Shown here: piece by piece, positions 1 to 64,000 of the stretch
Layout of the letters: each line of letters opens with the position of its first letter
Position numbering within the stretch: position 1 is the stretch's first letter
Assembly (NCBI GenBank): GCA_963708025.1
Contig: CAVPSB010000013.1
Location: forward strand, 643,564 to 707,563
DNA from: an uncultured Candidatus Rokubacteria bacterium
GTDB lineage: Bacteria; Methylomirabilota; Methylomirabilia; Rokubacteriales; DASRDR01
Direction: 5' to 3'
Length of the DNA stretch: 64,000 bases
Notes under the pieces: generated by a model
The model's input: the letters and a program-made list of their open reading frames with translations, nothing else
Database searches by the model: none
Told to the model about the DNA's origin: nothing
Program-made: the position numbers and the translations under genes

Positions 1-1
1 G

Positions 2-697
2 GCGTGGGTCCACGTGGGCGGCCGCAAGCCGCTCCTCGCCCGGCTCGCCGATCCCGCCGACCGCGCGCGCATCCGGGCGGCGCTCGACGCCGGCGGCCTC
101 GCCCGCGACGCCGGCTGGGACGGCATCGTGATCGCGGGCTGCCCGGCCCGGCGAGGCTACGAGGGCCGGACCATCGCCGACATCGCCGCCGAGCTGGGCG
201 TGCCGGCCGGCGAGGCGGCGATCGAGATCCTGCGGCAGTCGGGGGGCGACGCCGACATGGTCCTCTTCATGATGAGCGAGGACAACGTCGCGCGGGGTCT
301 CGCGCTGCCCTGGGTCATGATCGGCTCCGACGGCGAGGGGCGGGCCGCGCGGGGCCCCTACGCCGCCGGCAAGCCGCACCCGCGGAACTACGGCACCTGC
401 CCGCGCTTCCTCGGCCACTACGTCCGGGACCAGCGGCTGGTGCCGCTGGAGGAGGCGGTCCGCCGGATGACCAGCCTGCCCGCCGCGAAGCTGGGGCTGA
501 AGGACCGGGGCCGGCTCGCCCGCGGCGCCTTCGCCGACGTCGTGGTCTTCGATCCCGCGACGATCGCCGACACCGCGACCTTCGCGGACCCCCACCGCTA
601 CCCGCGCGGCATCGCCTGGGTGCTGGTCAACGGCCGGCCGGTGATCGCCGCCGGCGACCACACCGGAGCCCGGCCCGGGCGCGTGCTCGCGCGCTGA
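2..697 (+). CDS. N-acyl-D-amino-acid deacylase family amidohydrolase, C-terminal part (5' end outside window)
   Basis: IGSDG, PHPRNYGTCPRFLG, MTSLPA, RGRLARGAFADVVVFDP and VLVNG motifs of D-aminoacylases; frame is open from the window edge. Confidence 0.9.
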   Translation, partial: AWVHVGGRKPLLARLADPADRARIRAALDAGGLARDAGWDGIVIAGCPARRGYEGRTIADIAAELGVPAGEAAIEILRQSGGDADMVLFMMSEDNVARGLALPWVMIGSDGEGRAARGPYAAGKPHPRNYGTCPRFLGHYVRDQRLVPLEEAVRRMTSLPAAKLGLKDRGRLARGAFADVVVFDPATIADTATFADPHRYPRGIAWVLVNGRPVIAAGDHTGARPGRVLAR

Positions 698-1004
698 GAT
701 GAACGTGAAGGGGGCTGCGCCGCCCTCCCGGACCTGCAGTCGGACCACGCTGACGGTAGACCCGCTGCCGTCGTCGGTCGAGGTGGTCGCCACCCCATAG
801 CGGGCGCTGCTCCGCAGGGCTTCACGACGGCCTCGGGGGCAACCTCGGGGCTGTTCGTGCGTCTAGGCCCATCGTACACAACGAGAGCCGCGCCCTCAGG
901 CGAGTGCCCGGCGTGGTATCGTCGGGCGCATGCTGTCGGTGAGTCGCCTGTGGCCATGATCCCGGGGTCGAGGCGCGCTACGGGCCCGTAGCCTCGCTAC
1001 GATG

Positions 1005-1033
1005 TTGACCCGTCCCCCATCCCGGCGTAGCAT
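1005..1033 (+). promoter_or_regulatory. sigma70-like promoter for the ABC_sub_bind gene
   Basis: TTGACC-17 nt-TAGCAT, followed by GGGAGG and ATG at 1056. Confidence 0.55.
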
Positions 1034-1055
1034 CCCGGCCATCGGGAGGTGGCGC

Positions 1056-2057
1056 ATGAGGCGCTCGGCTGTCGCCCTCCTCACCCTCTACTGCCTTGCC
1101 ACGCCGTTGTCAGCGTACAGTCAGCAGCCGGCAAAGCGGCCGTATCGGGTCGGCGTGCTCGTGTTGGGCTTCACGGTCCTGACCCCGGTCGTGCAGGGGC
1201 TCAAGGCCGGGCTGAAGGCAGAGGGCCTCGAAGAGGGACGGGAGGTTGTCTATGACGTGCAGATCATGCGGGGCGAGCCTCAATCCCTCTCTGAGGGGGT
1301 GAAGAGACTCATTGGGGGAGGAGCGGCTGTCATCCTCGCGCTCGGTGAGGAGGCGACCAGGGCTGCAATGAACGCGAGCCATCACATACCGATTGTCTTC
1401 GTCGGTGTCGGCGATCCGGTGGCCGCCCGGATCGTGACAAGCATCGCGCATCCGGGCGGCAACGTGACGGGTATCTCGGGCTTGACGACGGAGTTGGCAC
1501 CTAAGCGACTGGAGATGTTCAAGGCGCTGGTCCCGACGCTTCGCCGTGTCTGGGCCGTGTACCACGCGGACGATGCGATGAGCGATACGGCAGCCCGGAG
1601 GGCGCAGGAGGTGGGGCCGTCCCTAGGACTTTCGGTCACGGTGCGTCCGGTGCGGACGCCCTCGGAACTCATCGAGACGCTCAAGGCGATTCCGGCGGGA
1701 GACGGGCTCTTCGCACCGTTCAACCCTTATTTCGACGTGCCCGGTTTGATGTTAGTTGCATCGTTGTCGGCTCGGCTTCCCGTGATCTACCCTTCGGCCT
1801 ACTGGGTGCGCGCCATTACGCCGGGTTCTCCTGAGAGAGGCCTCGGGGGCCTGGCGTCCTACGGCTCGGATTATGAAGGGGAGGGTGTTCAGGCGGCACG
1901 ACTCGTGGCGAAGATCTTACGCGGCGCCAAGGCGCAGGATGTGCCTGTAGAGGCGACGACAAAGATTCAGTTCGTCATCAATCTGAAGACGGCCAAGGCC
2001 CTCGACTTGACGATCCCGCCCTCCGTGCTGGCGCGGGCGGATGAAGTGATACAGTGA
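1056..2057 (+). CDS. ABC transporter substrate-binding protein (ABC_sub_bind / TrpX-like family)
   Basis: Signal peptide, PIVF..VGDPV, PGGNVTG, C-terminal FVINLKTAKALDLTIPPSVLARADEVIQ; RBS GGGAGG. Confidence 0.9.
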   Translation: MRRSAVALLTLYCLATPLSAYSQQPAKRPYRVGVLVLGFTVLTPVVQGLKAGLKAEGLEEGREVVYDVQIMRGEPQSLSEGVKRLIGGGAAVILALGEEATRAAMNASHHIPIVFVGVGDPVAARIVTSIAHPGGNVTGISGLTTELAPKRLEMFKALVPTLRRVWAVYHADDAMSDTAARRAQEVGPSLGLSVTVRPVRTPSELIETLKAIPAGDGLFAPFNPYFDVPGLMLVASLSARLPVIYPSAYWVRAITPGSPERGLGGLASYGSDYEGEGVQAARLVAKILRGAKAQDVPVEATTKIQFVINLKTAKALDLTIPPSVLARADEVIQ

Positions 2058-2219
2058 CCCCCGGCGACCTCGCCCACCGCCGCCGCATCCTCTTCACGAT
2101 GCTCACGGCGCTCAGCTTCCGCTACCCACGCGGTCGAGGCTTGGCTACGCTGCTATCCGGTCGATCGCAGACGACGCAACCCCGTGACCTGGCGAGTCGG
2201 ACAGGAAGGAAGGAGCATC

Positions 2220-3824
2220 ATGAGCATCCGTGATCGCGTCCCCGGGTACCGTGCCTGGCTGGTCGTCGCCGCCTTCCTGGGCCTGGGGGTGACGGCGAGC
2301 CGCGTCGCCGCCCAGCCGGTGGCGGGCGGCGACTTCACCTTCGGGTACTCCTCGAGCTTCGTCGACATCCTCGACCCCCACGTGACCTCCCAGTCGGTCA
2401 GCCACTTCATCATGATGAACATCTTCGACCCGCTGGTCTACCTGCGGACCAGCGGCGAGTTCGCGCCGGGCCTGGCCGAGTCCTGGTCCTCCAGCGCCGA
2501 CGGCCTCGTCTGGACCTTCAAGCTGAAGCGCGGCGTCACCTTCCACGACGGGAGCCCGTTCAACGGCGAGGCCGTGAAGTTCAGCTTCGACCGGATGGTC
2601 GATCCGGAGACCAAGTCCCGCCAGGCCGGGGTCGCCCTGCGCGGCTTCTACGACCGCACCGAGGTGGTGGACGCCGCCACCGTGCGGATCGTCCTCAAGA
2701 AGCCCAAGGCGTCCTTCCTCACCGTCATCAGCCAGGCCTTCTTCGCCCCCGTGTCGCCGAAGGCGGTCAAGGAGCTCGGCACCGAGTTCGGGCGCAAGCC
2801 GGTGGGCACCGGGCCCTTCAAGTTCGTGGAGTGGGTGCAGAACCAGCACGTGAAGCTCGTGCGGAACCCCGACTACACCTGGGGCCCGCCGTTCCTCCAC
2901 AAGGGCTCGGCCTACCTCGCCACCCTCACCTTCCGCCAGATCCCGGACCCCGGCGCGCGGCTGGCCGCGCTCGAGTCGGGCCAGGTGGACGCGGTGGACG
3001 TGCCGCCGACCCACCAGCTCGAGCGGCTCCGCGCCGACCCCCGCTTCCAGGTCAAGAGCGCGCCCCAGCCCGGCATGCCGTGGGGCTGGCCGATGAACAA
3101 CAAGCGGGGCCCCACCGACGAGCTGGTGGTCCGCCAGGCGATGATCTACGCGGTCAACCGGGCGGCCCTGGTGAAGAACGTCCACCAGGGCGCCTACAAG
3201 CCGGCCTTCGGCCCCCTCACGCCCGTGACCTTCGGCTACAACCCGGCGGTCGAGAAGATGTACCCCCACGATCCCCGCAAGGCGGAGGCGCTCCTGGAGG
3301 AGGCCGGCTGGAAGAAGGGCCCGGACGGCATCCGGACCAAGGACGGCAAGCCCCTGGTGATCGAGCACTACGTCTTCTACTCGACCGCCGAGGCGGAGTT
3401 CGTCCAGGCCGAGTGGAAGCAGGTCGGCATCAAGTCGAACATCAGCCTCCAGGAAGTCGGCACGGTCAACCAGGTGGCCACCGAGGGGGTCAAGAACAAC
3501 CTGGCCCCGCTCCCCTTCGCCTCGCTCGACCCCGAGCTGATGACCACGCTCTTCCACTCCCGGAACCAGGGGAAGGGCTTCAACTGGACCTTCCACAGCA
3601 TCAAGGAGATCGACGACCTCCTGGACCGCGGCGAGGTGGAGCTGGACGTGAAGAAGCGGGCGGAGATCTACGGGCGGTTCCAGGTGCTGGCCATGGAGAA
3701 CGCCCTGTTCCTGCCGGCGTTCGTCCGGGAGACCATCCACGTCTACAAGGCCCCGGTGCAAGGCGTCCAGTTCAACCGCCGGGGCTACGACGCCTACTTC
3801 GTCGAGATGTGGTGGAAGAAATAG
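2220..3824 (+). CDS. ABC transporter substrate-binding protein, family 5 (DppA/OppA-like)
   Basis: LAESW, WTFKLKRGVTFHDG, PVGTGPFKF motifs; signal peptide; AGGAG RBS. Confidence 0.93.
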   Translation: MSIRDRVPGYRAWLVVAAFLGLGVTASRVAAQPVAGGDFTFGYSSSFVDILDPHVTSQSVSHFIMMNIFDPLVYLRTSGEFAPGLAESWSSSADGLVWTFKLKRGVTFHDGSPFNGEAVKFSFDRMVDPETKSRQAGVALRGFYDRTEVVDAATVRIVLKKPKASFLTVISQAFFAPVSPKAVKELGTEFGRKPVGTGPFKFVEWVQNQHVKLVRNPDYTWGPPFLHKGSAYLATLTFRQIPDPGARLAALESGQVDAVDVPPTHQLERLRADPRFQVKSAPQPGMPWGWPMNNKRGPTDELVVRQAMIYAVNRAALVKNVHQGAYKPAFGPLTPVTFGYNPAVEKMYPHDPRKAEALLEEAGWKKGPDGIRTKDGKPLVIEHYVFYSTAEAEFVQAEWKQVGIKSNISLQEVGTVNQVATEGVKNNLAPLPFASLDPELMTTLFHSRNQGKGFNWTFHSIKEIDDLLDRGEVELDVKKRAEIYGRFQVLAMENALFLPAFVRETIHVYKAPVQGVQFNRRGYDAYFVEMWWKK

Positions 3825-3867
3825 GAGCCGGATCGACGCGGGCGCCTGACCGGTAGACGGGCGGTCC

Positions 3868-4797
3868 GTGGGCCGCTATCTGGTCCGCCGTCTGGCCGGG
3901 ATGCTGTTCGTGCTGCTCGGGGTCGCCGCCGTCGTGTTCACCCTGATGAACACGCTGCCCGGCGATCCGGCGACGATGCTCGTGTCGCACTTCGGGGCGT
4001 CGGCCCGCGACATCGAGATCCTCCGGGAGCAGCTCGGCCTGAACGACCCGTTCCTCGTCCGGTTCGGCCGCTTCATCGGGGGCGCGGTCCAGGGCGACCT
4101 GGGAAAGTCGTTCCAGCAGAACCGCCCCGTGACCCGGATCCTGCTGGAGAACACGGCGCCCACCGTGCGGCTGGCCCTCCTGGCGGTGGCGCTGGCGACG
4201 GTCCTCGGGGTGCTCGTCGGCGTGGCGGCGGCGGTGCGCCGGGGGAGCTGGGCCGACTTCCTCACCATGCTGGTGTCCCTGCTCGGCATCTCGATGCCCG
4301 GCTTCTGGCTGGGCCTGATGCTGATGCTGCTCTTCGCCGTCCAGCTCCGGTGGCTGCCGGCCCTCGGGGACCAGAGCTGGCGCGGCATCGTGCTGCCCGC
4401 CCTCACGCTCGCCCTGCCGGCCTCGGCCATGATCGCCCGGCTGACCCGGTCCAGCATGCTGGAGGTGCTGCGCGAGGACTACCTCCGCTCGGCCCGGGCC
4501 AAGGGCCTGCCCGAGCGCACGGTGATCTTCCGCCACGCGCTGCGCAACGCCCTCATCACGGTCATCACCTTCGTGGGCCTGCAGTTCGGCCTGCTCCTGG
4601 GCGGGAGCGTCGTGGTGGAGTCGCTCTTCTCCCGTCAAGGGCTGGGGCAGGTCGTCGTGGCCGCCGTGTTCGCCCGGGACATCCCCATCGTCCAGGGCTG
4701 GTGCCTGCTGGTGGCGGCGACCTACAGCGTGGTGAACCTCGCCGTGGACCTCTCCTACGCCCTCGTCAACCCGCGTATCCGCTACGACACGCCGTAG
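3868..4797 (+). CDS. peptide/nickel ABC transporter permease (DppB-like)
   Basis: PGDPA, GDLGKS, EAA loop DYLRSARAKGL, RHALRNA. Confidence 0.93.
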   Translation: MGRYLVRRLAGMLFVLLGVAAVVFTLMNTLPGDPATMLVSHFGASARDIEILREQLGLNDPFLVRFGRFIGGAVQGDLGKSFQQNRPVTRILLENTAPTVRLALLAVALATVLGVLVGVAAAVRRGSWADFLTMLVSLLGISMPGFWLGLMLMLLFAVQLRWLPALGDQSWRGIVLPALTLALPASAMIARLTRSSMLEVLREDYLRSARAKGLPERTVIFRHALRNALITVITFVGLQFGLLLGGSVVVESLFSRQGLGQVVVAAVFARDIPIVQGWCLLVAATYSVVNLAVDLSYALVNPRIRYDTP

Positions 4798-4798
4798 C

Positions 4799-5641
4799 AT
4801 GGCGGCCGCGGTCCCGGAGCTGCGCCGCTTCCTCGCGCACAGGGGCGCCGTGGCCGGCGGCGTCCTCCTCCTGGTGATCGGGCTGGGCGCGGCGCTGGCG
4901 CCCCGCCTCGCGCCCTACGACCCCATCGCCCAGGACCAGCGCGCCTCGCTCCAGGCGCCGGGGCGGCCGCACCCCCTGGGCACCGACGTGTTCGGCCGGG
5001 ACATCCTGAGCCGCGTGATCTGGGGTGGGCGGGCGTCGCTGCGGGTGGGCCTGCTGGCGGTGGCGGTCGGCGCCGGCCTGGGCACCCTCCTCGGTCTCGT
5101 GGCCGGCTACTACGAGGGCTGGGCGGGGTCGATCGTGCTCCGGCTGACGGACGTCCTCCTCGCCCTGCCGGGCATCCTGCTGGCCCTGACGATCGTCGCC
5201 GCCACCGGCCCGAGCCTGGAGAACGTCATCGTGGCCGTGGGCATCTCGTCCGCGCCCGCGTACATCCGCGTGGTGAACGGCTCGGTGCTCGACGTGAAGA
5301 CGCGCGCGTTCATCGAGGCGGTGCGGGCGTCCGGCGCCGTGGACCTGCGCGTGATCGCGCGCCACCTGCTGCCCAACATCCTGGCGCCGGTGATCGTCCT
5401 CACCACGGTCGGACTCGGCAATGCCCTGCTCGTCGCGGCCACCCTGAGCTTTCTCGGCCTGGGGGCCCAGCCGCCCAGCCCGGAGTGGGGGGCCATGCTC
5501 AGCCAGGGGCGCGAGTTCATCTTCGGCTACTGGTGGATCGCCACCTTTCCCGGCCTGGCCATCCTGCTGGCGGTGATCGGCGCCAACCTGCTCGGCGAGG
5601 GCATGCGGGACCTGCTGGACCCGCGGCTGCGTGTCAGTTAG
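4799..5641 (+). CDS. peptide/nickel ABC transporter permease (DppC-like)
   Basis: HPLGTDVFGRDILSR, FIEAVRASGA, LSFLGLG..PPSPEWG, LRDLLDPR-type end. Confidence 0.93.
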   Translation: MAAAVPELRRFLAHRGAVAGGVLLLVIGLGAALAPRLAPYDPIAQDQRASLQAPGRPHPLGTDVFGRDILSRVIWGGRASLRVGLLAVAVGAGLGTLLGLVAGYYEGWAGSIVLRLTDVLLALPGILLALTIVAATGPSLENVIVAVGISSAPAYIRVVNGSVLDVKTRAFIEAVRASGAVDLRVIARHLLPNILAPVIVLTTVGLGNALLVAATLSFLGLGAQPPSPEWGAMLSQGREFIFGYWWIATFPGLAILLAVIGANLLGEGMRDLLDPRLRVS

Positions 5642-5988
5642 CGAGCCTCGTCTCGGTCCACGAGGGCGAGGATCTTGCCGACTGTTTCCTGGAGCACGTC
5701 GGCCGGCAGATTGCCGATGCGCCTCGCCTTCCGCACGCGCCAGTCAAGGCTCTTGATCTGATCTGAGAGTATCGCCCCCTCGACACCAAGCCCCTGCGGG
5801 AGCAGCACCTCGAAGGGATATCCCTTCACTTGGGAGGTGACGGGACAGCAGAGGGCCAGCCCCACCCGGCGGTTGTACACGCTCGGGGAGATGACCACGG
5901 CGGGGCGATGGCCCGCCTGCTCGTGGCCCGCTTGCGGGCTGAACTGAAGCCAGATCAGGTCCCCGCGCGCCGGCACGTAGGCGGCCAC
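5638..5988 (-). CDS. mazF: MazF/PemK endoribonuclease toxin
   Basis: YVPARGDLIW, GHEQAGHRPAVVIS, KGYPFEV, DQIKSLDWR closely follow E. coli MazF; GTG start overlaps the antitoxin stop. Confidence 0.95.
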   Translation of the reverse strand: MAAYVPARGDLIWLQFSPQAGHEQAGHRPAVVISPSVYNRRVGLALCCPVTSQVKGYPFEVLLPQGLGVEGAILSDQIKSLDWRVRKARRIGNLPADVLQETVGKILALVDRDEAR

Positions 5989-6230
5989 TACCAAGCCTCG
6001 CGGCCGACCGCTCTACCGGTCGAAACCTCACCGTGTAGGTTCCGCCGGCTCACTTTCCGGAGAAGCACGTTCAGGGAATACCTGCGAACTCGAAGGGGGC
6101 GGACCAAGAGCTGCCCGTTCTCAACCGACAGATCTACGGTAGCCCCCTCGCCCACCTGAGCCTCGGCGGCAAACGAGCGCGGAATTCGCAATCCGAGGCT
6201 GTTACCCCACTTCTGAATCTTCGTCTGCAT
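5988..6230 (-). CDS. mazE: MazE/AbrB-family antitoxin
   Basis: KWGNSLGLRIP AbrB motif, C-terminal HGEV..G.AVGREAW; AGGAGG RBS; directly upstream of mazF. Confidence 0.95.
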   Translation of the reverse strand: MQTKIQKWGNSLGLRIPRSFAAEAQVGEGATVDLSVENGQLLVRPLRVRRYSLNVLLRKVSRRNLHGEVSTGRAVGREAW

Positions 6231-6246
6231 GAGACCTCCTGCCGGA

Positions 6247-6282
6247 TATACAATGAATACACAGGGCGAGGCCGGCGGTCAA
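6247..6282 (-). promoter_or_regulatory. mazEF promoter with overlapping imperfect palindromic operator
   Basis: Minus strand TTGACC-17 nt-TATTCA; TATTCA-T-TGTATA imperfect palindrome over the -10. Confidence 0.6.
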
Positions 6283-6371
6283 GTCCTCGGTCCTGCGGGG
6301 CCGGACCACCCGGGCGAGCCCCGGGAGATCCTGCTCCAGCACCTGGCGGTCGCTAGCAGGTTCCCCCGGCT

Positions 6372-7415
6372 TCAGAGCCCGGCGACGTCCACCGCCCGGC
6401 CCTCGGCGGCGCTCCGGGCTACGGCCTCGGTGAACTCCATGTAGCGCACGCCGTCCTCGAACGTCGTGCGCGCGACCTTCTCCCGGCCGCGGATGGCGTT
6501 GACGAACTCCTCCTCCACCCGCCACCCGATCCGGCGCTCGGCGGGGATCGCGATCTCGCGCAGCTCGCGCTCGCCCCGCCGCCCGCCCGACAGGCGGCCC
6601 CGGTCGGCCTCGAGCCGCAGCGTGCCCTCGCTCCCGAAGATCCACACCTCGCTCGGCGGGGCCAGCGCCGTGACCGCGCTGAACCGGAGATGGGCGACGG
6701 CGCCGCTCTCGAGCGTGGCGAGGACGTCAACGTGGTCCGGCACGCTGACGTCGTGCCAGGCGCCGGCGGCGTCCCGGCGGCGCGGCACGCTGACCTTCGT
6801 CATCGCCATCACCCGGCGGGCCGGGCCCAGCCAGCGCATCATCGCCTCGTACCAGATCCCCATGTTGAGGACGTTGAGCCCGCTGAGCGCGATGTCCTGC
6901 CGCCAGTGGAGCGCGGCCTCCCGGTCCACGAAGCTCCCCTGGGCCGCGTTGAGCTCGACCGCCAGCACCTCCCCCGGGTAGCCCTCGGCGACGAGCGCCT
7001 GGAGCGTCCCGTCAACCTCGAGCGTGTGGGGCGCGGGCACGAGCTGGGCGACGAGGTGCGGCGCCCGCCGGGCGGCGTCCAGCATCTGCCGCGCCTCGGC
7101 AGCGTTCATCGCCATGCGCGCCTCGCAGAGGACGTGCTTGCCGTGCTGGAGCGCGGCCTCGGTGACCTCGCGGTGCAGGTACGGCCAGGTGCCGATGCAC
7201 ACGGCGTCAACGTCGGGGGCGGCCACGACCTCCCGCCAGTCGTCGTGGACGCGCGGGATCCCGAACTCGCGCGCGACGCGCTCACCCGACTCCCGCGTCC
7301 GGTTGGCGACCGCCGCCAGCTCCACGCCGGGCTGGGCCCGGAGCTTCGGGATGTGGTGAAGGCGGGTGTTCTTGCCGGCGCCCACGAAGCCCACGCGGAT
7401 CGTCCGGATCTCCAT
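6372..7415 (-). CDS. Gfo/Idh/MocA family oxidoreductase
   Basis: VGFVGAG Rossmann start, DAVCIGTWPYLH, GKHVLCEARMA. Confidence 0.9.
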   Translation of the reverse strand: MEIRTIRVGFVGAGKNTRLHHIPKLRAQPGVELAAVANRTRESGERVAREFGIPRVHDDWREVVAAPDVDAVCIGTWPYLHREVTEAALQHGKHVLCEARMAMNAAEARQMLDAARRAPHLVAQLVPAPHTLEVDGTLQALVAEGYPGEVLAVELNAAQGSFVDREAALHWRQDIALSGLNVLNMGIWYEAMMRWLGPARRVMAMTKVSVPRRRDAAGAWHDVSVPDHVDVLATLESGAVAHLRFSAVTALAPPSEVWIFGSEGTLRLEADRGRLSGGRRGERELREIAIPAERRIGWRVEEEFVNAIRGREKVARTTFEDGVRYMEFTEAVARSAAEGRAVDVAGL

Positions 7416-7474
7416 GGATCGAGATCATAGCACCGCGAGCCGGGGGTCACCGGCGCGCCACCCGGGCGCCGGCC

Positions 7475-8770
7475 TCAGGCGCGGCGAAGCCGCGCGAGAG
7501 CGCTCCGCACGAGGGCCTTCAGCGGATGGGCCCGCTCCCGAGGGACGGGCGGTCGACGCGCCAGGGCCTCCTCCAGGCCGGCGATGACCTCCAGGCGCTC
7601 GTCGGCGTGACGGGCCAGGTCGGCCCACAGCACGAGCTCCGCCTGGACGTCACCCAGCGGCACCGCCGGGGATGACCACGCGCTCGACCCGTCGAGGCTC
7701 AGACCGCTGGCCCGTAGCTGCTCGCCCCACCCGCTGCGCATCCGCGCGAGCGAGAAGGCTGCCGCCCGGGCCCGGCCGGCCCGAGCCAGCTCCGCCCGCC
7801 TCGACGGCAACTCGTCGAGGATCGTCCGGGCCCATGTCGGCGCCGAATCGGCTGCCGGCAGGAGGGCAGCGTCGGCGACCAGCTCGCGAAGGACCTCGAG
7901 GTCCGAGCAGACGACCGGGCAGCCGGCCGCCATCGCCTCCAGGACCGGCAGCCCGAAGCCCTCGAACGAAGAGGGGAACACGAGCGCCTCGGCGCGCTCG
8001 TACAGGGCGCGGAGCGCGTCGTCGGCGACATAGCCCAGGTGCACGACCCGGCCCCGATGGCGCTCGGCACACCCCTCGGTGGCCGGTGACCCCCAGTGCC
8101 AGCCGGTCAACACCAGGGTCAGGTCCGGGCTCGAGCGCCAGACTTCCTCCATGACCGCGAGCAGGAAGGCGTGCCGCTTGTGCGCCCAGTCCCGGGCCGG
8201 GTAGAGGAGGAAGCGGCCTTCGACAGGAGGCGCCGCCGCCGACGCCGGGAGTGGGTCGACCCCGGGCGCGACCACGGCGACCGCTTCGGGATCGAGCGGG
8301 AGATGGTGAAGGAGGCGCCGCTTCGAGTACTCCGAGATCGTGACCACGCGGGTGACACCCGTGAGCGACTGGTAGAGGGTGCGGCGGCGCCGCGTCTCCG
8401 CCGCCGGCAAGGCATCCGGCCAGTCGAGCGCGTAGGCGTCGGGCATCGAGACGACGTGCGGCGTCGATCGAAAGGCGTCCACCCGGTCAAGGGGGCCCGG
8501 GCCGAAGAGGGGGCTGACGATGACGTCGGGCCGGAGCGCCTGCAGCACCGGCCCCGGGTCGCCGAGGCAGGGCAGCACCGTCGCCGTCTCGTCCCCCGCC
8601 CAGGCGCCGAAGCTCGACGCGAACCGCCGCCCGACGGCGACGACCACGGTCAGCTCACCGCGCCGGGCGTGGTCGAGCAGGAGCCGGGTCACCTCGAGCG
8701 CGATCCGGCTGGCCCCGCCATTGCGGGGCGGGTCGAGCTCGATCAGGTTGACGAGGCAAGTCTGAGGCAC
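7475..8770 (-). CDS. glycosyltransferase family 4 (GT-B)
   Basis: VTISEYS, HKRH, LVFPSSFEGFGLPVLEAMAAGCPVVCSD motif. Confidence 0.9.
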   Translation of the reverse strand: MPQTCLVNLIELDPPRNGGASRIALEVTRLLLDHARRGELTVVVAVGRRFASSFGAWAGDETATVLPCLGDPGPVLQALRPDVIVSPLFGPGPLDRVDAFRSTPHVVSMPDAYALDWPDALPAAETRRRRTLYQSLTGVTRVVTISEYSKRRLLHHLPLDPEAVAVVAPGVDPLPASAAAPPVEGRFLLYPARDWAHKRHAFLLAVMEEVWRSSPDLTLVLTGWHWGSPATEGCAERHRGRVVHLGYVADDALRALYERAEALVFPSSFEGFGLPVLEAMAAGCPVVCSDLEVLRELVADAALLPAADSAPTWARTILDELPSRRAELARAGRARAAAFSLARMRSGWGEQLRASGLSLDGSSAWSSPAVPLGDVQAELVLWADLARHADERLEVIAGLEEALARRPPVPRERAHPLKALVRSALARLRRA

Positions 8771-8837
8771 GGGCGGGCGACCCGGGTCAACCGCAGCTCA
8801 TGACCGCGGGGGCGGCGGCCAGGCCGCCCGGATCATT

Positions 8838-10154
8838 TCACCGGCGCGATCGGCCGCCACCGCCGGCCGTCACGGCAATCGCCCGGCCGATGGTGTCGGG
8901 CCGCCGGCGGCCGCGCCGCGTCCAGCGGACGATGCCGGTGATCCCGTCGACCGCGACCTCGGCGCCGTCGGGGATGCGCCGGGTCGCCCCGGGCACGCCC
9001 AGCACGGCCGGGATGCCGCGCTCCCGGGCCAGCGCCGCGAGGTGCGACGTGCTGCCGCCGCGCTCCGCCACCACCCCGACCACGCGCGGCAGCACCGCCG
9101 CCAGGGCCGGTCCCGCAACGCCGGTGACCAGGACGTCGCCGAGCCCGACCCGATCCAGGTCCCGCTCGCTCCGCACCACGCAGGCCCGACCCGCCGCCCG
9201 GCCGAGCCCCGACGGGTGCCCGGTCAACCCCGGGTGCCGGCGCCAGAGGGCGCCGTCGGGGAGCGGGAGCGGCTCGACCCGCAGCGGCCGCGCCTGCAGC
9301 AGGCAGAGGCCCTCGTCGCCGAGTGCCCACTCGACCTCGACCGGGAGACCGAGGAGCGATTCCGCCGCGCGCACCAGGCGCCCCAGCTCCTCCGCCTGGG
9401 CCGGCTCGAGGCACGGCGCCTCGACCAGGGCGGTCGCGACCGATCGGACCCGCGGTCCGGCATCGCCCGCGCACGCCAGGAGCTGATCCTTGACGCCCGG
9501 CTCGACCCTCACCAGCGACCCGTCCCCGGCGAGGTGGAAGCGATCGGGCACGACCTCCCCGTGGGCGACGGTCGCGCCGAGCCCCCACGCCCCGGTGAGC
9601 AGCATGCCGCCCTCCGGCGTCCGGCTCAACGCACCCCCCGCGGCACGGGCCGGGACCAGGCGCTGGACCAGGACGGCCATCGCCGTGCCGGCCGGGTCGA
9701 GGCCCCGCTCGCCGAGGTAGCGGAGCACCCGGGTGGACCAGAGCGACGCCCAGCACGCGCGGACCGCCGTCTCGAGGTCCTGCTGGCCAGCGATGCCGAG
9801 GAACGTCTCGAACTGCCCGGCGGCCGAGGCCCGGGGTGAGTCTTCCAGCAGCGCCGACGAGCGCACCGCCACCGGCCCGGGGGGCGGGGGCAGCTCGAGC
9901 GGAGCTCGCATGAGCCCCAGGCGCACCGCAAGCGCGAGCCGCCGCGCCGCCGGCTCGTCCGCGGTCGCGACGCGCGCGGCCGCGTCGGCCACCCCGGCCG
10001 CGGCGAGCGCGGCGCGGTAGACCTCCGCCGGCAGGACCACGCCGTCCGGCACCGGCAGGCCGGCCCGGCGGAGCTGGCCCAGCGCGGCCGCCTTCGGGCC
10101 GACCCGCTCAGCCTCGGCGTCGGCGGCGTCGAGCGGCAGGCCCCATCCGGTCAC
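8838..10154 (-). CDS. PEP/pyruvate-binding (ATP-grasp) plus PEP-utilising swivel His domain protein
   Basis: VGPKAAALG, VAVRSSALLED..SAAGQFET, VEVEWA..LLQARP, GGSTSHLAALARERGIPAV; GTG start with GAGGAG RBS. Confidence 0.85.
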   Translation of the reverse strand: MTGWGLPLDAADAEAERVGPKAAALGQLRRAGLPVPDGVVLPAEVYRAALAAAGVADAAARVATADEPAARRLALAVRLGLMRAPLELPPPPGPVAVRSSALLEDSPRASAAGQFETFLGIAGQQDLETAVRACWASLWSTRVLRYLGERGLDPAGTAMAVLVQRLVPARAAGGALSRTPEGGMLLTGAWGLGATVAHGEVVPDRFHLAGDGSLVRVEPGVKDQLLACAGDAGPRVRSVATALVEAPCLEPAQAEELGRLVRAAESLLGLPVEVEWALGDEGLCLLQARPLRVEPLPLPDGALWRRHPGLTGHPSGLGRAAGRACVVRSERDLDRVGLGDVLVTGVAGPALAAVLPRVVGVVAERGGSTSHLAALARERGIPAVLGVPGATRRIPDGAEVAVDGITGIVRWTRRGRRRPDTIGRAIAVTAGGGGRSRR

Positions 10155-10177
10155 CGGATGCTCCTCGTCGCCCCGCG

Positions 10178-11281
10178 TCAGCGGGCGTCGGCGGGGAGCG
10201 GCGCCAGGTCGTTGAAGTACTGCGGATAGGCGCGCTGGACCTCCTCCAGGAACGACGGGTTGAACTGCTCCGGGATGGGCAGGCGCGCCGGCGCACTGGT
10301 GAGGGTGAGCCGCAGGATATCGTCCTGCGCCTCCTCGAACGCCCGCATGCTGTACCGGGAGATCCGCGGGTCGTAGCGGATGTGCGCGATGGCCTTCTTG
10401 GCGACGGTCAGGTCCACGTTGGGCACCCACCGGGAGAAGATCTCCACCGCCTCTTCCCGGTGCTGCCGGGTGTACTGGGACGCCGCGGCCAGCCCGGCGA
10501 TGAAGCTCTTGACCACCTGCGGGCTCTCCTGGAGCGTCGGCTCGTGCGCGGTGGCCACCATAATGTAGGCGAGGTGTCCGCCGCCCCGCAGGACCACGTA
10601 GGACTCCGGGACGCGCTCCAGCACCATCGTGTTGAACGGCTCCCACGAGACGATGGCGTCCACCTCGCCGTCGGCCAGCGCCGGGACCAGGGCGGGCGGG
10701 GCCATGATGTTCTCGATCGTCACCTCGTCGTAGCGGATGCCCCGCCGGCTCAGGGCCATCTTGAAGAACTCGTCCGAGGTCTGCTCGCGGGCGAGCCCCA
10801 CCCGCTTGCCCCGGAGATCCTCGAGCATGCCCGGCCTAATGCCGGACGCCTTGCGGGCGACGATGGCCAGGGGCTCATCGAAGCTCCGCGTGGTCGCGTC
10901 GTTCATGATGATGGCGATCACCTTCAGGGGATCGCCCCGGTGACGCGCCTTGATGAACGTCGTCACGCTCATGTCCCCGATCTGGACCTCGCGCTTCTGC
11001 ATCGCGGCGACCATGTCGGACCCGGTGCTGACGACCTTGAGTCGCACGTCCACGCCGTGCGTCTTGAAGAACCCCTTGTCCACGCCCACGAACATCGGCA
11101 GGTGCCCGAAGTTGTTACCGATGACGACGTCCAGCGTTGGCAGCGTTGGCAGCGTTGGCAGCGTCGGCATCCCTTGCGCCGCGCCCGGGCCCGCCGGCAG
11201 CAGGACCAGCCCGAGCGCCAGCCCGATCACGACCAGGCTCACGCCGCTCGCGCGACCCGATCCCGGCCACTGGGTTCGCAT
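10178..11281 (-). CDS. ABC transporter substrate-binding protein (NMT1/SsuA/THI5-like)
   Basis: Signal peptide, KGFFK.HGVDV, DLRGKRVG, GEVDAIVSWEPF. Confidence 0.85.
   Translation of the reverse strand: MRTQWPGSGRASGVSLVVIGLALGLVLLPAGPGAAQGMPTLPTLPTLPTLDVVIGNNFGHLPMFVGVDKGFFKTHGVDVRLKVVSTGSDMVAAMQKREVQIGDMSVTTFIKARHRGDPLKVIAIIMNDATTRSFDEPLAIVARKASGIRPGMLEDLRGKRVGLAREQTSDEFFKMALSRRGIRYDEVTIENIMAPPALVPALADGEVDAIVSWEPFNTMVLERVPESYVVLRGGGHLAYIMVATAHEPTLQESPQVVKSFIAGLAAASQYTRQHREEAVEIFSRWVPNVDLTVAKKAIAHIRYDPRISRYSMRAFEEAQDDILRLTLTSAPARLPIPEQFNPSFLEEVQRAYPQYFNDLAPLPADAR
11132..11167. repeat. 9-bp tandem repeat, 4 copies (CAGCGTTGG), encoding PTL x4
   Basis: Three exact copies and one single-mismatch copy read directly. 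Confidence 0.9.
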
Positions 11282-11320
11282 CGTCCTTTCCTCCTCGTCA
11301 GTCCCAATCGGCGACCACGG

Positions 11321-12556
11321 CTACCCCACGTAGGTGATCTGCTCGACCGGGAAGTTGGAGATGATCTCGATCCCCTTGTCGTTGACGATGAGCATCTCCT
11401 CGATCCGCACGCCGAACTCGAACTTCTTGCCGTGCTGGGTCTCGAGCGCGAAGACCATGCCCGGCTGGATCTTCAGCGGGTGGTCGAGCGACCAGATGCG
11501 CGAGATCACCGGCTGGTCGTACTGGGCGAGACCCAGGCCGTGGCCCCAGAGGTTCGCGGCCGCCTGGTCCTCCTCCTTGTAGCCCCAGGCCTCCTTGGCC
11601 GACGGCCACTTGAGCGCGATGTCCCGGGTGGTGGCGCCCGGCTTCACCGCCTTGATCGAGTCGTAGAGCCACTTGAGCGCCATCGCGTAGTAGTCCTTCA
11701 TCGCCTGGGTCGGCGGCTTGCCCACGCAGTAGGTGCGGTAGTAGCACGACTTGTAGCCGTTCCAGGTGAGCGCGGCCAGGTCCATGAAGACGATCTCGCC
11801 CGGCTGGATGATGCGATCCGAGAAGTTGCGCCAGTTGGGCCAGGTGTTGGGGCCGGAGGAGACGATGACGTCTTCCACGTCCTCCATGCCCGGGACCGAG
11901 TAGAGGTACTCCATGATGTGGGCCGTCACCTGGTTCTCGGTCACGCCCGGCCTGAGGAAGCGCATGGTCTCCCAGTGGGCGGCGTCCCCGATGGCGCCCA
12001 CGATGCGGAGGCACTCCTGCTCGTCCTCGTTCTTGATGGCGCGGGCCTCCATCATCGGCGTCATGCCGTCGGCCCACTTGATCTTGGTGTCGCCGAACGC
12101 CTGCAGCATGTTGATGTCGATGAAGTCCACGCCCAGGGTCTTGCCGGCCACGTCGAACCGCTTCATCTCCTTGATGACGGCGGCCGTGAACTTCTTGACC
12201 TGCTGCTTGGAGGCGGGGCCGGCCGCGCCCTTGATCCAGGCGTAGGACCAGCGGATGTTCTCCTCGGGGATCCAGGGGGCGTGGCGCTGGATCTGGAAGC
12301 CGATGTCCCCCTGCTCGAAGAGGACCGGCTGCCCCTCGCCGCACAGGAGCGCGTAGCGCAGGCCCGGCTTCAGGCGGTTCCAGCCGGGGGTCAGCGTGCT
12401 GGTGACGTAGCGGACGTTCTCGTCGTACATGAGCAGCAGCGCGCCGAGCCCGTGCGCCTTCATCCGCTCCCGGGCGCGCTCGAGCCGGTACTTGCGCAGC
12501 CGGTCCCAGTTGACGCGCTGCTGCCAGTCGACCCCGACCGTTCCGAAGTTGGCCAT
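11321..12556 (-). CDS. M24 (Xaa-Pro peptidase/creatinase-fold) family hydrolase
   Basis: ENVRY, ARAIKNEDE, GHGLGL, PGMVFALET, GVRIEEMLIV. Confidence 0.88.
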   Translation of the reverse strand: MANFGTVGVDWQQRVNWDRLRKYRLERARERMKAHGLGALLLMYDENVRYVTSTLTPGWNRLKPGLRYALLCGEGQPVLFEQGDIGFQIQRHAPWIPEENIRWSYAWIKGAAGPASKQQVKKFTAAVIKEMKRFDVAGKTLGVDFIDINMLQAFGDTKIKWADGMTPMMEARAIKNEDEQECLRIVGAIGDAAHWETMRFLRPGVTENQVTAHIMEYLYSVPGMEDVEDVIVSSGPNTWPNWRNFSDRIIQPGEIVFMDLAALTWNGYKSCYYRTYCVGKPPTQAMKDYYAMALKWLYDSIKAVKPGATTRDIALKWPSAKEAWGYKEEDQAAANLWGHGLGLAQYDQPVISRIWSLDHPLKIQPGMVFALETQHGKKFEFGVRIEEMLIVNDKGIEIISNFPVEQITYVG

Positions 12557-12629
12557 TCCGTTCCTCCTGTGTGGCGCCTTGGTCCGCTACGTCGTCACGA
12601 AGTCTTCAGCCTCACGCACAGCTCGGGTA

Positions 12630-12648
12630 TCCTCACTCATGGTAAGGA
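12630..12648 (+). promoter_or_regulatory. probable antitoxin operator palindrome
   Basis: TCCTCAC-N5-GTAAGGA (6/7 inverted match) overlapping a TATCCT -10-like hexamer and the RBS. Confidence 0.45.
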
Positions 12649-12659
12649 GGTGGGCCTCC

Positions 12660-12905
12660 ATGCCGAGCACGACCGTGACCAGCAAGGGTCGGGTCACCAT
12701 CCCGAAGCGAATCCGGCAGTTCCTCCGGATCAAGCCCGGAGACCGGATCGATTTCGGCATCGACGCCAACGGCACGGTCGTCGTCCGGTCCGCCGGCACG
12801 GACGTCCAGACGCTGAAGGGCCTCCTGAGCCGTCCGGGGCGGCGCCCCGTCAGCCTCGAGACCATGGAGGCCGCCATCGCCCGGCACTTCCGCCGGCGCC
12901 GATGA
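12660..12905 (+). CDS. AbrB/MazE/SpoVT family antitoxin
   Basis: TVTSKGRVTIPK.IR..L.IKPGDRIDF motif; AAGGAGG RBS; 81 aa. Confidence 0.9.
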   Translation: MPSTTVTSKGRVTIPKRIRQFLRIKPGDRIDFGIDANGTVVVRSAGTDVQTLKGLLSRPGRRPVSLETMEAAIARHFRRRR

Positions 12906-12960
12906 CAGGCCTCGAAACCGACGTCCTCGTCCGCTACCCCACCCAGGATGACCGAGCCGT
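12902..12960 (+). pseudogene. VapC/PIN toxin N-terminal remnant
   Basis: ATGA-coupled to the antitoxin; MTGLETDVLVRYPTQDD resembles the PIN start M.GLDTNVLVRYLTQDD, then similarity stops. Confidence 0.7.
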
Positions 12961-12961
12961 C

Positions 12962-13174
12962 TCACGGATCCGTGAGCTCGAAGCCGTCGCGGTCGCTCAG
13001 CTCGTGCTGGGCGCCCAGGATCTCCTCCCGCAGGTTGCGCTCGACCCGGTCGAGCCGCTCCGCGAGGGCCGTCACGCCCTCGGTGGCGAGCTGGACCTGC
13101 GCGGTCATCCGCTCGGCGACGACATCGAAGTGCCGGCGGTTCTCCTCCAGGTAGGCTCTCAGCTCGGGATCCAT
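12962..13174 (-). CDS. small coiled-coil hypothetical protein, possibly truncated
   Basis: GGAGAG RBS, heptad-like RRHFDVVAE..LAERLDRVE. Confidence 0.55.
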   Translation of the reverse strand: MDPELRAYLEENRRHFDVVAERMTAQVQLATEGVTALAERLDRVERNLREEILGAQHELSDRDGFELTDP

Positions 13175-13214
13175 CGGCTCTCCGCGCGGCTCCCCCGGAC
13201 AGGCGCACGCCGTC

Positions 13215-14264
13215 TCACTGGTCGACGAACTCGAAGGCGTCGTGGGAATCCGAGTGGAGGTGCATGCCGGGGATCCCGGCCGACTGCACGTCGCCGCTCA
13301 CCAGGTGGAGCCGGTTGCCGATGACGGCGCCGGCCAGTCCGTGGCGCGGGACCGGCATCCGAAGCAGGGCGGCCCAGGCGTTGGTGGCGGGATCGTAGCC
13401 CTCCACGGCCCGGAAGGCGGCCATGAACCGGTCGTCCTGGCCCTCGCCCCCCGCCACGTAGATCCGCCCGCGGTACACGCCCCAGGCCACCGCGCTCCGC
13501 GGCGTGGGCATCCGGGCCTTGATCGCGCCCCACTGGTCGGTGGCGGGGTCGTACTCCTCGACGACGTCGGTGTTGCTCGCGACGCTGATGAAGGCGGCGC
13601 CGAGCCGCCCGCCGAGGACGTAGATCTTCCCGCCGACGACGCCGACCGCCGCGTGGTTCCGCGCGGTGGGCATCGGCGAGCGCGCCCGCCAGCTGTCGGT
13701 GGCGGGATCGTACTCCTCCACGGTGCCCAGGGCGCGATGAGGCCGCGCCGGATGGACGGCGGGCTCCGCCGAGCCCGGGTGGGTGGAGGCGCCGCCGATG
13801 ACGTAGATCTTGCCCCCGACCGCCGCCGCCACCGGCGAGCCCCGCCGGGTGGGCATGGGCGCCAGCAGCCTCCAGCTGTCCGCCGCCGGGTCGTACTCCC
13901 AGGCGTTGCCGATGGGGACCCAGGCCGGCGCGCCCGCCGCGGGCGGGACGAAGCCGCCGAACGCGTAGATCTTCCCGCCCAGCTCGGTGACGGCGACGTG
14001 GTGCGTCGCCAGGGGCATCGGGTTCTTGCGCGTCCACGCGTTGGTGCCGGGGCTGTACTCGAAGACGAGGCCGCGCGGGATCCAGCCCGGGGCGAGGCCG
14101 CCGAACACGTAGAGCCTGCCCCCCGCGGCCACGCCGTACAGCTCCTCGGCGGGCTCCGGGAAGGGCGCCAGCTTGACCCACTTGCCCGGCGCTTGAGCGC
14201 CCGCGGGCAGGAGCCCGAGGCCCAGCGTGGTCGCCACCGCCAGCACGAGCGCGAGCCGTCTCAT
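13215..14264 (-). CDS. secreted Kelch-repeat beta-propeller protein
   Basis: Repeated GKIYV.GG / EYDPATD.W / PMPT.R units; signal peptide; GGAGGAG RBS. Confidence 0.92.
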   Translation of the reverse strand: MRRLALVLAVATTLGLGLLPAGAQAPGKWVKLAPFPEPAEELYGVAAGGRLYVFGGLAPGWIPRGLVFEYSPGTNAWTRKNPMPLATHHVAVTELGGKIYAFGGFVPPAAGAPAWVPIGNAWEYDPAADSWRLLAPMPTRRGSPVAAAVGGKIYVIGGASTHPGSAEPAVHPARPHRALGTVEEYDPATDSWRARSPMPTARNHAAVGVVGGKIYVLGGRLGAAFISVASNTDVVEEYDPATDQWGAIKARMPTPRSAVAWGVYRGRIYVAGGEGQDDRFMAAFRAVEGYDPATNAWAALLRMPVPRHGLAGAVIGNRLHLVSGDVQSAGIPGMHLHSDSHDAFEFVDQ

Positions 14265-14358
14265 CGCCACTCCTCCCTTCCCCGCGTCCGGGAATCTACC
14301 ACACAACCCCTTGGTCGGGCCGGGCCCTCGCGCATCCTCGGCGATCGCTCCACGCGCG

Positions 14359-15870
14359 TCAGCCGGGCGCCGGTCCGACGGCCTGCCCGAACCGCCGGCC
14401 GAGGACCCGCCGCAGACCGGGCGAGGCCAGCATCGCGAGCGCCAGGACGAGCAGGGTGGCCGAGATCGGGCGCTCGAAGAAGACGAGCAAGTCGCCCCGC
14501 GAGGCGATGAGCGAGCGTCGCAGCGCGGCCTCGAGCTGGGGGCCGAGGATCATGGCCAGCACCAGCGGCGCCGGCTCGAAGTCCAGCCGGCGCACCAGGT
14601 AGCCGAGGCCCCCGAAGACCACGGTGGTCCCGAGGTCGAAGACGCTGTTGTTCACGCTGTAGGCGCCCACCAGGACGAACACTAGGATCAGGGGCGCCAG
14701 GATCCCGTACGGCACCTGCAGGAGCCTCACCCAGATCCAGATCAGCGGGAGGTTCAGGGCCAGGAGCACCACGTTGCCCAGGTACATGGAGGCGATGAGG
14801 CCCCAGAAGATGTCCGGGTGCTCGCTGACCAGCAGCGGGCCGGGCCGCACGCCGTGGATCAGGAGCGCGGCGAAGATCATGGCCATTGAGGCGTTGCCGG
14901 GGACCCCCAGGGTCAGGAGCGGGATGAACGAGCCGGTGGCCGCCCCGTTGTTGGCGGACTCCGGCCCCGCCACGCCTTCGACGGCGCCCTGGCCGAAGCG
15001 CTCGGGATAGCGACTCCACCGCTTCTCGACGGCGTACGAGAGGAACGACGAGATGATGGCGCCGCCTCCCGGCAGCACGCCCACGAGGAACCCCAGCAGC
15101 GACCCCCGCGCGACAGCCGGCGCGGCCTGACGCCACTCCTCGCGGCTGGGCAGGAGGCTCCCGATCCGCGTCTTCAGGACGTTGACCTTGATCGCCTGCT
15201 CCGCGTTGGCCAGCACCTCGCCGATCCCGAAGAGGCCCATCGCCGCCAGGATGAACGGCAGCCCCTCGCCGAGCTGGAAGACCCCATAGGTGAACCGGGG
15301 GCTGCCCATGATCGGGTCCAGGCCCACGGTCCCGAGCAGGAGTCCGAGGGCGGCCATCATGAGGCCCTTGGTCATGGACGCGCCCGACAGGTAGCCGACC
15401 ATCACCAGGCCGAGCACCAGGAGCGCCGCGTACTCCGGGGGACCGAACCGGAGCGCGAACGCGGCCAGCGGCGGCGCCAGGCACATGAGCCCGACCAGGC
15501 CCAGCGTCCCGGCGATGAAGGAGCCGAAGGCCGCGACGGCCAGCGCCGCCCCGGCCCGGCCGCGCCGCGCCATCTGGTAGCCGTCGAGGCAGGTGACGAC
15601 GGAGGCGGCCTCCCCCGGGATGTTCAGCAGGATGGAGGTCGTGGAGCCGCCATACATGGCGCCGTAGAAGATGCCGGCCAGCATGATGACCGCCGAGGTG
15701 GCCGGGATGCCGTAGGTGACCGGCAGCAGGAGCGCGATGGTCGCCGGCGGCCCCAGGCCGGGCAAGACCCCGATGGCGGTCCCGATCAGCGAGCCGAGGA
15801 CGCAGTAGAGCAGGTTCGCCGGCGTCAGCGCCACGGCGAAGCCGGCAGCGAGGTTGCTTAGGATCTCCAC
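14359..15870 (-). CDS. tctA: tripartite tricarboxylate transporter large permease TctA
   Basis: GVLPGLGP, YGAMYGGSTTSILLNIPGE, GVAGPESANN. Confidence 0.95.
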   Translation of the reverse strand: MEILSNLAAGFAVALTPANLLYCVLGSLIGTAIGVLPGLGPPATIALLLPVTYGIPATSAVIMLAGIFYGAMYGGSTTSILLNIPGEAASVVTCLDGYQMARRGRAGAALAVAAFGSFIAGTLGLVGLMCLAPPLAAFALRFGPPEYAALLVLGLVMVGYLSGASMTKGLMMAALGLLLGTVGLDPIMGSPRFTYGVFQLGEGLPFILAAMGLFGIGEVLANAEQAIKVNVLKTRIGSLLPSREEWRQAAPAVARGSLLGFLVGVLPGGGAIISSFLSYAVEKRWSRYPERFGQGAVEGVAGPESANNGAATGSFIPLLTLGVPGNASMAMIFAALLIHGVRPGPLLVSEHPDIFWGLIASMYLGNVVLLALNLPLIWIWVRLLQVPYGILAPLILVFVLVGAYSVNNSVFDLGTTVVFGGLGYLVRRLDFEPAPLVLAMILGPQLEAALRRSLIASRGDLLVFFERPISATLLVLALAMLASPGLRRVLGRRFGQAVGPAPG

Positions 15871-16041
15871 TAGATTCCCTGAATCATCGAAATCATGGCA
15901 GTGCCATCACGTTCTTGAGGCGGGGCCGAGGAGCGAGCAGCGCTAGGACGCAGGGAGTCGCCCACCGCAGGCGTATGCCGCATACGCCGAGGATGGGCGA
16001 CGACCGAGGACGACGCGATGCGACGCTCATCGGCGCCGCCC
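15870..16041. repeat. structured intergenic element, copy A
   Basis: Starts CTAG; 48-nt arm and inverted-repeat ends shared with 44223-44434; nested palindromes inside. Confidence 0.75.
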
Positions 16042-16045
16042 TCTC

Positions 16046-16489
16046 TCAGCGGAGCAGTGGTCCCGGCGGCAGGGGGACCTTCAGCCACAGCGCGAAGACG
16101 AGGTACGAGCCGGCCGCGGCGGTCACGGCCACGCCGAGGGCCACCGCCCAGCGGTGCGGCTCCACGACCCGCAGCATGAACAGCGCGAGCAGGAACGTCG
16201 AGAGGGGATACCCGAGCGGCTCCAGCACGAGGACGTAGGCCGCCAGGACGGCCAGGAGGGCCACCACCTTCAGCCCCCGCCCCCGCGCCGGCCCCGTCGC
16301 GGGGCGCGCCCGCAGGGCCTGGGCGAGGAGACCGAGGGCCAGGCCTCCCAGCGTCAGGCTCGTCCACCACGGGACGAACCCCGGGCCGGGATTCCGCGCC
16401 GTCCCGAACGGCAGCCGGCTGGCCTCTGACAGCGCGATGGCGGCGAACGCGAGGCCGGCGATCGCCGCCACCGCGTCGGGCTTGCGCAC
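16046..16489 (-). CDS. tctB: tripartite tricarboxylate transporter small permease TctB
   Basis: PFGT..NPGPGFVP, four TM segments, L.V.LP.G end; between tctC and tctA. Confidence 0.85.
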   Translation of the reverse strand: MRKPDAVAAIAGLAFAAIALSEASRLPFGTARNPGPGFVPWWTSLTLGGLALGLLAQALRARPATGPARGRGLKVVALLAVLAAYVLVLEPLGYPLSTFLLALFMLRVVEPHRWAVALGVAVTAAAGSYLVFALWLKVPLPPGPLLR

Positions 16490-16497
16490 CGGCCGCG

Positions 16498-17461
16498 CTA
16501 CTTCGGGACGCCGGCGGCGACCTTGGCGAACTCCTCCGACTCCTGGCGCCAGGCCGTCTCGAACTCCTTGCCCCCGAGGAACTGGATGTCGTCGCCGAGC
16601 TGCTTCACGAGCGCCTGGAACGACTTGTCCTCGGTGATCCGCTTGAACGCCGCCTCCAGCTTGTCCACGATCGGCTGGGGCGTCCCCTTCGGCGCCAGCA
16701 CGGAGCGCCACATCGTGAAGGTCATGTTGACGCCTTCCTCACGGACCGTCGGGACGTTGGGCAGCGCCGCCAGCCGGCTCGAGTCGGTGACCGCCAGGGC
16801 CCGGAGCTTGCCGGCGCCGAGCTGGGGCATGAGCTGGGCCGCGAACGAGAAGGTCCCGTCGGCGTGTCCACCGAGGACTGCCAGCATGGAGGGGCCACCC
16901 CCGTCGAAGGGGATGTTGTTGTACTCGATCCCCCCGGCCCGCGCGATCAGCCGCATCGGGAAGTCCGCCGCGCCCCACGGCCCGGTGTTGGCGAAGCTGA
17001 GCTTCCCCGGGTTCTGCTTGGCGAACGCGATGACCTCGCGGAGGCTCTTCCAGGGCGCGTCCGCCCGGACCGCGAAGATCGTCGGGCTGTAGTTGATGCG
17101 GGCGACCGGCGTGAACTGGTCGGGGCCGGTGGGGGCCTTCTGGACCAGGGCGAAGATCGTGTTCGGCCCCGTCCCGCCCAGCAGCAGGGTGTGGCCGTCG
17201 GGCTTGGCCCGGCTCACGTACTGGGAGCCGACCGCGCCGCCGCCCCCCGGCTTGAGCACCACCACGAGCGGCTGCCCGAGGTAGGGCTGGGCGACGCTCA
17301 CGATCGCCCGGGCCGTCAGGTCGTGTGACCCCCCGGGGCCGAACGGGATCACGAGCTCGATGGGCTTGCTCGGAAACTCCTGGGCCCGGGCCGCGAGCCC
17401 CGGGGCGAGGAGTCCGGCGAGCCACGGCCAGGACGAGCAGGGATCGCAGGGAGCTGCGCAT
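16498..17461 (-). CDS. tctC: TctC/Bug family substrate-binding protein (frameshift near 17420 in the signal peptide)
   Basis: FPSKPIELVIPFGPGGSHD, KPGGGGAVG, PFDGGG; ATG with GAGGAGG RBS lies in a different frame. Confidence 0.88.
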
Positions 17462-17604
17462 GATGGGCCTCCTCGGGTTGACTCGGCGCGCCATTCGGTC
17501 GTCGGGCGAGGGTCCGGGTGCCGGTACCGTACTATCGGCCCCCGGAAAACTCAACGGGGCGGGAGGAGAGAGCGGAGGGAGGCTCCGACTGCGTCCCTTC
17601 CTTC

Positions 17605-17635
17605 CCTGCCCTCTCCCCGGTGGGGAGAGGGCAGG
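17605..17635. repeat. REP-like palindrome CCTGCCCTCTCCCC-N3-GGGGAGAGGGCAGG
   Basis: 14-bp perfect inverted repeat in an intergenic space; related C-rich/G-rich hairpins at 27497-27550 and 42176-42205. Confidence 0.75.
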
Positions 17636-17661
17636 AGGAATCGGGGTCAGATGGCGAAGGC

Positions 17662-19050
17662 TTAGAGCGGGCACTGGCCGAAGTGGGTCGGCCCGTGCTT
17701 GAGCAGCAGCTTGTTGGCCAGGACCTCGTCGGCGACGGCGCGCCCGGCCGCCAGCCCGGCTTGGTTTCCGCTGAGATTGAAGTGGATCCCGCCGACCACC
17801 CGCGAGATCCCGGCCTCTTCCGCGGCCGCCGAGAAGCTGGGATACGTCCGCTGGGCAAAGGGCACACCTGAGGCTGGGATCGAAGCCAGTTTGACCTCGA
17901 CCGCGTCATTGCAGAAGACGCCGGCCAAGGACCCGGGCGGCAGCGGCGCTGAAGGAGCTGTGACCGGACCAGTGCTCCGGCGAGGTGCCGATGCCAGCAG
18001 GGAGTGCGCGTCCAGCCCAATCCGGGTCAGCAATGGTGTTGTCATTGCCGTCGGTGTCGGCCTCCCGGATGGCAGTGAACGGCCGCCAGAAGCGTAAGTG
18101 AACTTCGTCTGGTAGGTCGGGGCCACGGTGTCGGCCATGGCCATGCTCACCAGCGCGAACAGCCGCGCGGTGTCCGCCAGGTGGAGGTCCGCCTCCGTCG
18201 GACACCGCGGTCGTGACCTGGAGCCACGCCCCCGGCCGGCTGGTTCGTGTCTCCGCCCAGGCCCAGAAATTGAACGTCGCGAGCTTGGCCGCGTCGGGGA
18301 TGGCGGCGTTGCCCAGCAGCTTCTCCTCGGCGAACGTAGCGGCGTAGTCGAGGCTCGCGAGCGGCGGCGGCCCCGAGCTGACGTAGGCGACTCGGTTGAA
18401 TACTCCACTATCCGGGCGAGGTTCAGACGAGCGGATTCGCGATGGCGAAGGGCGCCAGGTAGCGGGGCTGAACACCCGACCGGCTCGTCCGGAAGATCCC
18501 CGTCGGGTCTGGCCGACGAGCCAGCCGGCTGCGTCTCGCGCGCCGCTGATCCCGTCATCCACGCGCGCCATGAGCACCTCGAGCCCGACGTGCTCACCCC
18601 AGTCTTCCCGGCCGTGACCCGCGGCCCGGAGCCGAGCGCCAGGTCGGGGCGAGCTGGGCTCGTCGTCGAACTCAGGACGAGGTTCGGCTGGGGTCGGGAG
18701 GGAACAGGCCGCACAGGACGGTGTGGGCCGCCGCGGCGGCCGCCGCGACCGGATGACCGAGCGCCGGGGCCCCGGTCGGCGGCACCAGCGCGTGCTGGCG
18801 GTCGATCAGGGTGAGCTTCGAGCACGATGCCGTTGACCGCGTCGTACATGGCCACGTTGACCATGGCGTACGTCCGGGCGGCCTTCGCGTCGCTCAGGTT
18901 CTTGGTACGAGCCGTCCGAACGCGCACCTGATTCCAGGTGCGGATGACGTCGCCCGACTGGAAGAAGGTGGCCGCCCCGTCGGGGACGCCGACGGCCAGC
19001 GTCAGCAGCAGCGCGGTGAGAGTAAAGAGCCATCTCGCCGTACGGTTCAC
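17662..19050 (-). pseudogene. vanadium-dependent haloperoxidase / PAP2 superfamily protein, multiply frameshifted
   Basis: AMVNVAMYDAVNGI, RLFALVSMAMAD, KFTY/RFWRP, PEHWSGHS, SRVVGGIHF distributed over different frames; signal peptide. Confidence 0.8.
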
Positions 19051-19278
19051 GAACGCCCTCCCTTTCTGAAGCCTTCGGGTTGAACCTCGAACCCGACCGC
19101 ACTCTTCGCGTGTCGTTTTTCGGGAGTGCATTTCTCATTCCTGAGATGCCGGCGACGTCTCGGGCCGTCTCAGTGTTTACACTGACGCCGCCAAAGCCCC
19201 CGGGACCGCACGGCTTTTGTCCGTACGAGAACTCCACGGCGTCCGGGCGACGACACTCGACTTCCGCGGCCCGGGCGT

Positions 19279-19307
19279 TTGATCGCTGCCGAATTTTGTT
19301 GTACAAC
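19279..19307 (+). promoter_or_regulatory. promoter with GTTGTACAAC palindrome over the -10
   Basis: TTGATC-17 nt-TACAAC; perfect 10-bp palindrome 19298-19307. Confidence 0.5.
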
Positions 19308-19336
19308 CGGGACAACCTGGCACAAGGAGGGGACCC

Positions 19337-20452
19337 ATGCCATCGGGACGAACGGCCGCGCAGATCGGGTTGGCCATCGTGGGGGGAGGCCGGATCGGCC
19401 TCATCCGGGGGGAGATCGCGGCCCGGCATCCGAGCGTCGGGTGGATCGGCCTCGCCGAATCCCGGGCCGACCGGGCCAAGGAGGTCGCCGAGCGGATCGG
19501 CGCCGATTTCGTGACGACCGACCACCGCGAGCTGCTGGCGCGGCCCGAGGTGACGGCGGCCGTCATCGCCACCGACGAGCACCTCCACGTCGATCCCGTC
19601 CTCGCCGCGGCGGAGCGAGGGCTGCCCCTCCTCATCGAGAAGCCGCTCGCCACCACCCTCCGGGAGTCGGCCCGCGTGCTGGAGGCGATCCGGGCCTCCG
19701 GCGTCGACGCCGTCGTGGGCTACACCCAGCGGTTCCGCCGCCGCTTCCTGGCCGCCAAGGAGAAGCTGCGGACCGGCCAGCTCGGCGACGTGACCCTGGT
19801 CACCTCGCGGGCCTTCATGAACCGGCTGGTGGCGCTCGACAACTACCGGCGGACCGACCGGCCCGAGACGATCTCGCCCATGGTCATCTCGGGCACGCAC
19901 GCGCTCGACCTGGTGATGTGGCTCCTCGACGGCAAGACCCCGGCCGAGGTCTACGCCCGCTCCGTGGACCGCGTGCTCGGGCCGTCGGTGCGGGGCATCG
20001 ACGCCACCGCCGGCCTGATCACCATGACCGACGGGACCCTCTATCACCTCAACATCTCCTGGGCGCTGCCCACCGTGTGGCCGGGCTCGGTGTACAGCCT
20101 GGAGATCGGGATCGTCGGGACGGACGGGGTCCTCACGATCGACGACACCCACCGCGACGTGATTCTGGCCACCACCCGACCCCAGGCCGCAGGATACACC
20201 CCGGAGTCCACTCGCCACGTTGACTTCCTCACCAGCTACCCGCCCGGCAACGTGGCGCTGGGCGAGCTGTGGGGGCCGATGCGGGAGGAGACCCAGGCCT
20301 GGCTCGGGCGCGTGGCCCTGGGCCACGCGACGCCGCACGCGACGGCCGCCGAGGCCCACGACCGCCTGATGCTGACCAAGGCAATGGACCTCTCGGCCCG
20401 GCTGAGGCGCCCGATCCCGCTCCCGATCACGCCCGACGACGAGACGCGCTGA
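19337..20452 (+). CDS. Gfo/Idh/MocA family oxidoreductase (paralogue 1)
   Basis: IVGGGRIG, LLIEKPLA, VGYTQRF, GTHALDL; AAGGAGG RBS. Confidence 0.9.
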   Translation: MPSGRTAAQIGLAIVGGGRIGLIRGEIAARHPSVGWIGLAESRADRAKEVAERIGADFVTTDHRELLARPEVTAAVIATDEHLHVDPVLAAAERGLPLLIEKPLATTLRESARVLEAIRASGVDAVVGYTQRFRRRFLAAKEKLRTGQLGDVTLVTSRAFMNRLVALDNYRRTDRPETISPMVISGTHALDLVMWLLDGKTPAEVYARSVDRVLGPSVRGIDATAGLITMTDGTLYHLNISWALPTVWPGSVYSLEIGIVGTDGVLTIDDTHRDVILATTRPQAAGYTPESTRHVDFLTSYPPGNVALGELWGPMREETQAWLGRVALGHATPHATAAEAHDRLMLTKAMDLSARLRRPIPLPITPDDETR

Positions 20453-20475
20453 GCGGCTGCGCGGGGAGGGCCGCC

Positions 20476-20985
20476 ATGACGAGCGATCCTACGCGGCGCG
20501 GCCTGGACCCCACGATCACCAAGCGCGAGGTCGTCTTCACCGTGACCGTGGAGGGGGTGACCCCGTTCCTGAAGGTCGCCACCGCCTGCCGCAACGGCGA
20601 GGACTCTTACACCTTCGTGTCCGACGAGGGCCCCCTCCTCGGGGGCCTCGGGTCGGCGCCGCCGCCCCTGGCCTACTTCAGCGCCGCCATCGCCTTCTGA
20701 CTCATGACCCAGGTGTCCCGGTACGGGCACATGCTGAAGATGCGGGTGGACCGGATGCGCATGCACGTCACCGCCCGGTACCGGGTCGACGGCTCGGTGC
20801 TGAACGACACCATCCAGGCCCGGATGGTCGGCGTCGAGACCCGGCTCGAGCTCGACTCCCCGGAGCCGGTTGACCGGGTCGCCCGCCTCGTCCGTAACGC
20901 CGAGCGGGGCTGCTTCGTCATGCAGGGGCTCCTCGAGCCGGTCCCGATCGCGGGCACCACGCTCCTGAACGGCCAGCCGCTGTGA
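20476..20985 (+). CDS. OsmC/Ohr-like protein with in-frame TGA (probable selenocysteine at codon 75)
   Basis: GGGAGG RBS; DEG..LGG.GSAPPPLAYFSAAIAF-TGA-LMTQ continues in frame to AERGCFV; TGA at 20698-20700 occupies the first conserved Cys position. Confidence 0.82.
20713..20730 (+). promoter_or_regulatory. bacterial SECIS-like hairpin
   Basis: GUG(U bulge)CCCG-GUA-CGGG-CAC starting 12 nt after the UGA; bulged U and apical GU as in the E. coli fdhF SECIS. Confidence 0.65.
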
Positions 20986-21430
20986 ACGCCCGGCTGCGGG
21001 CCCTTCTCCTCGCGACACTGGCCCTGAGCCTCCTCCCCGTGCCGATCGCCGGCGCGCAGCCGGCGAAGGTGCCCCGCGTCGGGCTCCTGGGGGTCGGTTC
21101 GGCCGAGGCGTCGCCGCTCTTCGAGGCCTTCCGGCAGAACCTCCGCGAGCTGGGCTACGTCGAAGGTCAGAGCATCGCCTTCGACGATCGCACCAAGGTC
21201 GAGCAGTACAGCCGCCTTGCCGACGTCGCCGCCGAGCTGGTCCGGCTCAAGGTTGACCTGATCATGGCGTACGGGACGACCGCGACCCACGCGACCAGGA
21301 AGGCGACGCGGACGATTCCGATCGTCATGGTCGACGGGGCCGACCCGGTCTCAACCTCAAGACCGCCAAGGCGCTCGGGCTGACGGTCCCGCCGTCGCTG
21401 CAGTTCCGCGCGGACCAGCTCATCGAGTGA
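20982..21430 (+). pseudogene. ABC_sub_bind substrate-binding protein with a large internal deletion
   Basis: N-terminus to IPIVMVDGADPV is joined out of frame at about 21350 to the family C-terminus NLKTAKALGLTVPPSLQFRADQLIE*. Confidence 0.85.
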
Positions 21431-21446
21431 GACAGGAGGCTCGACC

Positions 21447-22487
21447 GTGGCCATGCGACGCATCGGGGTGGGAGTGATCGGCACCGGGTGGATCGGCGAG
21501 ATCCGCGCCCGGGTCTGCGCGGAGCACCCGCTGGTGGAGAGCCTGCACCTGGCCGAGATCGACCCGGCCCGGCTCGAGCGGGTCGCGCGGGCCACCGGCG
21601 CCCGGTCGGCGACGCAGGACTACCACGAGCTCCTCGCCCGGAAGGACGTGGACGCGGTCTTCGTCTCCACCACCCCCGAGACGACCCACTACCCCATCAC
21701 CCGCGACTGCCTGCTGGCGCGGAAGCACACCTTCCTCGAGAAGCCGATGGGGCTCGAGCTGAAGGAAGCCGACGAGATGATGGCCCTGGCCCGCGAGGGC
21801 GACGTGAAGCTCACGATCGGCTACACCCAGCGCTTCAACCCCAAGTACGCCTACGTGAAGCAGTGCGTCGCCGACGGCACCCTCGGCCGGCCGGTCACCG
21901 CGCTGGTCAGCCGCAACGTCTCCCGCAGCATCGGGAACAAGATCGGCGGGCGCATCCGGCTGTCGCCGGCGGTCATGGAGGCGACGCACGACCTCGACTT
22001 CATCCTGTGGTGCCTGGAGGGGCTCCGGCCGACCCGCGTCTACGCCCAGTCCGTGTACCGGATCATGGAGCAGGCCCACGGCGTGCCCGACTGCACGTGG
22101 ATCGTGGTCACCATGGAGGACGGCACCGTCTTCACCATCGGCGCCGGCTGGGCGCTGCCCCCCGGCTATCCCCACTTCTCGTCGGCGACGATCGAGTTCG
22201 TCGCCACCGAGGGCGCGCTCCTCATCGACGACAGCCACCGCGACATCGTGCTGAACACGATGCAGAAGGGCATGGTGCTCCCCCTGTCCACGATGCCCGG
22301 GGAGCAGGTGGCCCACGTCTACCAGGGCCCGATGCAGGCCGAGACGATCCACTTCCTGGAGGTGGTGGCCCTGGGCCGCCCCGTCCTGGTGACGCCCGAG
22401 CAGGCCCGGCAGGTCATGGAGGTGACGCTGGCCGCCGACCTCTCGGCCGAGCGGAACCAGCCGATCCCCCTGCCCCTCCCGGCCTGA
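21447..22487 (+). CDS. Gfo/Idh/MocA family oxidoreductase (paralogue 2)
   Basis: VIGTGWIG, FLEKPM, IGYTQRF, ATHDLD; AGGAGG RBS. Confidence 0.9.
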   Translation: MAMRRIGVGVIGTGWIGEIRARVCAEHPLVESLHLAEIDPARLERVARATGARSATQDYHELLARKDVDAVFVSTTPETTHYPITRDCLLARKHTFLEKPMGLELKEADEMMALAREGDVKLTIGYTQRFNPKYAYVKQCVADGTLGRPVTALVSRNVSRSIGNKIGGRIRLSPAVMEATHDLDFILWCLEGLRPTRVYAQSVYRIMEQAHGVPDCTWIVVTMEDGTVFTIGAGWALPPGYPHFSSATIEFVATEGALLIDDSHRDIVLNTMQKGMVLPLSTMPGEQVAHVYQGPMQAETIHFLEVVALGRPVLVTPEQARQVMEVTLAADLSAERNQPIPLPLPA

Positions 22488-22495
22488 GACCCTCG

Positions 22496-22523
22496 GGGAG
22501 TCTCGGAAGACCCCGATGCCCCC
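22496..22523. repeat. REP-like hairpin downstream of gene (GGGGAGTCT-CGGA-AGACCCC)
   Basis: Short GC-rich inverted repeat after the stop; a hairpin of similar style lies at 32511-32544. Confidence 0.45.
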
Positions 22524-22705
22524 CACGAGCCGGACCGTAGCGCAGTGCGTTCCCGAGCGGCAAGATCGCCGCGACCGCCGGGCGCCCGGCCGGCCTTGCC
22601 GCCGGCGAGCCCTTTGGCCTACCATCCTGCCCGACCGCCGATGAGCACCTGGCCCTGACGCGGAGTCGAGACCCGGTGAGACCCCAATAGACCAAGGAGG
22701 CTGAC

Positions 22706-23570
22706 ATGAAGCTCGTCCGCTATGGCCGGCCCGGTCGTGAGCAGCCCGGTCTCCTCGACGCCGACGGCCGGATCCGCGATCTCAGCCGGGCGATCGAGGA
22801 CGTCACGCCGGACGCCCTCACGCCGGCCGCCGTCAAGCGCCTGCGCGCGGCTGAACCCGGCCAGGCTGCCCGTCGTCCGCGGCCGTCCCCGCCTGGGGTG
22901 CCCGGTGGCTCGCATCGGCAAGCTGGTGTGCATCGGGCTGAACTACACGGATCACGCCCGGGAGGTCAACCTCCCGCTGCCGGCGGAGCCGCTCTTCTTC
23001 ATCAAGGCGCCGAGCGCCGTCTGCGGCCCTGACGACCCCATCGTCGCCCCCCGCGGCGCGACCAAGCTCGACTACGAGGTGGAGCTGGGGGTGGTCATCG
23101 GCCGCGACGCCCGCTATCTCGACGAGAAGGAGGCGATGAGCCACGTCGCCGGGTACTGCGTCGTCAACGACGTCTCGGAGCGCGCGTTCCAGATGGAGCG
23201 GGGCGGCACGACGACCAAGGGGAAGAGCGCCGACAGCTTCGGGCCGGTCGGCCCGTGGCTGGTGACCGCGGACGAGGTCCGCGATCCCCAGGCCCTCCGC
23301 CTCTGGACGACCGTGAACGGCGAGACGCGGCAGGACGGCAACACGGCGAACATGCTCTTCACGGTCCCCTTCCTCGTCGCGTACGTGACGCAGTTCATGT
23401 CGCTCCGGGCCGGCGACGTCATCTCCACCGGCACGCCGGCCGGTGTGGGCCACGGGCACAAGCCGCCGCGCTACCTCCAGCGAGGCGACGTCGTGGAGCT
23501 GGGCATCACCGGGCTCGGCGCCCAGCGCCACGAGGTGGTCGCCGGGGAAGCGGGGCCGAAGCGGCGCTAG
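22706..23570 (+). CDS. fumarylacetoacetate hydrolase family protein (frameshift near 22850)
   Basis: MKLVRYG.PG.E.PG N-terminus in one frame; CIGLNY, DYEVEL, NDVSER, KGKS.DSFGP, GDVISTGTPAGVG in another. Confidence 0.88.
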
Positions 23571-23831
23571 CTCATGGATGGCGATCCCGGCGCGAGCCTG
23601 GCCCTCGCCCGGGGCGCCACCCGGGGGGATTCTCGTCCTGGCACCGTGATGGTACTCTGCGACGAAGCCCTGACCCCCGCGGAGGCCTGCCGGCTCCGCC
23701 GGGGCCCCGGGAAGAGGGCGGTCCCGGGATCCGTGCCGATGGACAGCACAGGGACACCTGGCTCACGGGAGGCCTGGCACCGCCCCGCCGCCGACCGCGA
23801 GCCGCATTCCCACAGCCAAGGAGGAGCCATC

Positions 23832-24320
23832 ATGACGCTGCGGTCCACCCTGACGGTCTCGTGTGCCCTGTTGCTCGGACTCACCGCATCGGGCGCCCTG
23901 GCGCAGATGCCCAACCCCTATGGCGCCCCGATCGGCCTGGAGAGCGCGAAGAAGGCCGCCGCCGGCGCGGTCGCGGAAGCCCGCAAGAACAACTGGACCA
24001 TGGCGGTGGCCATCACCGACGGCGGCGGCGACCTGATCTACTTGGAGAAGATGGACGGCACCCAGACCGGCAGCATCAGCGTGGCGATCGGCAAGGCCCG
24101 CTCGGCGGCCATGTTCAAGCGACCGAGCAAGGTCTTCCAGGACGCGGTGGCCGGGGGCGGCGCCGGGCTCCGCATCCTCGGCCTGGAAGGCGCGGTGCCG
24201 GTCGAGGGCGGCCTCCCGCTGGTCATGGACGGCAAGATCGTCGGCGCCATCGGCCTGTCGGGCGGCACCAGCGATCAGGACGGGGTGGCCGCCAAGGCCG
24301 GTGCCGACGCCGTCAAGTAG
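23832..24320 (+). CDS. GlcG/HbpS family heme-binding protein with signal peptide
   Basis: AVAITDGGG, A.GKARSA, EGGLPL..DGKIVGAIGLSGG; AAGGAGG RBS. Confidence 0.88.
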   Translation: MTLRSTLTVSCALLLGLTASGALAQMPNPYGAPIGLESAKKAAAGAVAEARKNNWTMAVAITDGGGDLIYLEKMDGTQTGSISVAIGKARSAAMFKRPSKVFQDAVAGGGAGLRILGLEGAVPVEGGLPLVMDGKIVGAIGLSGGTSDQDGVAAKAGADAVK

Positions 24321-24343
24321 GCCAGGCCGACTGCGGGGAACGA

Positions 24344-24373
24344 CCTCGAGTGCCGTGAGAGCGGCACTCGAGG
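24344..24373 (+). terminator. 12-bp GC stem hairpin, terminator-like without U tail
   Basis: CCTCGAGTGCCG-N6-CGGCACTCGAGG 24 nt after the stop. Confidence 0.45.
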
Positions 24374-24451
24374 GTCGCCGGGAGGACCGGGAGACCGGCG
24401 ATGACCCCACGGCTCCAGCCCGCACGTCGGACGGGCCGTAGGGAGGCACGC

Positions 24452-25147
24452 ATGCCGAAGCTCACGCTGTTCCTGGAGCGCAAGCAGCTGCAGGTTTACG
24501 ACCTCGACCGGGACGTGATCCGGATCGGACGGTCGGCGGGCCTGGAGATCGTGATCGACAACGTCTCGGTCTCTCGCCGGCAGGCCGAGATCTGGCAGGA
24601 TGGCGGGGCGTGGAAGGTGGCCGATCTCGGGTCCGAGAACGGCACCCTGCTGAACGGCCAGCGGCTCGCCGAGCCCCAGCCGCTGCGGCCGGGGGACGAG
24701 ATCTCGTTCGGGAAGTACTCCCTCTTCTTCGAGCGCACGTTCACCGAGCCGAGCCCGAGGGGCGTGCCGGTCCCGCCCGCGAGTCCCGAGGAGGATCGCA
24801 CGTTCCAGTTGCGGGCCGAGGACCTCGTGCGCCTCCAGCAGGCGGCGGCGCTCAAGCGGCGGGCCCAGCTCCAGTGGAAGGTGAAAGACCAGCGGGGCAC
24901 GTACTACGTCGAAGGCGGTGGGGCGATCGTGGGCCGGTCGGCCCTGTGCGATCTCCGGGTACCGGCCGGAGGGCCGCCCCAGCACCTCGTGGTCCTGCGC
25001 GGCCCGAGCGGCTTCGAGATTCGAAACCTGTCGCGATGGTACCGGATGCGCGTCAACGGGGAGCCGACGTCACGGGCCGCGCTCAAGAGCGGCGACACGA
25101 TCGAAGTGGGGATGCTCCGGCTGACCTTCCTGGACGAGGTCCGCTAA
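24452..25147 (+). CDS. FHA domain protein (canonical N-terminal FHA plus degenerate C-terminal FHA)
   Basis: IGRS, VSRRQA, DLGSENGT.LNG, LRPGDEI; second VGRS..VNG..LKSGDTI unit. Confidence 0.85.
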   Translation: MPKLTLFLERKQLQVYDLDRDVIRIGRSAGLEIVIDNVSVSRRQAEIWQDGGAWKVADLGSENGTLLNGQRLAEPQPLRPGDEISFGKYSLFFERTFTEPSPRGVPVPPASPEEDRTFQLRAEDLVRLQQAAALKRRAQLQWKVKDQRGTYYVEGGGAIVGRSALCDLRVPAGGPPQHLVVLRGPSGFEIRNLSRWYRMRVNGEPTSRAALKSGDTIEVGMLRLTFLDEVR

Positions 25148-25163
25148 GCCCTTCGGGGGGGTC

Positions 25164-25604
25164 TCAGCCGGTGTCGGCGGCGAGCCCGGCGGCCGCGATG
25201 CCGGCCAGCGCACAGGCTTCGTCCTGATCCGAGGTGTCGCCGGAGATCCCGACGGCGCCGATCACCAGTCCGCCGGCGTCGCGGATCAGCACGCCGCCCG
25301 CGGCCGGCACCACCCGTCCCCCGGACATGGCGTTGAGCGCGGCGAAGAACGCCTGCTGCTGACCCGGCTCGGCGACCCGGCGGGCCAGCGCCCGGGAGCC
25401 CACGCCCATCCCGAGCGCGCCCCAGGCCTTGCCCGTGGCGATCTGGGGGCGAACGATCCCCGCCCCGTCCTCCCGGGCGAACGCCTTCAGGTGCCCGCCG
25501 TCGTCGAGGACGGCCACCGCCAGCGGGGCGCAGCCCAGCTCCCGCGCCTTCCGGAGCGCCGCCTCCACCACGGTCGTCGCCTGCTCCAGCGTGATTCCCG
25601 CCAC
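25164..25604 (-). CDS. GlcG/HbpS family heme-binding protein, cytoplasmic
   Basis: AVAVLDDGGHL, A.GKAWGA, GGVLI..GAVGISGDTSD.DE. Confidence 0.88.
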   Translation of the reverse strand: MAGITLEQATTVVEAALRKARELGCAPLAVAVLDDGGHLKAFAREDGAGIVRPQIATGKAWGALGMGVGSRALARRVAEPGQQQAFFAALNAMSGGRVVPAAGGVLIRDAGGLVIGAVGISGDTSDQDEACALAGIAAAGLAADTG

Positions 25605-25706
25605 GTCACCCTCCGCGCGAGCCACCGCTCTCGCGTCGCGGAACAGTAGCACTCCGCTTCCTTCCCGGTCAATCGCCGGCGTCAGTCCGGCGGCGGCAAG
25701 GCCGTG

Positions 25707-26697
25707 CTAGAGGCCGGCCCGGCTCTTTCCCTTCACCGCCCGGTTGACCACGTTGACCGGCCACTCCCCCGTCAGCACGCGGCGCACCTCGTTGGGCGCC
25801 CCCGCCTGCAACCCCACCAGCGCCTGCTCGCTGTACCAGGCCGCGTGGGGCGTGATGGTGACGTTCTCCCGGCCGCGCAGCGGGTGGGGGTCGGGGAGGG
25901 GCTCGGGGTCCGTCGTGTCGAGCGCACACCCCGCGATCCGGCCGGCATCGAGCGCCCGGACGAGCGCCGCGGTGTCGAACGATGGGACCGCGGGAGCAGT
26001 TGATGAGAAAGGCGGTCGGCTTCATCTGGGAGAGGGCCGCGTCGTTCATCATCCCTCGCGTCTCGGGGGCGAGCGGCGGATGAAGGGAGACGAAGTCCGA
26101 CGCCCGCAGCATCTCGAGGAACTCCTTCTTCTCGCCCGGCGCCTGGAACTGCCCCGCCGAGACGAACGGATCGTAGTACAGGACGCGCATCCCGAACCCG
26201 GCCGCCCGCACCGCCACCGCCCGGGCGATGTTCCCGAAGCCCACCAGCCCGAGCGTGCGTCCCGCCACACGGAACATGGGCTTGGCCGGCGGGACCTCCC
26301 AGCGGCCCTTTCGCACGAGCCGGTCATAGAACGCGACCTTGCGCGCGCATGCGAGGAGGAGACTCATCGTGTGCTCGGCGACCTCCTCGATGCAGTAGGT
26401 CGGATTGTTGGTGACGATGATGCCGGCCTCGGTCGCCGCCACGAGGTCGATGGTGTCCACGCCGATCCCGTACCGGGCGATGATCCGGCACCGGGGCATC
26501 CGGGCCATCGCCGCGGCGGTGATGGGCCCGGCGTAGGTGTTGAGCAGGGCGTCGCAGTCCTCCGCCTCGGGGAGGAACTCCTCGGCCGTCCGGGTCTGGA
26601 GCGGCACGAGGGTGGCGAGGCCGTCGAGGATGTTCTTCTCGACGGCCAGCGACTCCCAGACGTAGTCGGTCAGGACCACTTTCGCGTTGCCCGCCAT
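25707..26697 (-). CDS. D-2-hydroxyacid dehydrogenase, CtBP-like (frameshift near 25978)
   Basis: ARYGIGVDTID, GLVGFGNIA, SLHPPL, INCSRG; TPHAAWYSE C-terminus in another frame. Confidence 0.88.
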
Positions 26698-26810
26698 GTG
26701 CACGCCTCCGTCGGGCTCTCGCCACCGCCCGTGGACCGTCCCAGGAGAGGATGGCTCGGGGGCCACCCCGGTTTTTGGCCGGCGCCCCGCCGACCGGTAT
26801 GATACGACGC

Positions 26811-27467
26811 ATGGAGCCGATCGCCGCCGTCAGGCCGGCGCGCCTGGTCAAGAGCTTCGCCCGGTCGGCGCTGGTCTCCGTCCCCGCCCAGGCCCTGCTC
26901 TGGTCGGCGATCCTCGCCCTGGCCGCGTCGCTCTACGCGCGCTCGGTCAGCGGGGGGAGCGTCTGGTCAACCGTGGCCGGCTGGTCGCTGGTCGGACTCT
27001 ACGTGACGATCGGACTCGTGGGCGGGGCCCTGGCCGGGTTCGTCACCGCCGCCGCCGGGGCTCTCACGGCCTTCGAAGCCGATCTGCGCCTCTGGCTGCC
27101 CCAGCTCCCGAGCAGCCGCTTCGAGGAGACGCTCCCCACCCTGCCGGTCCACGAGCTGCGGAGCCGCTACGAGCAGGTCATCGAGCGCGTGGTCCCGACG
27201 ACGGTCCGCCGCATTCGCCTGCCGGGATTCGTTCATCGGTACTTTCGCGCCAGGCTCCGCTATGCGCTGTTCGAGGACTTCCTCACCGACTGCGAGCGGC
27301 GCGGCGCCGGAACCGTCGGCTTCGTCGAGGTCCGGGACTGGCTGCTCTCCCGCGGCCTCACCCTCGCCACCGCCCCCGTCCACGCCCAGCTCCGGATGTG
27401 GCGCCTGATCCTGCGTGGCGCGCTCGTCCTCGTGGCCGCCGTCCCGCTCGTCCTCTGGCTCTTCTGA
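26811..27467 (+). CDS. hypothetical membrane protein
   Basis: Three hydrophobic segments, GC3-biased codons, ATG 7 nt after TATGAT. Confidence 0.65.
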   Translation: MEPIAAVRPARLVKSFARSALVSVPAQALLWSAILALAASLYARSVSGGSVWSTVAGWSLVGLYVTIGLVGGALAGFVTAAAGALTAFEADLRLWLPQLPSSRFEETLPTLPVHELRSRYEQVIERVVPTTVRRIRLPGFVHRYFRARLRYALFEDFLTDCERRGAGTVGFVEVRDWLLSRGLTLATAPVHAQLRMWRLILRGALVLVAAVPLVLWLF

Positions 27468-27496
27468 GAGCGTGTGAAGTAATGGGGTCATCCGAC

Positions 27497-27569
27497 TCCC
27501 CCCTTCCCCCAGCCAAAGGCCGAAGGCCGTCCGACAGTGGGGGAGGGGGGCCAAAGGCCGAAGGCCGTC
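27497..27569. repeat. composite repeat: two GCCAAAGGCCGAAGGCCGTC copies, the first nested in a C-rich/G-rich inverted repeat
   Basis: Exact 20-nt direct repeats at 27512 and 27550; same core at 44301 and 44350. Confidence 0.8.
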
Positions 27570-27615
27570 GAAGGATCGGGTGGGCGGGAGGTCCCGAATT
27601 GAGCTCCATCGACGG

Positions 27616-28662
27616 CTAGGGCTGGAGCAGCGCGGCCCGGCCGACCAGGGCGTTCTCGCGGAGGAGCCGGTGGGCCTCTTCGGCGCCCTCGAGCGGGAAC
27701 TCGCGCGTCACGATCGCCCGGATCCGCCGCTGGCGGAGCAGCTCCAGGGTCTGGGCGATCTCGGCCAGCGAGACGTAGCGCGAGCCGTGGATCTCGAGCG
27801 CCCGCTCGAGCATCCACCGGGGATCGACCTGGAAGGTCGGGTCCGCCCCGAACACCTCGGTCGGGCGGTGGCCGATGATGACCAGCCGGCCGCTGCGGGC
27901 CAGGGCGCGGACGCCCGCCTCGAGCGTCTCCCGGGAGGCGACCGTGTCGATGACGGCGTCCACCCCCCGGCCATCGGTGAGGGCGAGCACCTGGCTCGCC
28001 AGGTCCCCGCGCCGGCCGTCGATCAGCGCGTCCGCCCCTACTGCCCGGGCCATCTCGAGCTTCGGGTCGGTGAGGTCGGCGGCCAGGACCCACCCGCCGC
28101 AGAGCCGGGCCATCTGGACCGCGTGGATCCCCACCCCGCCGCCCGCCCCCACGATCAGGACCCGGTCGCCCGGCCCGATCCGGGCCTCCTCGCGGCAGGC
28201 GTGCAGCGGCGTGCAGATCGCGTCGGCGCCGATGGCCGCCTCGAGGTCCGAGACCCCCGGCGGGATGGGGCACAGGTTCACGGCCGGGATCGCCATGTAC
28301 TCGGCGTAGCCGCCGTCGCACGCCATCCCGACGTTGCCGCGGAAGGCCGGGCAGAGCGTCTCCCGGCCGCTGCGACAGTAGGGGCAGACCTTGCAGGTGA
28401 GGTAGAAGTGGCAGGTCACCCGGTCGCCGGCCTTGACGGTGGTGACCTCGGCGCCCACCTCGACCACCTCCCCGGCCACCTCGTGGCCGGGGATCCGCGG
28501 GAACGCGGTGACCCGGCCGGGCGCGGCGGTCATGATGACCACGGTGAGGCCGACCCCCGTGGCCCGCACCCGGAGCAGCGCGTCGTTCGGGCCGATCTTC
28601 GGGACCGGCACCTCCTCGAGGCGCAGCGGGCCCCCACGCTCCCGGAGCACCATGGCTCTCAT
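27616..28662 (-). CDS. zinc-binding MDR alcohol dehydrogenase family protein, atypical catalytic site
   Basis: GHEVAGEV, structural CKVCPYC-x7-C, GAGGGVG; GVGLTV in place of GxCxxD. Confidence 0.88.
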   Translation of the reverse strand: MRAMVLRERGGPLRLEEVPVPKIGPNDALLRVRATGVGLTVVIMTAAPGRVTAFPRIPGHEVAGEVVEVGAEVTTVKAGDRVTCHFYLTCKVCPYCRSGRETLCPAFRGNVGMACDGGYAEYMAIPAVNLCPIPPGVSDLEAAIGADAICTPLHACREEARIGPGDRVLIVGAGGGVGIHAVQMARLCGGWVLAADLTDPKLEMARAVGADALIDGRRGDLASQVLALTDGRGVDAVIDTVASRETLEAGVRALARSGRLVIIGHRPTEVFGADPTFQVDPRWMLERALEIHGSRYVSLAEIAQTLELLRQRRIRAIVTREFPLEGAEEAHRLLRENALVGRAALLQP

Positions 28663-28806
28663 CGGTCCGCCCTCCCCTCGCTCATGCGCCGAGCGTAGTA
28701 CGGACCCGGCACCGGGGCAATCGAGCCCGGAGCGCCGCCCGGGCGCTCGCCACGCCACGTTGCCCGAGGTCCGACGGTTCGGCTATCCTACGCCTACTTG
28801 CCAGAC

Positions 28807-29093
28807 ATGAACCGGTCCGTTGATTGCCGGGAGCACGGGCGGCAAGCCGAGACGTTCGTTTGCCGGCACATCGTGGACAGCCTCTACACGCGGGAGGCGG
28901 CTTCCACTGGCCCGCTTCCGCCGACGAGCCGCGTCCGGATGCCTGGTACTCGGAATGCGAACGGGCCCGTGTGGACGGTGGTGGTGAATGGACGGACGAG
29001 GTGCTGTCGTTTGTGTCCGTCCAGCTTCTTTGCGGCGCATGCTACGACACGGCGAAAGCCATCTGGCTCCGGGCGTGCGCGGCCGACGCATGA
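28807..29093 (+). CDS. small Cys/His-rich hypothetical protein (frameshift near 28885)
   Basis: CREHG..TFVCRH in one frame joins GFHW..RPDAW..CE..GEW..LLCGACY in another. Confidence 0.55.
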
Positions 29094-29177
29094 GCCTTCC
29101 AGCTCAGCTTCCAGTGGCCAGGCGGCGCCGCGGATGAGTGCCCGGTCGTGCCCCGGCATTTCGAGGGATCGCGCCCG

Positions 29178-29990
29178 GTGACCACCAGGCACGAGTACGT
29201 ACACGGATACTCCGGCGCCGAGCAGACTCGGCTCGTCGATCAGGCGAGCACGCTGACGGAGCTCCTGCACTCCGACACGTGCTACCCGTCGGGAAGTCTC
29301 ATTCTCGAGGCGGGGTGTGGCGTCGGTGCCCAGACCGTCACGCTGGCGACGCGCAGCTCCGGGGCCACCATCCTTTCGGTGGACATCTCGGCCGACTCGC
29401 TGGCCGCGGCACGGGAAAGGGTGAGATCGGCCGGGATCACGAACGTCGTGTTCGAGCAGGCCGACCTCTACGCCCTGCCGTTCCGGGCCGCGAGCTTCGA
29501 CCACGTGTTCGTGTGTTTCGTGCTCGAACACCTCGCCCGGCCCCAGCAGGCGATCGCCGGCCTGCTGAGGGTGCTGACGCCAGGGGGCACCATCACCGTC
29601 ATCGAAGGGGATCACGGCTCGGCATACTTCCACCCCGAGAGTCGACACGCCCGGAGGACCATCCAGTGCCTGATCGAGCTCCAGGCCCGCGCGGGCGGCG
29701 ACTCGCTCATCGGACGCTCGCTGTACCCGCTCCTGACGCGGGCAGGACTCTCGAGCGTCGAGGTGTCGCCCCGAATGGTCTACGTCGATGCCAGCCGACC
29801 GCAGCTCGTCGAGGGATTCACCAGGAAGACGTTCACGGCGATGGTCGAGGGGGTCGGCCAGCGTGCCATCGAGGGTGGATTGATCGACGAGGCGACGTGG
29901 AAGCAGGGGATCCGGGATCTGTACCGGACGGCGGAGGCCGACGGGACGTTCTGCTACACCTTCTTCAAGGCCGTGGCCCACAAGCCCTGA
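29178..29990 (+). CDS. class I SAM-dependent methyltransferase
   Basis: LEAGCGVG, VDIS, FDHVFVCFVLEHL, L.PGG. Confidence 0.9.
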   Translation: MTTRHEYVHGYSGAEQTRLVDQASTLTELLHSDTCYPSGSLILEAGCGVGAQTVTLATRSSGATILSVDISADSLAAARERVRSAGITNVVFEQADLYALPFRAASFDHVFVCFVLEHLARPQQAIAGLLRVLTPGGTITVIEGDHGSAYFHPESRHARRTIQCLIELQARAGGDSLIGRSLYPLLTRAGLSSVEVSPRMVYVDASRPQLVEGFTRKTFTAMVEGVGQRAIEGGLIDEATWKQGIRDLYRTAEADGTFCYTFFKAVAHKP

Positions 29991-30065
29991 GGGACTGACC
30001 ATTCGTTCCAACTCGCGCGCCACCGCGCCGCCCAACGAACGCGTTGGCGGATCACGGGAGCGCAT

Positions 30066-30548
30066 GTGATTCTTGTGACGATCGATACCAACATCCTTCC
30101 CGCCGACGATCTTGTCGCGGCTGTGCGCTCGGGTGAGTTCGAGTTTTCCGTGGTGTCGGTGACAGATCGCGAAGCCGATGCCTCCCCTCAGCTAGCGGCC
30201 CCGTCGTCCATGGGCCGAGTTCCCGAGACCAGCGTCTGGGGGGAATCACCATGGGGCAATGCGGTCTGGGGCAACTCGGCCGACAGCGACCGCCTGGAAA
30301 GGGTTCTGTTGATTGTTGGAGCTGGGAGCTTCCCGCCGCCAAATCAACGAGCGAGTCTGACGGACGGCCAGCGCCGGCAACTTCGAGATGCCATGATCTT
30401 CTGCGCCCATGTGCGAGCAGGCAGGCACATTTTCGTCACCAACGACGAGCGAGGTTTCGTCCGAGGCGGACGGCGCGAGCAACTCGAACAAGCCTTCGGG
30501 ACCCGCCTTATGACCCGTGATGAGTTCCGAGCGGAGTTCGCACCATGA
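30066..30548 (+). CDS. PIN-like domain protein
   Basis: IDTNIL start, RDAMI, FVTND acidic motifs; lower GC. Confidence 0.65.
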   Translation: MILVTIDTNILPADDLVAAVRSGEFEFSVVSVTDREADASPQLAAPSSMGRVPETSVWGESPWGNAVWGNSADSDRLERVLLIVGAGSFPPPNQRASLTDGQRRQLRDAMIFCAHVRAGRHIFVTNDERGFVRGGRREQLEQAFGTRLMTRDEFRAEFAP

Positions 30549-30672
30549 TGCCCCGCGGCACGTTGGAGCGGACCACTCTTGCATTTGCTCGTAGTATGGC
30601 TCTGACGCCGGAGCAATCGGGCCGGGGTGCCGCCCGGGCTCTCGCCTGACACTCCCGGCCCGGAGGTCGCCC

Positions 30673-31368
30673 ATGGATGCGTCCGCCCGCGAGCCCGAGG
30701 CCGAGCGCCTGCCCACCCGCGAGGGCTACGACCGCTGGGCCACGATCTACGATGACGAGGACAACCCGCTCATCGTCCTAGAGGAGCCGCTCGTCAGCGA
30801 GCTGCTGGGCGACACGCGCGGGCTGGACGTGGCCGACCTCGGCTGCGGGACGGGGCGGCACGCGGTGCCGCTGGCGCGGGCGGGAGCCCGCGTGACCGCG
30901 CTGGACTTCGCCGACGAGATGGTGGCCCGGGCGCGCGCCAAGCCGGGCTGGGAGCAGGTCCGCTTCATCTCCCACGATCTCGCCCGGCCCCTTCCGCTGC
31001 CCGACCGGTCCTTCGACCGGGTCCTGAGCTGCCTCGTCCTGGAGCACCTCGCCGATCTCGACGCCTTCTTCGGCGAGTGCCGGCGGATCTGCCGTCCCGA
31101 TGGCTTCGTCCTGGTCTCGGCCATGCACCCGGCCATGATGCTGCTCGGGCTCCAGGCGCGTTTCACCGATCCCGCCACCGGCCGGCGCGTCTACCCCCGG
31201 AGCCACCCCAACCGGATCGCCGACTGCGTCATGGGCGCCCTCCGCGCCGGGCTCGCGTTGGAGCACCTGAGCGAGCACGCCGTCGAGGCGGACCTGGTGG
31301 CCCGCTCGCCGCGAGCCGCCAAGTACCTCGGCTGGCCCATGCTGCTCCTCATGCGCCTCCGGCCGTGA
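30673..31368 (+). CDS. class I SAM-dependent methyltransferase
   Basis: YDRWA.IYD, DLGCGTGRH, FDRVLSCLVLEH; GGAGG RBS. Confidence 0.9.
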   Translation: MDASAREPEAERLPTREGYDRWATIYDDEDNPLIVLEEPLVSELLGDTRGLDVADLGCGTGRHAVPLARAGARVTALDFADEMVARARAKPGWEQVRFISHDLARPLPLPDRSFDRVLSCLVLEHLADLDAFFGECRRICRPDGFVLVSAMHPAMMLLGLQARFTDPATGRRVYPRSHPNRIADCVMGALRAGLALEHLSEHAVEADLVARSPRAAKYLGWPMLLLMRLRP

Positions 31369-31418
31369 GGCGGCGCGCTACCTCCCCGGCATCCCGCGTG
31401 TGCGCGACTCCGGAGTCC

Positions 31419-32174
31419 CTACCCCGTCCCGGTCCCCAGGTAGATCTCCTGGACCAGGGGGTCGGCCTTGACCGCCTGGCCCACCCCGTCGGCGACCACC
31501 TTCCCGAAGTGGAGGACGGTGATCCGGTCGGTCAGCTCGAAGGCGACGTCCATGTCGTGCTCGATGATCATGATGGTCATGGCCGGGTCGAGCCGCTTCA
31601 GGAGCGCGGTCATCAGGTGCGACTCGGCCGGCGACAGGCCGGCGGTCGGCTCGTCGAGCAACAGGAGCTTCGGGGTGCCGGCCAGCGCCAGGGCGATCTC
31701 GAGCTGACGCTGCTCGCCGTGGGAGAGGTTGCGGACGATCTCCGCCTCCTTGCCCTCGAGCCCCACCGCGGCCAGCACCGCCCGCGCCCGCTCGAAGAGC
31801 GCGGGGTAGCGAGCCAGAGCGCGGTGGAGGTGGAACTTCGACGGCGAGAGGGCCTGGGTCGCCAGCACGCTGTTTTCCAGGACGGTGAGGCGCGGGAAGA
31901 GGTTCGTGATCTGGTAGGTGCGCCCGAGCCCGAGGGCGGCCCGGCGGTGCGGCGCGAGGCGGGTGACGTCCCGGCCGAAGAGCGTGATCCGGCCTTCGCT
32001 CGGCGGCAGCTCTCCGCTGATCAGGTTGAAGAGCGTGGTCTTCCCGGCGCCGTTGGGGCCGATGAGGGCCCGGCGCTCGCCGGCCCGCACCTCCAGGCTG
32101 ACGCCGTCCACCGCGCGCAGCCCGCCGAAGGCCCGCGACACGCCGGCCAGCGTCAGCGCCGGGTCAATGCTCAA
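31419..32174 (-). CDS. branched-chain amino acid ABC transporter ATP-binding protein (LivG-like)
   Basis: GPNGAGKTT, LSHGEQR, LLLLDEPTAG, IIEHDMD; TTG start overlaps the upstream TGA. Confidence 0.9.
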   Translation of the reverse strand: MSIDPALTLAGVSRAFGGLRAVDGVSLEVRAGERRALIGPNGAGKTTLFNLISGELPPSEGRITLFGRDVTRLAPHRRAALGLGRTYQITNLFPRLTVLENSVLATQALSPSKFHLHRALARYPALFERARAVLAAVGLEGKEAEIVRNLSHGEQRQLEIALALAGTPKLLLLDEPTAGLSPAESHLMTALLKRLDPAMTIMIIEHDMDVAFELTDRITVLHFGKVVADGVGQAVKADPLVQEIYLGTGTG

Positions 32175-32497
32175 TCGAACGGCCACTCCCCCGGCTCGAC
32201 CTCGACGAGGTCCGCCACCGGCAGCGTGCCGAGCAACCCCACGAGGACCGGGTCGATCGACGATCGGTGCTGGCGGGACCCCGAGGCGATCTCGACCAGG
32301 CAGCGATACCCCGGTCCCTCTGGCGGCTTCCGCTCGTAGAGGCAGATCCTCGCGTGGTCGTCGGGCCGGCACTGGAGGAAGTCCGGGTACCACGCGCAGT
32401 CCCGGATCCCCCAGCGCCACGGCCCCGAGCGGTCGAGGATCGCCTCCATCTCGGAGAGCGACCGTCCGCAGGAAAACTCGTAGGCCCAGGCTGACAC
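32171..32497 (-). CDS. hypothetical protein
   Basis: 108-aa ORF filling the gap between SBP and ATPase genes, coupled by TTGA overlap. Confidence 0.6.
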   Translation of the reverse strand: MSAWAYEFSCGRSLSEMEAILDRSGPWRWGIRDCAWYPDFLQCRPDDHARICLYERKPPEGPGYRCLVEIASGSRQHRSSIDPVLVGLLGTLPVADLVEVEPGEWPFD

Positions 32498-32551
32498 GTC
32501 CCGGCTATCGAGGGGAGGCCTCGGAGAGGGTTCCGAGGCCCCCCGACTTCC

Positions 32552-34765
32552 TCAGCAGTGTTTGCACGGCGGGTAGTCGCGGCTGTACACGGGCTCCTTC
32601 AGGAACGCGTCCGGCGGGTACTTCCAGAACTGGGAGACGGCCGGGAACGTCTGGATCACGGTGTTCCACAGCTCGCCGTCCTTCTTCTCGACCTTCCGGA
32701 CGTAGATGTTCTGGACCGGGTTGCCGTGGGCGTCGAGCTTGATCGGGCCCCGGGGGGCGTCGGGGATCTCCACCTTCTTGAGAGCGGTCAGGAAGCGGTC
32801 GCGATCCTCGACGTTGCCGCCGACGGCCTTGGCGCCCTCGTTGATCCACCGGGCGGCCGTGTAGCACGTCTCCGCGTAGTAGCCGGGGACCTTCCCGAAC
32901 TTGGCCCGGAACTCCTTGACGAACTTCCGGTTCACCGGGGTGTCCAGCGCTGCGCTGTAGATGAGCGGGCTGATCCCGCCGATCGCCTCGTCCCCCAGGG
33001 ACGGCAGGACGAACTCGTCGAACGACGTGCCGCCCCCGATGAGCGGGAGCCGCTCCTTGAGCCCGGCGTCCTGGTACTGCTTGGGGAAGCGGAGGGACGA
33101 CGCCGCGACCATGACGGCGAAGACGGCGTCGGCGTCCCGGCGGATCTGGGCCAGGTACGGCGCGAAGTCGGTGGTGCCGAGCGGCGGCCACAGCTTCTGG
33201 ATCACCTGCCCGCCCGACTCCTCGAAGGTGCGCTGGAAGCCCGAGACCTGCTCCCAGCCGAACGCGTAGTCCATGCCGACGGTCACGACCTTCTTGTAGC
33301 CGAGGGTCTTGACCACCCACTCCCCGAACGGCTGGTTGGGCTGGCTCGAGGTCCACCCGGTCCGGATCACCCACGGGGAGGGCTTCCGCTGGGTGAGGTC
33401 GTCGGCGGAGACGACCGGGTAGAGCATGGGGACCCGGTACTCGTCCACCTTCGGCGCCAGGGCATAGCCGACGTGGGCGAAGAGCAGGCCGGCCAGGACG
33501 TGGACCCGGTCGCTCTCCACGAGCTTCCGGAGCTTGGTGAGCGCGATCGCCGGCTGGCCCTGGGTGTCCTCGACGATCACCTCGACCTTGCGACCGGCGA
33601 TCTGGTTGCCGATCTCGTCCAGGTACATCGCGAAGCCGTTGGTCATGTCCTTGCCGACGGCGGCGGCGCCGCCGGTCATCGGCGCCAGGAAGCCGACCTT
33701 GATCGGCGGCTTCTGGGCCCAGACGGACCCCGCCCCCCCTGCGGTCACCACGACCAGCACTGCCACTGTCAGCGCGCCGAGTCTCTTGCCCATGACGGAC
33801 CTCCCGCGTTGCGTGAGCTGCCGGACCGCCCCCGTGATCCCCTCGGGGGCGTAGACGATGGTGCCGATGTAGACCGCGCCCAGGATCAGGAGCCAGCGGT
33901 GCGTGTAGACGCTGACGAGGTTCTTGAGGAGGACGATCACGAAGGCGCCCAGCGCCGGCCCGACCAGGGTCCCGCGCCCCCCCAGGGCGACCATGAGCAG
34001 GACCTCGACCGAGGTGGCCAGCTCCACGTCGGCCGGGCTCACGAAGCCGTTGTAGTAGGCCCAGAGCACGCCGGCGAAGCCGCCGATCCCGCCCGCGATG
34101 ACGAAGCCGATGTACTTGTGCAGCCACACGTGGTACCCGAGCGTCCGCATCCGGGACTCGCTCTCCCGGATGCCGACCAGGCTCTGCCCGAACGGCGAGC
34201 GCACGATCACCCGGAGCAGCATGAAGGCGATCGCGAAGCCGACCAGCACGAAATAGTAGAAGGGGAGCGGGCGGGTCAGCGACCACGGCGGGCCCCACGC
34301 CCCGAACAGATCGGGCCGGGGCACGCCCGAGATGCCGTTGTCTCCCTGGGTCAGGGTCACCCAGCGGTGGGCGAGACCCCAGACGGTCATCCCCAGAGCC
34401 AGCGTGATCATGAGGAAGTAGACGCCGGTGGCGCGGAGGGCCACCAGGCCGAAGACGCCGGCGACTACCAGGGCCAGCCCGACCCCGACGGCCACGGTGA
34501 GCCAGAAGCCCGCCCCGTAGCGCGTGGTCAGCACCCCCACGCTGTAGGCCCCGAGCCCCAGGTAAGCGGCGTGCCCCAGCGAGGAGAGCCCCAGGTACCC
34601 GAGCAGGAGGTTCAGGCTCATGGCCAGGATGGCGTAGATGAGCGCCTGGGTGACGAGCGTCAGGTGGTACGAGGAGAGGAGCGGCGGGGCCAGCGTGAGC
34701 AGGGCCACGACGAGGGCCAGCCCGAGCGTGCGGCCGGACGCGAGCGCCGACCCCGGGCCGCTCAT
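32552..34765 (-). CDS. LivM-type permease fused in frame to a LivJ-type substrate-binding protein (internal start at 33793)
   Basis: SLGHAAY, GVYFLMITLA, SPFG...RE.E.R, PEGI permease motifs; then GGGAGG-ATG, signal peptide and IKVGFLAPMTG SBP. Confidence 0.85.
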   Translation of the reverse strand: MSGPGSALASGRTLGLALVVALLTLAPPLLSSYHLTLVTQALIYAILAMSLNLLLGYLGLSSLGHAAYLGLGAYSVGVLTTRYGAGFWLTVAVGVGLALVVAGVFGLVALRATGVYFLMITLALGMTVWGLAHRWVTLTQGDNGISGVPRPDLFGAWGPPWSLTRPLPFYYFVLVGFAIAFMLLRVIVRSPFGQSLVGIRESESRMRTLGYHVWLHKYIGFVIAGGIGGFAGVLWAYYNGFVSPADVELATSVEVLLMVALGGRGTLVGPALGAFVIVLLKNLVSVYTHRWLLILGAVYIGTIVYAPEGITGAVRQLTQRGRSVMGKRLGALTVAVLVVVTAGGAGSVWAQKPPIKVGFLAPMTGGAAAVGKDMTNGFAMYLDEIGNQIAGRKVEVIVEDTQGQPAIALTKLRKLVESDRVHVLAGLLFAHVGYALAPKVDEYRVPMLYPVVSADDLTQRKPSPWVIRTGWTSSQPNQPFGEWVVKTLGYKKVVTVGMDYAFGWEQVSGFQRTFEESGGQVIQKLWPPLGTTDFAPYLAQIRRDADAVFAVMVAASSLRFPKQYQDAGLKERLPLIGGGTSFDEFVLPSLGDEAIGGISPLIYSAALDTPVNRKFVKEFRAKFGKVPGYYAETCYTAARWINEGAKAVGGNVEDRDRFLTALKKVEIPDAPRGPIKLDAHGNPVQNIYVRKVEKKDGELWNTVIQTFPAVSQFWKYPPDAFLKEPVYSRDYPPCKHC

Positions 34766-34940
34766 GCTCGGCCGGATGCGGACAGCCCGGGGGCCCCGGA
34801 GCCACCCGGTCGGGACGTGCGGGGCCCGGGCCCTCGCGGCGCCGGAGCGGTCGCGACGGCGTCACGCTTCACGGTAGACGGCACGTTACCCTGACGGACC
34901 CGGCCATGTCGAGGGGCACCATTTCTGATCCGAGGAGGTT

Positions 34941-35171
34941 TCAGCCTGCCAGGTCCTCACCGAAGAAGTGGCGACGGGCCGCGTCATCGGCGACGAGGCC
35001 GTCGGCGCCGTAGGCCCGAATCCGGTTGAACCCGCCGATGGTGGGATCGAGCTCCCGGGCGCGCGCGGCTCGCTCGCGCCGACGATCCGCCTCGGGCCCT
35101 CGATCGATCATCAGCATGGTGAGCCAGCGCGCGTAGGCTCGGAACACTTCGAAGTAGCGTCTTCGCCGCAT
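34941..35171 (-). CDS. hypothetical protein
   Basis: 76-aa ORF in an otherwise empty gap; no recognisable motif. Confidence 0.3.
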   Translation of the reverse strand: MRRRRYFEVFRAYARWLTMLMIDRGPEADRRRERAARARELDPTIGGFNRIRAYGADGLVADDAARRHFFGEDLAG

Positions 35172-35260
35172 CTCGTCAGTGGCAGGATGGTGCTGGCTCA
35201 GCGACGCGTCACGCTCATGGGCGACCGGCGCGGCTTCGTCAAGGCGCGGGCCGCCTCCCG

Positions 35261-36268
35261 TCAGGCCGACGCCAGCCCCCGGATGACCGCCTCCGTGAAC
35301 TCAGTCGTGGTGGCGGCCCCCCCGAGATCGCGCGTCCGGACGCGGCCGTCGGCGAGGACCCGCTCCAGCGCGGCCTGGATGCGGGCGGCGGCGCCCCGCT
35401 CGCCGAGGTGCGCGAGCATGAGGACGGCGGTCTGGATCATCGCCGTCGGGTTCGCCAGGTTCCGGCCGGCGATGTCCGGGGCGGCCCCGTGCACGGCCTC
35501 GAAGACGGCGACGTGCTCGCCGAGGTTCGCGCCCGGCACCACGCCGAGACCGCCCACCAGCCCGGCGCCGAGGTCGGAGACGATGTCCCCGTAGAGGTTC
35601 TCGAGCAGCAGGACGTCGAACTGGCCAGGATCCATCACGAGCTGCATGCAGGTGTTGTCCACGATCAGATCGGTGGCCTCGATCTCCGGGTACTCGCGCG
35701 CGACCTCCTGGAAGCAGCGCAGGAAGAGCCCGTCCGACATCTTCATGATGTTCGCCTTGTGGACGGCCGTGACCTTCCGCCGCCCTTCCCGGCGGGCGTA
35801 CTCCAGAGCGAACCGGGCGATCCGGCGCGACGCCCGGTCGCTGATGATCTTGAGGCTCTCCACCACGCCCGGGACCACTTCGTGCTCGAGGCCCGAGTAG
35901 AGGTCTTCGGTGTTCTCGCGCACGACGACCAGGTCGACGTTCTCGTAGCGCGAGGGCACGCCGCGCAGCGACTTGATCGGCCGCAGGTTGGCGTACAGGT
36001 CGAGCTCCTTGCGCAATCGCACGTTGACGCTGGCGAACCCGGTCCCGATCGGGGTGGTGAGCGGGCCCTTGAAGGCCACCCTGGTGCGCCGGATCGCGTC
36101 GAGAAGGTCCCGGGGCAGCGGGTCGCCGTGACGGGCCAGCGCCTCGGCGCCGGCCGCGAAGGACTCCCACTCGACGGGGACGCCGGCGGCCTGGATGACC
36201 GCGACGGCGGCGCCGGTGACCTCGGGCCCGATGCCATCGCCGGGGATCAACGTGACCGCGTGCCCCAT
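35261..36268 (-). CDS. icd: NAD-dependent isocitrate dehydrogenase (isocitrate/isopropylmalate DH family)
   Basis: IPGDGIGPEV, SVNVRLRK..ANLRP, RENTEDLY, VHKANIMK, NLYGDIVSD, HGAAPDIAG. Confidence 0.8.
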   Translation of the reverse strand: MGHAVTLIPGDGIGPEVTGAAVAVIQAAGVPVEWESFAAGAEALARHGDPLPRDLLDAIRRTRVAFKGPLTTPIGTGFASVNVRLRKELDLYANLRPIKSLRGVPSRYENVDLVVVRENTEDLYSGLEHEVVPGVVESLKIISDRASRRIARFALEYARREGRRKVTAVHKANIMKMSDGLFLRCFQEVAREYPEIEATDLIVDNTCMQLVMDPGQFDVLLLENLYGDIVSDLGAGLVGGLGVVPGANLGEHVAVFEAVHGAAPDIAGRNLANPTAMIQTAVLMLAHLGERGAAARIQAALERVLADGRVRTRDLGGAATTTEFTEAVIRGLASA

Positions 36269-36289
36269 CCCCTTCCCTCTGCCCGGCGG

Positions 36290-37882
36290 TCAGGGCTCCA
36301 CGAGGCGATCGTTCTCGGAGTAGTCGACCGGGCAGTCGATCAGCACCGGGACCGGGGCGCGCAGGGCGGCATCCAGCGCCGGCCGCAGCGCGCTCGCCGA
36401 CTCGATGCGCAGGCCGCGGCAGCCGAAGGCCTCGGCCAGCGCCACGAAGTCGGGGTTGCCGAACTCGACGCCGGCGGTGCGGTGGAACCGCCGCTCCTGC
36501 TTCCAGCGGATCACGCCGTAGCCGTCGTCCCGGAAGATCAGCACCACGAAGGCGAGCCCGAGACGGCGCGCCGTCTCCAGCTCCTGGATGTTCATGAGCA
36601 GGCCGGCGTCCCCGGTGACGGTGACGACCCGCCGGTCGGGCAGGGCCAGCCGGGCCGCGATGGCGCCGGGGAGGCCGATCCCCATCGCCGCGAACCCGTT
36701 CGAGATGATCACCGTGTTGGGGACGCGCGCCCCGTAGCACTTGGCCACCCAGAGCTTGTGCGCCCCCACGTCCGAGATCACCAGGTCCTCGGGCGCCAGC
36801 GCCGCCTGCAGGTCGGCGAGGATCCGCTGGGGCGCCAGCGGACACCGGTCCGCGGTGGCCCGGGGGTCGGGACCCGGGCGCGGCGGCGGCTGGCGATCGT
36901 TGCGCACCGCGACCAGCGGCGCCAGCAGCTCCAGGGCCTCCCGCACGTCGGCGATGACCTCGACCGCCGGCTGGTAGAAGGCGTCCACCTCCGCCGCGGT
37001 GAAGTCCACGTGGACGATCTGGGCGTGCCCGCCCCGGTTCCAGCGGGACGGGGCGTACTCGACCGGGTCGTAGCCGGCGGCGATGACCACGTCGGCCTTC
37101 GCGAAGCCGGCCCGCTCGTAGTCGCCCGAGGCGAGCCCGACGGTCATGACCGAGAGGGGGTGGTCCGCCGGGATCGCGCCCTTCGCCATGAAGGTCGTGA
37201 CGACGGGGATGCCGGCCCGCTCGGCGAGGAGACGGAGCTCCTTCGAGGCGCGTCCCCGGATCACGCCGTTGCCGGCCAGGATGAGCGGGCGCTCCGCCCG
37301 GTTGATGACGTCGGCGGCGCGCGCCAGCGACGGTCGGTCCGGGGACGGGCGCCGCGGCCGGTCCACCCGCAGCGGCTCGCCCTCCGCGGGCTCCTGCGCC
37401 ACGTCCTCCGGCAGCTCGAGGTGACACGTCCCCGGCTTCTCTTCCTGCGCCAGCTTGAACGCCTTGCGGACCACCTCGGGGATCACCACGCCCATCTCGA
37501 TGCGGGTGTTCCACTTGGTGAAGGGCCGGAAGGCCTCCACGATGTCCACGTACTGGTGCGACTCCTTGTGGAGGAGGTCGCGCGAGAGCTGGCCGGTGAT
37601 GGCGACGACCGGCGCCCGGTCGAGGTCGGCGTCCGCCAGCCCGGTCGCGAGGTTGGTGGCGCCGGGGCCCAGCGTCGCCAGGCACACGCCGGCGCTCCCG
37701 GTCAGGCGCCCCCAGACGTCGGCCATGAACGCGGCCGCCTGCTCGTGGCGGACCGCGATGAAGCGAATCGAGGAGTCCAGCAGGGCGTCGTTGAGATCGA
37801 GGGTCTCCTCGCCCGGCACTCCGAAGACGTACTGGACGCCTTCGCGCTCGAGGCAACGGATCAAGAGCTGAGCTCCGGTCAC
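36290..37882 (-). CDS. ThDP-dependent enzyme, acetolactate-synthase-like (2-oxoglutarate decarboxylase-like clade)
   Basis: FGVPGEE, RHEQ, TLGPGATN, ESHQY, SDVGAHK, SNGFAAMG, GDAG, DCPVDYSEN. Confidence 0.88.
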   Translation of the reverse strand: MTGAQLLIRCLEREGVQYVFGVPGEETLDLNDALLDSSIRFIAVRHEQAAAFMADVWGRLTGSAGVCLATLGPGATNLATGLADADLDRAPVVAITGQLSRDLLHKESHQYVDIVEAFRPFTKWNTRIEMGVVIPEVVRKAFKLAQEEKPGTCHLELPEDVAQEPAEGEPLRVDRPRRPSPDRPSLARAADVINRAERPLILAGNGVIRGRASKELRLLAERAGIPVVTTFMAKGAIPADHPLSVMTVGLASGDYERAGFAKADVVIAAGYDPVEYAPSRWNRGGHAQIVHVDFTAAEVDAFYQPAVEVIADVREALELLAPLVAVRNDRQPPPRPGPDPRATADRCPLAPQRILADLQAALAPEDLVISDVGAHKLWVAKCYGARVPNTVIISNGFAAMGIGLPGAIAARLALPDRRVVTVTGDAGLLMNIQELETARRLGLAFVVLIFRDDGYGVIRWKQERRFHRTAGVEFGNPDFVALAEAFGCRGLRIESASALRPALDAALRAPVPVLIDCPVDYSENDRLVEP

Positions 37883-38029
37883 CTCCGGACCCCCTTCTCG
37901 AAGCGCGGATGAGTGGCCTCAAGGCCGACGTCTCCGGCCACGTCTGCTCGCTGGATGAAGATCGTCCGCCGGCAGGTCGAGATGAGCCCTGCCTGTCAGC
38001 CTAGCACGCGCCGCGCCACGCTGCCACGC

Positions 38030-38056
38030 GGGCATATGCTGGTGGGCATATGCTGG
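38030..38056. promoter_or_regulatory. tandem GGGCATATGCTGG repeats, each containing the palindrome GCATATGC
   Basis: Exact 13-nt copies at 38030 and 38044 in a divergent promoter region. Confidence 0.5.
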
Positions 38057-38126
38057 GTCCCGGAAGGGGTTATCCTTTGGTGGACCCGCCGCTCGCCCGG
38101 GCGGCGCGTCCGGACAGGAGCCTCGC

Positions 38127-39203
38127 GTGATGCGACATCGCGTCCTCGTGTTCGGAGCGGCTCTGACCGTGGCCGCCCTGGCTCGGGGCTTCTTCGGCGC
38201 CGGGGCCGAGGAGGCCGCGCCGCGCTTCGAGGTGGACCCCGCCTGGCCCAAGCCCCTGCCCAACCGCTGGCTCATGGGCCAGGCGGCCGGCGTCGCCGTG
38301 GACCGGCGCGACCACGTCTGGGTGATCCAGCGCCCCCGGACGCTCACCGACGACGAGCGGGGCGCCGCGCTCACGCCCCCTCGCTCGCACTGCTGCGTGC
38401 CGGCGCCGCCGGTCATGGAATTCGACGCCGACGGCGGGCTGGTCCAGGCCTGGGGGGGTGGCGCCGGCCACCCCTGGCCCGACAGCGAGCACGGGATCTA
38501 CGTGGACCACCGGGATCGGGTCTGGATCGCCGGCAACGGCCCGAGGGACGGTCAGGTCCTCAAGTTCACCCGCGACGGCAAGCTCCTGATGAAGATCGGG
38601 GATCCGGGCGTCGTGGGCGACGACGACGACACGCGCCACCTCAACCGCCCCGCCAACATGGTGGTGGATCCGGCCACGAACGAGCTCTTCGTGGCCGACG
38701 GCTACGGGAACCACCGCGTCATCGTCTTCGACGCCGACACCGGCGCCTACAAGCGCCACTGGGGCGCCCACGGGCGGCCGCCCGGCGACCCGAGCGTCAA
38801 GCCCTTCGGGAGCCCCGTCCACTGCGTGCGTCTGGCCCGCGATGGGCTGCTCTACGTCTGCGACCGCAAGCACAACCGCATCCAGGTCTTCCGCAAGGAC
38901 GGGACGTTCGTGAAGGAGTTCTTCGTGGCGCCCGACACGCGCGGCAACGGGTCCACCTGGGACGTGGACCTCTCGCCCGACCCGCCGCAGACGTACCTCT
39001 ACAACGCCGACGGCGAGAACAACCACGTGTGGATGCTCCTCCGCGACAGCGGCCGCGTCCTCGGCACCTTCGGGCGCAGCGGCCGCTCCCCCGGCCAGTT
39101 CCACTGGGTCCACAACCTGGCCGTGGACTCGAAAGGCAACATCTATACCACCGAGGTGGACACCGGGAAGCGCGCGCAGAAGTTCGTGCTCCGCTCCCGC
39201 TGA
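38127..39203 (+). CDS. secreted NHL-repeat beta-propeller (peptidyl-alpha-hydroxyglycine lyase-like)
   Basis: VDPAWPKPLP, HGIYVD, VADGYGNHRV, YVCDR.HNRIQVF, H.LAVDSKGNIY. Confidence 0.88.
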   Translation: MMRHRVLVFGAALTVAALARGFFGAGAEEAAPRFEVDPAWPKPLPNRWLMGQAAGVAVDRRDHVWVIQRPRTLTDDERGAALTPPRSHCCVPAPPVMEFDADGGLVQAWGGGAGHPWPDSEHGIYVDHRDRVWIAGNGPRDGQVLKFTRDGKLLMKIGDPGVVGDDDDTRHLNRPANMVVDPATNELFVADGYGNHRVIVFDADTGAYKRHWGAHGRPPGDPSVKPFGSPVHCVRLARDGLLYVCDRKHNRIQVFRKDGTFVKEFFVAPDTRGNGSTWDVDLSPDPPQTYLYNADGENNHVWMLLRDSGRVLGTFGRSGRSPGQFHWVHNLAVDSKGNIYTTEVDTGKRAQKFVLRSR

Positions 39204-39216
39204 CCCTCGCCCCCGG

Positions 39217-40194
39217 CTACTTGATCGCCTGGGGGTTGATCGGCGAGCCCACCGCTCGCGTGATGGGCAGCGGCGGGGCCACGAACATGAACTCGTAGAC
39301 CCCGTCCGCCGCGCAGTCGTCCGCCAGCGCCTCGAGGTGGAAGATCTCGCCCACCAGGAGGCCCATGTTGACCACCATCACGAGGTGCAGCGGCTGGAAC
39401 GCCCCCGGCAGCTCGTTGGGTCGGACCTCGGCGCCCCAGGTGTCGGTGGCGATGCCCGCGAGGCACCGCTCGTAGAGCCAGGGAGCGGTCAGGAACGAGA
39501 GCCCCGGCGCGTCGCCGGCCGAGAAGGTCCCCCAGCTCCGCTCCCGGAGCCTCCGCCCCACGTCGCCCGTCCGGACCAGGACGATGTCCCCGGACTGGAC
39601 GCTCACCCGCTGCCGGGCCGCGCAGCCCTCCAGGTCCTCGACGTGGATCGCCTCCCCCGGCCGCAAGGCGTCCACCCCCTTGTGGCGCGCGATGTCGAGG
39701 AGGACGCCACGGCTCACGATCTTGTCCTTGCAGTGCTCGATGCCGTTCCGCGCGGCGCCGGCGGAGGACACCAGGCTGGCGTCCCGGCCGCCGTACATCT
39801 TCCCGTGCTGGAAGATGTGGCCGAGCCCGTCCCACTGGGTCCCGCACTGGAGGAACATCGTGATCTGATCGTCCGCGAAGCCCCAGCCGAACGGCGCCGT
39901 GTCCAGGCCCGGCGGCGTCTGGCGCCCGGTCGCGTGGTCCGTCCCGGTGGCGACCATGCTGTGGATCGGGTTCACCCGGCCGAAGGCCCCGGTCTGGGGG
40001 CCGTTCGTGTCGAAATTGAGCGCGCAGGAGATGACCTTGCCCTGCCGCACGAGCGCGCCGGCGCGCCGGATCACCTCGGGCGTGATGAAGTTGAGGGTGC
40101 CGATCTCGTCCTCGGGACCCCATCGCCCCCAGTTCCGGAACCGGGTGCAGTACTCCTCGAGCAGGGCCGGCGTGACGGCGGGGCGGTTCGTCAT
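39217..40194 (-). CDS. cyclase family (kynurenine formamidase-like) metal hydrolase
   Basis: NWGRWG.EDEIGTLN, QCGTQWDGLGH, RGVLLD, GDIVLVRTG, GSPINP.A. Confidence 0.9.
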   Translation of the reverse strand: MTNRPAVTPALLEEYCTRFRNWGRWGPEDEIGTLNFITPEVIRRAGALVRQGKVISCALNFDTNGPQTGAFGRVNPIHSMVATGTDHATGRQTPPGLDTAPFGWGFADDQITMFLQCGTQWDGLGHIFQHGKMYGGRDASLVSSAGAARNGIEHCKDKIVSRGVLLDIARHKGVDALRPGEAIHVEDLEGCAARQRVSVQSGDIVLVRTGDVGRRLRERSWGTFSAGDAPGLSFLTAPWLYERCLAGIATDTWGAEVRPNELPGAFQPLHLVMVVNMGLLVGEIFHLEALADDCAADGVYEFMFVAPPLPITRAVGSPINPQAIK

Positions 40195-40205
40195 CGACTC
40201 CTCCC

Positions 40206-41252
40206 TCAGCGAAACGCCGGCATCACCTCGTGGGTGAGGACCCGGAGGGTCCGCAGAACCCGGTCCCTGGGAAACAGCCCGCCGGGGTTCAGCTCGGCGA
40301 CGACGCCCCGGAGGCCGAGCTCGTCCCGTAGCCGCCCGATGCGGTCGACCAGCCCGGCGGCGGTGCCGAACACGACGCGCGTCTCCAGCATCTCCTCGTA
40401 GGACGTCTCGGCGAGCTTCTCGACCTTCCCCCGGCGCCGGTCGACGGGCCCGGCGTCGCCCCGCGCCAGGCCCGAGCGCAGCTGCTCGACGTGACGGCGG
40501 AAGAAGCCCGTGATGTTCTCCCGGGGCTCGTCGAGGGCCGCCTGCTCCGTGGGCCCGGCGTAGACGGGGATCCGCAGGCAGACGTCGCCGGGCCCGGGGT
40601 GACCGGCGTCACGCCAGGCCTGGCGATACGCCTGGAGGTGGACGCGCAGCTCGGGAAGATCCAGGTCGCGGAGCCCGACGAAGATCGGCAGTCCCAGGCG
40701 ACCGACGACGGGGAAGGTCTCGTCGGAGTTCGCGGCCATCCGCATCGGCGGATGCGGGACCTGGTACGGACGGGGCACGACCGTGACGTCCTGGAACCGG
40801 AAGAACCTCCCCTGGTAGCTGAACGGCTCGCCCTTCCACGCCTCGCGGATGATCTCCAGCGCCTCCTGGAAGCGCCCCTGGCTCTCGCCGTAGGGAATCC
40901 CGAGCTGATCGTAGGTGCGCGCGGCGCCGCTCCGGCCGATCCCGAAGTCGAAGCGCCCCTGGCTGAGATGGTCGACCGTCGCGACCTCCTCGGCGATGCG
41001 CAGCGGGTTCCCCAGCGGAAGGACCGACACGGCCGTGCCCACCCGGACGCGCCGCGTGCGGGCGACGATGAAGCTGGCCAGCGCGATCGGCGCCGACTGC
41101 ACCGAGCGCGCCGGGTTGAAGTGGATCTCGCCGAGCCAGACGGCGTCGAGCCCCCAGGCCTCGGCCGCGTCCGCGAGCTCGAGCGTCTCGCGGAACGCCT
41201 CGGCCTCGCTGCTCCCGGGGCGCCGCTCCTCGAGGAAGATGCCGAAGTCCAC
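40206..41252 (-). CDS. LLM class flavin-dependent oxidoreductase
   Basis: VWLGEIHF, RVGTAV, P.RIAEEVATVDHLSQGRFDFGIGR, PRPYQ.PHPP. Confidence 0.92.
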   Translation of the reverse strand: MDFGIFLEERRPGSSEAEAFRETLELADAAEAWGLDAVWLGEIHFNPARSVQSAPIALASFIVARTRRVRVGTAVSVLPLGNPLRIAEEVATVDHLSQGRFDFGIGRSGAARTYDQLGIPYGESQGRFQEALEIIREAWKGEPFSYQGRFFRFQDVTVVPRPYQVPHPPMRMAANSDETFPVVGRLGLPIFVGLRDLDLPELRVHLQAYRQAWRDAGHPGPGDVCLRIPVYAGPTEQAALDEPRENITGFFRRHVEQLRSGLARGDAGPVDRRRGKVEKLAETSYEEMLETRVVFGTAAGLVDRIGRLRDELGLRGVVAELNPGGLFPRDRVLRTLRVLTHEVMPAFR

Positions 41253-41292
41253 GGTCGTCGGGATCCCGGTACGGTATCGCGGCCCGGGTCGC

Positions 41293-42147
41293 TCAGGCCC
41301 GGCCGAAGAGGCCGGTCGGCCGGATCGCCAGGATGGCGGCCATCGGCGCGAAGAGGGTGAAGTAGGACAGCTCGGGGAAGAGCGCCTTGCCGAAGTTGTC
41401 GAGGAGGCCGACCATCAGGCTCCCGATCAGCGCGCCCTTGAGGCTCCCCATGCCTCCCACGATGACGACCACGAAGGCGTAGGGCAGGATCTCGAAGTCG
41501 GCGCCCGGGTAGACGCCCACGAAGCCGCCGGCCACGACGCCGGCCACCGCGGCCAGGCTGGCCCCGAGCGCGAAGACGCCGACCGAGATCCGGTGCACGT
41601 TGATCCCCACCCCGCGCGCCATCTCGGGGTCGTCCACCGTGGCCCGGATCATCGCCCCCACCCGCGTCCGCTCGAGGACGAGCCAGAGCACGATGGCCAC
41701 CGCCGCCGCCACCCCGACGATGAAGATGCGGTAGACGGGGAAGTAGAGCGTCCCGAGCCGGTAGGCCCCGGAGAGCGCGGCCGGCACCGGGATCGTGTAG
41801 GGGTCACCGCCCCAGATGACGAGGCCGAGGTCCTGGAAGATGAGCGCGAACCCCATGGTGGTGAGGACCTGCCCCAGCTCCTGGCCCGAGAGCCGCTTGA
41901 GGAAGGCGTTCCACTCCCCCATGCCCACCAACGCGATGACCAGGGCTCCCGCCAGGATGGCGAGGGCGAAGGGCCAGCCCAGGCGGATCACGGTGAGCCC
42001 CACGTAGCCGCCGAGCAGGTAGTAGGAGCCGTGGGTCATGTTGACGATCCGCATCAGGCCGAAGATCAGGGACAGCCCCCCGGCGAGGAGGAAGAGCAGC
42101 GCGCCGTAGGAGACCCCGTTGAACGCTTGCGTGATCCAGAATTCCAA
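41293..42147 (-). CDS. branched-chain amino acid ABC transporter permease (LivH-like)
   Basis: NG..YG..LFL.AGGLSLIFG...VNMTHG, G..IRA..DD, VVIVGGMGS, RPTGLFG. Confidence 0.92.
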   Translation of the reverse strand: MEFWITQAFNGVSYGALLFLLAGGLSLIFGLMRIVNMTHGSYYLLGGYVGLTVIRLGWPFALAILAGALVIALVGMGEWNAFLKRLSGQELGQVLTTMGFALIFQDLGLVIWGGDPYTIPVPAALSGAYRLGTLYFPVYRIFIVGVAAAVAIVLWLVLERTRVGAMIRATVDDPEMARGVGINVHRISVGVFALGASLAAVAGVVAGGFVGVYPGADFEILPYAFVVVIVGGMGSLKGALIGSLMVGLLDNFGKALFPELSYFTLFAPMAAILAIRPTGLFGRA

Positions 42148-42175
42148 ATGTTCAGCACCTCCCGCCACCCCCCAA

Positions 42176-42205
42176 CCCCCCTCCCCACCCACCGGGGGAG
42201 GGGGG
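42176..42205. repeat. REP-like C-rich/G-rich hairpin
   Basis: CCCCCCTCCCC-N8-GGGGAGGGGGG between co-oriented genes. Confidence 0.6.
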
Positions 42206-42225
42206 CTCGGAAGCGGCGGCTTTGC

Positions 42226-43212
42226 TCACCCTTCCCGGGCGTAGACCTCGGGGTTGTAGACGTTGGGCGGTCGCCGGCCCTCGATCACCGCGACCACGTT
42301 GTCGACCACGATGGCCGCGATCCGCTCCCGGGTCCCGCAGGCGGCGCTCCCGAGGTGGGGCGTCAGCACCACGTTGGGGAGCCCGAGGAGCCCGGGCTCG
42401 ACCCGGGGCTCCTGCTCGAAGACGTCGAGCCCGGCGCCCGCGATCGTCCCGCTCCGGAGGGCGTCCACCAGCGCCTTCTCGTCCACGATGGGGCCGCGGG
42501 CGGTGTTGACCAGGAACGCCGTCGGCCGCATCAGCGACAGCTCGCGGGCGCCGATCAGGTGGACGGTCTCCGGCGACAGGGCCGCGTGCACGGAGACGAA
42601 GTCGGACGCCTGGAGGAGGTCGTCGAGCCCCGCGTAGGTCAGGCCGAGCGCGGCCTCCGCGCTCGCCTCCAGCCGGTGGCGCTTGGTGTAGAGGATGCGC
42701 ATCCCGAAGCCCCGAGCGCGCCGGGCCACCGCCTCGCCGATCCGCCCATAGCCGACGATCCCCAGGGTCTGGCCGTGCACGTCCGCCCCCACGAAGTGGA
42801 CCGACTGGCCGCCCGGGAACACACCCGCGCGGAGCCCGTGGTCGGCCTCGACGACGCGCCGGGCCACCGCCAGGAGGAGGGCCCAGTGGAGGTCGGCGGT
42901 CGCCTCGGTGACCAGCGGCGGGATGGTGGTCAGCGGGATCCGGCGGGCGGTGGCCGCCGCCACGTCCACGCCGGCCGGGATGATGGCCATGGAGGCGATC
43001 AGCTTGAGCCGCGGGCCGGCGGCGATCACCTCCGCGTCGATCCGGTCGTGGAGGAGGCAGACCAGGTACTCGGTCCGCGGGAGGGCGGCCAGCAGCTCGG
43101 GCTTCGTGATGATGTGGAGGGGATCCGGGTTCAGCTCGACCGCCCCCACCGCCCGGAGCCGGGCGAGGGCGCCGTCGGCGATCGGCTGGGTGACGAAGAT
43201 CGCCGGCGGCAT
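42226..43212 (-). CDS. D-glycerate dehydrogenase / glyoxylate reductase family
   Basis: TEATADL, GIVGYGRIG, VNTARGPIVDE, GLDVFE.EP, TPHLGSA. Confidence 0.9.
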   Translation of the reverse strand: MPPAIFVTQPIADGALARLRAVGAVELNPDPLHIITKPELLAALPRTEYLVCLLHDRIDAEVIAAGPRLKLIASMAIIPAGVDVAAATARRIPLTTIPPLVTEATADLHWALLLAVARRVVEADHGLRAGVFPGGQSVHFVGADVHGQTLGIVGYGRIGEAVARRARGFGMRILYTKRHRLEASAEAALGLTYAGLDDLLQASDFVSVHAALSPETVHLIGARELSLMRPTAFLVNTARGPIVDEKALVDALRSGTIAGAGLDVFEQEPRVEPGLLGLPNVVLTPHLGSAACGTRERIAAIVVDNVVAVIEGRRPPNVYNPEVYAREG

Positions 43213-43220
43213 CGCGCGCC

Positions 43221-44213
43221 CTACCCGAGGCCGAGGAGCCGGCGCGCGTTTCCGCCCAGGATCCGCGCCCGGTCCCCGGGGTCCAGGTCGACCCCCTTCA
43301 GGAACCCCACCGGGTCCTCGTAGCCCATGTCGAAGCAGTAGTCGCTGCCGAGCATCACCCGGTCGGCCCCGACCAGCCCGATCAGGTAGCGCAGGGCATC
43401 CGGGGCGTGGCTGATCGTGTCGAAGAAGAAGCGGTCCAGGTAGGCCGACGGCGGCCGCGGGAGATGCCGGCACTCGGGGCGGACGCGGTACCCGCGATCC
43501 AGCCGGCCGAGCAGGTACGGGAACGCGCCGCCCGCGTGGGGAACGCAGACGCGCAGCGCGGGGAAGCGGTCGAGGACGCCGCCGAAGACGAGCCGGGCCG
43601 CCGCCACCGCGTTGTCGAAGGGGTTGCCGAGCAGGTTGTGGAGGTAGTAGGCGCCGACGCGGGGGCCGCCGAGCACGTTCAGCGGGTGGAGGAAGACCGG
43701 GACGCCGTGGGCCGCGATCCGGGCGAAGACGGGGGTGAGCGAGGGGTCGTCGAGGTCGACGCCGCGCACGTTGGTGCCCAGGTAGACGCCCGGGAGGCCC
43801 AGCTTCGTCACGGCCCGGTCAACCTCGGCGGCCGCCGCCTCCGGCGCCTGCAGGGGGAGGGTCGCCAGCCCGACGAACCGGCCGGGATGGGCGCGGGCCG
43901 CGGCCGCCATCGCGTCGTTGACCGCGCGCGCGAGCCGGACCCCGAGGTCGGCGTCGGCCCAGTAGACCATCGGCGCCGTCAGGGACAGCGCGTGGACCGT
44001 CACGCCCTGCGCGTCCATGGCCCGGAGCCGGGCGTCCAGATCGTAGTAGCCGCGGGCGATCGGTCCGATCGGCACCGGGCCGATCATGATGGTGGGCCCC
44101 TCCGGGCCTCGGCGAAGACTCAGGCCGTGGGCGGGGCCATCCGACTCGATCAGCCGCAGGAACTCCTCGGGAAAGAAGTGGGCGTGGATGTCGACGACGG
44201 GCTCGGCTGCCAT
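43221..44213 (-). CDS. amidohydrolase_2 family protein (ACMS decarboxylase-like)
   Basis: DIHAH, FLHP, PHAGG, LGSDYCFDMG. Confidence 0.9.
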   Translation of the reverse strand: MAAEPVVDIHAHFFPEEFLRLIESDGPAHGLSLRRGPEGPTIMIGPVPIGPIARGYYDLDARLRAMDAQGVTVHALSLTAPMVYWADADLGVRLARAVNDAMAAAARAHPGRFVGLATLPLQAPEAAAAEVDRAVTKLGLPGVYLGTNVRGVDLDDPSLTPVFARIAAHGVPVFLHPLNVLGGPRVGAYYLHNLLGNPFDNAVAAARLVFGGVLDRFPALRVCVPHAGGAFPYLLGRLDRGYRVRPECRHLPRPPSAYLDRFFFDTISHAPDALRYLIGLVGADRVMLGSDYCFDMGYEDPVGFLKGVDLDPGDRARILGGNARRLLGLG

Positions 44214-44222
44214 CGGGGCCCT

Positions 44223-44434
44223 CTAGAGTCCTTGGGACGTCAAGGTCATGACAGATGAGTCAAGTTCTTGGGGGCGGGGTCGAGGAGCGAGCAGCGCCCA
44301 CAGGCCGAAGGCCGTCCGAACGACGACCAGAGGTCGGGACGGACGCCCCCAGGCCGAAGGCCGTCCGATCGACGCAGGCCGAGCGCGTCCCGGCCGAGAT
44401 GGATATTGCGACGCTCATCGGCCCCGCCCGCTAG
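44223..44434. repeat. structured intergenic element, copy B (CTAG at both ends)
   Basis: Shares arm and inverted-repeat ends with 15870-16041; core holds two CAGGCCGAAGGCCGTCCGA copies. Confidence 0.75.
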
Positions 44435-45309
44435 CGCCGGCCGGCGGGGGAGCGGTACCAGTCCAGGATGTCCTCCCCCTTGCAGAAGAGCACGCCCGCG
44501 CGCTTCTTCATGTACGCGTAGATCTTCTCGAAGTACTTGATCCGGTGGGGGACCCCGCTGATGTAAGGGTGCACCGCGATGGCCATCACCCGCGCGGTGC
44601 GCCGGCCCTCCTCGTAGAGCCGGTCGAACTGGTCCCGGGCCCGGTCGAACAGCTCGTGTGCCTCCCGGTGCTGAATCAGCATCATCGGGATGTCGTTGAC
44701 CTCCAGCGTGTAGGGCACCATCACCAGCGGTCGGGTCGTGGTCTTGATCTCGTACGGCTGGTCGTCGTTGACCCAGTCGCAGAGGTACTCGATCCCCTCC
44801 TCGGCCAGGAGGTCCGGCGTCTCCCAGGTCTCGGTGAGGCCGGGACCGAGCCAGCCGCGCGGCGGCCGGCCCGTGAACTTCCGGAGGGTCTCGACGGACT
44901 TCCGGATCACCTCCCGCTGGTCGGGCACCGAGTGGAGCGACTTCTGCACGAAGCTGTGCCCCATGAACTCCCAGCCGGCGTCCCGCGCCGCCTCGGCCAC
45001 GCGCGGGTAGGAGAGGCAGACCGAGGCGTTGATCGCGAGGGTGGCCTTGATCCGGTAGCGGTCGAGCGCGGCCTTGAGCCGCCAGAAGCCGACCCGCATC
45101 CCGTAGTCGTGCCAGGCCCAGTTCGGGACGTCGGGCACCCCCGCGCCGCCGGCCGGCGGGGGCAACACCGTGCGCGGCATGGGGCCCTGGATGTCCCACT
45201 CCTCCACGTTCACGATGGTCCAGACCGCCACCCGCGCGCCCCGGGGGAGCCTGAGCGGCGGCCGGTCCACGATGGCCGAATAGTCGAAGCGGTCGCGCGG
45301 CAGCTTCAC
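44431..45309 (-). CDS. polysaccharide deacetylase family protein (PuuE allantoinase-like)
   Basis: NVEEW, DYGMRVGFWR, EFMGH, PRGWLGPG, NDDQP, HPYISG.PHR; GGAGG RBS. Confidence 0.9.
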   Translation of the reverse strand: MKLPRDRFDYSAIVDRPPLRLPRGARVAVWTIVNVEEWDIQGPMPRTVLPPPAGGAGVPDVPNWAWHDYGMRVGFWRLKAALDRYRIKATLAINASVCLSYPRVAEAARDAGWEFMGHSFVQKSLHSVPDQREVIRKSVETLRKFTGRPPRGWLGPGLTETWETPDLLAEEGIEYLCDWVNDDQPYEIKTTTRPLVMVPYTLEVNDIPMMLIQHREAHELFDRARDQFDRLYEEGRRTARVMAIAVHPYISGVPHRIKYFEKIYAYMKKRAGVLFCKGEDILDWYRSPAGRR

Positions 45310-45357
45310 GTTCCCTCCTCCGAGCGATTCGAGGGACGCCTTCTCCGTCGAGACCGC

Positions 45358-45386
45358 ACCATAGGGGATGGAGCGGGCTTCGTCAA
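45358..45386 (-). promoter_or_regulatory. sigma70-like promoter of the minus-strand catabolic cluster
   Basis: TTGACG-17 nt-TATGGT. Confidence 0.55.
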
Positions 45387-45474
45387 GGCACGGCCCCCGG
45401 AATGGCGGGGAGTCCGGCGTGATGTCGGACCTCCCCTGGCAACCGGTCGCCGGCTGGGCTATCCTGACTCCCCG

Positions 45475-46557
45475 ATGCCAGGGGCCCTCGCCGTCCCGAA
45501 CGTCGTGACCGCCTCGAGCCGCACGGGCTGCTCCGCCGGCAGGTTCGCCCCCTGTCGTCCGCCGCCGGCGTACCCGTGGGCCATCGTCTCCCTCGGATGT
45601 CTGTGGCTCTGTCTTGCCCTCGCCACGCTCGGACAGGCCCAGCCACCGGAGGACGAAGCGCTCGTCGCCCGCGCCCGCGCCGCCGTGGTCACGCTGAGCG
45701 TCAAGACCTCGCACGGGCAAGGCCAGGGAACGGGCATCGTCGTCGGCGCCGACGGCGCGGTGCTGACGGCCTGGCACCTGGCCGACGGCGTCCGGCGAGC
45801 CGAAGCCCGGCTGCCCGAGGACGCCACGGGCTTCCCCTACCTCGACGCGACCGCCCTCCTGGCCACCGAGCCCGACAAGGACCTCGCCCTTCTCCAGTTC
45901 GGCGGCCGCGGCCTCCCGGTCGCGCCGCTCGGCGATTCGGACACCGCGCGGGTCGGAGATCCGGTCTGGATCCTCGGGAGCCCGCGGAACGTCGAGCAGA
46001 CGCTGACCCGCGGGACCATCACGGCGGTGCAGCCCTGGCCTCACACGAGCTCGATCCTGCTGCTGACCGTCCCCCGCCCGTACCGGCTCGCCGGGAACAG
46101 CGGCGGCCCCGTGCTCGACCGCCGAGGCGAGGTCATCGGCGTCGTGGTCTCGGTCATCGACCGGGTGCTGGCCGTCCCCGTCAACGCGGCGAAGCCGATG
46201 CTGGCGGCGAGCCACGCGCTCCTGGATCTCGACCGGACACCGCCGCGGAGCTCGAGGGAGCAGAGAGCCGAGCGCGAGCTGTCCAGCGCTCGCGAGGCGG
46301 TTCGCCTCAACCCGGACCTCGCCGAAGCTCGCAACTGGCTCGCGTTCTCCTACGGCCTCCTCCACCGCTACGTTGACGCGGTGGCCGAGCTCGAGGCGGC
46401 GATCCGTCTCAACCCCGACAGCGTCGCCGCCCACAGAATGCTGGCCGAGACGTATCTCGACCTGGGCCAGCGTTCACGCGCCGAGGAGTACTACGAGGCG
46501 CTGAAGGGTCTCGATCCCGAGCAGGCGCAGAGGCTCTCCAAATCCTTCCGTCGCTGA
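45475..46557 (+). CDS. trypsin-like serine protease with C-terminal TPR repeats (start uncertain)
   Basis: GTG, LTAWH, DLALL, GNSGGPV triad; A.RLNP..A.A TPR units. Confidence 0.85.
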   Translation: MPGALAVPNVVTASSRTGCSAGRFAPCRPPPAYPWAIVSLGCLWLCLALATLGQAQPPEDEALVARARAAVVTLSVKTSHGQGQGTGIVVGADGAVLTAWHLADGVRRAEARLPEDATGFPYLDATALLATEPDKDLALLQFGGRGLPVAPLGDSDTARVGDPVWILGSPRNVEQTLTRGTITAVQPWPHTSSILLLTVPRPYRLAGNSGGPVLDRRGEVIGVVVSVIDRVLAVPVNAAKPMLAASHALLDLDRTPPRSSREQRAERELSSAREAVRLNPDLAEARNWLAFSYGLLHRYVDAVAELEAAIRLNPDSVAAHRMLAETYLDLGQRSRAEEYYEALKGLDPEQAQRLSKSFRR

Positions 46558-46570
46558 CCGGGCCGCGGGG

Positions 46571-47527
46571 TCAGCGGCTACCGGGCTCGGACAGGACGCC
46601 CCGGACTCCGCCGGCGAGGCCGCGGAGCCTCGGGTCGAGCGCGTCGCGGAGGCCGTCCCCGAAGAGGTTCAGCCCCACGATGGTGGCCATGATCGCCGCC
46701 CCGGGAGCGAGCGTGAGCCACGGCGCCTCCTGGATGTAGAGGCGCCCCTCGGCCAGGATGTTCCCCCACGAGGGCGTGGCGGGCGGCGCCCCCACCCCGA
46801 GAAACGACAGCGCCGCCTCCCCGAGCACGGCCAGCGCGAAGATGAAGGTCGCCTGCACGATCACGGGCGAGAGGCAGTTCGGCAGGACGTGGCGGCGCAG
46901 GATCGCCGGGTCGCCGGCCCCGAGACTCCGCGCCGCCTCGACGTACGGCAGCTCCCGCACCACCAGGACGGAGCCGCGGACGATGCGCGCGATCCGCGGC
47001 GTGTACACGACGGCGAGGGCGAGGACCACGTTGCGCAGGCTGGGACCGAGCGAGGCCATCAGCGCGATGGCCAGGATGATGGCGGGGAAGGCCATCAGCC
47101 CGTCCATGACCCGCATGAGGCCGTTGTCGAGCGCCCGGTAGTACCCGGCGGCGAGGCCGACGGCGAGCCCGGCCGCGACGGACAGGACGACGACGGTCCC
47201 TCCCACCATCACCGAGATACGCGCGCCGTAGAGGACCCGGCTCAGCACGTCCCGCCCCACGTCGTCCGTCCCGAGCCAGTGCCGCGCGCCCGGCCGCGCC
47301 AGCCGGCCCTTCACGTCGAGCGCCAGCGGATCCCGCGGCGCCAGCGCAGGCGCCAGGGCCGCCACCAGGGCCACCAGGCCGATCAGCGTCGCGCCGACCA
47401 CGGTGACGCGGCGGCCGGTGAGCCCCCGGAGCCACGCCGGCCGCGACGGCGCCCGGGGGAGCGGCTCGACCCGGGCGGGCCCGGCCACGGCGATCGCGCC
47501 GGGGTCGCCGGCAGCCCGGTCGCTCAT
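46571..47527 (-). CDS. peptide ABC transporter permease (DppC-like)
   Basis: HWLGTDDVGRD, YVEAARSLGA, LSFLG, LRDALDPR. Confidence 0.92.
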   Translation of the reverse strand: MSDRAAGDPGAIAVAGPARVEPLPRAPSRPAWLRGLTGRRVTVVGATLIGLVALVAALAPALAPRDPLALDVKGRLARPGARHWLGTDDVGRDVLSRVLYGARISVMVGGTVVVLSVAAGLAVGLAAGYYRALDNGLMRVMDGLMAFPAIILAIALMASLGPSLRNVVLALAVVYTPRIARIVRGSVLVVRELPYVEAARSLGAGDPAILRRHVLPNCLSPVIVQATFIFALAVLGEAALSFLGVGAPPATPSWGNILAEGRLYIQEAPWLTLAPGAAIMATIVGLNLFGDGLRDALDPRLRGLAGGVRGVLSEPGSR

Positions 47528-48469
47528 TGGTAGCGGATCCGGGGATCCAGCAGGAGGTACGCGAGGTTGACCAGCAGGTTGACGACGACGTAGACCGCGC
47601 CCACGATCAGGATGACCCCCTGGATCACCGGGTAGTCCCGCCGCAGGACGGCGGAGATGATGAGCCGCCCGACGCCGGGGATGTTGAACACCTGCTCGAC
47701 GACCACCGCGCCGCCCAGCAGCACGGCGAACGAGATCCCGATGACGGTGAGGGTCGGCACGAACGCGTTCTTGAGCGCGTGCTTGTAGACGACGGTCCCC
47801 TCCCCGAGCCCCTTGGCCCGGCCGGTCGTGATGAACTGCTCGCGCAGCACGTCGAGCATCGCCGACCGGGTGATCCGGGCGATCAGCGCCGACTGGACCA
47901 GGCCGAGCGCGACCGCGGGCATCACCAGGGACCGGAGCGTCCGCCAGGGCCCGGCGTCGAGCGGCACGTAGCCGGCGACCGGGAACCAGCCGAGCCACAC
48001 CGCGAAGACCAGGATCATCAGGAGGCCCAGGAGGAAGTTCGGCACCGAGGCCCCGAGCACGGCGAAGACCATCAGCGCCTGATCGGCCAGCCGCCCGTGA
48101 CGGCGCGCCGACACGATGCCGGCGGGAACGCCGAGCAGCACCGCCACCAGGGTCGCCCCGGTCGTCAGCAGCAGGGTCGGCTCGGCCCGGTCGAGGATCG
48201 CCTCCACGACCGGGCGGCGCAGGAAGATCGAGCTCCCGAGGTCGCCCTGGAGGAGCCGCCAGTACCAGCGCCCGAGCTGGACGAGGAGCGGCTGGTCCAG
48301 CCCGAGCCGCGCGCGGAGCCGCTCCACGTCGGCCGGCGAGGCGTACGGGACCGGCCATCACGCTGGCCGGGTCGCCGGGGGCGAGGTGCATCAGGACGAA
48401 CGCCACCGTCGCCACCACGAGCATGACGGGCACCAGGGCCAGGAGGCGCCGGGCGATGTAGGTCTTCAT
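47524..48469 (-). CDS. peptide ABC transporter permease (DppB-like; frameshift near 48347)
   Basis: MKTYIARRL..PGDPA in one frame; GDLGSS, RAKGL, HALKNA, DPRIRY in another. Confidence 0.88.
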
Positions 48470-48688
48470 GGGTCGCCGTCTCCCGCGCGGAGCGGACTCC
48501 GTGCCCTCCGTACCACCGGCCGCAGACGCGCGTCAAGCCCCCGCGCTCGGTGCCCCCGGACCGCCGGGCCGGGCCCCGCCGGGCCCCGCCGGGCCGTTGA
48601 CACCCTCCCGGGGGCCGACATAGACTCCGGCCAGCCCCGCGAGCGCCGGTATGTCGAACGTGCCCCACCGCCAAGAGGAGGAGCCGCG

Positions 48689-50252
48689 ATGAGACGAGCC
48701 AGCGGATTCCGTCTGTCCTGCGCCGCCCTGGTCCTGACCGGCCTGATCGGCGGCCTCGTCCCGCCGGCGACCGCCCAGCCCGCGCCGCGGAAGGGCGGCG
48801 TGCTGAAGATCGCGCTGATCGGCGAGCCGCCCACCCTGGACATGCACATGACCACGGCGGTGATCACCCGCGAGATCATGCTCAACGTGGTCGAGACCCT
48901 CTTCACGCTGGACGCGAAGTACCAGCCGGTGCCGCTCCTCGCCGAGGGCCACGAGGCCCTGGACGGCGCCAAGCGTCACGTGATCCGGCTCCGCAAGGGA
49001 GTCCGGTTCCACAACGGCAAGGAGCTGACCTCGGCCGACGTGGTCGCCTCGCTCGGACGCTGGGGCAAGGTGACCGGCCCCGGCAAGGCGGTCTTCCGGA
49101 CGGTGGAGGCGATCGAGGCAAGCGGGCCCTCGACGGTCGAGATCCGGCTTCGGGAGCCGTCGGCGACGCTCCTGGTCGCCCTGGCCCAGCTCGCCACCGC
49201 GGCGGCGATCTATCCCAAGGAGGTCGTCGACGCCGCCGGGGACGACGCCGTCAAGGAGTACATCGGCACCGGGCCGTTCCGGTTCGTCGAGCACCGCCCG
49301 GACCGCCACGTCAAGCTGGCGCGGTTCGACGGCTACGCCAGTCGCTCGGAGCCGGCGAATGGCCTGGGCGGCCAGCGGGTCGCCCACGTGGACGAGCTGC
49401 ACTTCCTCCCGGTGCCCGACTACGGCACCCGCCAGGCCGGCGTCCAGACGGGGGAGTACCACTACGCCCAGCAGATGAAGGCCGACCAGTACGAGCGGCT
49501 CCGGGCGATGCCGGGCGTCGAGCCGCTGGCGATCCGGCCCTACGGCTGGGTCGACGTGGGTCCTCAACATGAAGCAGGGCCTGATGACCGACAAGCGCCT
49601 GCGCCAGGCGATCCAGGCCGCCGTCGACGTCGAGCCCCCGATGCTGGCCGCGATGGGCAACAAGGACTTCTACCGCCTCGACCCCGGCCTCTTCTTCCAG
49701 GAGCAGGCCTGGCACTCCAGGGCGGGGGCCGAGCTCTACAACCAGCGGGACAAGGAGCGGGCGCGCCGTCTCCTCAAGGAGGCGGGCTACCAGGGCCAGC
49801 CGGTCCGCTGGATCGTGACGACCGAGTACGAGCACCACTACAAGCCCGCCCTGGTCGGGAAGGCCCAGCTCGAGGAAGTGGGCTTCAAGATCGACCTCCA
49901 GGTCTCGGACTGGGCCACGGTGGTCCAGCGGCGGAACAAGCCGGAGCTGTGGGACATCTTCAGCACGGCGTTCGTCATCGAGCCCGAGCCGACCACGTCG
50001 CCGATCGTCCTGTGCTCGTGGCCCGGGTGGTGGTGCCACCCCGAGAAGGAGCAGCTCCTCCAGGCCATGGGCCGCGAGCTGGACGTCAAGAAGCGGTACG
50101 CGCTCTGGGAGCGCGTCCAGGCCATCTTCTACGAGGACGCCGCCCGCATCCGCCTCGGCGACTACTTCCGCGTGGACGCGCGGCGAAAGGAGCTGCAGGG
50201 CTTCCGCCCCAGCCCCTACATGCACTTCTGGAACGTCTGGCTCGACCGGTAA
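48689..50252 (+). CDS. family 5 ABC substrate-binding protein (frameshift near 49550)
   Basis: GGVL, EPPTLD, LRKGVRFHNG, IGTGPF; C-terminal half LRQAI..LLKEAGY in another frame. Confidence 0.88.
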
Positions 50253-50354
50253 CGTCCGGCTGGCCGACCGCCGCGCGTCGTAGCCGGTCCGGTCGGTGTC
50301 TCCCGCTCGACAGGGGAGGTCACATGCTGGCGATGTGGGTGTGACACGCCCATC

Positions 50355-51551
50355 ATGAAACAAGGGCTGCTCGCCTCTTGCGTGAGCGTTGCCGTGATGG
50401 CGCTGCTGGGGTCGTGCCTCGCTCAGGCGAAGGTGCTGAAGATCGGCACCTTCTGCGATCGGCTGGGGGTGACCCAGACCATCGGGGTCAAGTACTGTGG
50501 CGGCTTCCACGACTACATGGAGCTGGTCAACTCTCGGGGCGGCATCGAGGGCTACAAGATCGAGCACGAGGAGAGCGAGCACGGCTACGCGGTGCCGAGG
50601 GCCGTCGAGGGCTACAACAAGTTCAAGTCTCAGGGCTATCTGGCCCTGGTGTCCTACGGCACGCCGATCACCGACGCGCTGAAGACCTTTGCCAACCGCG
50701 ACAAGATCAGCCTCCTGACCCCCGGCTTCGGCCTCTCCGACGTCGAGGACGCGACGAGGTTCCCGTACGTGTTCGTCGGCGTCGCCGCCTACAAGGCCCA
50801 GGTCGCCGCCGTCTACCGGTACATCCAGGAGGTGTGGAAGGAAAGCCGGAGGGCGAAGATCGTCTACCTCTTCCTGGACAACCCGGCCGGCCGCGACCCA
50901 CTCGACTACGTCCGCGACCTGCCGAAGAAGCTCGGCATGCAGCTCGTCGGCGAAGTGGCCTGCCCGCTCCCCTGCGCCGAGATCAGCTCGCAGATGCTGC
51001 AGATCCAGCGCCTGAACCCGGACTTCGTCATCTCGCACCTGGCCGGCAAGGCCCCGGCGCTGAGCGTCGCCGAGAAGGCGAAGCTCGGGCTGAAGGCCAC
51101 GCTGATCAGCCTCGTGTGGGGCTTCAGCGAGGACGAGGTCAACGTCAACGGGCCGGCGGCCGAGGGCTACATGGGCGTGAACTTCGTCGTGATGCCGGAC
51201 GACCTGGCGAAGCGCCCGGTCCACAGGGAGATCGTCGACATGTACAGGAAACAGGGCCAGGACCCGCCCCGGGAGATGAGCTCGATCTACTACGTGCGCG
51301 GCATCATGAACGGCGCCCTCCTCGCCGAAGCCGCCAGGCACGCGCTGAAGGCGACCGGCGGCAAGCCGCCGACCGGTGAGGACTTCAAGAAGGGCATGGA
51401 GTCGATCAAGGACTTCACCGGCGAGGGGACGATGGCGCCGACGACGATCACCGCGACGAACCACGCCGGCTCCCGGAAGGTGCGCCTGTACCGCGTCCAG
51501 GGCGGCCAGTTCGCCCTGGTCAAGGACTGGTTCGAAGGCCCGCGCCCGTAG
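50355..51551 (+). CDS. ABC substrate-binding protein, LivJ/PBP1 fold
   Basis: Signal peptide, VNSRGGIEG.KI, YGTP, AGRDP. Confidence 0.85.
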   Translation: MKQGLLASCVSVAVMALLGSCLAQAKVLKIGTFCDRLGVTQTIGVKYCGGFHDYMELVNSRGGIEGYKIEHEESEHGYAVPRAVEGYNKFKSQGYLALVSYGTPITDALKTFANRDKISLLTPGFGLSDVEDATRFPYVFVGVAAYKAQVAAVYRYIQEVWKESRRAKIVYLFLDNPAGRDPLDYVRDLPKKLGMQLVGEVACPLPCAEISSQMLQIQRLNPDFVISHLAGKAPALSVAEKAKLGLKATLISLVWGFSEDEVNVNGPAAEGYMGVNFVVMPDDLAKRPVHREIVDMYRKQGQDPPREMSSIYYVRGIMNGALLAEAARHALKATGGKPPTGEDFKKGMESIKDFTGEGTMAPTTITATNHAGSRKVRLYRVQGGQFALVKDWFEGPRP

Positions 51552-51638
51552 GTCGTCGGCGCTCGCCGCGGATCCTGACCGAGGGACCGTCCCCCCGGTC
51601 GGCGGACGTTGACGCACCAGGCTGCCGGGAGAGCCGAG

Positions 51639-54600
51639 ATGCAGTGTCCCGGATGCGACGTCGAGAACCGAGAGGGCCGGAGGTTCTGCTCGGCGTGCGG
51701 GCAGGCGCTCCCGGTGCCCTGTCCCCGCTGTGCCTTCGCCAACGATCCCCGGGATCGCTTCTGCGGCGGCTGCGGCCACGGTCTCGAGCCCTCGCCCGGC
51801 GCAGCCGATCGGGACAGCCCGGCCCCCCTGTCCTACACGCCCAAGCACCTCGCCGAGAAGATCCTGACCTCGCGGAGCGTCCTCGAGGGCGAGCGCAAGC
51901 AGGTGACCGTGCTGTTCGTAGACGTCTCCGGCTTCACTCGGCTGTCCGAGCAGCTCGATCCCGAAGACGTGCATCGCATCATGACCCGCGCCTTCGAGCT
52001 GATGCTGGCCGAGGTGCATCGCCACGAAGGAACGGTCAACCAGTTCCTCGGTGACGGCATCATGGCCCTCTTCGGCGCGCCGATCGCCCACGAGGACCAC
52101 GCCCAACGGGCCGTTCACGCGGCACTCGGCATCCGGCGCGCCCTGGAAGGCTACCAGGACGAGCTCCACCGCACGCGCGGGGTCGGGTTCCAGGTCCGTC
52201 AAGGGCTCAACACCGGCCTGGTCGTCGTCGGGACCATCGGCTCGAATCTCCGGATGGACTACACCGCGGTCGGCGACACCACGAACGTGGCCGCGCGCCT
52301 CCAGCAGGCGGCCGACCCTGGCCGGGTGGTGATCTCGGACGCGGTCTACCGCCTGGTCTCGGGCTACTTCGACACGCGATCGCTCGGCGAGCTGCCCCTC
52401 AAGGGCAAGGCCGAGCCCGTCCGGGCCTGGGAGGTCATCTCCGCGCGCGCGGCGCGCAGTCGCCTCGACGTCGAGAGCGAGCGCGGGCTGACGCGCTTCG
52501 TCGGGCGCGAGCGCGAGACGCGACTCCTGGCCGAGTGCTTCCAGAGGGCCCGGGCCGGCCAGGGCCAGGTCGTGTTCCTGGTCGGGGAGCCGGGGATCGG
52601 CAAGTCTCGCCTGCTCATCGAGTTTCGTCGCGGCGCTCGGGACGGAGGCCACCTGGGTGGAAGGGCGCTCGATGTCGCTCGGGCGATCGATCGCGTTCCA
52701 TCCGCTGATCGACCTCCTGCGGCGCACGTTCCGGATCGAAGAGACCGATTCCGCCGATGCGATCGGGGCAAAGATCGAGCGCAGTGTGCTGCGCCTCGGT
52801 GACGATCTCCGTCCGACCGTGCCCTACCTCCGGTATCTGCTGGCGGTGGACCCGGGTGACCCGGCCGTCGCGGGCATGGACGCCAACCTCCGTCGGGCCG
52901 AGGTGTTCGGCGCCGTCCGGCGTCTCATGCACCGGGCGGCCGAGGTGCGCCCGCAGGTCGTGGTCTTCGAGGACGTCCACTGGATGGACCAGGCGACGGA
53001 GGGGTACGTCGCGCGGATGGCCGACAGCATCGCGGCCAGCCGCGTCCTGATGATCCTCACCTACCGGCCGGGCTATACCCCGCCCTTCGGCGATCGGACA
53101 TATCACACGCGAGTGGCGCTGACCAGCCTGTTCGACGGAGTCCAGCGTCGAGATGACGCGGGCGATGCTCGCCGCGGAGTCCGTGCCCCACGACGTGCAG
53201 GCGCTGATCGCACGGAAGGCGGAGGGGAATCCGTTCTTCGTCGAGGAGGTGGTCAAGTCGCTCGTGGAGCTCGGGGTCATCCGGCGGGCCGGTGACCAGT
53301 ACGTGCTGACCAGGCCTCCGGACCAGATCCTGGTGCCGGACACCATCCAGGACGTGATCATGGCCCGGATCGACCGGTTGGCCGAAGAGCCCAAGCGGAC
53401 GCTTCAGCTGGCGTCGGTCATCGGCCGGGAATTCACCGGTCGGCTGCTCGAGCGAATCGCCGACGTCCGGAGCCGGACGGAGGGATGGCTCCAGGAGCTG
53501 AAGGCGATCGAGCTGATCTACGAGAAGACGCTCTTTCCCGAGCTCGCGTACATGTTCAAGCACGCGCTCACCCACGAGGTGGCCTACGGCTCCTTGCTCG
53601 TGCACCGCCGGAAGGAGCTGCACCGCCTGGTCGGGCTCGCCATCGAGGAGCTGTACGCCGATCGGCTCGCCGAGCACTACGAGGTCCTGGCGCACCACTT
53701 CACACGGGCCGAAGAGTGGTCGAAGGCACTCGATTATCTCGTCCGGGCCGCCGAGAAGGCGAGCCGCGCGTCCGCATTTCGCGAGGCGCTCGCCTTCTAC
53801 GGCCAGGCCCTCGAGGCGGCGCATCACCTCGGGGAGGAGGTGCCCGCCCCGCGTCTCGTCGCCATCCACCGGGCGAAGTCGCAGCTCCACTGGGCCGTGG
53901 CGGACTGGGAGGAATCGCGCCGCGAGGCCGAGCGCGTCCTCGATCTCGCTCGCCGGCTGGGCGACCGGGCGATGGAGGGATGGGCGCTGGCCCAGATGGG
54001 GTGGGCGACCTTCTGGGCGGCCGAGGATTTCGCCGACGCCGTCGCCTACGCCAACCAGGCCATCGCGACCGGCGAGCAAGGACACGCCGCGTCCGCCGTC
54101 GGCTTCGGTCTGGAGGTGCTCGGGTCCATCTCGGCGGTGACGGGTCGGCTCGAGCAGGCGGAGCGACAATTTGCCCGATCGCTGGCGATCGCCCGCCCGA
54201 CCGGGGAGGTGGCCCGGCAGTCGGTCGTGCGGTATTTCCAGGCCAACATGCGGAACTGGCAGGGCGCCTACCGCGAGTCCCACGATCTCGCGACCGACGG
54301 CGCCCGCATCGCCCGGGAACACGGCCTCGTCATCCCCCTGATCCGGAACCAGTGGACGCAGGCGGTCGCCCTGGCGGGCGTCGGCGACTACGACCGGGCC
54401 TGCGCGCTGCTCGAGGAGGGGCTCGCGCTGTCCGAGAAGATCGGTGACGAAGCGTACATTCCCCGCTACCTCAACACGCTCGGCTGGCTCCGCCTCGAGT
54501 GCCACGACCTCGACCGGTCTCTGGAGGTGAGTCGCCTGGGCGTCGAGCGCGCGCGCCGCCGGCGCCACGCGACGGGGGTCGAGCAGACGGTGTTCACCGA

Positions 54601-55150
54601 GATCAACCGGGCCGACGCGTTCCTGGCCCGGGGGGACGTTGACTCCGCCCGGGAGCTGCTGGCCGAAGCGCACGACCTGGTCAAGGACGACGCCGTCTAC
54701 GACTGGATGCGCTGGCGGTCCGCGATCCACTGCTTCGTGAGCGAAGGCGAGCTCTGGCTGGCTTGTGGCGACCCGGCCCGGGCCGAGACGTTCGCCGACC
54801 GCTCGCTCGAGAGCGCGACGCAGACCGGCTCGCGCAAGTACATGGTGCGGGCGTGGCGGCTCAAGGGCGACGCGGCGCGCCTCCGCCGGGACTGGGACTC
54901 GGCGGAGCGCGCGCTTCGAGAGGCCCTCGCGCTGGCCGAGCCGCTCGGCAACCCCCGGGAGCTCTGGCAGACCCACGCCGCGGTCGGGCGCCTGCGCGAG
55001 GCGCGGAAGGACCTCGACGCCGCCCGGCGCGCGTATCAGTCGGCCCGGGGCGTGGTCGACGGCGTCGTCGCCCGACTTCAGCACGCGGAGCTGCGCGCGG
55101 GCCTCCAGCAAGACCCCCTCATCCGGGAGATCTACGAGCGTTCCCGCTGA
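51639..55150 (+). CDS. double zinc ribbon - class III adenylate/guanylate cyclase - AAA ATPase - TPR protein (frameshifts near 52635 and 53135)
   Basis: CxxC pairs, ERKQVTVLFVDVSGFT, GDGIMALFGAP, GDTTNVAARL, GEPGIGKSRL, EDVHW, EGNPFF, FKHALT. Confidence 0.9.
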
Positions 55151-55297
55151 CCGCGTCCGGGCTCCAGGGTAGGCCGGCGAAGCCGCCCGGCGGGTGATCT
55201 TTCGGATACCGGCCCGTTACACTACCATGCGGCTGGCTGGGGAAGAGCTCATCCACGTAGCTCCACAGTAAGTCTCCCTGACGATGAGGAGGTCAGC

Positions 55298-55615
55298 ATG
55301 CTGGCGGTGTGGGTGAAGGTGCGCGTGAAGGCGGCGGAGCGGCAGCGCTTCCTGGACGCGATCGAGGCCGACGCGCTGGGCTCCGAGCGCGACGAGCCGG
55401 GGTGCTACCGGTTCAACGTGCTCCAGGACGAGCAGGACGCGAACGTCTACTACTTCTACGAGGTGTACGAGGACCAGGCCGCCCTCGAGAAGCACCGCGC
55501 GATGCCGCACTACGAGGTCTGGCGCGCCGCCGCCGATACGCTGGACGGGCCGACGGAAGCAATCCGGTGCCGGACGGTCTTCCCGGCGGCGCGGGCCTAC
55601 TGGGCCGGGCGGTAG
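55298..55615 (+). CDS. antibiotic biosynthesis monooxygenase (ABM/LsrG-like) protein
   Basis: EPGCYRFNV, FYEVY, H..MPHY; GAGGAGG RBS. Confidence 0.88.
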   Translation: MLAVWVKVRVKAAERQRFLDAIEADALGSERDEPGCYRFNVLQDEQDANVYYFYEVYEDQAALEKHRAMPHYEVWRAAADTLDGPTEAIRCRTVFPAARAYWAGR

Positions 55616-55624
55616 CGCGGCCGT

Positions 55625-56422
55625 TCACGGCTCTCGCAGCTGCACCACCAGCCCCTGCAGGCTCCAGCCGATCGGCCCGCGCCGGTCGAAGAGCCGGCTC
55701 GCCGTGAGGCCGACGCCGGTGGGCTCGGGGGCGGTGACCGACTCCAGGCACACCCACTCGTCCTGCGGCAGGCGGTGGAGGTACACGGTCAGGTCCGCGT
55801 TCACGAAGGTGAAGCGCCGGGGGTCGAGCACCACCGCCACGCCGTTCCCCGAGTCGGCGGCGATCATCACGCGCTGGAGCGGGCTCGGCGCCTCGCCGGC
55901 GACCAGCGCGACCCGCGTCCGGATCCAGACCGACGTCGGGTTCACCCCGTAGCCCCCGCGCACGCCGCGCGCGTTGACGGCGGTCCCGTAGCCGACGCCG
56001 GCGTGGAACACCGGGAGGCGGTACGGCACGCCCTCCTCGGGGGGCCGCGGCGGCTCGTGGGGGTCGAGCGCGACCGGCGGGAGCTCGAGCGACTCGGTGC
56101 GGATGGCGAGGCCCGTGGCCCGGGCCAGCAGGCGGCCCTCGGCGGCCAGCGTCGCGTCGATCCGGCGCACCTTGCGGCCGGCCTTCAGGGTGCTGGTCCC
56201 GACCTCCAGGGTGGCGATCGGCACCGGCGCCATCAGCTCGACGGTGAGCCGTGCGACCTGGAAGGCGGGATCGTCCGCGACCGCCCGCTCGACGGCACGG
56301 GCCAGGAGGGCCGACGGCGGGCCGCCGTGCTGGTGGGCCGCGCTCCAGGGCCCGCGGGTGAGCTCCGTCGCGGCAAAGCGGTCGGCATCGGGCACGTAGA
56401 ACGCGTCGGGGTCCCCGGCCAT
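55625..56422 (-). CDS. thioesterase family protein (double hotdog)
   Basis: RGPW..QHGGPP, AADSGNG, F.NADLTV.LHR. Confidence 0.88.
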   Translation of the reverse strand: MAGDPDAFYVPDADRFAATELTRGPWSAAHQHGGPPSALLARAVERAVADDPAFQVARLTVELMAPVPIATLEVGTSTLKAGRKVRRIDATLAAEGRLLARATGLAIRTESLELPPVALDPHEPPRPPEEGVPYRLPVFHAGVGYGTAVNARGVRGGYGVNPTSVWIRTRVALVAGEAPSPLQRVMIAADSGNGVAVVLDPRRFTFVNADLTVYLHRLPQDEWVCLESVTAPEPTGVGLTASRLFDRRGPIGWSLQGLVVQLREP

Positions 56423-56429
56423 CCCCGCC

Positions 56430-57926
56430 TCAGCCGCCGAGCGCTTCCCGCCGCCGGCGGGCGGCCGGCACCGCCACCACGAGCAGGATGAGGACGGTGG
56501 CGACGATGAACCCCAGGCTGATCGGCCGGGTGACGAACACCGAGGGGTCGCCCCGCGACACCAGCATCGCCCGCCGCAGGTTCTCCTCCATCATCGGCCC
56601 CAGCACGAACCCGAGCAGCAGCGGCGCCGGCGGGCAGCCGAGCTTCAGCCACACGAAGCCGACGACGCCGAAGAACGCCGCCAGGTACACCTCGAACGCG
56701 CTGTTGTTCAGGCTGTAGACCCCGATGACCGAGAACACCATGATGGCCGGGAACAGCAGCCGGTACGGCACCCGGAGCAGGCTGACCCAGAGGCCGATCA
56801 GCGGCAGGTTCAGCACCACCAGCATGAGGTTGCCGATCCACATGCTGGCGATGAGCCCCCAGAAGAGATCCGGCTTCTGGGTCATGACCTGGGGGCCCGG
56901 CGCGATGCCGTGGATGGTCAGCGCGCCGAGCATCAGCGCCATCACCCCGCTGGCCGGCAGCCCCAGCGTGAGCATCGGGATGAACTTGCACTGGGCGTCC
57001 GCGTTGTTGGCGGACTCCGGTCCCGCCACCCCCTCGATCGCGCCCCGGCCGAACCGCGAGGGGTCGCGGGCGATCCTCTTCTCGACGACGTAGGACGCGA
57101 ACGAGGCGATGGCCGGCCCGGTGCCGGGGAGCACGCCGAAGAACGCCCCGATGCCGGTGCCCCGCAGGATGGGGCCGATCGACCGCCGCAGGTCCTCCCG
57201 GGTGGGGAAGAGGCTGGTCACCCGCGAGGTGAAGACCTGGCGCTCGCCCGGCTCGCCGAGGTTGGCCACGATCTCGCCGACCGCGAACACGCCCACCGCG
57301 ACCACCACGAAGCCGATGCCGTCGGTCAACTCGGTGACGCCGAAGGTGAAGCGCTTGAGCCCGGTGTTGACGTCGGTCCCCACGATCCCGAGCAGCAGCC
57401 CGAGGGCCACCATCGCCAGCGACTTGACCATGTCGCCCTGGGCGAGCACCGCCGCCGCCACCAGGCCCATCAGCATCAGCGAGAAGTAGTCGGCGGCGGC
57501 GAACTTCAGCGCCAGCTCGGCCAGCGGCGGGCCGAAGAGCGCGATCAGCAGCGTGCACACGCTGCCCGCGAAGAACGAGCCGATGGCCGCGATCGCCAGC
57601 GCCGGCCCCGCCCGGCCCTGGCGCGCCATCTGGTAGCCGTCGAGGCAGGTGACCACCGCCGAGGTCTCGCCGGGGAGGTTGACCAGGATGGCGGTGGTCG
57701 AGCCGCCGTACTGGGCGCCGTAGTAGATGCCGGCCAGCATGATCAGCGCCGCGACCGGCGAGACGTTGAAGGTGAGCGGCAGCAGCATCGCGATGGTCGC
57801 CAGCGGCCCGATGCCGGGCAGCACGCCGATCAGGGTGCCCACCAGCACGCCGATGAAGCAGTAGAGCAGGTTCTGGAGCGAGAAGGCGACCGCGAAGCCG
57901 AAGACCAGGTGGCCGAACAGCTCCAT
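56430..57926 (-). CDS. tctA: tripartite tricarboxylate transporter TctA (second copy)
   Basis: GVLPGIGP, YYGAQYGGSTTAILVNLPGE, AGPESANNA. Confidence 0.95.
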   Translation of the reverse strand: MELFGHLVFGFAVAFSLQNLLYCFIGVLVGTLIGVLPGIGPLATIAMLLPLTFNVSPVAALIMLAGIYYGAQYGGSTTAILVNLPGETSAVVTCLDGYQMARQGRAGPALAIAAIGSFFAGSVCTLLIALFGPPLAELALKFAAADYFSLMLMGLVAAAVLAQGDMVKSLAMVALGLLLGIVGTDVNTGLKRFTFGVTELTDGIGFVVVAVGVFAVGEIVANLGEPGERQVFTSRVTSLFPTREDLRRSIGPILRGTGIGAFFGVLPGTGPAIASFASYVVEKRIARDPSRFGRGAIEGVAGPESANNADAQCKFIPMLTLGLPASGVMALMLGALTIHGIAPGPQVMTQKPDLFWGLIASMWIGNLMLVVLNLPLIGLWVSLLRVPYRLLFPAIMVFSVIGVYSLNNSAFEVYLAAFFGVVGFVWLKLGCPPAPLLLGFVLGPMMEENLRRAMLVSRGDPSVFVTRPISLGFIVATVLILLVVAVPAARRRREALGG

Positions 57927-57936
57927 GCCGGCCGCG

Positions 57937-58386
57937 TCAGAAGCCCCGGATCAGGGGGTAGGGCAGGCCGAGGGCCCAGACGAACACGGCCGCCGAGAGG
58001 GCGGTCAGCGCCACGGTCAGGAGGAGGACCTCGCCGAGCCGGAACTCCCGGCCGGCGGCCGCCGACCCGAGGACGAGCGCCGCCAGCGCCGGGACGAAGC
58101 CGGCCCGCTCCACGAGGAGCCCGAACAGGACCATGGCGAGCGGCAGGAGGACGAGGGCCCGCGGCGACCAGCCCCCCGCGATCGCCTGGCCGCCGCCCCG
58201 CAGCCCGCGGATCGCGATGTGGAGGCCGAAGAGGACCAGGATCCCGCCGAGGACGCGCGGGAGGAAGCCGGGGCCCATGCGCAGCACGGTGCCGAACGGG
58301 TACTCCCGGGCGAGGACGAGCGCGGCGGCCCCGGTCCCGAGCAGCAGCAGGCCGGCCCAGAGATCCTGGCGGCTCCGCGCCTCCAC
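57937..58386 (-). CDS. tctB: TctB (second copy)
   Basis: YPFGT..RMGPGFLP, four TM segments, LGLP. Confidence 0.88.
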   Translation of the reverse strand: MEARSRQDLWAGLLLLGTGAAALVLAREYPFGTVLRMGPGFLPRVLGGILVLFGLHIAIRGLRGGGQAIAGGWSPRALVLLPLAMVLFGLLVERAGFVPALAALVLGSAAAGREFRLGEVLLLTVALTALSAAVFVWALGLPYPLIRGF

Positions 58387-58403
58387 GTCGCCCGTCCGCC
58401 GCC

Positions 58404-59372
58404 CTACTCCGCCTTGATGCCGGCCTCCTTCACGACCCGCGTCCACTTGGTCGTCTCGGCCGCGATGAAGGCGCCGAACTCGGCCGGGCTCATGTGGACG
58501 ACCTCCGCGCCCTCGTCGAGGAACCGCTTCTGGGTCTCCGCGGAGGCCAGGATCCCCGAGAGCTCCTTGTGCAGGCGCTCGACGATCGCCGGGGGCGTGC
58601 CGGCCGGGGCGGCGATGCCCCACCAGTTGTTCGCCTCGTACCCGGGCACGCCGGACTCCGCGATCGTCGGCACCTCGGGCAGGACGGGGCTCCGCTTCGA
58701 TCCGCCGACGCCCAGCACCCGGAGCTTGCCGGAGCGGATGTGGGGCAGCGCCTGGATGAGCGAGCCGATCAGGACCTGGGTGTGGCCCCCGACCACGTCG
58801 ATCATGGCGGGGCCCCCGCCCTTGAACTGCACGCCGACGATGTCCACCCCGGCCATGATGCGGAAGAGCTCGCTCCCGAGATGCTGGAAGCTGCCGACGC
58901 CGGCCGCCGCGTAGTTGAGCTGGCCGGGCTTCTCCTTGGCGAGCGCGATCAGCTCCTTGGCCGACTTGATCGGAAGCCCCGGGTACACGCAGAGCGCGTT
59001 CGGCCCGGTCGCCAGGATCGCCACCGGGACGATGGCCTTGGCCGGGTCGTACGGCAGCTTGTAGAGGGACGGGTTGATGGCATAGGCGGACGAGATGAGC
59101 AGCAGCGTGTAGCCGTCGGGCGGCGACTTCGCGGCGACCTCGGTGCCGAGGACGCCACCGGCGCCGCCCCGGTTGTCCACGATCACCTGCTTGCCCAGCC
59201 GCTCGGCGAGCTGCGCCCCGATCGTGCGCCCGACGATGTCGTTGCTCCCGCCCGGGGGGAACGGGATGACGAGCCGCACCGGCTTGCTCGGGTACACGTC
59301 GGCCGCTGCCGCGGTCGTGGCGAGCACCAGCCCGAGGGCGAAGGCCGCGAGGAGCGATCGCAGGGTCGACAT
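58404..59372 (-). CDS. tctC: TctC/Bug substrate-binding protein (second copy)
   Basis: YPSKPVRLVIPFPPGGSND, DNRGGAGG, PPDGYTL, FKGGGPA. Confidence 0.93.
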   Translation of the reverse strand: MSTLRSLLAAFALGLVLATTAAAADVYPSKPVRLVIPFPPGGSNDIVGRTIGAQLAERLGKQVIVDNRGGAGGVLGTEVAAKSPPDGYTLLLISSAYAINPSLYKLPYDPAKAIVPVAILATGPNALCVYPGLPIKSAKELIALAKEKPGQLNYAAAGVGSFQHLGSELFRIMAGVDIVGVQFKGGGPAMIDVVGGHTQVLIGSLIQALPHIRSGKLRVLGVGGSKRSPVLPEVPTIAESGVPGYEANNWWGIAAPAGTPPAIVERLHKELSGILASAETQKRFLDEGAEVVHMSPAEFGAFIAAETTKWTRVVKEAGIKAE

Positions 59373-59448
59373 GGGCACCTCCCTCGTGTGGAGTCCAGCT
59401 TCGAGTGCCCGCATCCTAGCACGCCGCGCCGCTCTATAATGAGCGGCC

Positions 59449-60474
59449 ATGGGCGGAGTCCTCACCACCGTCGTCGGCAGCTACCCCCAGCCCGACTGGC
59501 TCGTGGACAAGGAGCGGCTCCAGGCCACCGGCGTGCCCCGCGTCCGCCTGCGGGAGGTCTGGCGGGTCGCCGACCCCTGGCTGGCGGAGGCCCAGGACGA
59601 CGCCGTGCGCCTCGCCGTCCACGACATGGAGTCCGGGCCGGCATCGACGTCGTGACCGACGGCGAGCAGCGGCGCGAGTCCTACTTCAACCAGTTCGCCA
59701 CCGCGCTGGAGGGGCTCGACCTCGAGCGGCCGGGGACGGCGATCAGCCGGCTCGGCCAGCCCACCCCGGTGCCGCGCGTGGTCGGCCCCATCCGCCGCGC
59801 CCGGCCGGTGCTCCTCGCGCGACGCGGCCTTCCTGCGGGCGGCGACCGACCGCCGGATCAAGGTGACCGTGCCCGGGCCCTTCACCCTCGCCCGGCTCGC
59901 CCAGGACGAGCACTACCGGGACGAGGCGGGCCTGGCCCTCGCCTACGCGGCGGCGGTGAACGAGGAGCTGCGCGAGCTGGAGCCCCTGGTGGACGTCCTC
60001 CAGCTCGACGAGCCGTACCTCCAGGCCCAGCCCGACCGGGCCCGCGCCTACGCGATCCCGGCCATCGACCGCGCCCTGGCCGGGCTCGTCAAGCCCACCT
60101 GCGTCCACCTCTGCTTCGGCTACGCGCAGTCCCACGCGCTGGCCGGGACGACCAAGCCCAGCGGCTACTCGTTCCTGCCCGAGCTCGAGCGCTGCGCGGC
60201 CGGCCAGGTGTCGATCGAGGCGGCCCAGCCGAGGCTCGACCTGGCGGTGCTCGAGTCGCTGCCGTCGAAGACCATCGTGCTCGGGCTGCTCGACCTGGGC
60301 GATCCCACGCCGGAGACGCCGGACCTCGTCGCCCGGCGGCTCGAGGCCGCGCTCCGCCACCTGCCGGCCGAGCGGCTCGTCGCCGCGCCCGACTGCGGGA
60401 TGAAGTACCTCCCGCGCCCGGTCGCCTTCGCCAAGCTCCGGGCCCTGGCCGAGGGGGCGCGCCGGGTCGCCTGA
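59449..60474 (+). CDS. cobalamin-independent methionine synthase II family protein (frameshifts near 59630 and 59815)
   Basis: TTVVGSYP.P, G.DVVTDGE.RRESY, PGPFT, QLDEP, HLCFG, APDCG zinc ligands. Confidence 0.88.
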
Positions 60475-60567
60475 GCCAGCCGCCCGCCCGGCTCCCCGGG
60501 GCGGGTCGGATGCTGCCCCCGGGTCTCACGCGGGCACCCGGCCGGGGTCTCAGGAAGCGAGGGGACC

Positions 60568-60976
60568 ATGCCGGACGACATCCTGACCGAAGAGGGCTTC
60601 CTGGTCCTGGCGGACATCTCGGGGTTCACCGCGTTCGTCACCGCCACCGAGCTGGAGCACGGGGCGCAGGTCACCGGCGCCCTGCTGGAGACCGTGATGG
60701 ACCGGCTGTCACCCCCGCTCGAGATCCAGGAGCTCGAGGGCGATGCCGTGTTCGCCCTCGGGCCCGATCGGACGATCCCCGACGGGAGCGCGCTGCCGAC
60801 CCTGATGGAGAGCGCGTTCGCGGCCTTCAGGGAGGAGCGGGACCGACTGGCCGACGACGACGGCTGCGGGTGCCGGGCCTGCAGCGACACCGCGCGGCTG
60901 AGCCTGAGGTGATCGCCCATCACGGGCGCTTCGCCCGGCAGCTCGTCGGCGGACGGCCCCGGGTCACCGGACCCGA
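60568..60976 (+). pseudogene. DUF2652-like (cyclase-fold) protein, frameshifted and truncated
   Basis: LADISGFT.F, ELEH, EGDAVF, CGCRAC, then IAHHG..GPD in another frame and an abrupt switch to lower-GC DNA. Confidence 0.7.
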
Positions 60977-60986
60977 CTCCGACACA

Positions 60987-61307
60987 CTACCCCGCAGACT
61001 TCACGAACCCGAAGTCCTTCGGCTCCGGCGCCCTCTTCATCCTCCGAAACACTCGTGCCCCTCTCATCCACTCCCAGCGCACAAGATAAATGAACCTAGG
61101 TTCCTTCATGCTGAAGGCGATCATGTCACCATCGGGTCGATACAGCGCATCAAAGAGAAGCCAGATACCAATGCCGGGGGTCTCCCCGACCACTTTCCCG
61201 TAGGCTACCCAGTCACCAGTCGAATCGACCTCTGGACTTGGTTGGAGAAACTGTCTTGCCACATCGTCCGAGATCCAGATCGCGAGGTACTGTCCCTTCA
61301 GTTGCAT
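60987..61307 (-). CDS. hypothetical protein (lower GC)
   Basis: AAGGAGG RBS and ATG; 106-aa protein-like sequence without known motif. Confidence 0.55.
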   Translation of the reverse strand: MQLKGQYLAIWISDDVARQFLQPSPEVDSTGDWVAYGKVVGETPGIGIWLLFDALYRPDGDMIAFSMKEPRFIYLVRWEWMRGARVFRRMKRAPEPKDFGFVKSAG

Positions 61308-62545
61308 AGCTTCCTCCTTCCGCGCCCTGCGGTGCAGTTTCCACCGAGTCGAGCGCCCCATCTCCGCGACCAAGACCAGGCGAAGAGTGCGCCAATCGCA
61401 GTCGCGACGCCAGCTTCGCCTTGCGGGGCCCTTCACTCTGTGTCATTCTACCAGTTACACTTTCCTCTCGGTGGCTCCCCCCAGAGCACCGTGTTCCAAG
61501 GCTGTCGCGTACGTGTGGCGACCTGAGAATCACGCATGTTCGTAAGGGAATCGCCACGGAAGGGACCCTCATTGAGTCGAGCGTTTCCTTGTCGTCCCGC
61601 TTCATCGGGGCGGGACTGCCACCGATCCGGATCCGATGCGCTCAGCGGTACCTACCCGCTACGCCCCGACGGTCGAGCGGGCCGAAAAGCCGAGCGTGTC
61701 GCAACGATCGATGGGTGGGAAGAGGTCGGGCAGGAGGGGCTGCAGTAGAACTCCCTCGCCGGGACAAACGATATCGGCGCCTGCCCTCCCCCAAGGCCAC
61801 CCCTTCAACGACCACGTAGTACACCTAGGTAGCGCCCGATGGCCGACAAGTCAATCCGTCTGTAGATAGATTCCTTCTCATAGAGCGACCGCTCGCGAGT
61901 CCTCAGTCGCCGGCGGCCCGGCGACGGCCACGGTGACCTGCTAAGATCTCACGCTGGCTCTTTTGCGGAGGCATGGAACCTACCGGTGGACCGAGTTCCC
62001 AACGTTGAAAAGGACCTTCGAGCGATGCGACGAGATCGGCAAGAGAGGCTTAGCTGGTGTAAAGGCTCGGCGGGAGGGGATCAGGACAAACCGCTGGCCG
62101 GAGGAGGCGACTGGACCTACCTTCGGAACAAACCGCCCACTGGTCTCCGTGCGCGGTCTTGGGCGAAGGACAACCCGCTCGCCGAGTTGACTGTCGTTCT
62201 TACCAGCGGGTCGTAACGTCTCCCTATGGAGACGCCCGTCATATTCCACTCAACAAAGGCGCCGCCGCCTCGCGGCTGTTCGCACCTGAGCGAGGCGCAT
62301 CTCGGTCGACAGGGGAACCCGTTTTCGCTTAGTATGGACCGGCGACTTAGCCCCGATCCGAAACAAGCTCACGTATGGAACCTCGCCCCAGCGGCACGCC
62401 GTCAGGTTGGGCAATGCGTCGCTCGGCAGCCATTAGCCGCCACTAATCGTGGCGGATGGGGAATGCGAGCAGTCTGGAGCCTTGCCGCTACTGACGGGCT
62501 GATTTCCGGAACGGCGGCAACGGGAATTTCGGATCGGGGTTAGCA

Positions 62546-64000
62546 CTACTGTGTCACAAACGTCCGACGGCCTCAGGTTCGTGACCGCAGGACAGGCACG
62601 GCGTGTCCACCAGGAGGGCGCGGCCGTGGAGCCGATACAGCGTCGCGATGGACGTGGGGACATGGCGTTCAGGCCGCACCGGGAGCGCCCCGCGGCGTGA
62701 AACCCTTGGGTACGCGAGCGGACCGGAGGAAGGACAGAGGCTCAGGGGGGGATAGCCGCGCGCGTTCGGCCGCCAGGAAGGCATAGGCCGCAATGCCTAA
62801 CGAGCCATGGTGATGGAAGCCGCGCCAGCCGCGCCCTTCGAAGTGGTCGAGGCCGAACTCGTCCTTGAGTTCTTGATAGTCCCGCTCGATGCGCCAGCGC
62901 AGATGCGCCAGGCGGACGAGATCGGCGAGGGACGTCGAGGCCGGCAGGGTCGACAGGTAGTACTTCGTCGGGGCCGGTTCGTTCAGCGGCCACTCGCTCA
63001 GGAGCCACTCGACGGGGCGGGGCTCGGCCCGGGCCCGAGCGGGAGCGGGCCGGATTCGGAGGGCCACGAAGTGGGCGCGCATACTGCCCCGGGTCCCCTC
63101 GCGCCAGGTCACGGTGGACCAGGCCGAGGACGGCAAGCGGCCCACCAGCGTCGCGAGCCGGATCGAGGGCTGGCGGGCGGGACCGCGCCGATGCCTCGGC
63201 GGGCGACCACGCCGTGGGCGCGGCGGAGTGTAGCCCGGGGGCCACACCTGGGTGTCTTCGCGGACGCCAAGGACATACGGGATCTGCAGGGCCGTGAGGG
63301 CGGCGCGGAACTCGAGGATGACGCCGTAGGCCGCATCGGCAACCACCGGGGCGAGGGACACGCCCTCGCTGTACAGGGCGCGGATCTGCTCCAACGCGAT
63401 CTGCCACTTGGGGCGGAACGCCACCGTGGTCGGGACCCCGACGGTCCGGCGTCGCGTCCGGTCCCGCGCCCAGCTCTCCGGCAGGTACAACTGGTAGGCC
63501 GCCGGCACGCTCACGGCCTCGTTCGCCAGCGTGACGGTCACCGCCACCTGACAGTTCGCTTGCTTGCCCAAGGCGCCGCAGTACTGATGGGCGACGCCCA
63601 CCGAGTGCTGGCCCTTCTTGGGAAACGCCGTGTCATCCACGAGCCACGCCGCCACCGGCCCATGACGCTCCATCTCCGCCAGGACCAGCTCGCGGGCGAG
63701 CCGGAGCACCGCCGTATCCGCCCACGGGGCGTTGGCCACCAAGTGATGCATCGACTGGTGCCGGGCCCGCACGTGCCGTGGGTCGATCCGTGCGGCCATC
63801 GGCTCGATGCTCTTCCGGTCGCCCGGCAGACACAGTCCCGTCAGATAGGCGCGCAGCGGCTCGCGCCGATCCTCGTGCCCGAGGGCACGCGCCAACCGGT
63901 CGAGATACTCGCGGAATCGCCGTTCGCGGGCATCGGACGTCTGGGTCACCATGTCCCGATGCTGGCATGGTACCTTCAGAACGCTCTAACTTTTGTGACA
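62546..64000 (-). mobile_element. IS701 family insertion sequence (right end cut by window edge)
   Basis: CTACTGTGTCACAAA at 62546; the last 9 nt of the window (TTTGTGACA) are its inverted match; encloses the transposase. Confidence 0.85.
62669..63952 (-). CDS. IS701 family DDE transposase
   Basis: RKSIEPMA, VDDTAFPKKG.HSVGV..QYCG..GK.ANCQ, VADAAYG, RWRIERDYQELK..GLDHFEGR.WRGFHHH. Confidence 0.95.
   Translation of the reverse strand: MVTQTSDARERRFREYLDRLARALGHEDRREPLRAYLTGLCLPGDRKSIEPMAARIDPRHVRARHQSMHHLVANAPWADTAVLRLARELVLAEMERHGPVAAWLVDDTAFPKKGQHSVGVAHQYCGALGKQANCQVAVTVTLANEAVSVPAAYQLYLPESWARDRTRRRTVGVPTTVAFRPKWQIALEQIRALYSEGVSLAPVVADAAYGVILEFRAALTALQIPYVLGVREDTQVWPPGYTPPRPRRGRPPRHRRGPARQPSIRLATLVGRLPSSAWSTVTWREGTRGSMRAHFVALRIRPAPARARAEPRPVEWLLSEWPLNEPAPTKYYLSTLPASTSLADLVRLAHLRWRIERDYQELKDEFGLDHFEGRGWRGFHHHGSLGIAAYAFLAAERARLSPPEPLSFLRSARVPKGFTPRGAPGAA

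Follow-up and report, generated by a model that had tools for sequence, protein, structure and literature searches.

A probable OsmC-related selenoprotein gene with an in-frame UGA codon and a SECIS-type hairpin in a Rokubacteria genome

The window analysed here, a stretch of 64,000 nucleotides from a Candidatus Rokubacteria genome, very probably harbours an intact gene for a 169-residue selenoprotein with the OsmC fold. By its sequence the gene is a member of the curated NCBIfam family NF041052, that of the 'OsmC-like, UxxT' selenoproteins. An in-frame UGA codon would be read as selenocysteine (Sec) by means of a downstream SECIS, and Sec75 would form a redox pair with Cys146. The evidence consists of the match to this family, the conservation of the UGA column, the SECIS-type features of the hairpin, the Sec machinery of the genome and the purifying selection acting on both halves of the gene. 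The original prediction, made from the sequence alone, had presented the gene as a hidden selenoprotein. It is not hidden in the sense of being unknown, because NF041052 and the OsmC-like UxxT family described by Zhang, Fomenko and Gladyshev in 2005 (PMC1088965) already cover it. In that paper three Sargasso Sea sequences (COG1765) make up an "OsmC-like protein" selenoprotein family, whose redox motif is listed as UXXT in Table 3 and for which a predicted SECIS is shown. This family reappears in reviews from 2022 and 2026, of which the 2026 one (PMC13188914) mentions a Methylomirabilota assembly that is predicted to have 63 selenoprotein genes. The family is already known, the phylum has already been reported as rich in selenoproteins, and current understanding is not challenged by the gene.

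Reading frame, fold and surroundings of the gene

When TGA was translated as Sec (U), a single frame of 169 codons followed by a terminal TGA (20983-20985) was read on the plus strand of the window at 20476-20985, beginning with the ATG at 20476-20478. Under translation table 11 the ORF list cuts this frame in two, with the first ORF ending at 20700 and the second starting from the ATG at 20704. The ORF list and the TGA = U translation agreed that the two same-frame ORFs compose one protein of 169 aa, as had been proposed. A Shine-Dalgarno-like sequence, GGGGAGGG (20463-20470, plus strand), is found just past the stop codon of the upstream gene (20450-20452) and is separated from the ATG by a 5-nt spacer, which bears out the good ribosome-binding site that had been claimed. 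The in-frame UGA (20698-20700, plus strand) is codon 75. It is directly preceded by PPLAYFSAAIAF and opens the UxxT motif (U75-L-M-T78), in which Sec occupies the first position; with TGA read as U, the residues around this column are YFSAAIAF-U-LMTQVSRYGH. The second redox residue, the candidate resolving cysteine Cys146, is encoded at 20911-20913 (plus strand) within AERGCFV. Both codons, 75 and 146, were found where the prediction had placed them.

The read-through protein matched NF041052, "OsmC-related (seleno)protein", with 158.3 bits (cut-off 95, E = 1.1e-46), residues 35-166 being aligned to positions 16-144 of the 144 positions of the profile, and the same match scored 149.5 bits in a six-frame search of the genome. 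It also matched the Pfam OsmC-like protein family PF02566 with 45.7 bits, the gathering score being 27.5. The best Foldseek match of an AlphaFold2 model built with 12 homologues (mean pLDDT 83.2, pTM 0.78) was 3cje (E = 2.4e-10, TM 0.64/0.71), followed by E. coli OsmC and several Ohr structures; the other matches listed were all OsmC/Ohr-type or unnamed structural-genomics entries, and 51 reach E ≤ 0.001. The best sequence match was again 3cje, with E values of 8.2e-15 for a single query and 5.1e-18 with a profile. In the sequence and profile alignments the Sec column is Cys in 3cje, 2opl, 2onf and 6mjn (the last one a weak match, E = 0.51), and the Cys146 column is Cys in 3cje and 2onf (YCF) and Ser in 2opl. 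The two redox residues thus lie at the OsmC/Ohr positions, as had been claimed, since U75 aligns with the first Cys and C146 with the second Cys of 3cje and 2onf. Cys146 was invariant in a 12-sequence alignment (A2), and so were R17, E51, R82 and R140.

The protein in the crystal structure 3cje is Jann_2040, titled an OsmC-like hydroperoxide resistance protein, of Jannaschia sp. CCS1. Both redox residues align between the two proteins, which read C-V-M-T-Q in 3cje and U-L-M-T-Q here around the first residue, and GCF in both around the second. Unlike the gene described here, 3cje has Cys in place of Sec and therefore needs no SECIS, and the identity is only about 25%. The Ohr/OsmC organic hydroperoxide reductases (1nye, 1qwi, 1n2f, 1zb9 and 6mjn) have the same fold (Foldseek E values from 4e-6 to 9e-4), but they form a different subfamily, with 12-20% identity, TM scores of 0.36-0.50 and Cys where the protein described here has Sec. 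With the OsmC-like selenoproteins (PMC1088965, NF041052) the gene shares the OsmC domain and the Sec in first position of UxxT, and with those of PMC1088965 also a SECIS directly after the UGA, with a G in the small apical loop. The examples published there come from marine metagenomes, whereas this gene and its nearest relatives are found in assemblies titled Rokuibacteriota or Methylomirabilota; nothing essential differs.

The database records reflect the table 11 reading. As anticipated from the claim that gene callers split the gene, the listed database homologues are mostly fragments, 114 of the 120 extending over no more than 53-55% of the protein. Two of these 114 that were aligned (P0066 and P0097) start with MTQVSRYG, directly after the TGA. 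Because the callers cut the gene in two, the active-site residue is lost from most public records of the family. In the few full-length database relatives (P0002, P0003, P0011 and P0004) the protein letter at the Sec column is S, L, W or C; S, L and W have codons (TCA, TTA and TGG) that are one base change away from TGA. These relatives may be real variants, errors or calls made under another code; P0002 and P0011 each come from a single contig, and two member sequences are recorded for P0003.

The gene is flanked on both sides by Gfo/Idh/MocA oxidoreductase genes on the plus strand (19337-20452 and 21447-22487), its ATG lying 23 nt past the stop codon of the upstream one. This arrangement was found in full only in one other locus (L059), and in another (L060) a single downstream gene matched both queries. 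The upstream and downstream genes each recur in 2 of 92 loci, relatives of ABC_sub_bind genes are present in 12 of the 92 at varying positions, and FAA hydrolase and HbpS-like neighbours were found in none of the 92. The flanking genes are thus not conserved, and the neighbourhood was discarded as a guide to function. An ORF at 20982-21383 (plus strand) overlaps the stop of the selenoprotein gene by 4 nt (GTGA) and matches only positions 20-95 of the 293 of PF04392, an ABC transporter substrate-binding profile. Because this match is partial and the next gene starts at 21447, the ORF has the appearance of a truncated remnant more than of a simple frameshift.

The hairpin downstream of the UGA codon

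Exactly 12 nt after the TGA, as the prediction had described, the sequence GUG-U-CCCG-GUA-CGGG-CAC (20713-20730) is found. It belongs to a SECIS-type hairpin (20713-20732, plus strand) identified by folding, covariation and synonymous suppression. In the upper stem CCCG (20717-20720) pairs with CGGG (20724-20727) around the apical loop GUA (20721-20723), and the lower stem has 3-4 pairs across a one-nucleotide bulge; RNAfold extends the hairpin to 20710-20736. Published constraints for bacterial SECIS elements (PMC13188914, legend of Fig. 2) are an apical loop of 3-9 nt with a G at its first or second position, an upper stem with 4 bp or more, a distance of 16-37 nt from the UGA to the loop and a minimum free energy of -7.5 kcal/mol or lower; the same review states that many bacterial SECIS elements are unlike those of E. 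coli. The hairpin, with its GUA loop, its 4-bp upper stem, a loop that begins 20 nt after the UGA and a folding energy of -11.3 kcal/mol (20707-20742), agrees with all of these values. We then turned to an ungapped alignment (A3) of 79 TGA-bearing rows, 69 of them distinct, from which the Cys form L131 and the truncated locus L133 were left out. When the criteria, as coded by us, were applied to A3, 72 of the 79 rows passed all of them and seven failed. The description of the hairpin as SECIS-like could therefore be upheld.

Thermodynamic stability was rejected as evidence for a SECIS. A 63-nt stretch folded at -17 kcal/mol, the mean of its shuffles being -20.3 kcal/mol (z = +1.10), and 172 of 200 shuffles were at least as stable; furthermore, a distant Cys-form paralogue has by chance a hairpin of -20.6 kcal/mol at the equivalent place, so that stability carries no weight here. 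When Rfam was searched with the whole window at gathering scores, and with 20650-20800 at E ≤ 10, no SECIS or other credible family was found.

Covariation was more informative. On A3, a register with a bulged U on the 5' side had 87.4% of the cells paired and a covariation of 0.222, and a register with the bulge on the 3' side had 89.1% of the cells paired and a covariation of 0.235; each was reached by 0 of 500 shuffles, a control that overstates significance because the rows are related. The stem sequences vary by clade yet stay self-complementary: UCCCG/CGGG(A), GAGCG/CGCUC, and GCUC/GAGC with a GGUC or GGUU loop. In the apical loop G24 and U25 are nearly invariant. As judged from the alignment, a 5' bulged U and a 3' bulged nucleotide fit about equally well, and in some clades the fold has no bulge at all or the loop is a GGUC/GGUU tetraloop. 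Both registers beat the 500 shuffles, and therefore the covariation supports the hairpin as a predicted SECIS, but not the bulged U in particular, the side of the bulge being left equal.

The synonymous codons point in the same direction. The fraction of minor synonymous codons was 0.033 in the six codons of the hairpin and 0.266 in the 96 other conserved degenerate codons (Mann-Whitney p = 1e-4, a significance that is likewise overstated by the relatedness of the rows), which corresponds to about eightfold fewer synonymous changes in the hairpin than in the rest of the gene. The single Cys form, L131, which is the only Cys orthologue that served as a negative control, has no hairpin (-0.8 kcal/mol). 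When the protein was compared by tblastn with 19 sub-cutoff paralogue loci, the alignment reached the Sec column in 4 of the 19, and therefore the paralogue control consists of one locus judged by eye together with L131. In the public runs the summed contig depth peaks over 20706-20734, with values of 382 and 882 in runs X1 and X3 and tens elsewhere; such a peak over the hairpin is expected if many related organisms of the metagenomes share this nearly invariant stretch.

The SECIS of E. coli fdhF is the bacterial archetype, a hairpin in the coding region 3' of the UGA with a G-U apical loop and a one-nucleotide bulge (a 5' U). The hairpin described here resembles it in lying in the coding region just 3' of the UGA, in its G-U loop and in a bulge below a short G+C upper stem. 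Unlike in fdhF, the bulge may lie on the 3' side, and several clades of the family are bulge-free or have the GGUC/GGUU tetraloop. The original prediction had likened the hairpin to that of fdhF for its bulged U and its GU loop: the GU of the loop was confirmed, but the bulged U was not, given that the 3'-bulge register fits about equally well.

Conservation of the UGA column and rival explanations

In a first set of 61 genomes (that of the window and 60 relatives), 13 had a match above the NF041052 cut-off. All 13 matches carry exactly one TGA, and they share the TGA column in the context AF-U-[L/M][M/L]-T-Q. When 251 genomes of the phylum were scanned, 53 matches above the cut-off were found in 47 genomes, and again each of them had exactly one TGA (53/53, or 52/52 without one match in the unpublished genome G132). 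The 18 sub-cutoff matches listed in the same scan (78-87 bits) were stop-free. A pattern-based scan with one genome per species yielded 80 loci, of which 79 have TGA in this column and one (L131) has TGC. The records are titled Rokuibacteriota/Methylomirabilota, Binatia, Deltaproteobacteria, Tectomicrobia, Chloroflexota, Verrucomicrobiia, Planctomycetaceae, Pseudomonadales and others; the loci were gathered with two peptide patterns, and the sample is biased in favour of SECIS-bearing members because one pattern is the peptide encoded by the hairpin. The alternation of TGA and Cys that was to be looked for among homologues was thus observed, both at these loci (79 to 1) and in the Cys of the four solved structures. 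All 79 rows of A3 retain the Thr codon of the UxxT motif (ACN), with columns A10 and C11 invariant.

The sequence past the TGA is conserved as well. With our own Nei-Gojobori script, applied to 41 distinct sequences (the window and loci of at least 60% identity), the median pairwise dN/dS was 0.17 over the 57 codons before the TGA and 0.24 over the 90 codons after it. As judged from these ratios, purifying selection acts on the gene both before and after the TGA.

Further OsmC-like sequences were observed in these scans. Many of the weaker matches of the relatives, below the NF041052 cut-off, also have exactly one in-frame TGA, and one of them (L058, G022:C215) has the TGA in the same column followed by a different hairpin; from such sequences the order seems to contain further OsmC-type selenoprotein subfamilies. 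The genome of the window itself has a stop-free OsmC-like paralogue (contig C33:1937-2308, L028 703-1887) of 81.4 bits, below the cut-off, which is the C-terminal end of a 394-codon open frame. Its first redox position, read by eye, is Cys (...AALAGCVTN), and the second site has no Cys.

The genome encodes the Sec machinery: selA, selB, selC and selD, whose presence the prediction had asked to be checked, were all found above their cut-offs. The tRNA-Sec scored 76.2 bits and was reported by ARAGORN as tRNA-SeC with the anticodon tca; selA (597.8 bits) and selB (371.9 bits) adjoin selC and one another on contig C32. The selD gene (398.4 bits, contig C7) has an in-frame TGA of its own in GAG-U-ACK. 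A second selD-like match (C23:88505-89419, L020; 270.3 bits) has no stop and is part of an 833-codon open frame, which points to a fusion protein with a SelD domain beside the Sec-containing selD. Among the 61 genomes, selA was above the cut-off in 52. Of the 13 genomes with the TGA form, four (G024, G029, G032 and G042, with 89-100% estimated completeness) yielded no selA. This was weighed as evidence against decoding, but most likely it reflects gaps in assemblies of 130-550 contigs.

Three other explanations of the in-frame TGA were weighed. The frame is interrupted under table 11 and at least one gene next door is truncated (the ABC_sub_bind fragment at 20982-21383), as if a nonsense mutation (TGC or TGT to TGA) had killed an ordinary Cys-type OsmC gene. 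Such a pseudogene is very unlikely, however, given that the same TGA is present in all 53 family-level matches (47 genomes) and in 79 of 80 loci of several phyla, that the codons past the TGA evolve under purifying selection (median dN/dS 0.24) and that a conserved SECIS follows it. An error of assembly or sequencing, or a code in which TGA means Trp or Gly throughout the genome, might be suspected from an assembly of 49 contigs with 8.18% estimated contamination and from the W that the database relative P0011 has at the Sec column. We regard it as extremely improbable. The codon at 20698-20700 is covered by contigs from four public runs of four studies, with no letters other than TGA listed at these positions; the best public run contains 0.49 of the sampled words, and one of the covering contigs (20460-20708) comes from an RNA library, which is evidence of neither transcription nor decoding. 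TGA is moreover an ordinary stop nearby, ending both the selenoprotein gene and the upstream gene, each match has a single TGA, which is always in the Cys column, and a tRNA-Sec with anticodon tca is present. A pseudogene and a sequencing error were therefore excluded on the conservation of the TGA and on the contigs of the four runs.

It could also be that the gene is truly split, with a 74-residue N-terminal peptide and a 93-residue C-terminal peptide, re-initiated at the ATG at 20704, assembling non-covalently. An ATG is indeed found two codons past the TGA in this gene, 49 of the 79 rows have one at codon +1 or +2, and the C-terminal piece is what gene callers report as a protein. In 30 of the 79 rows, however, no ATG, GTG or TTG occurs within four codons after the TGA. 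The break falls exactly on the catalytic Cys column of continuous homologues, and the active-site residue would be removed; a covarying SECIS and the full Sec machinery are present in addition. The rows that have no near start codon and the position of the break on the catalytic column thus leave a split gene with little credibility.

Proposed decoding and redox chemistry

With a UGA decoded as Sec as the preferred reading, the hairpin that lies 12 nt downstream, inside the coding region, would act as a bacterial SECIS during translation. It would recruit SelB with Sec-tRNA(Sec), whose anticodon is UCA, to the ribosome, so that Sec75 would be inserted at 20698-20700, with selC, selA, selB and selD supplied by the genome. 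In Ohr/OsmC proteins a two-Cys chemistry operates, in which the first Cys is the peroxidatic residue. Sec75 would be placed at the start of the long helix that carries this first, peroxidatic-type Cys in OsmC/Ohr proteins (modelled by AlphaFold2 at residues 64-86), and it would act as the peroxidatic residue. By analogy with the two-Cys chemistry of Ohr/OsmC, Cys146 would most likely resolve Sec75 through a selenenylsulfide, and the pair would most likely reduce a hydroperoxide or another oxidised substrate. The actual insertion of Sec, the Sec75-Cys146 couple and a peroxidase-type activity with its reductant are what we infer from these comparisons. In the literature, we found no biochemical study of, and no measured activity for, the OsmC-like selenoprotein subfamily.

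The SECIS lies within the sequence that encodes the catalytic helix, and therefore clades that differ in the RNA stem also differ in the residues that follow Sec, which read S-R-Y-G, A-R-S-S or E-R-Y-A. No Cys orthologue was found among the 53 family-level matches from 251 genomes, and one among the 80 loci of the biased sample. It is conceivable, although we consider it improbable, that this branch is obligately selenium-dependent in soil and groundwater lineages, with a chemistry or a substrate unlike the lipoyl-dependent peroxide reduction of Ohr/OsmC. If Sec were irreplaceable in this way, the OsmC fold would possibly have a new activity. The main value of the finding is in annotation: the correct reading of the gene adds one selenoprotein to the tally of the phylum.
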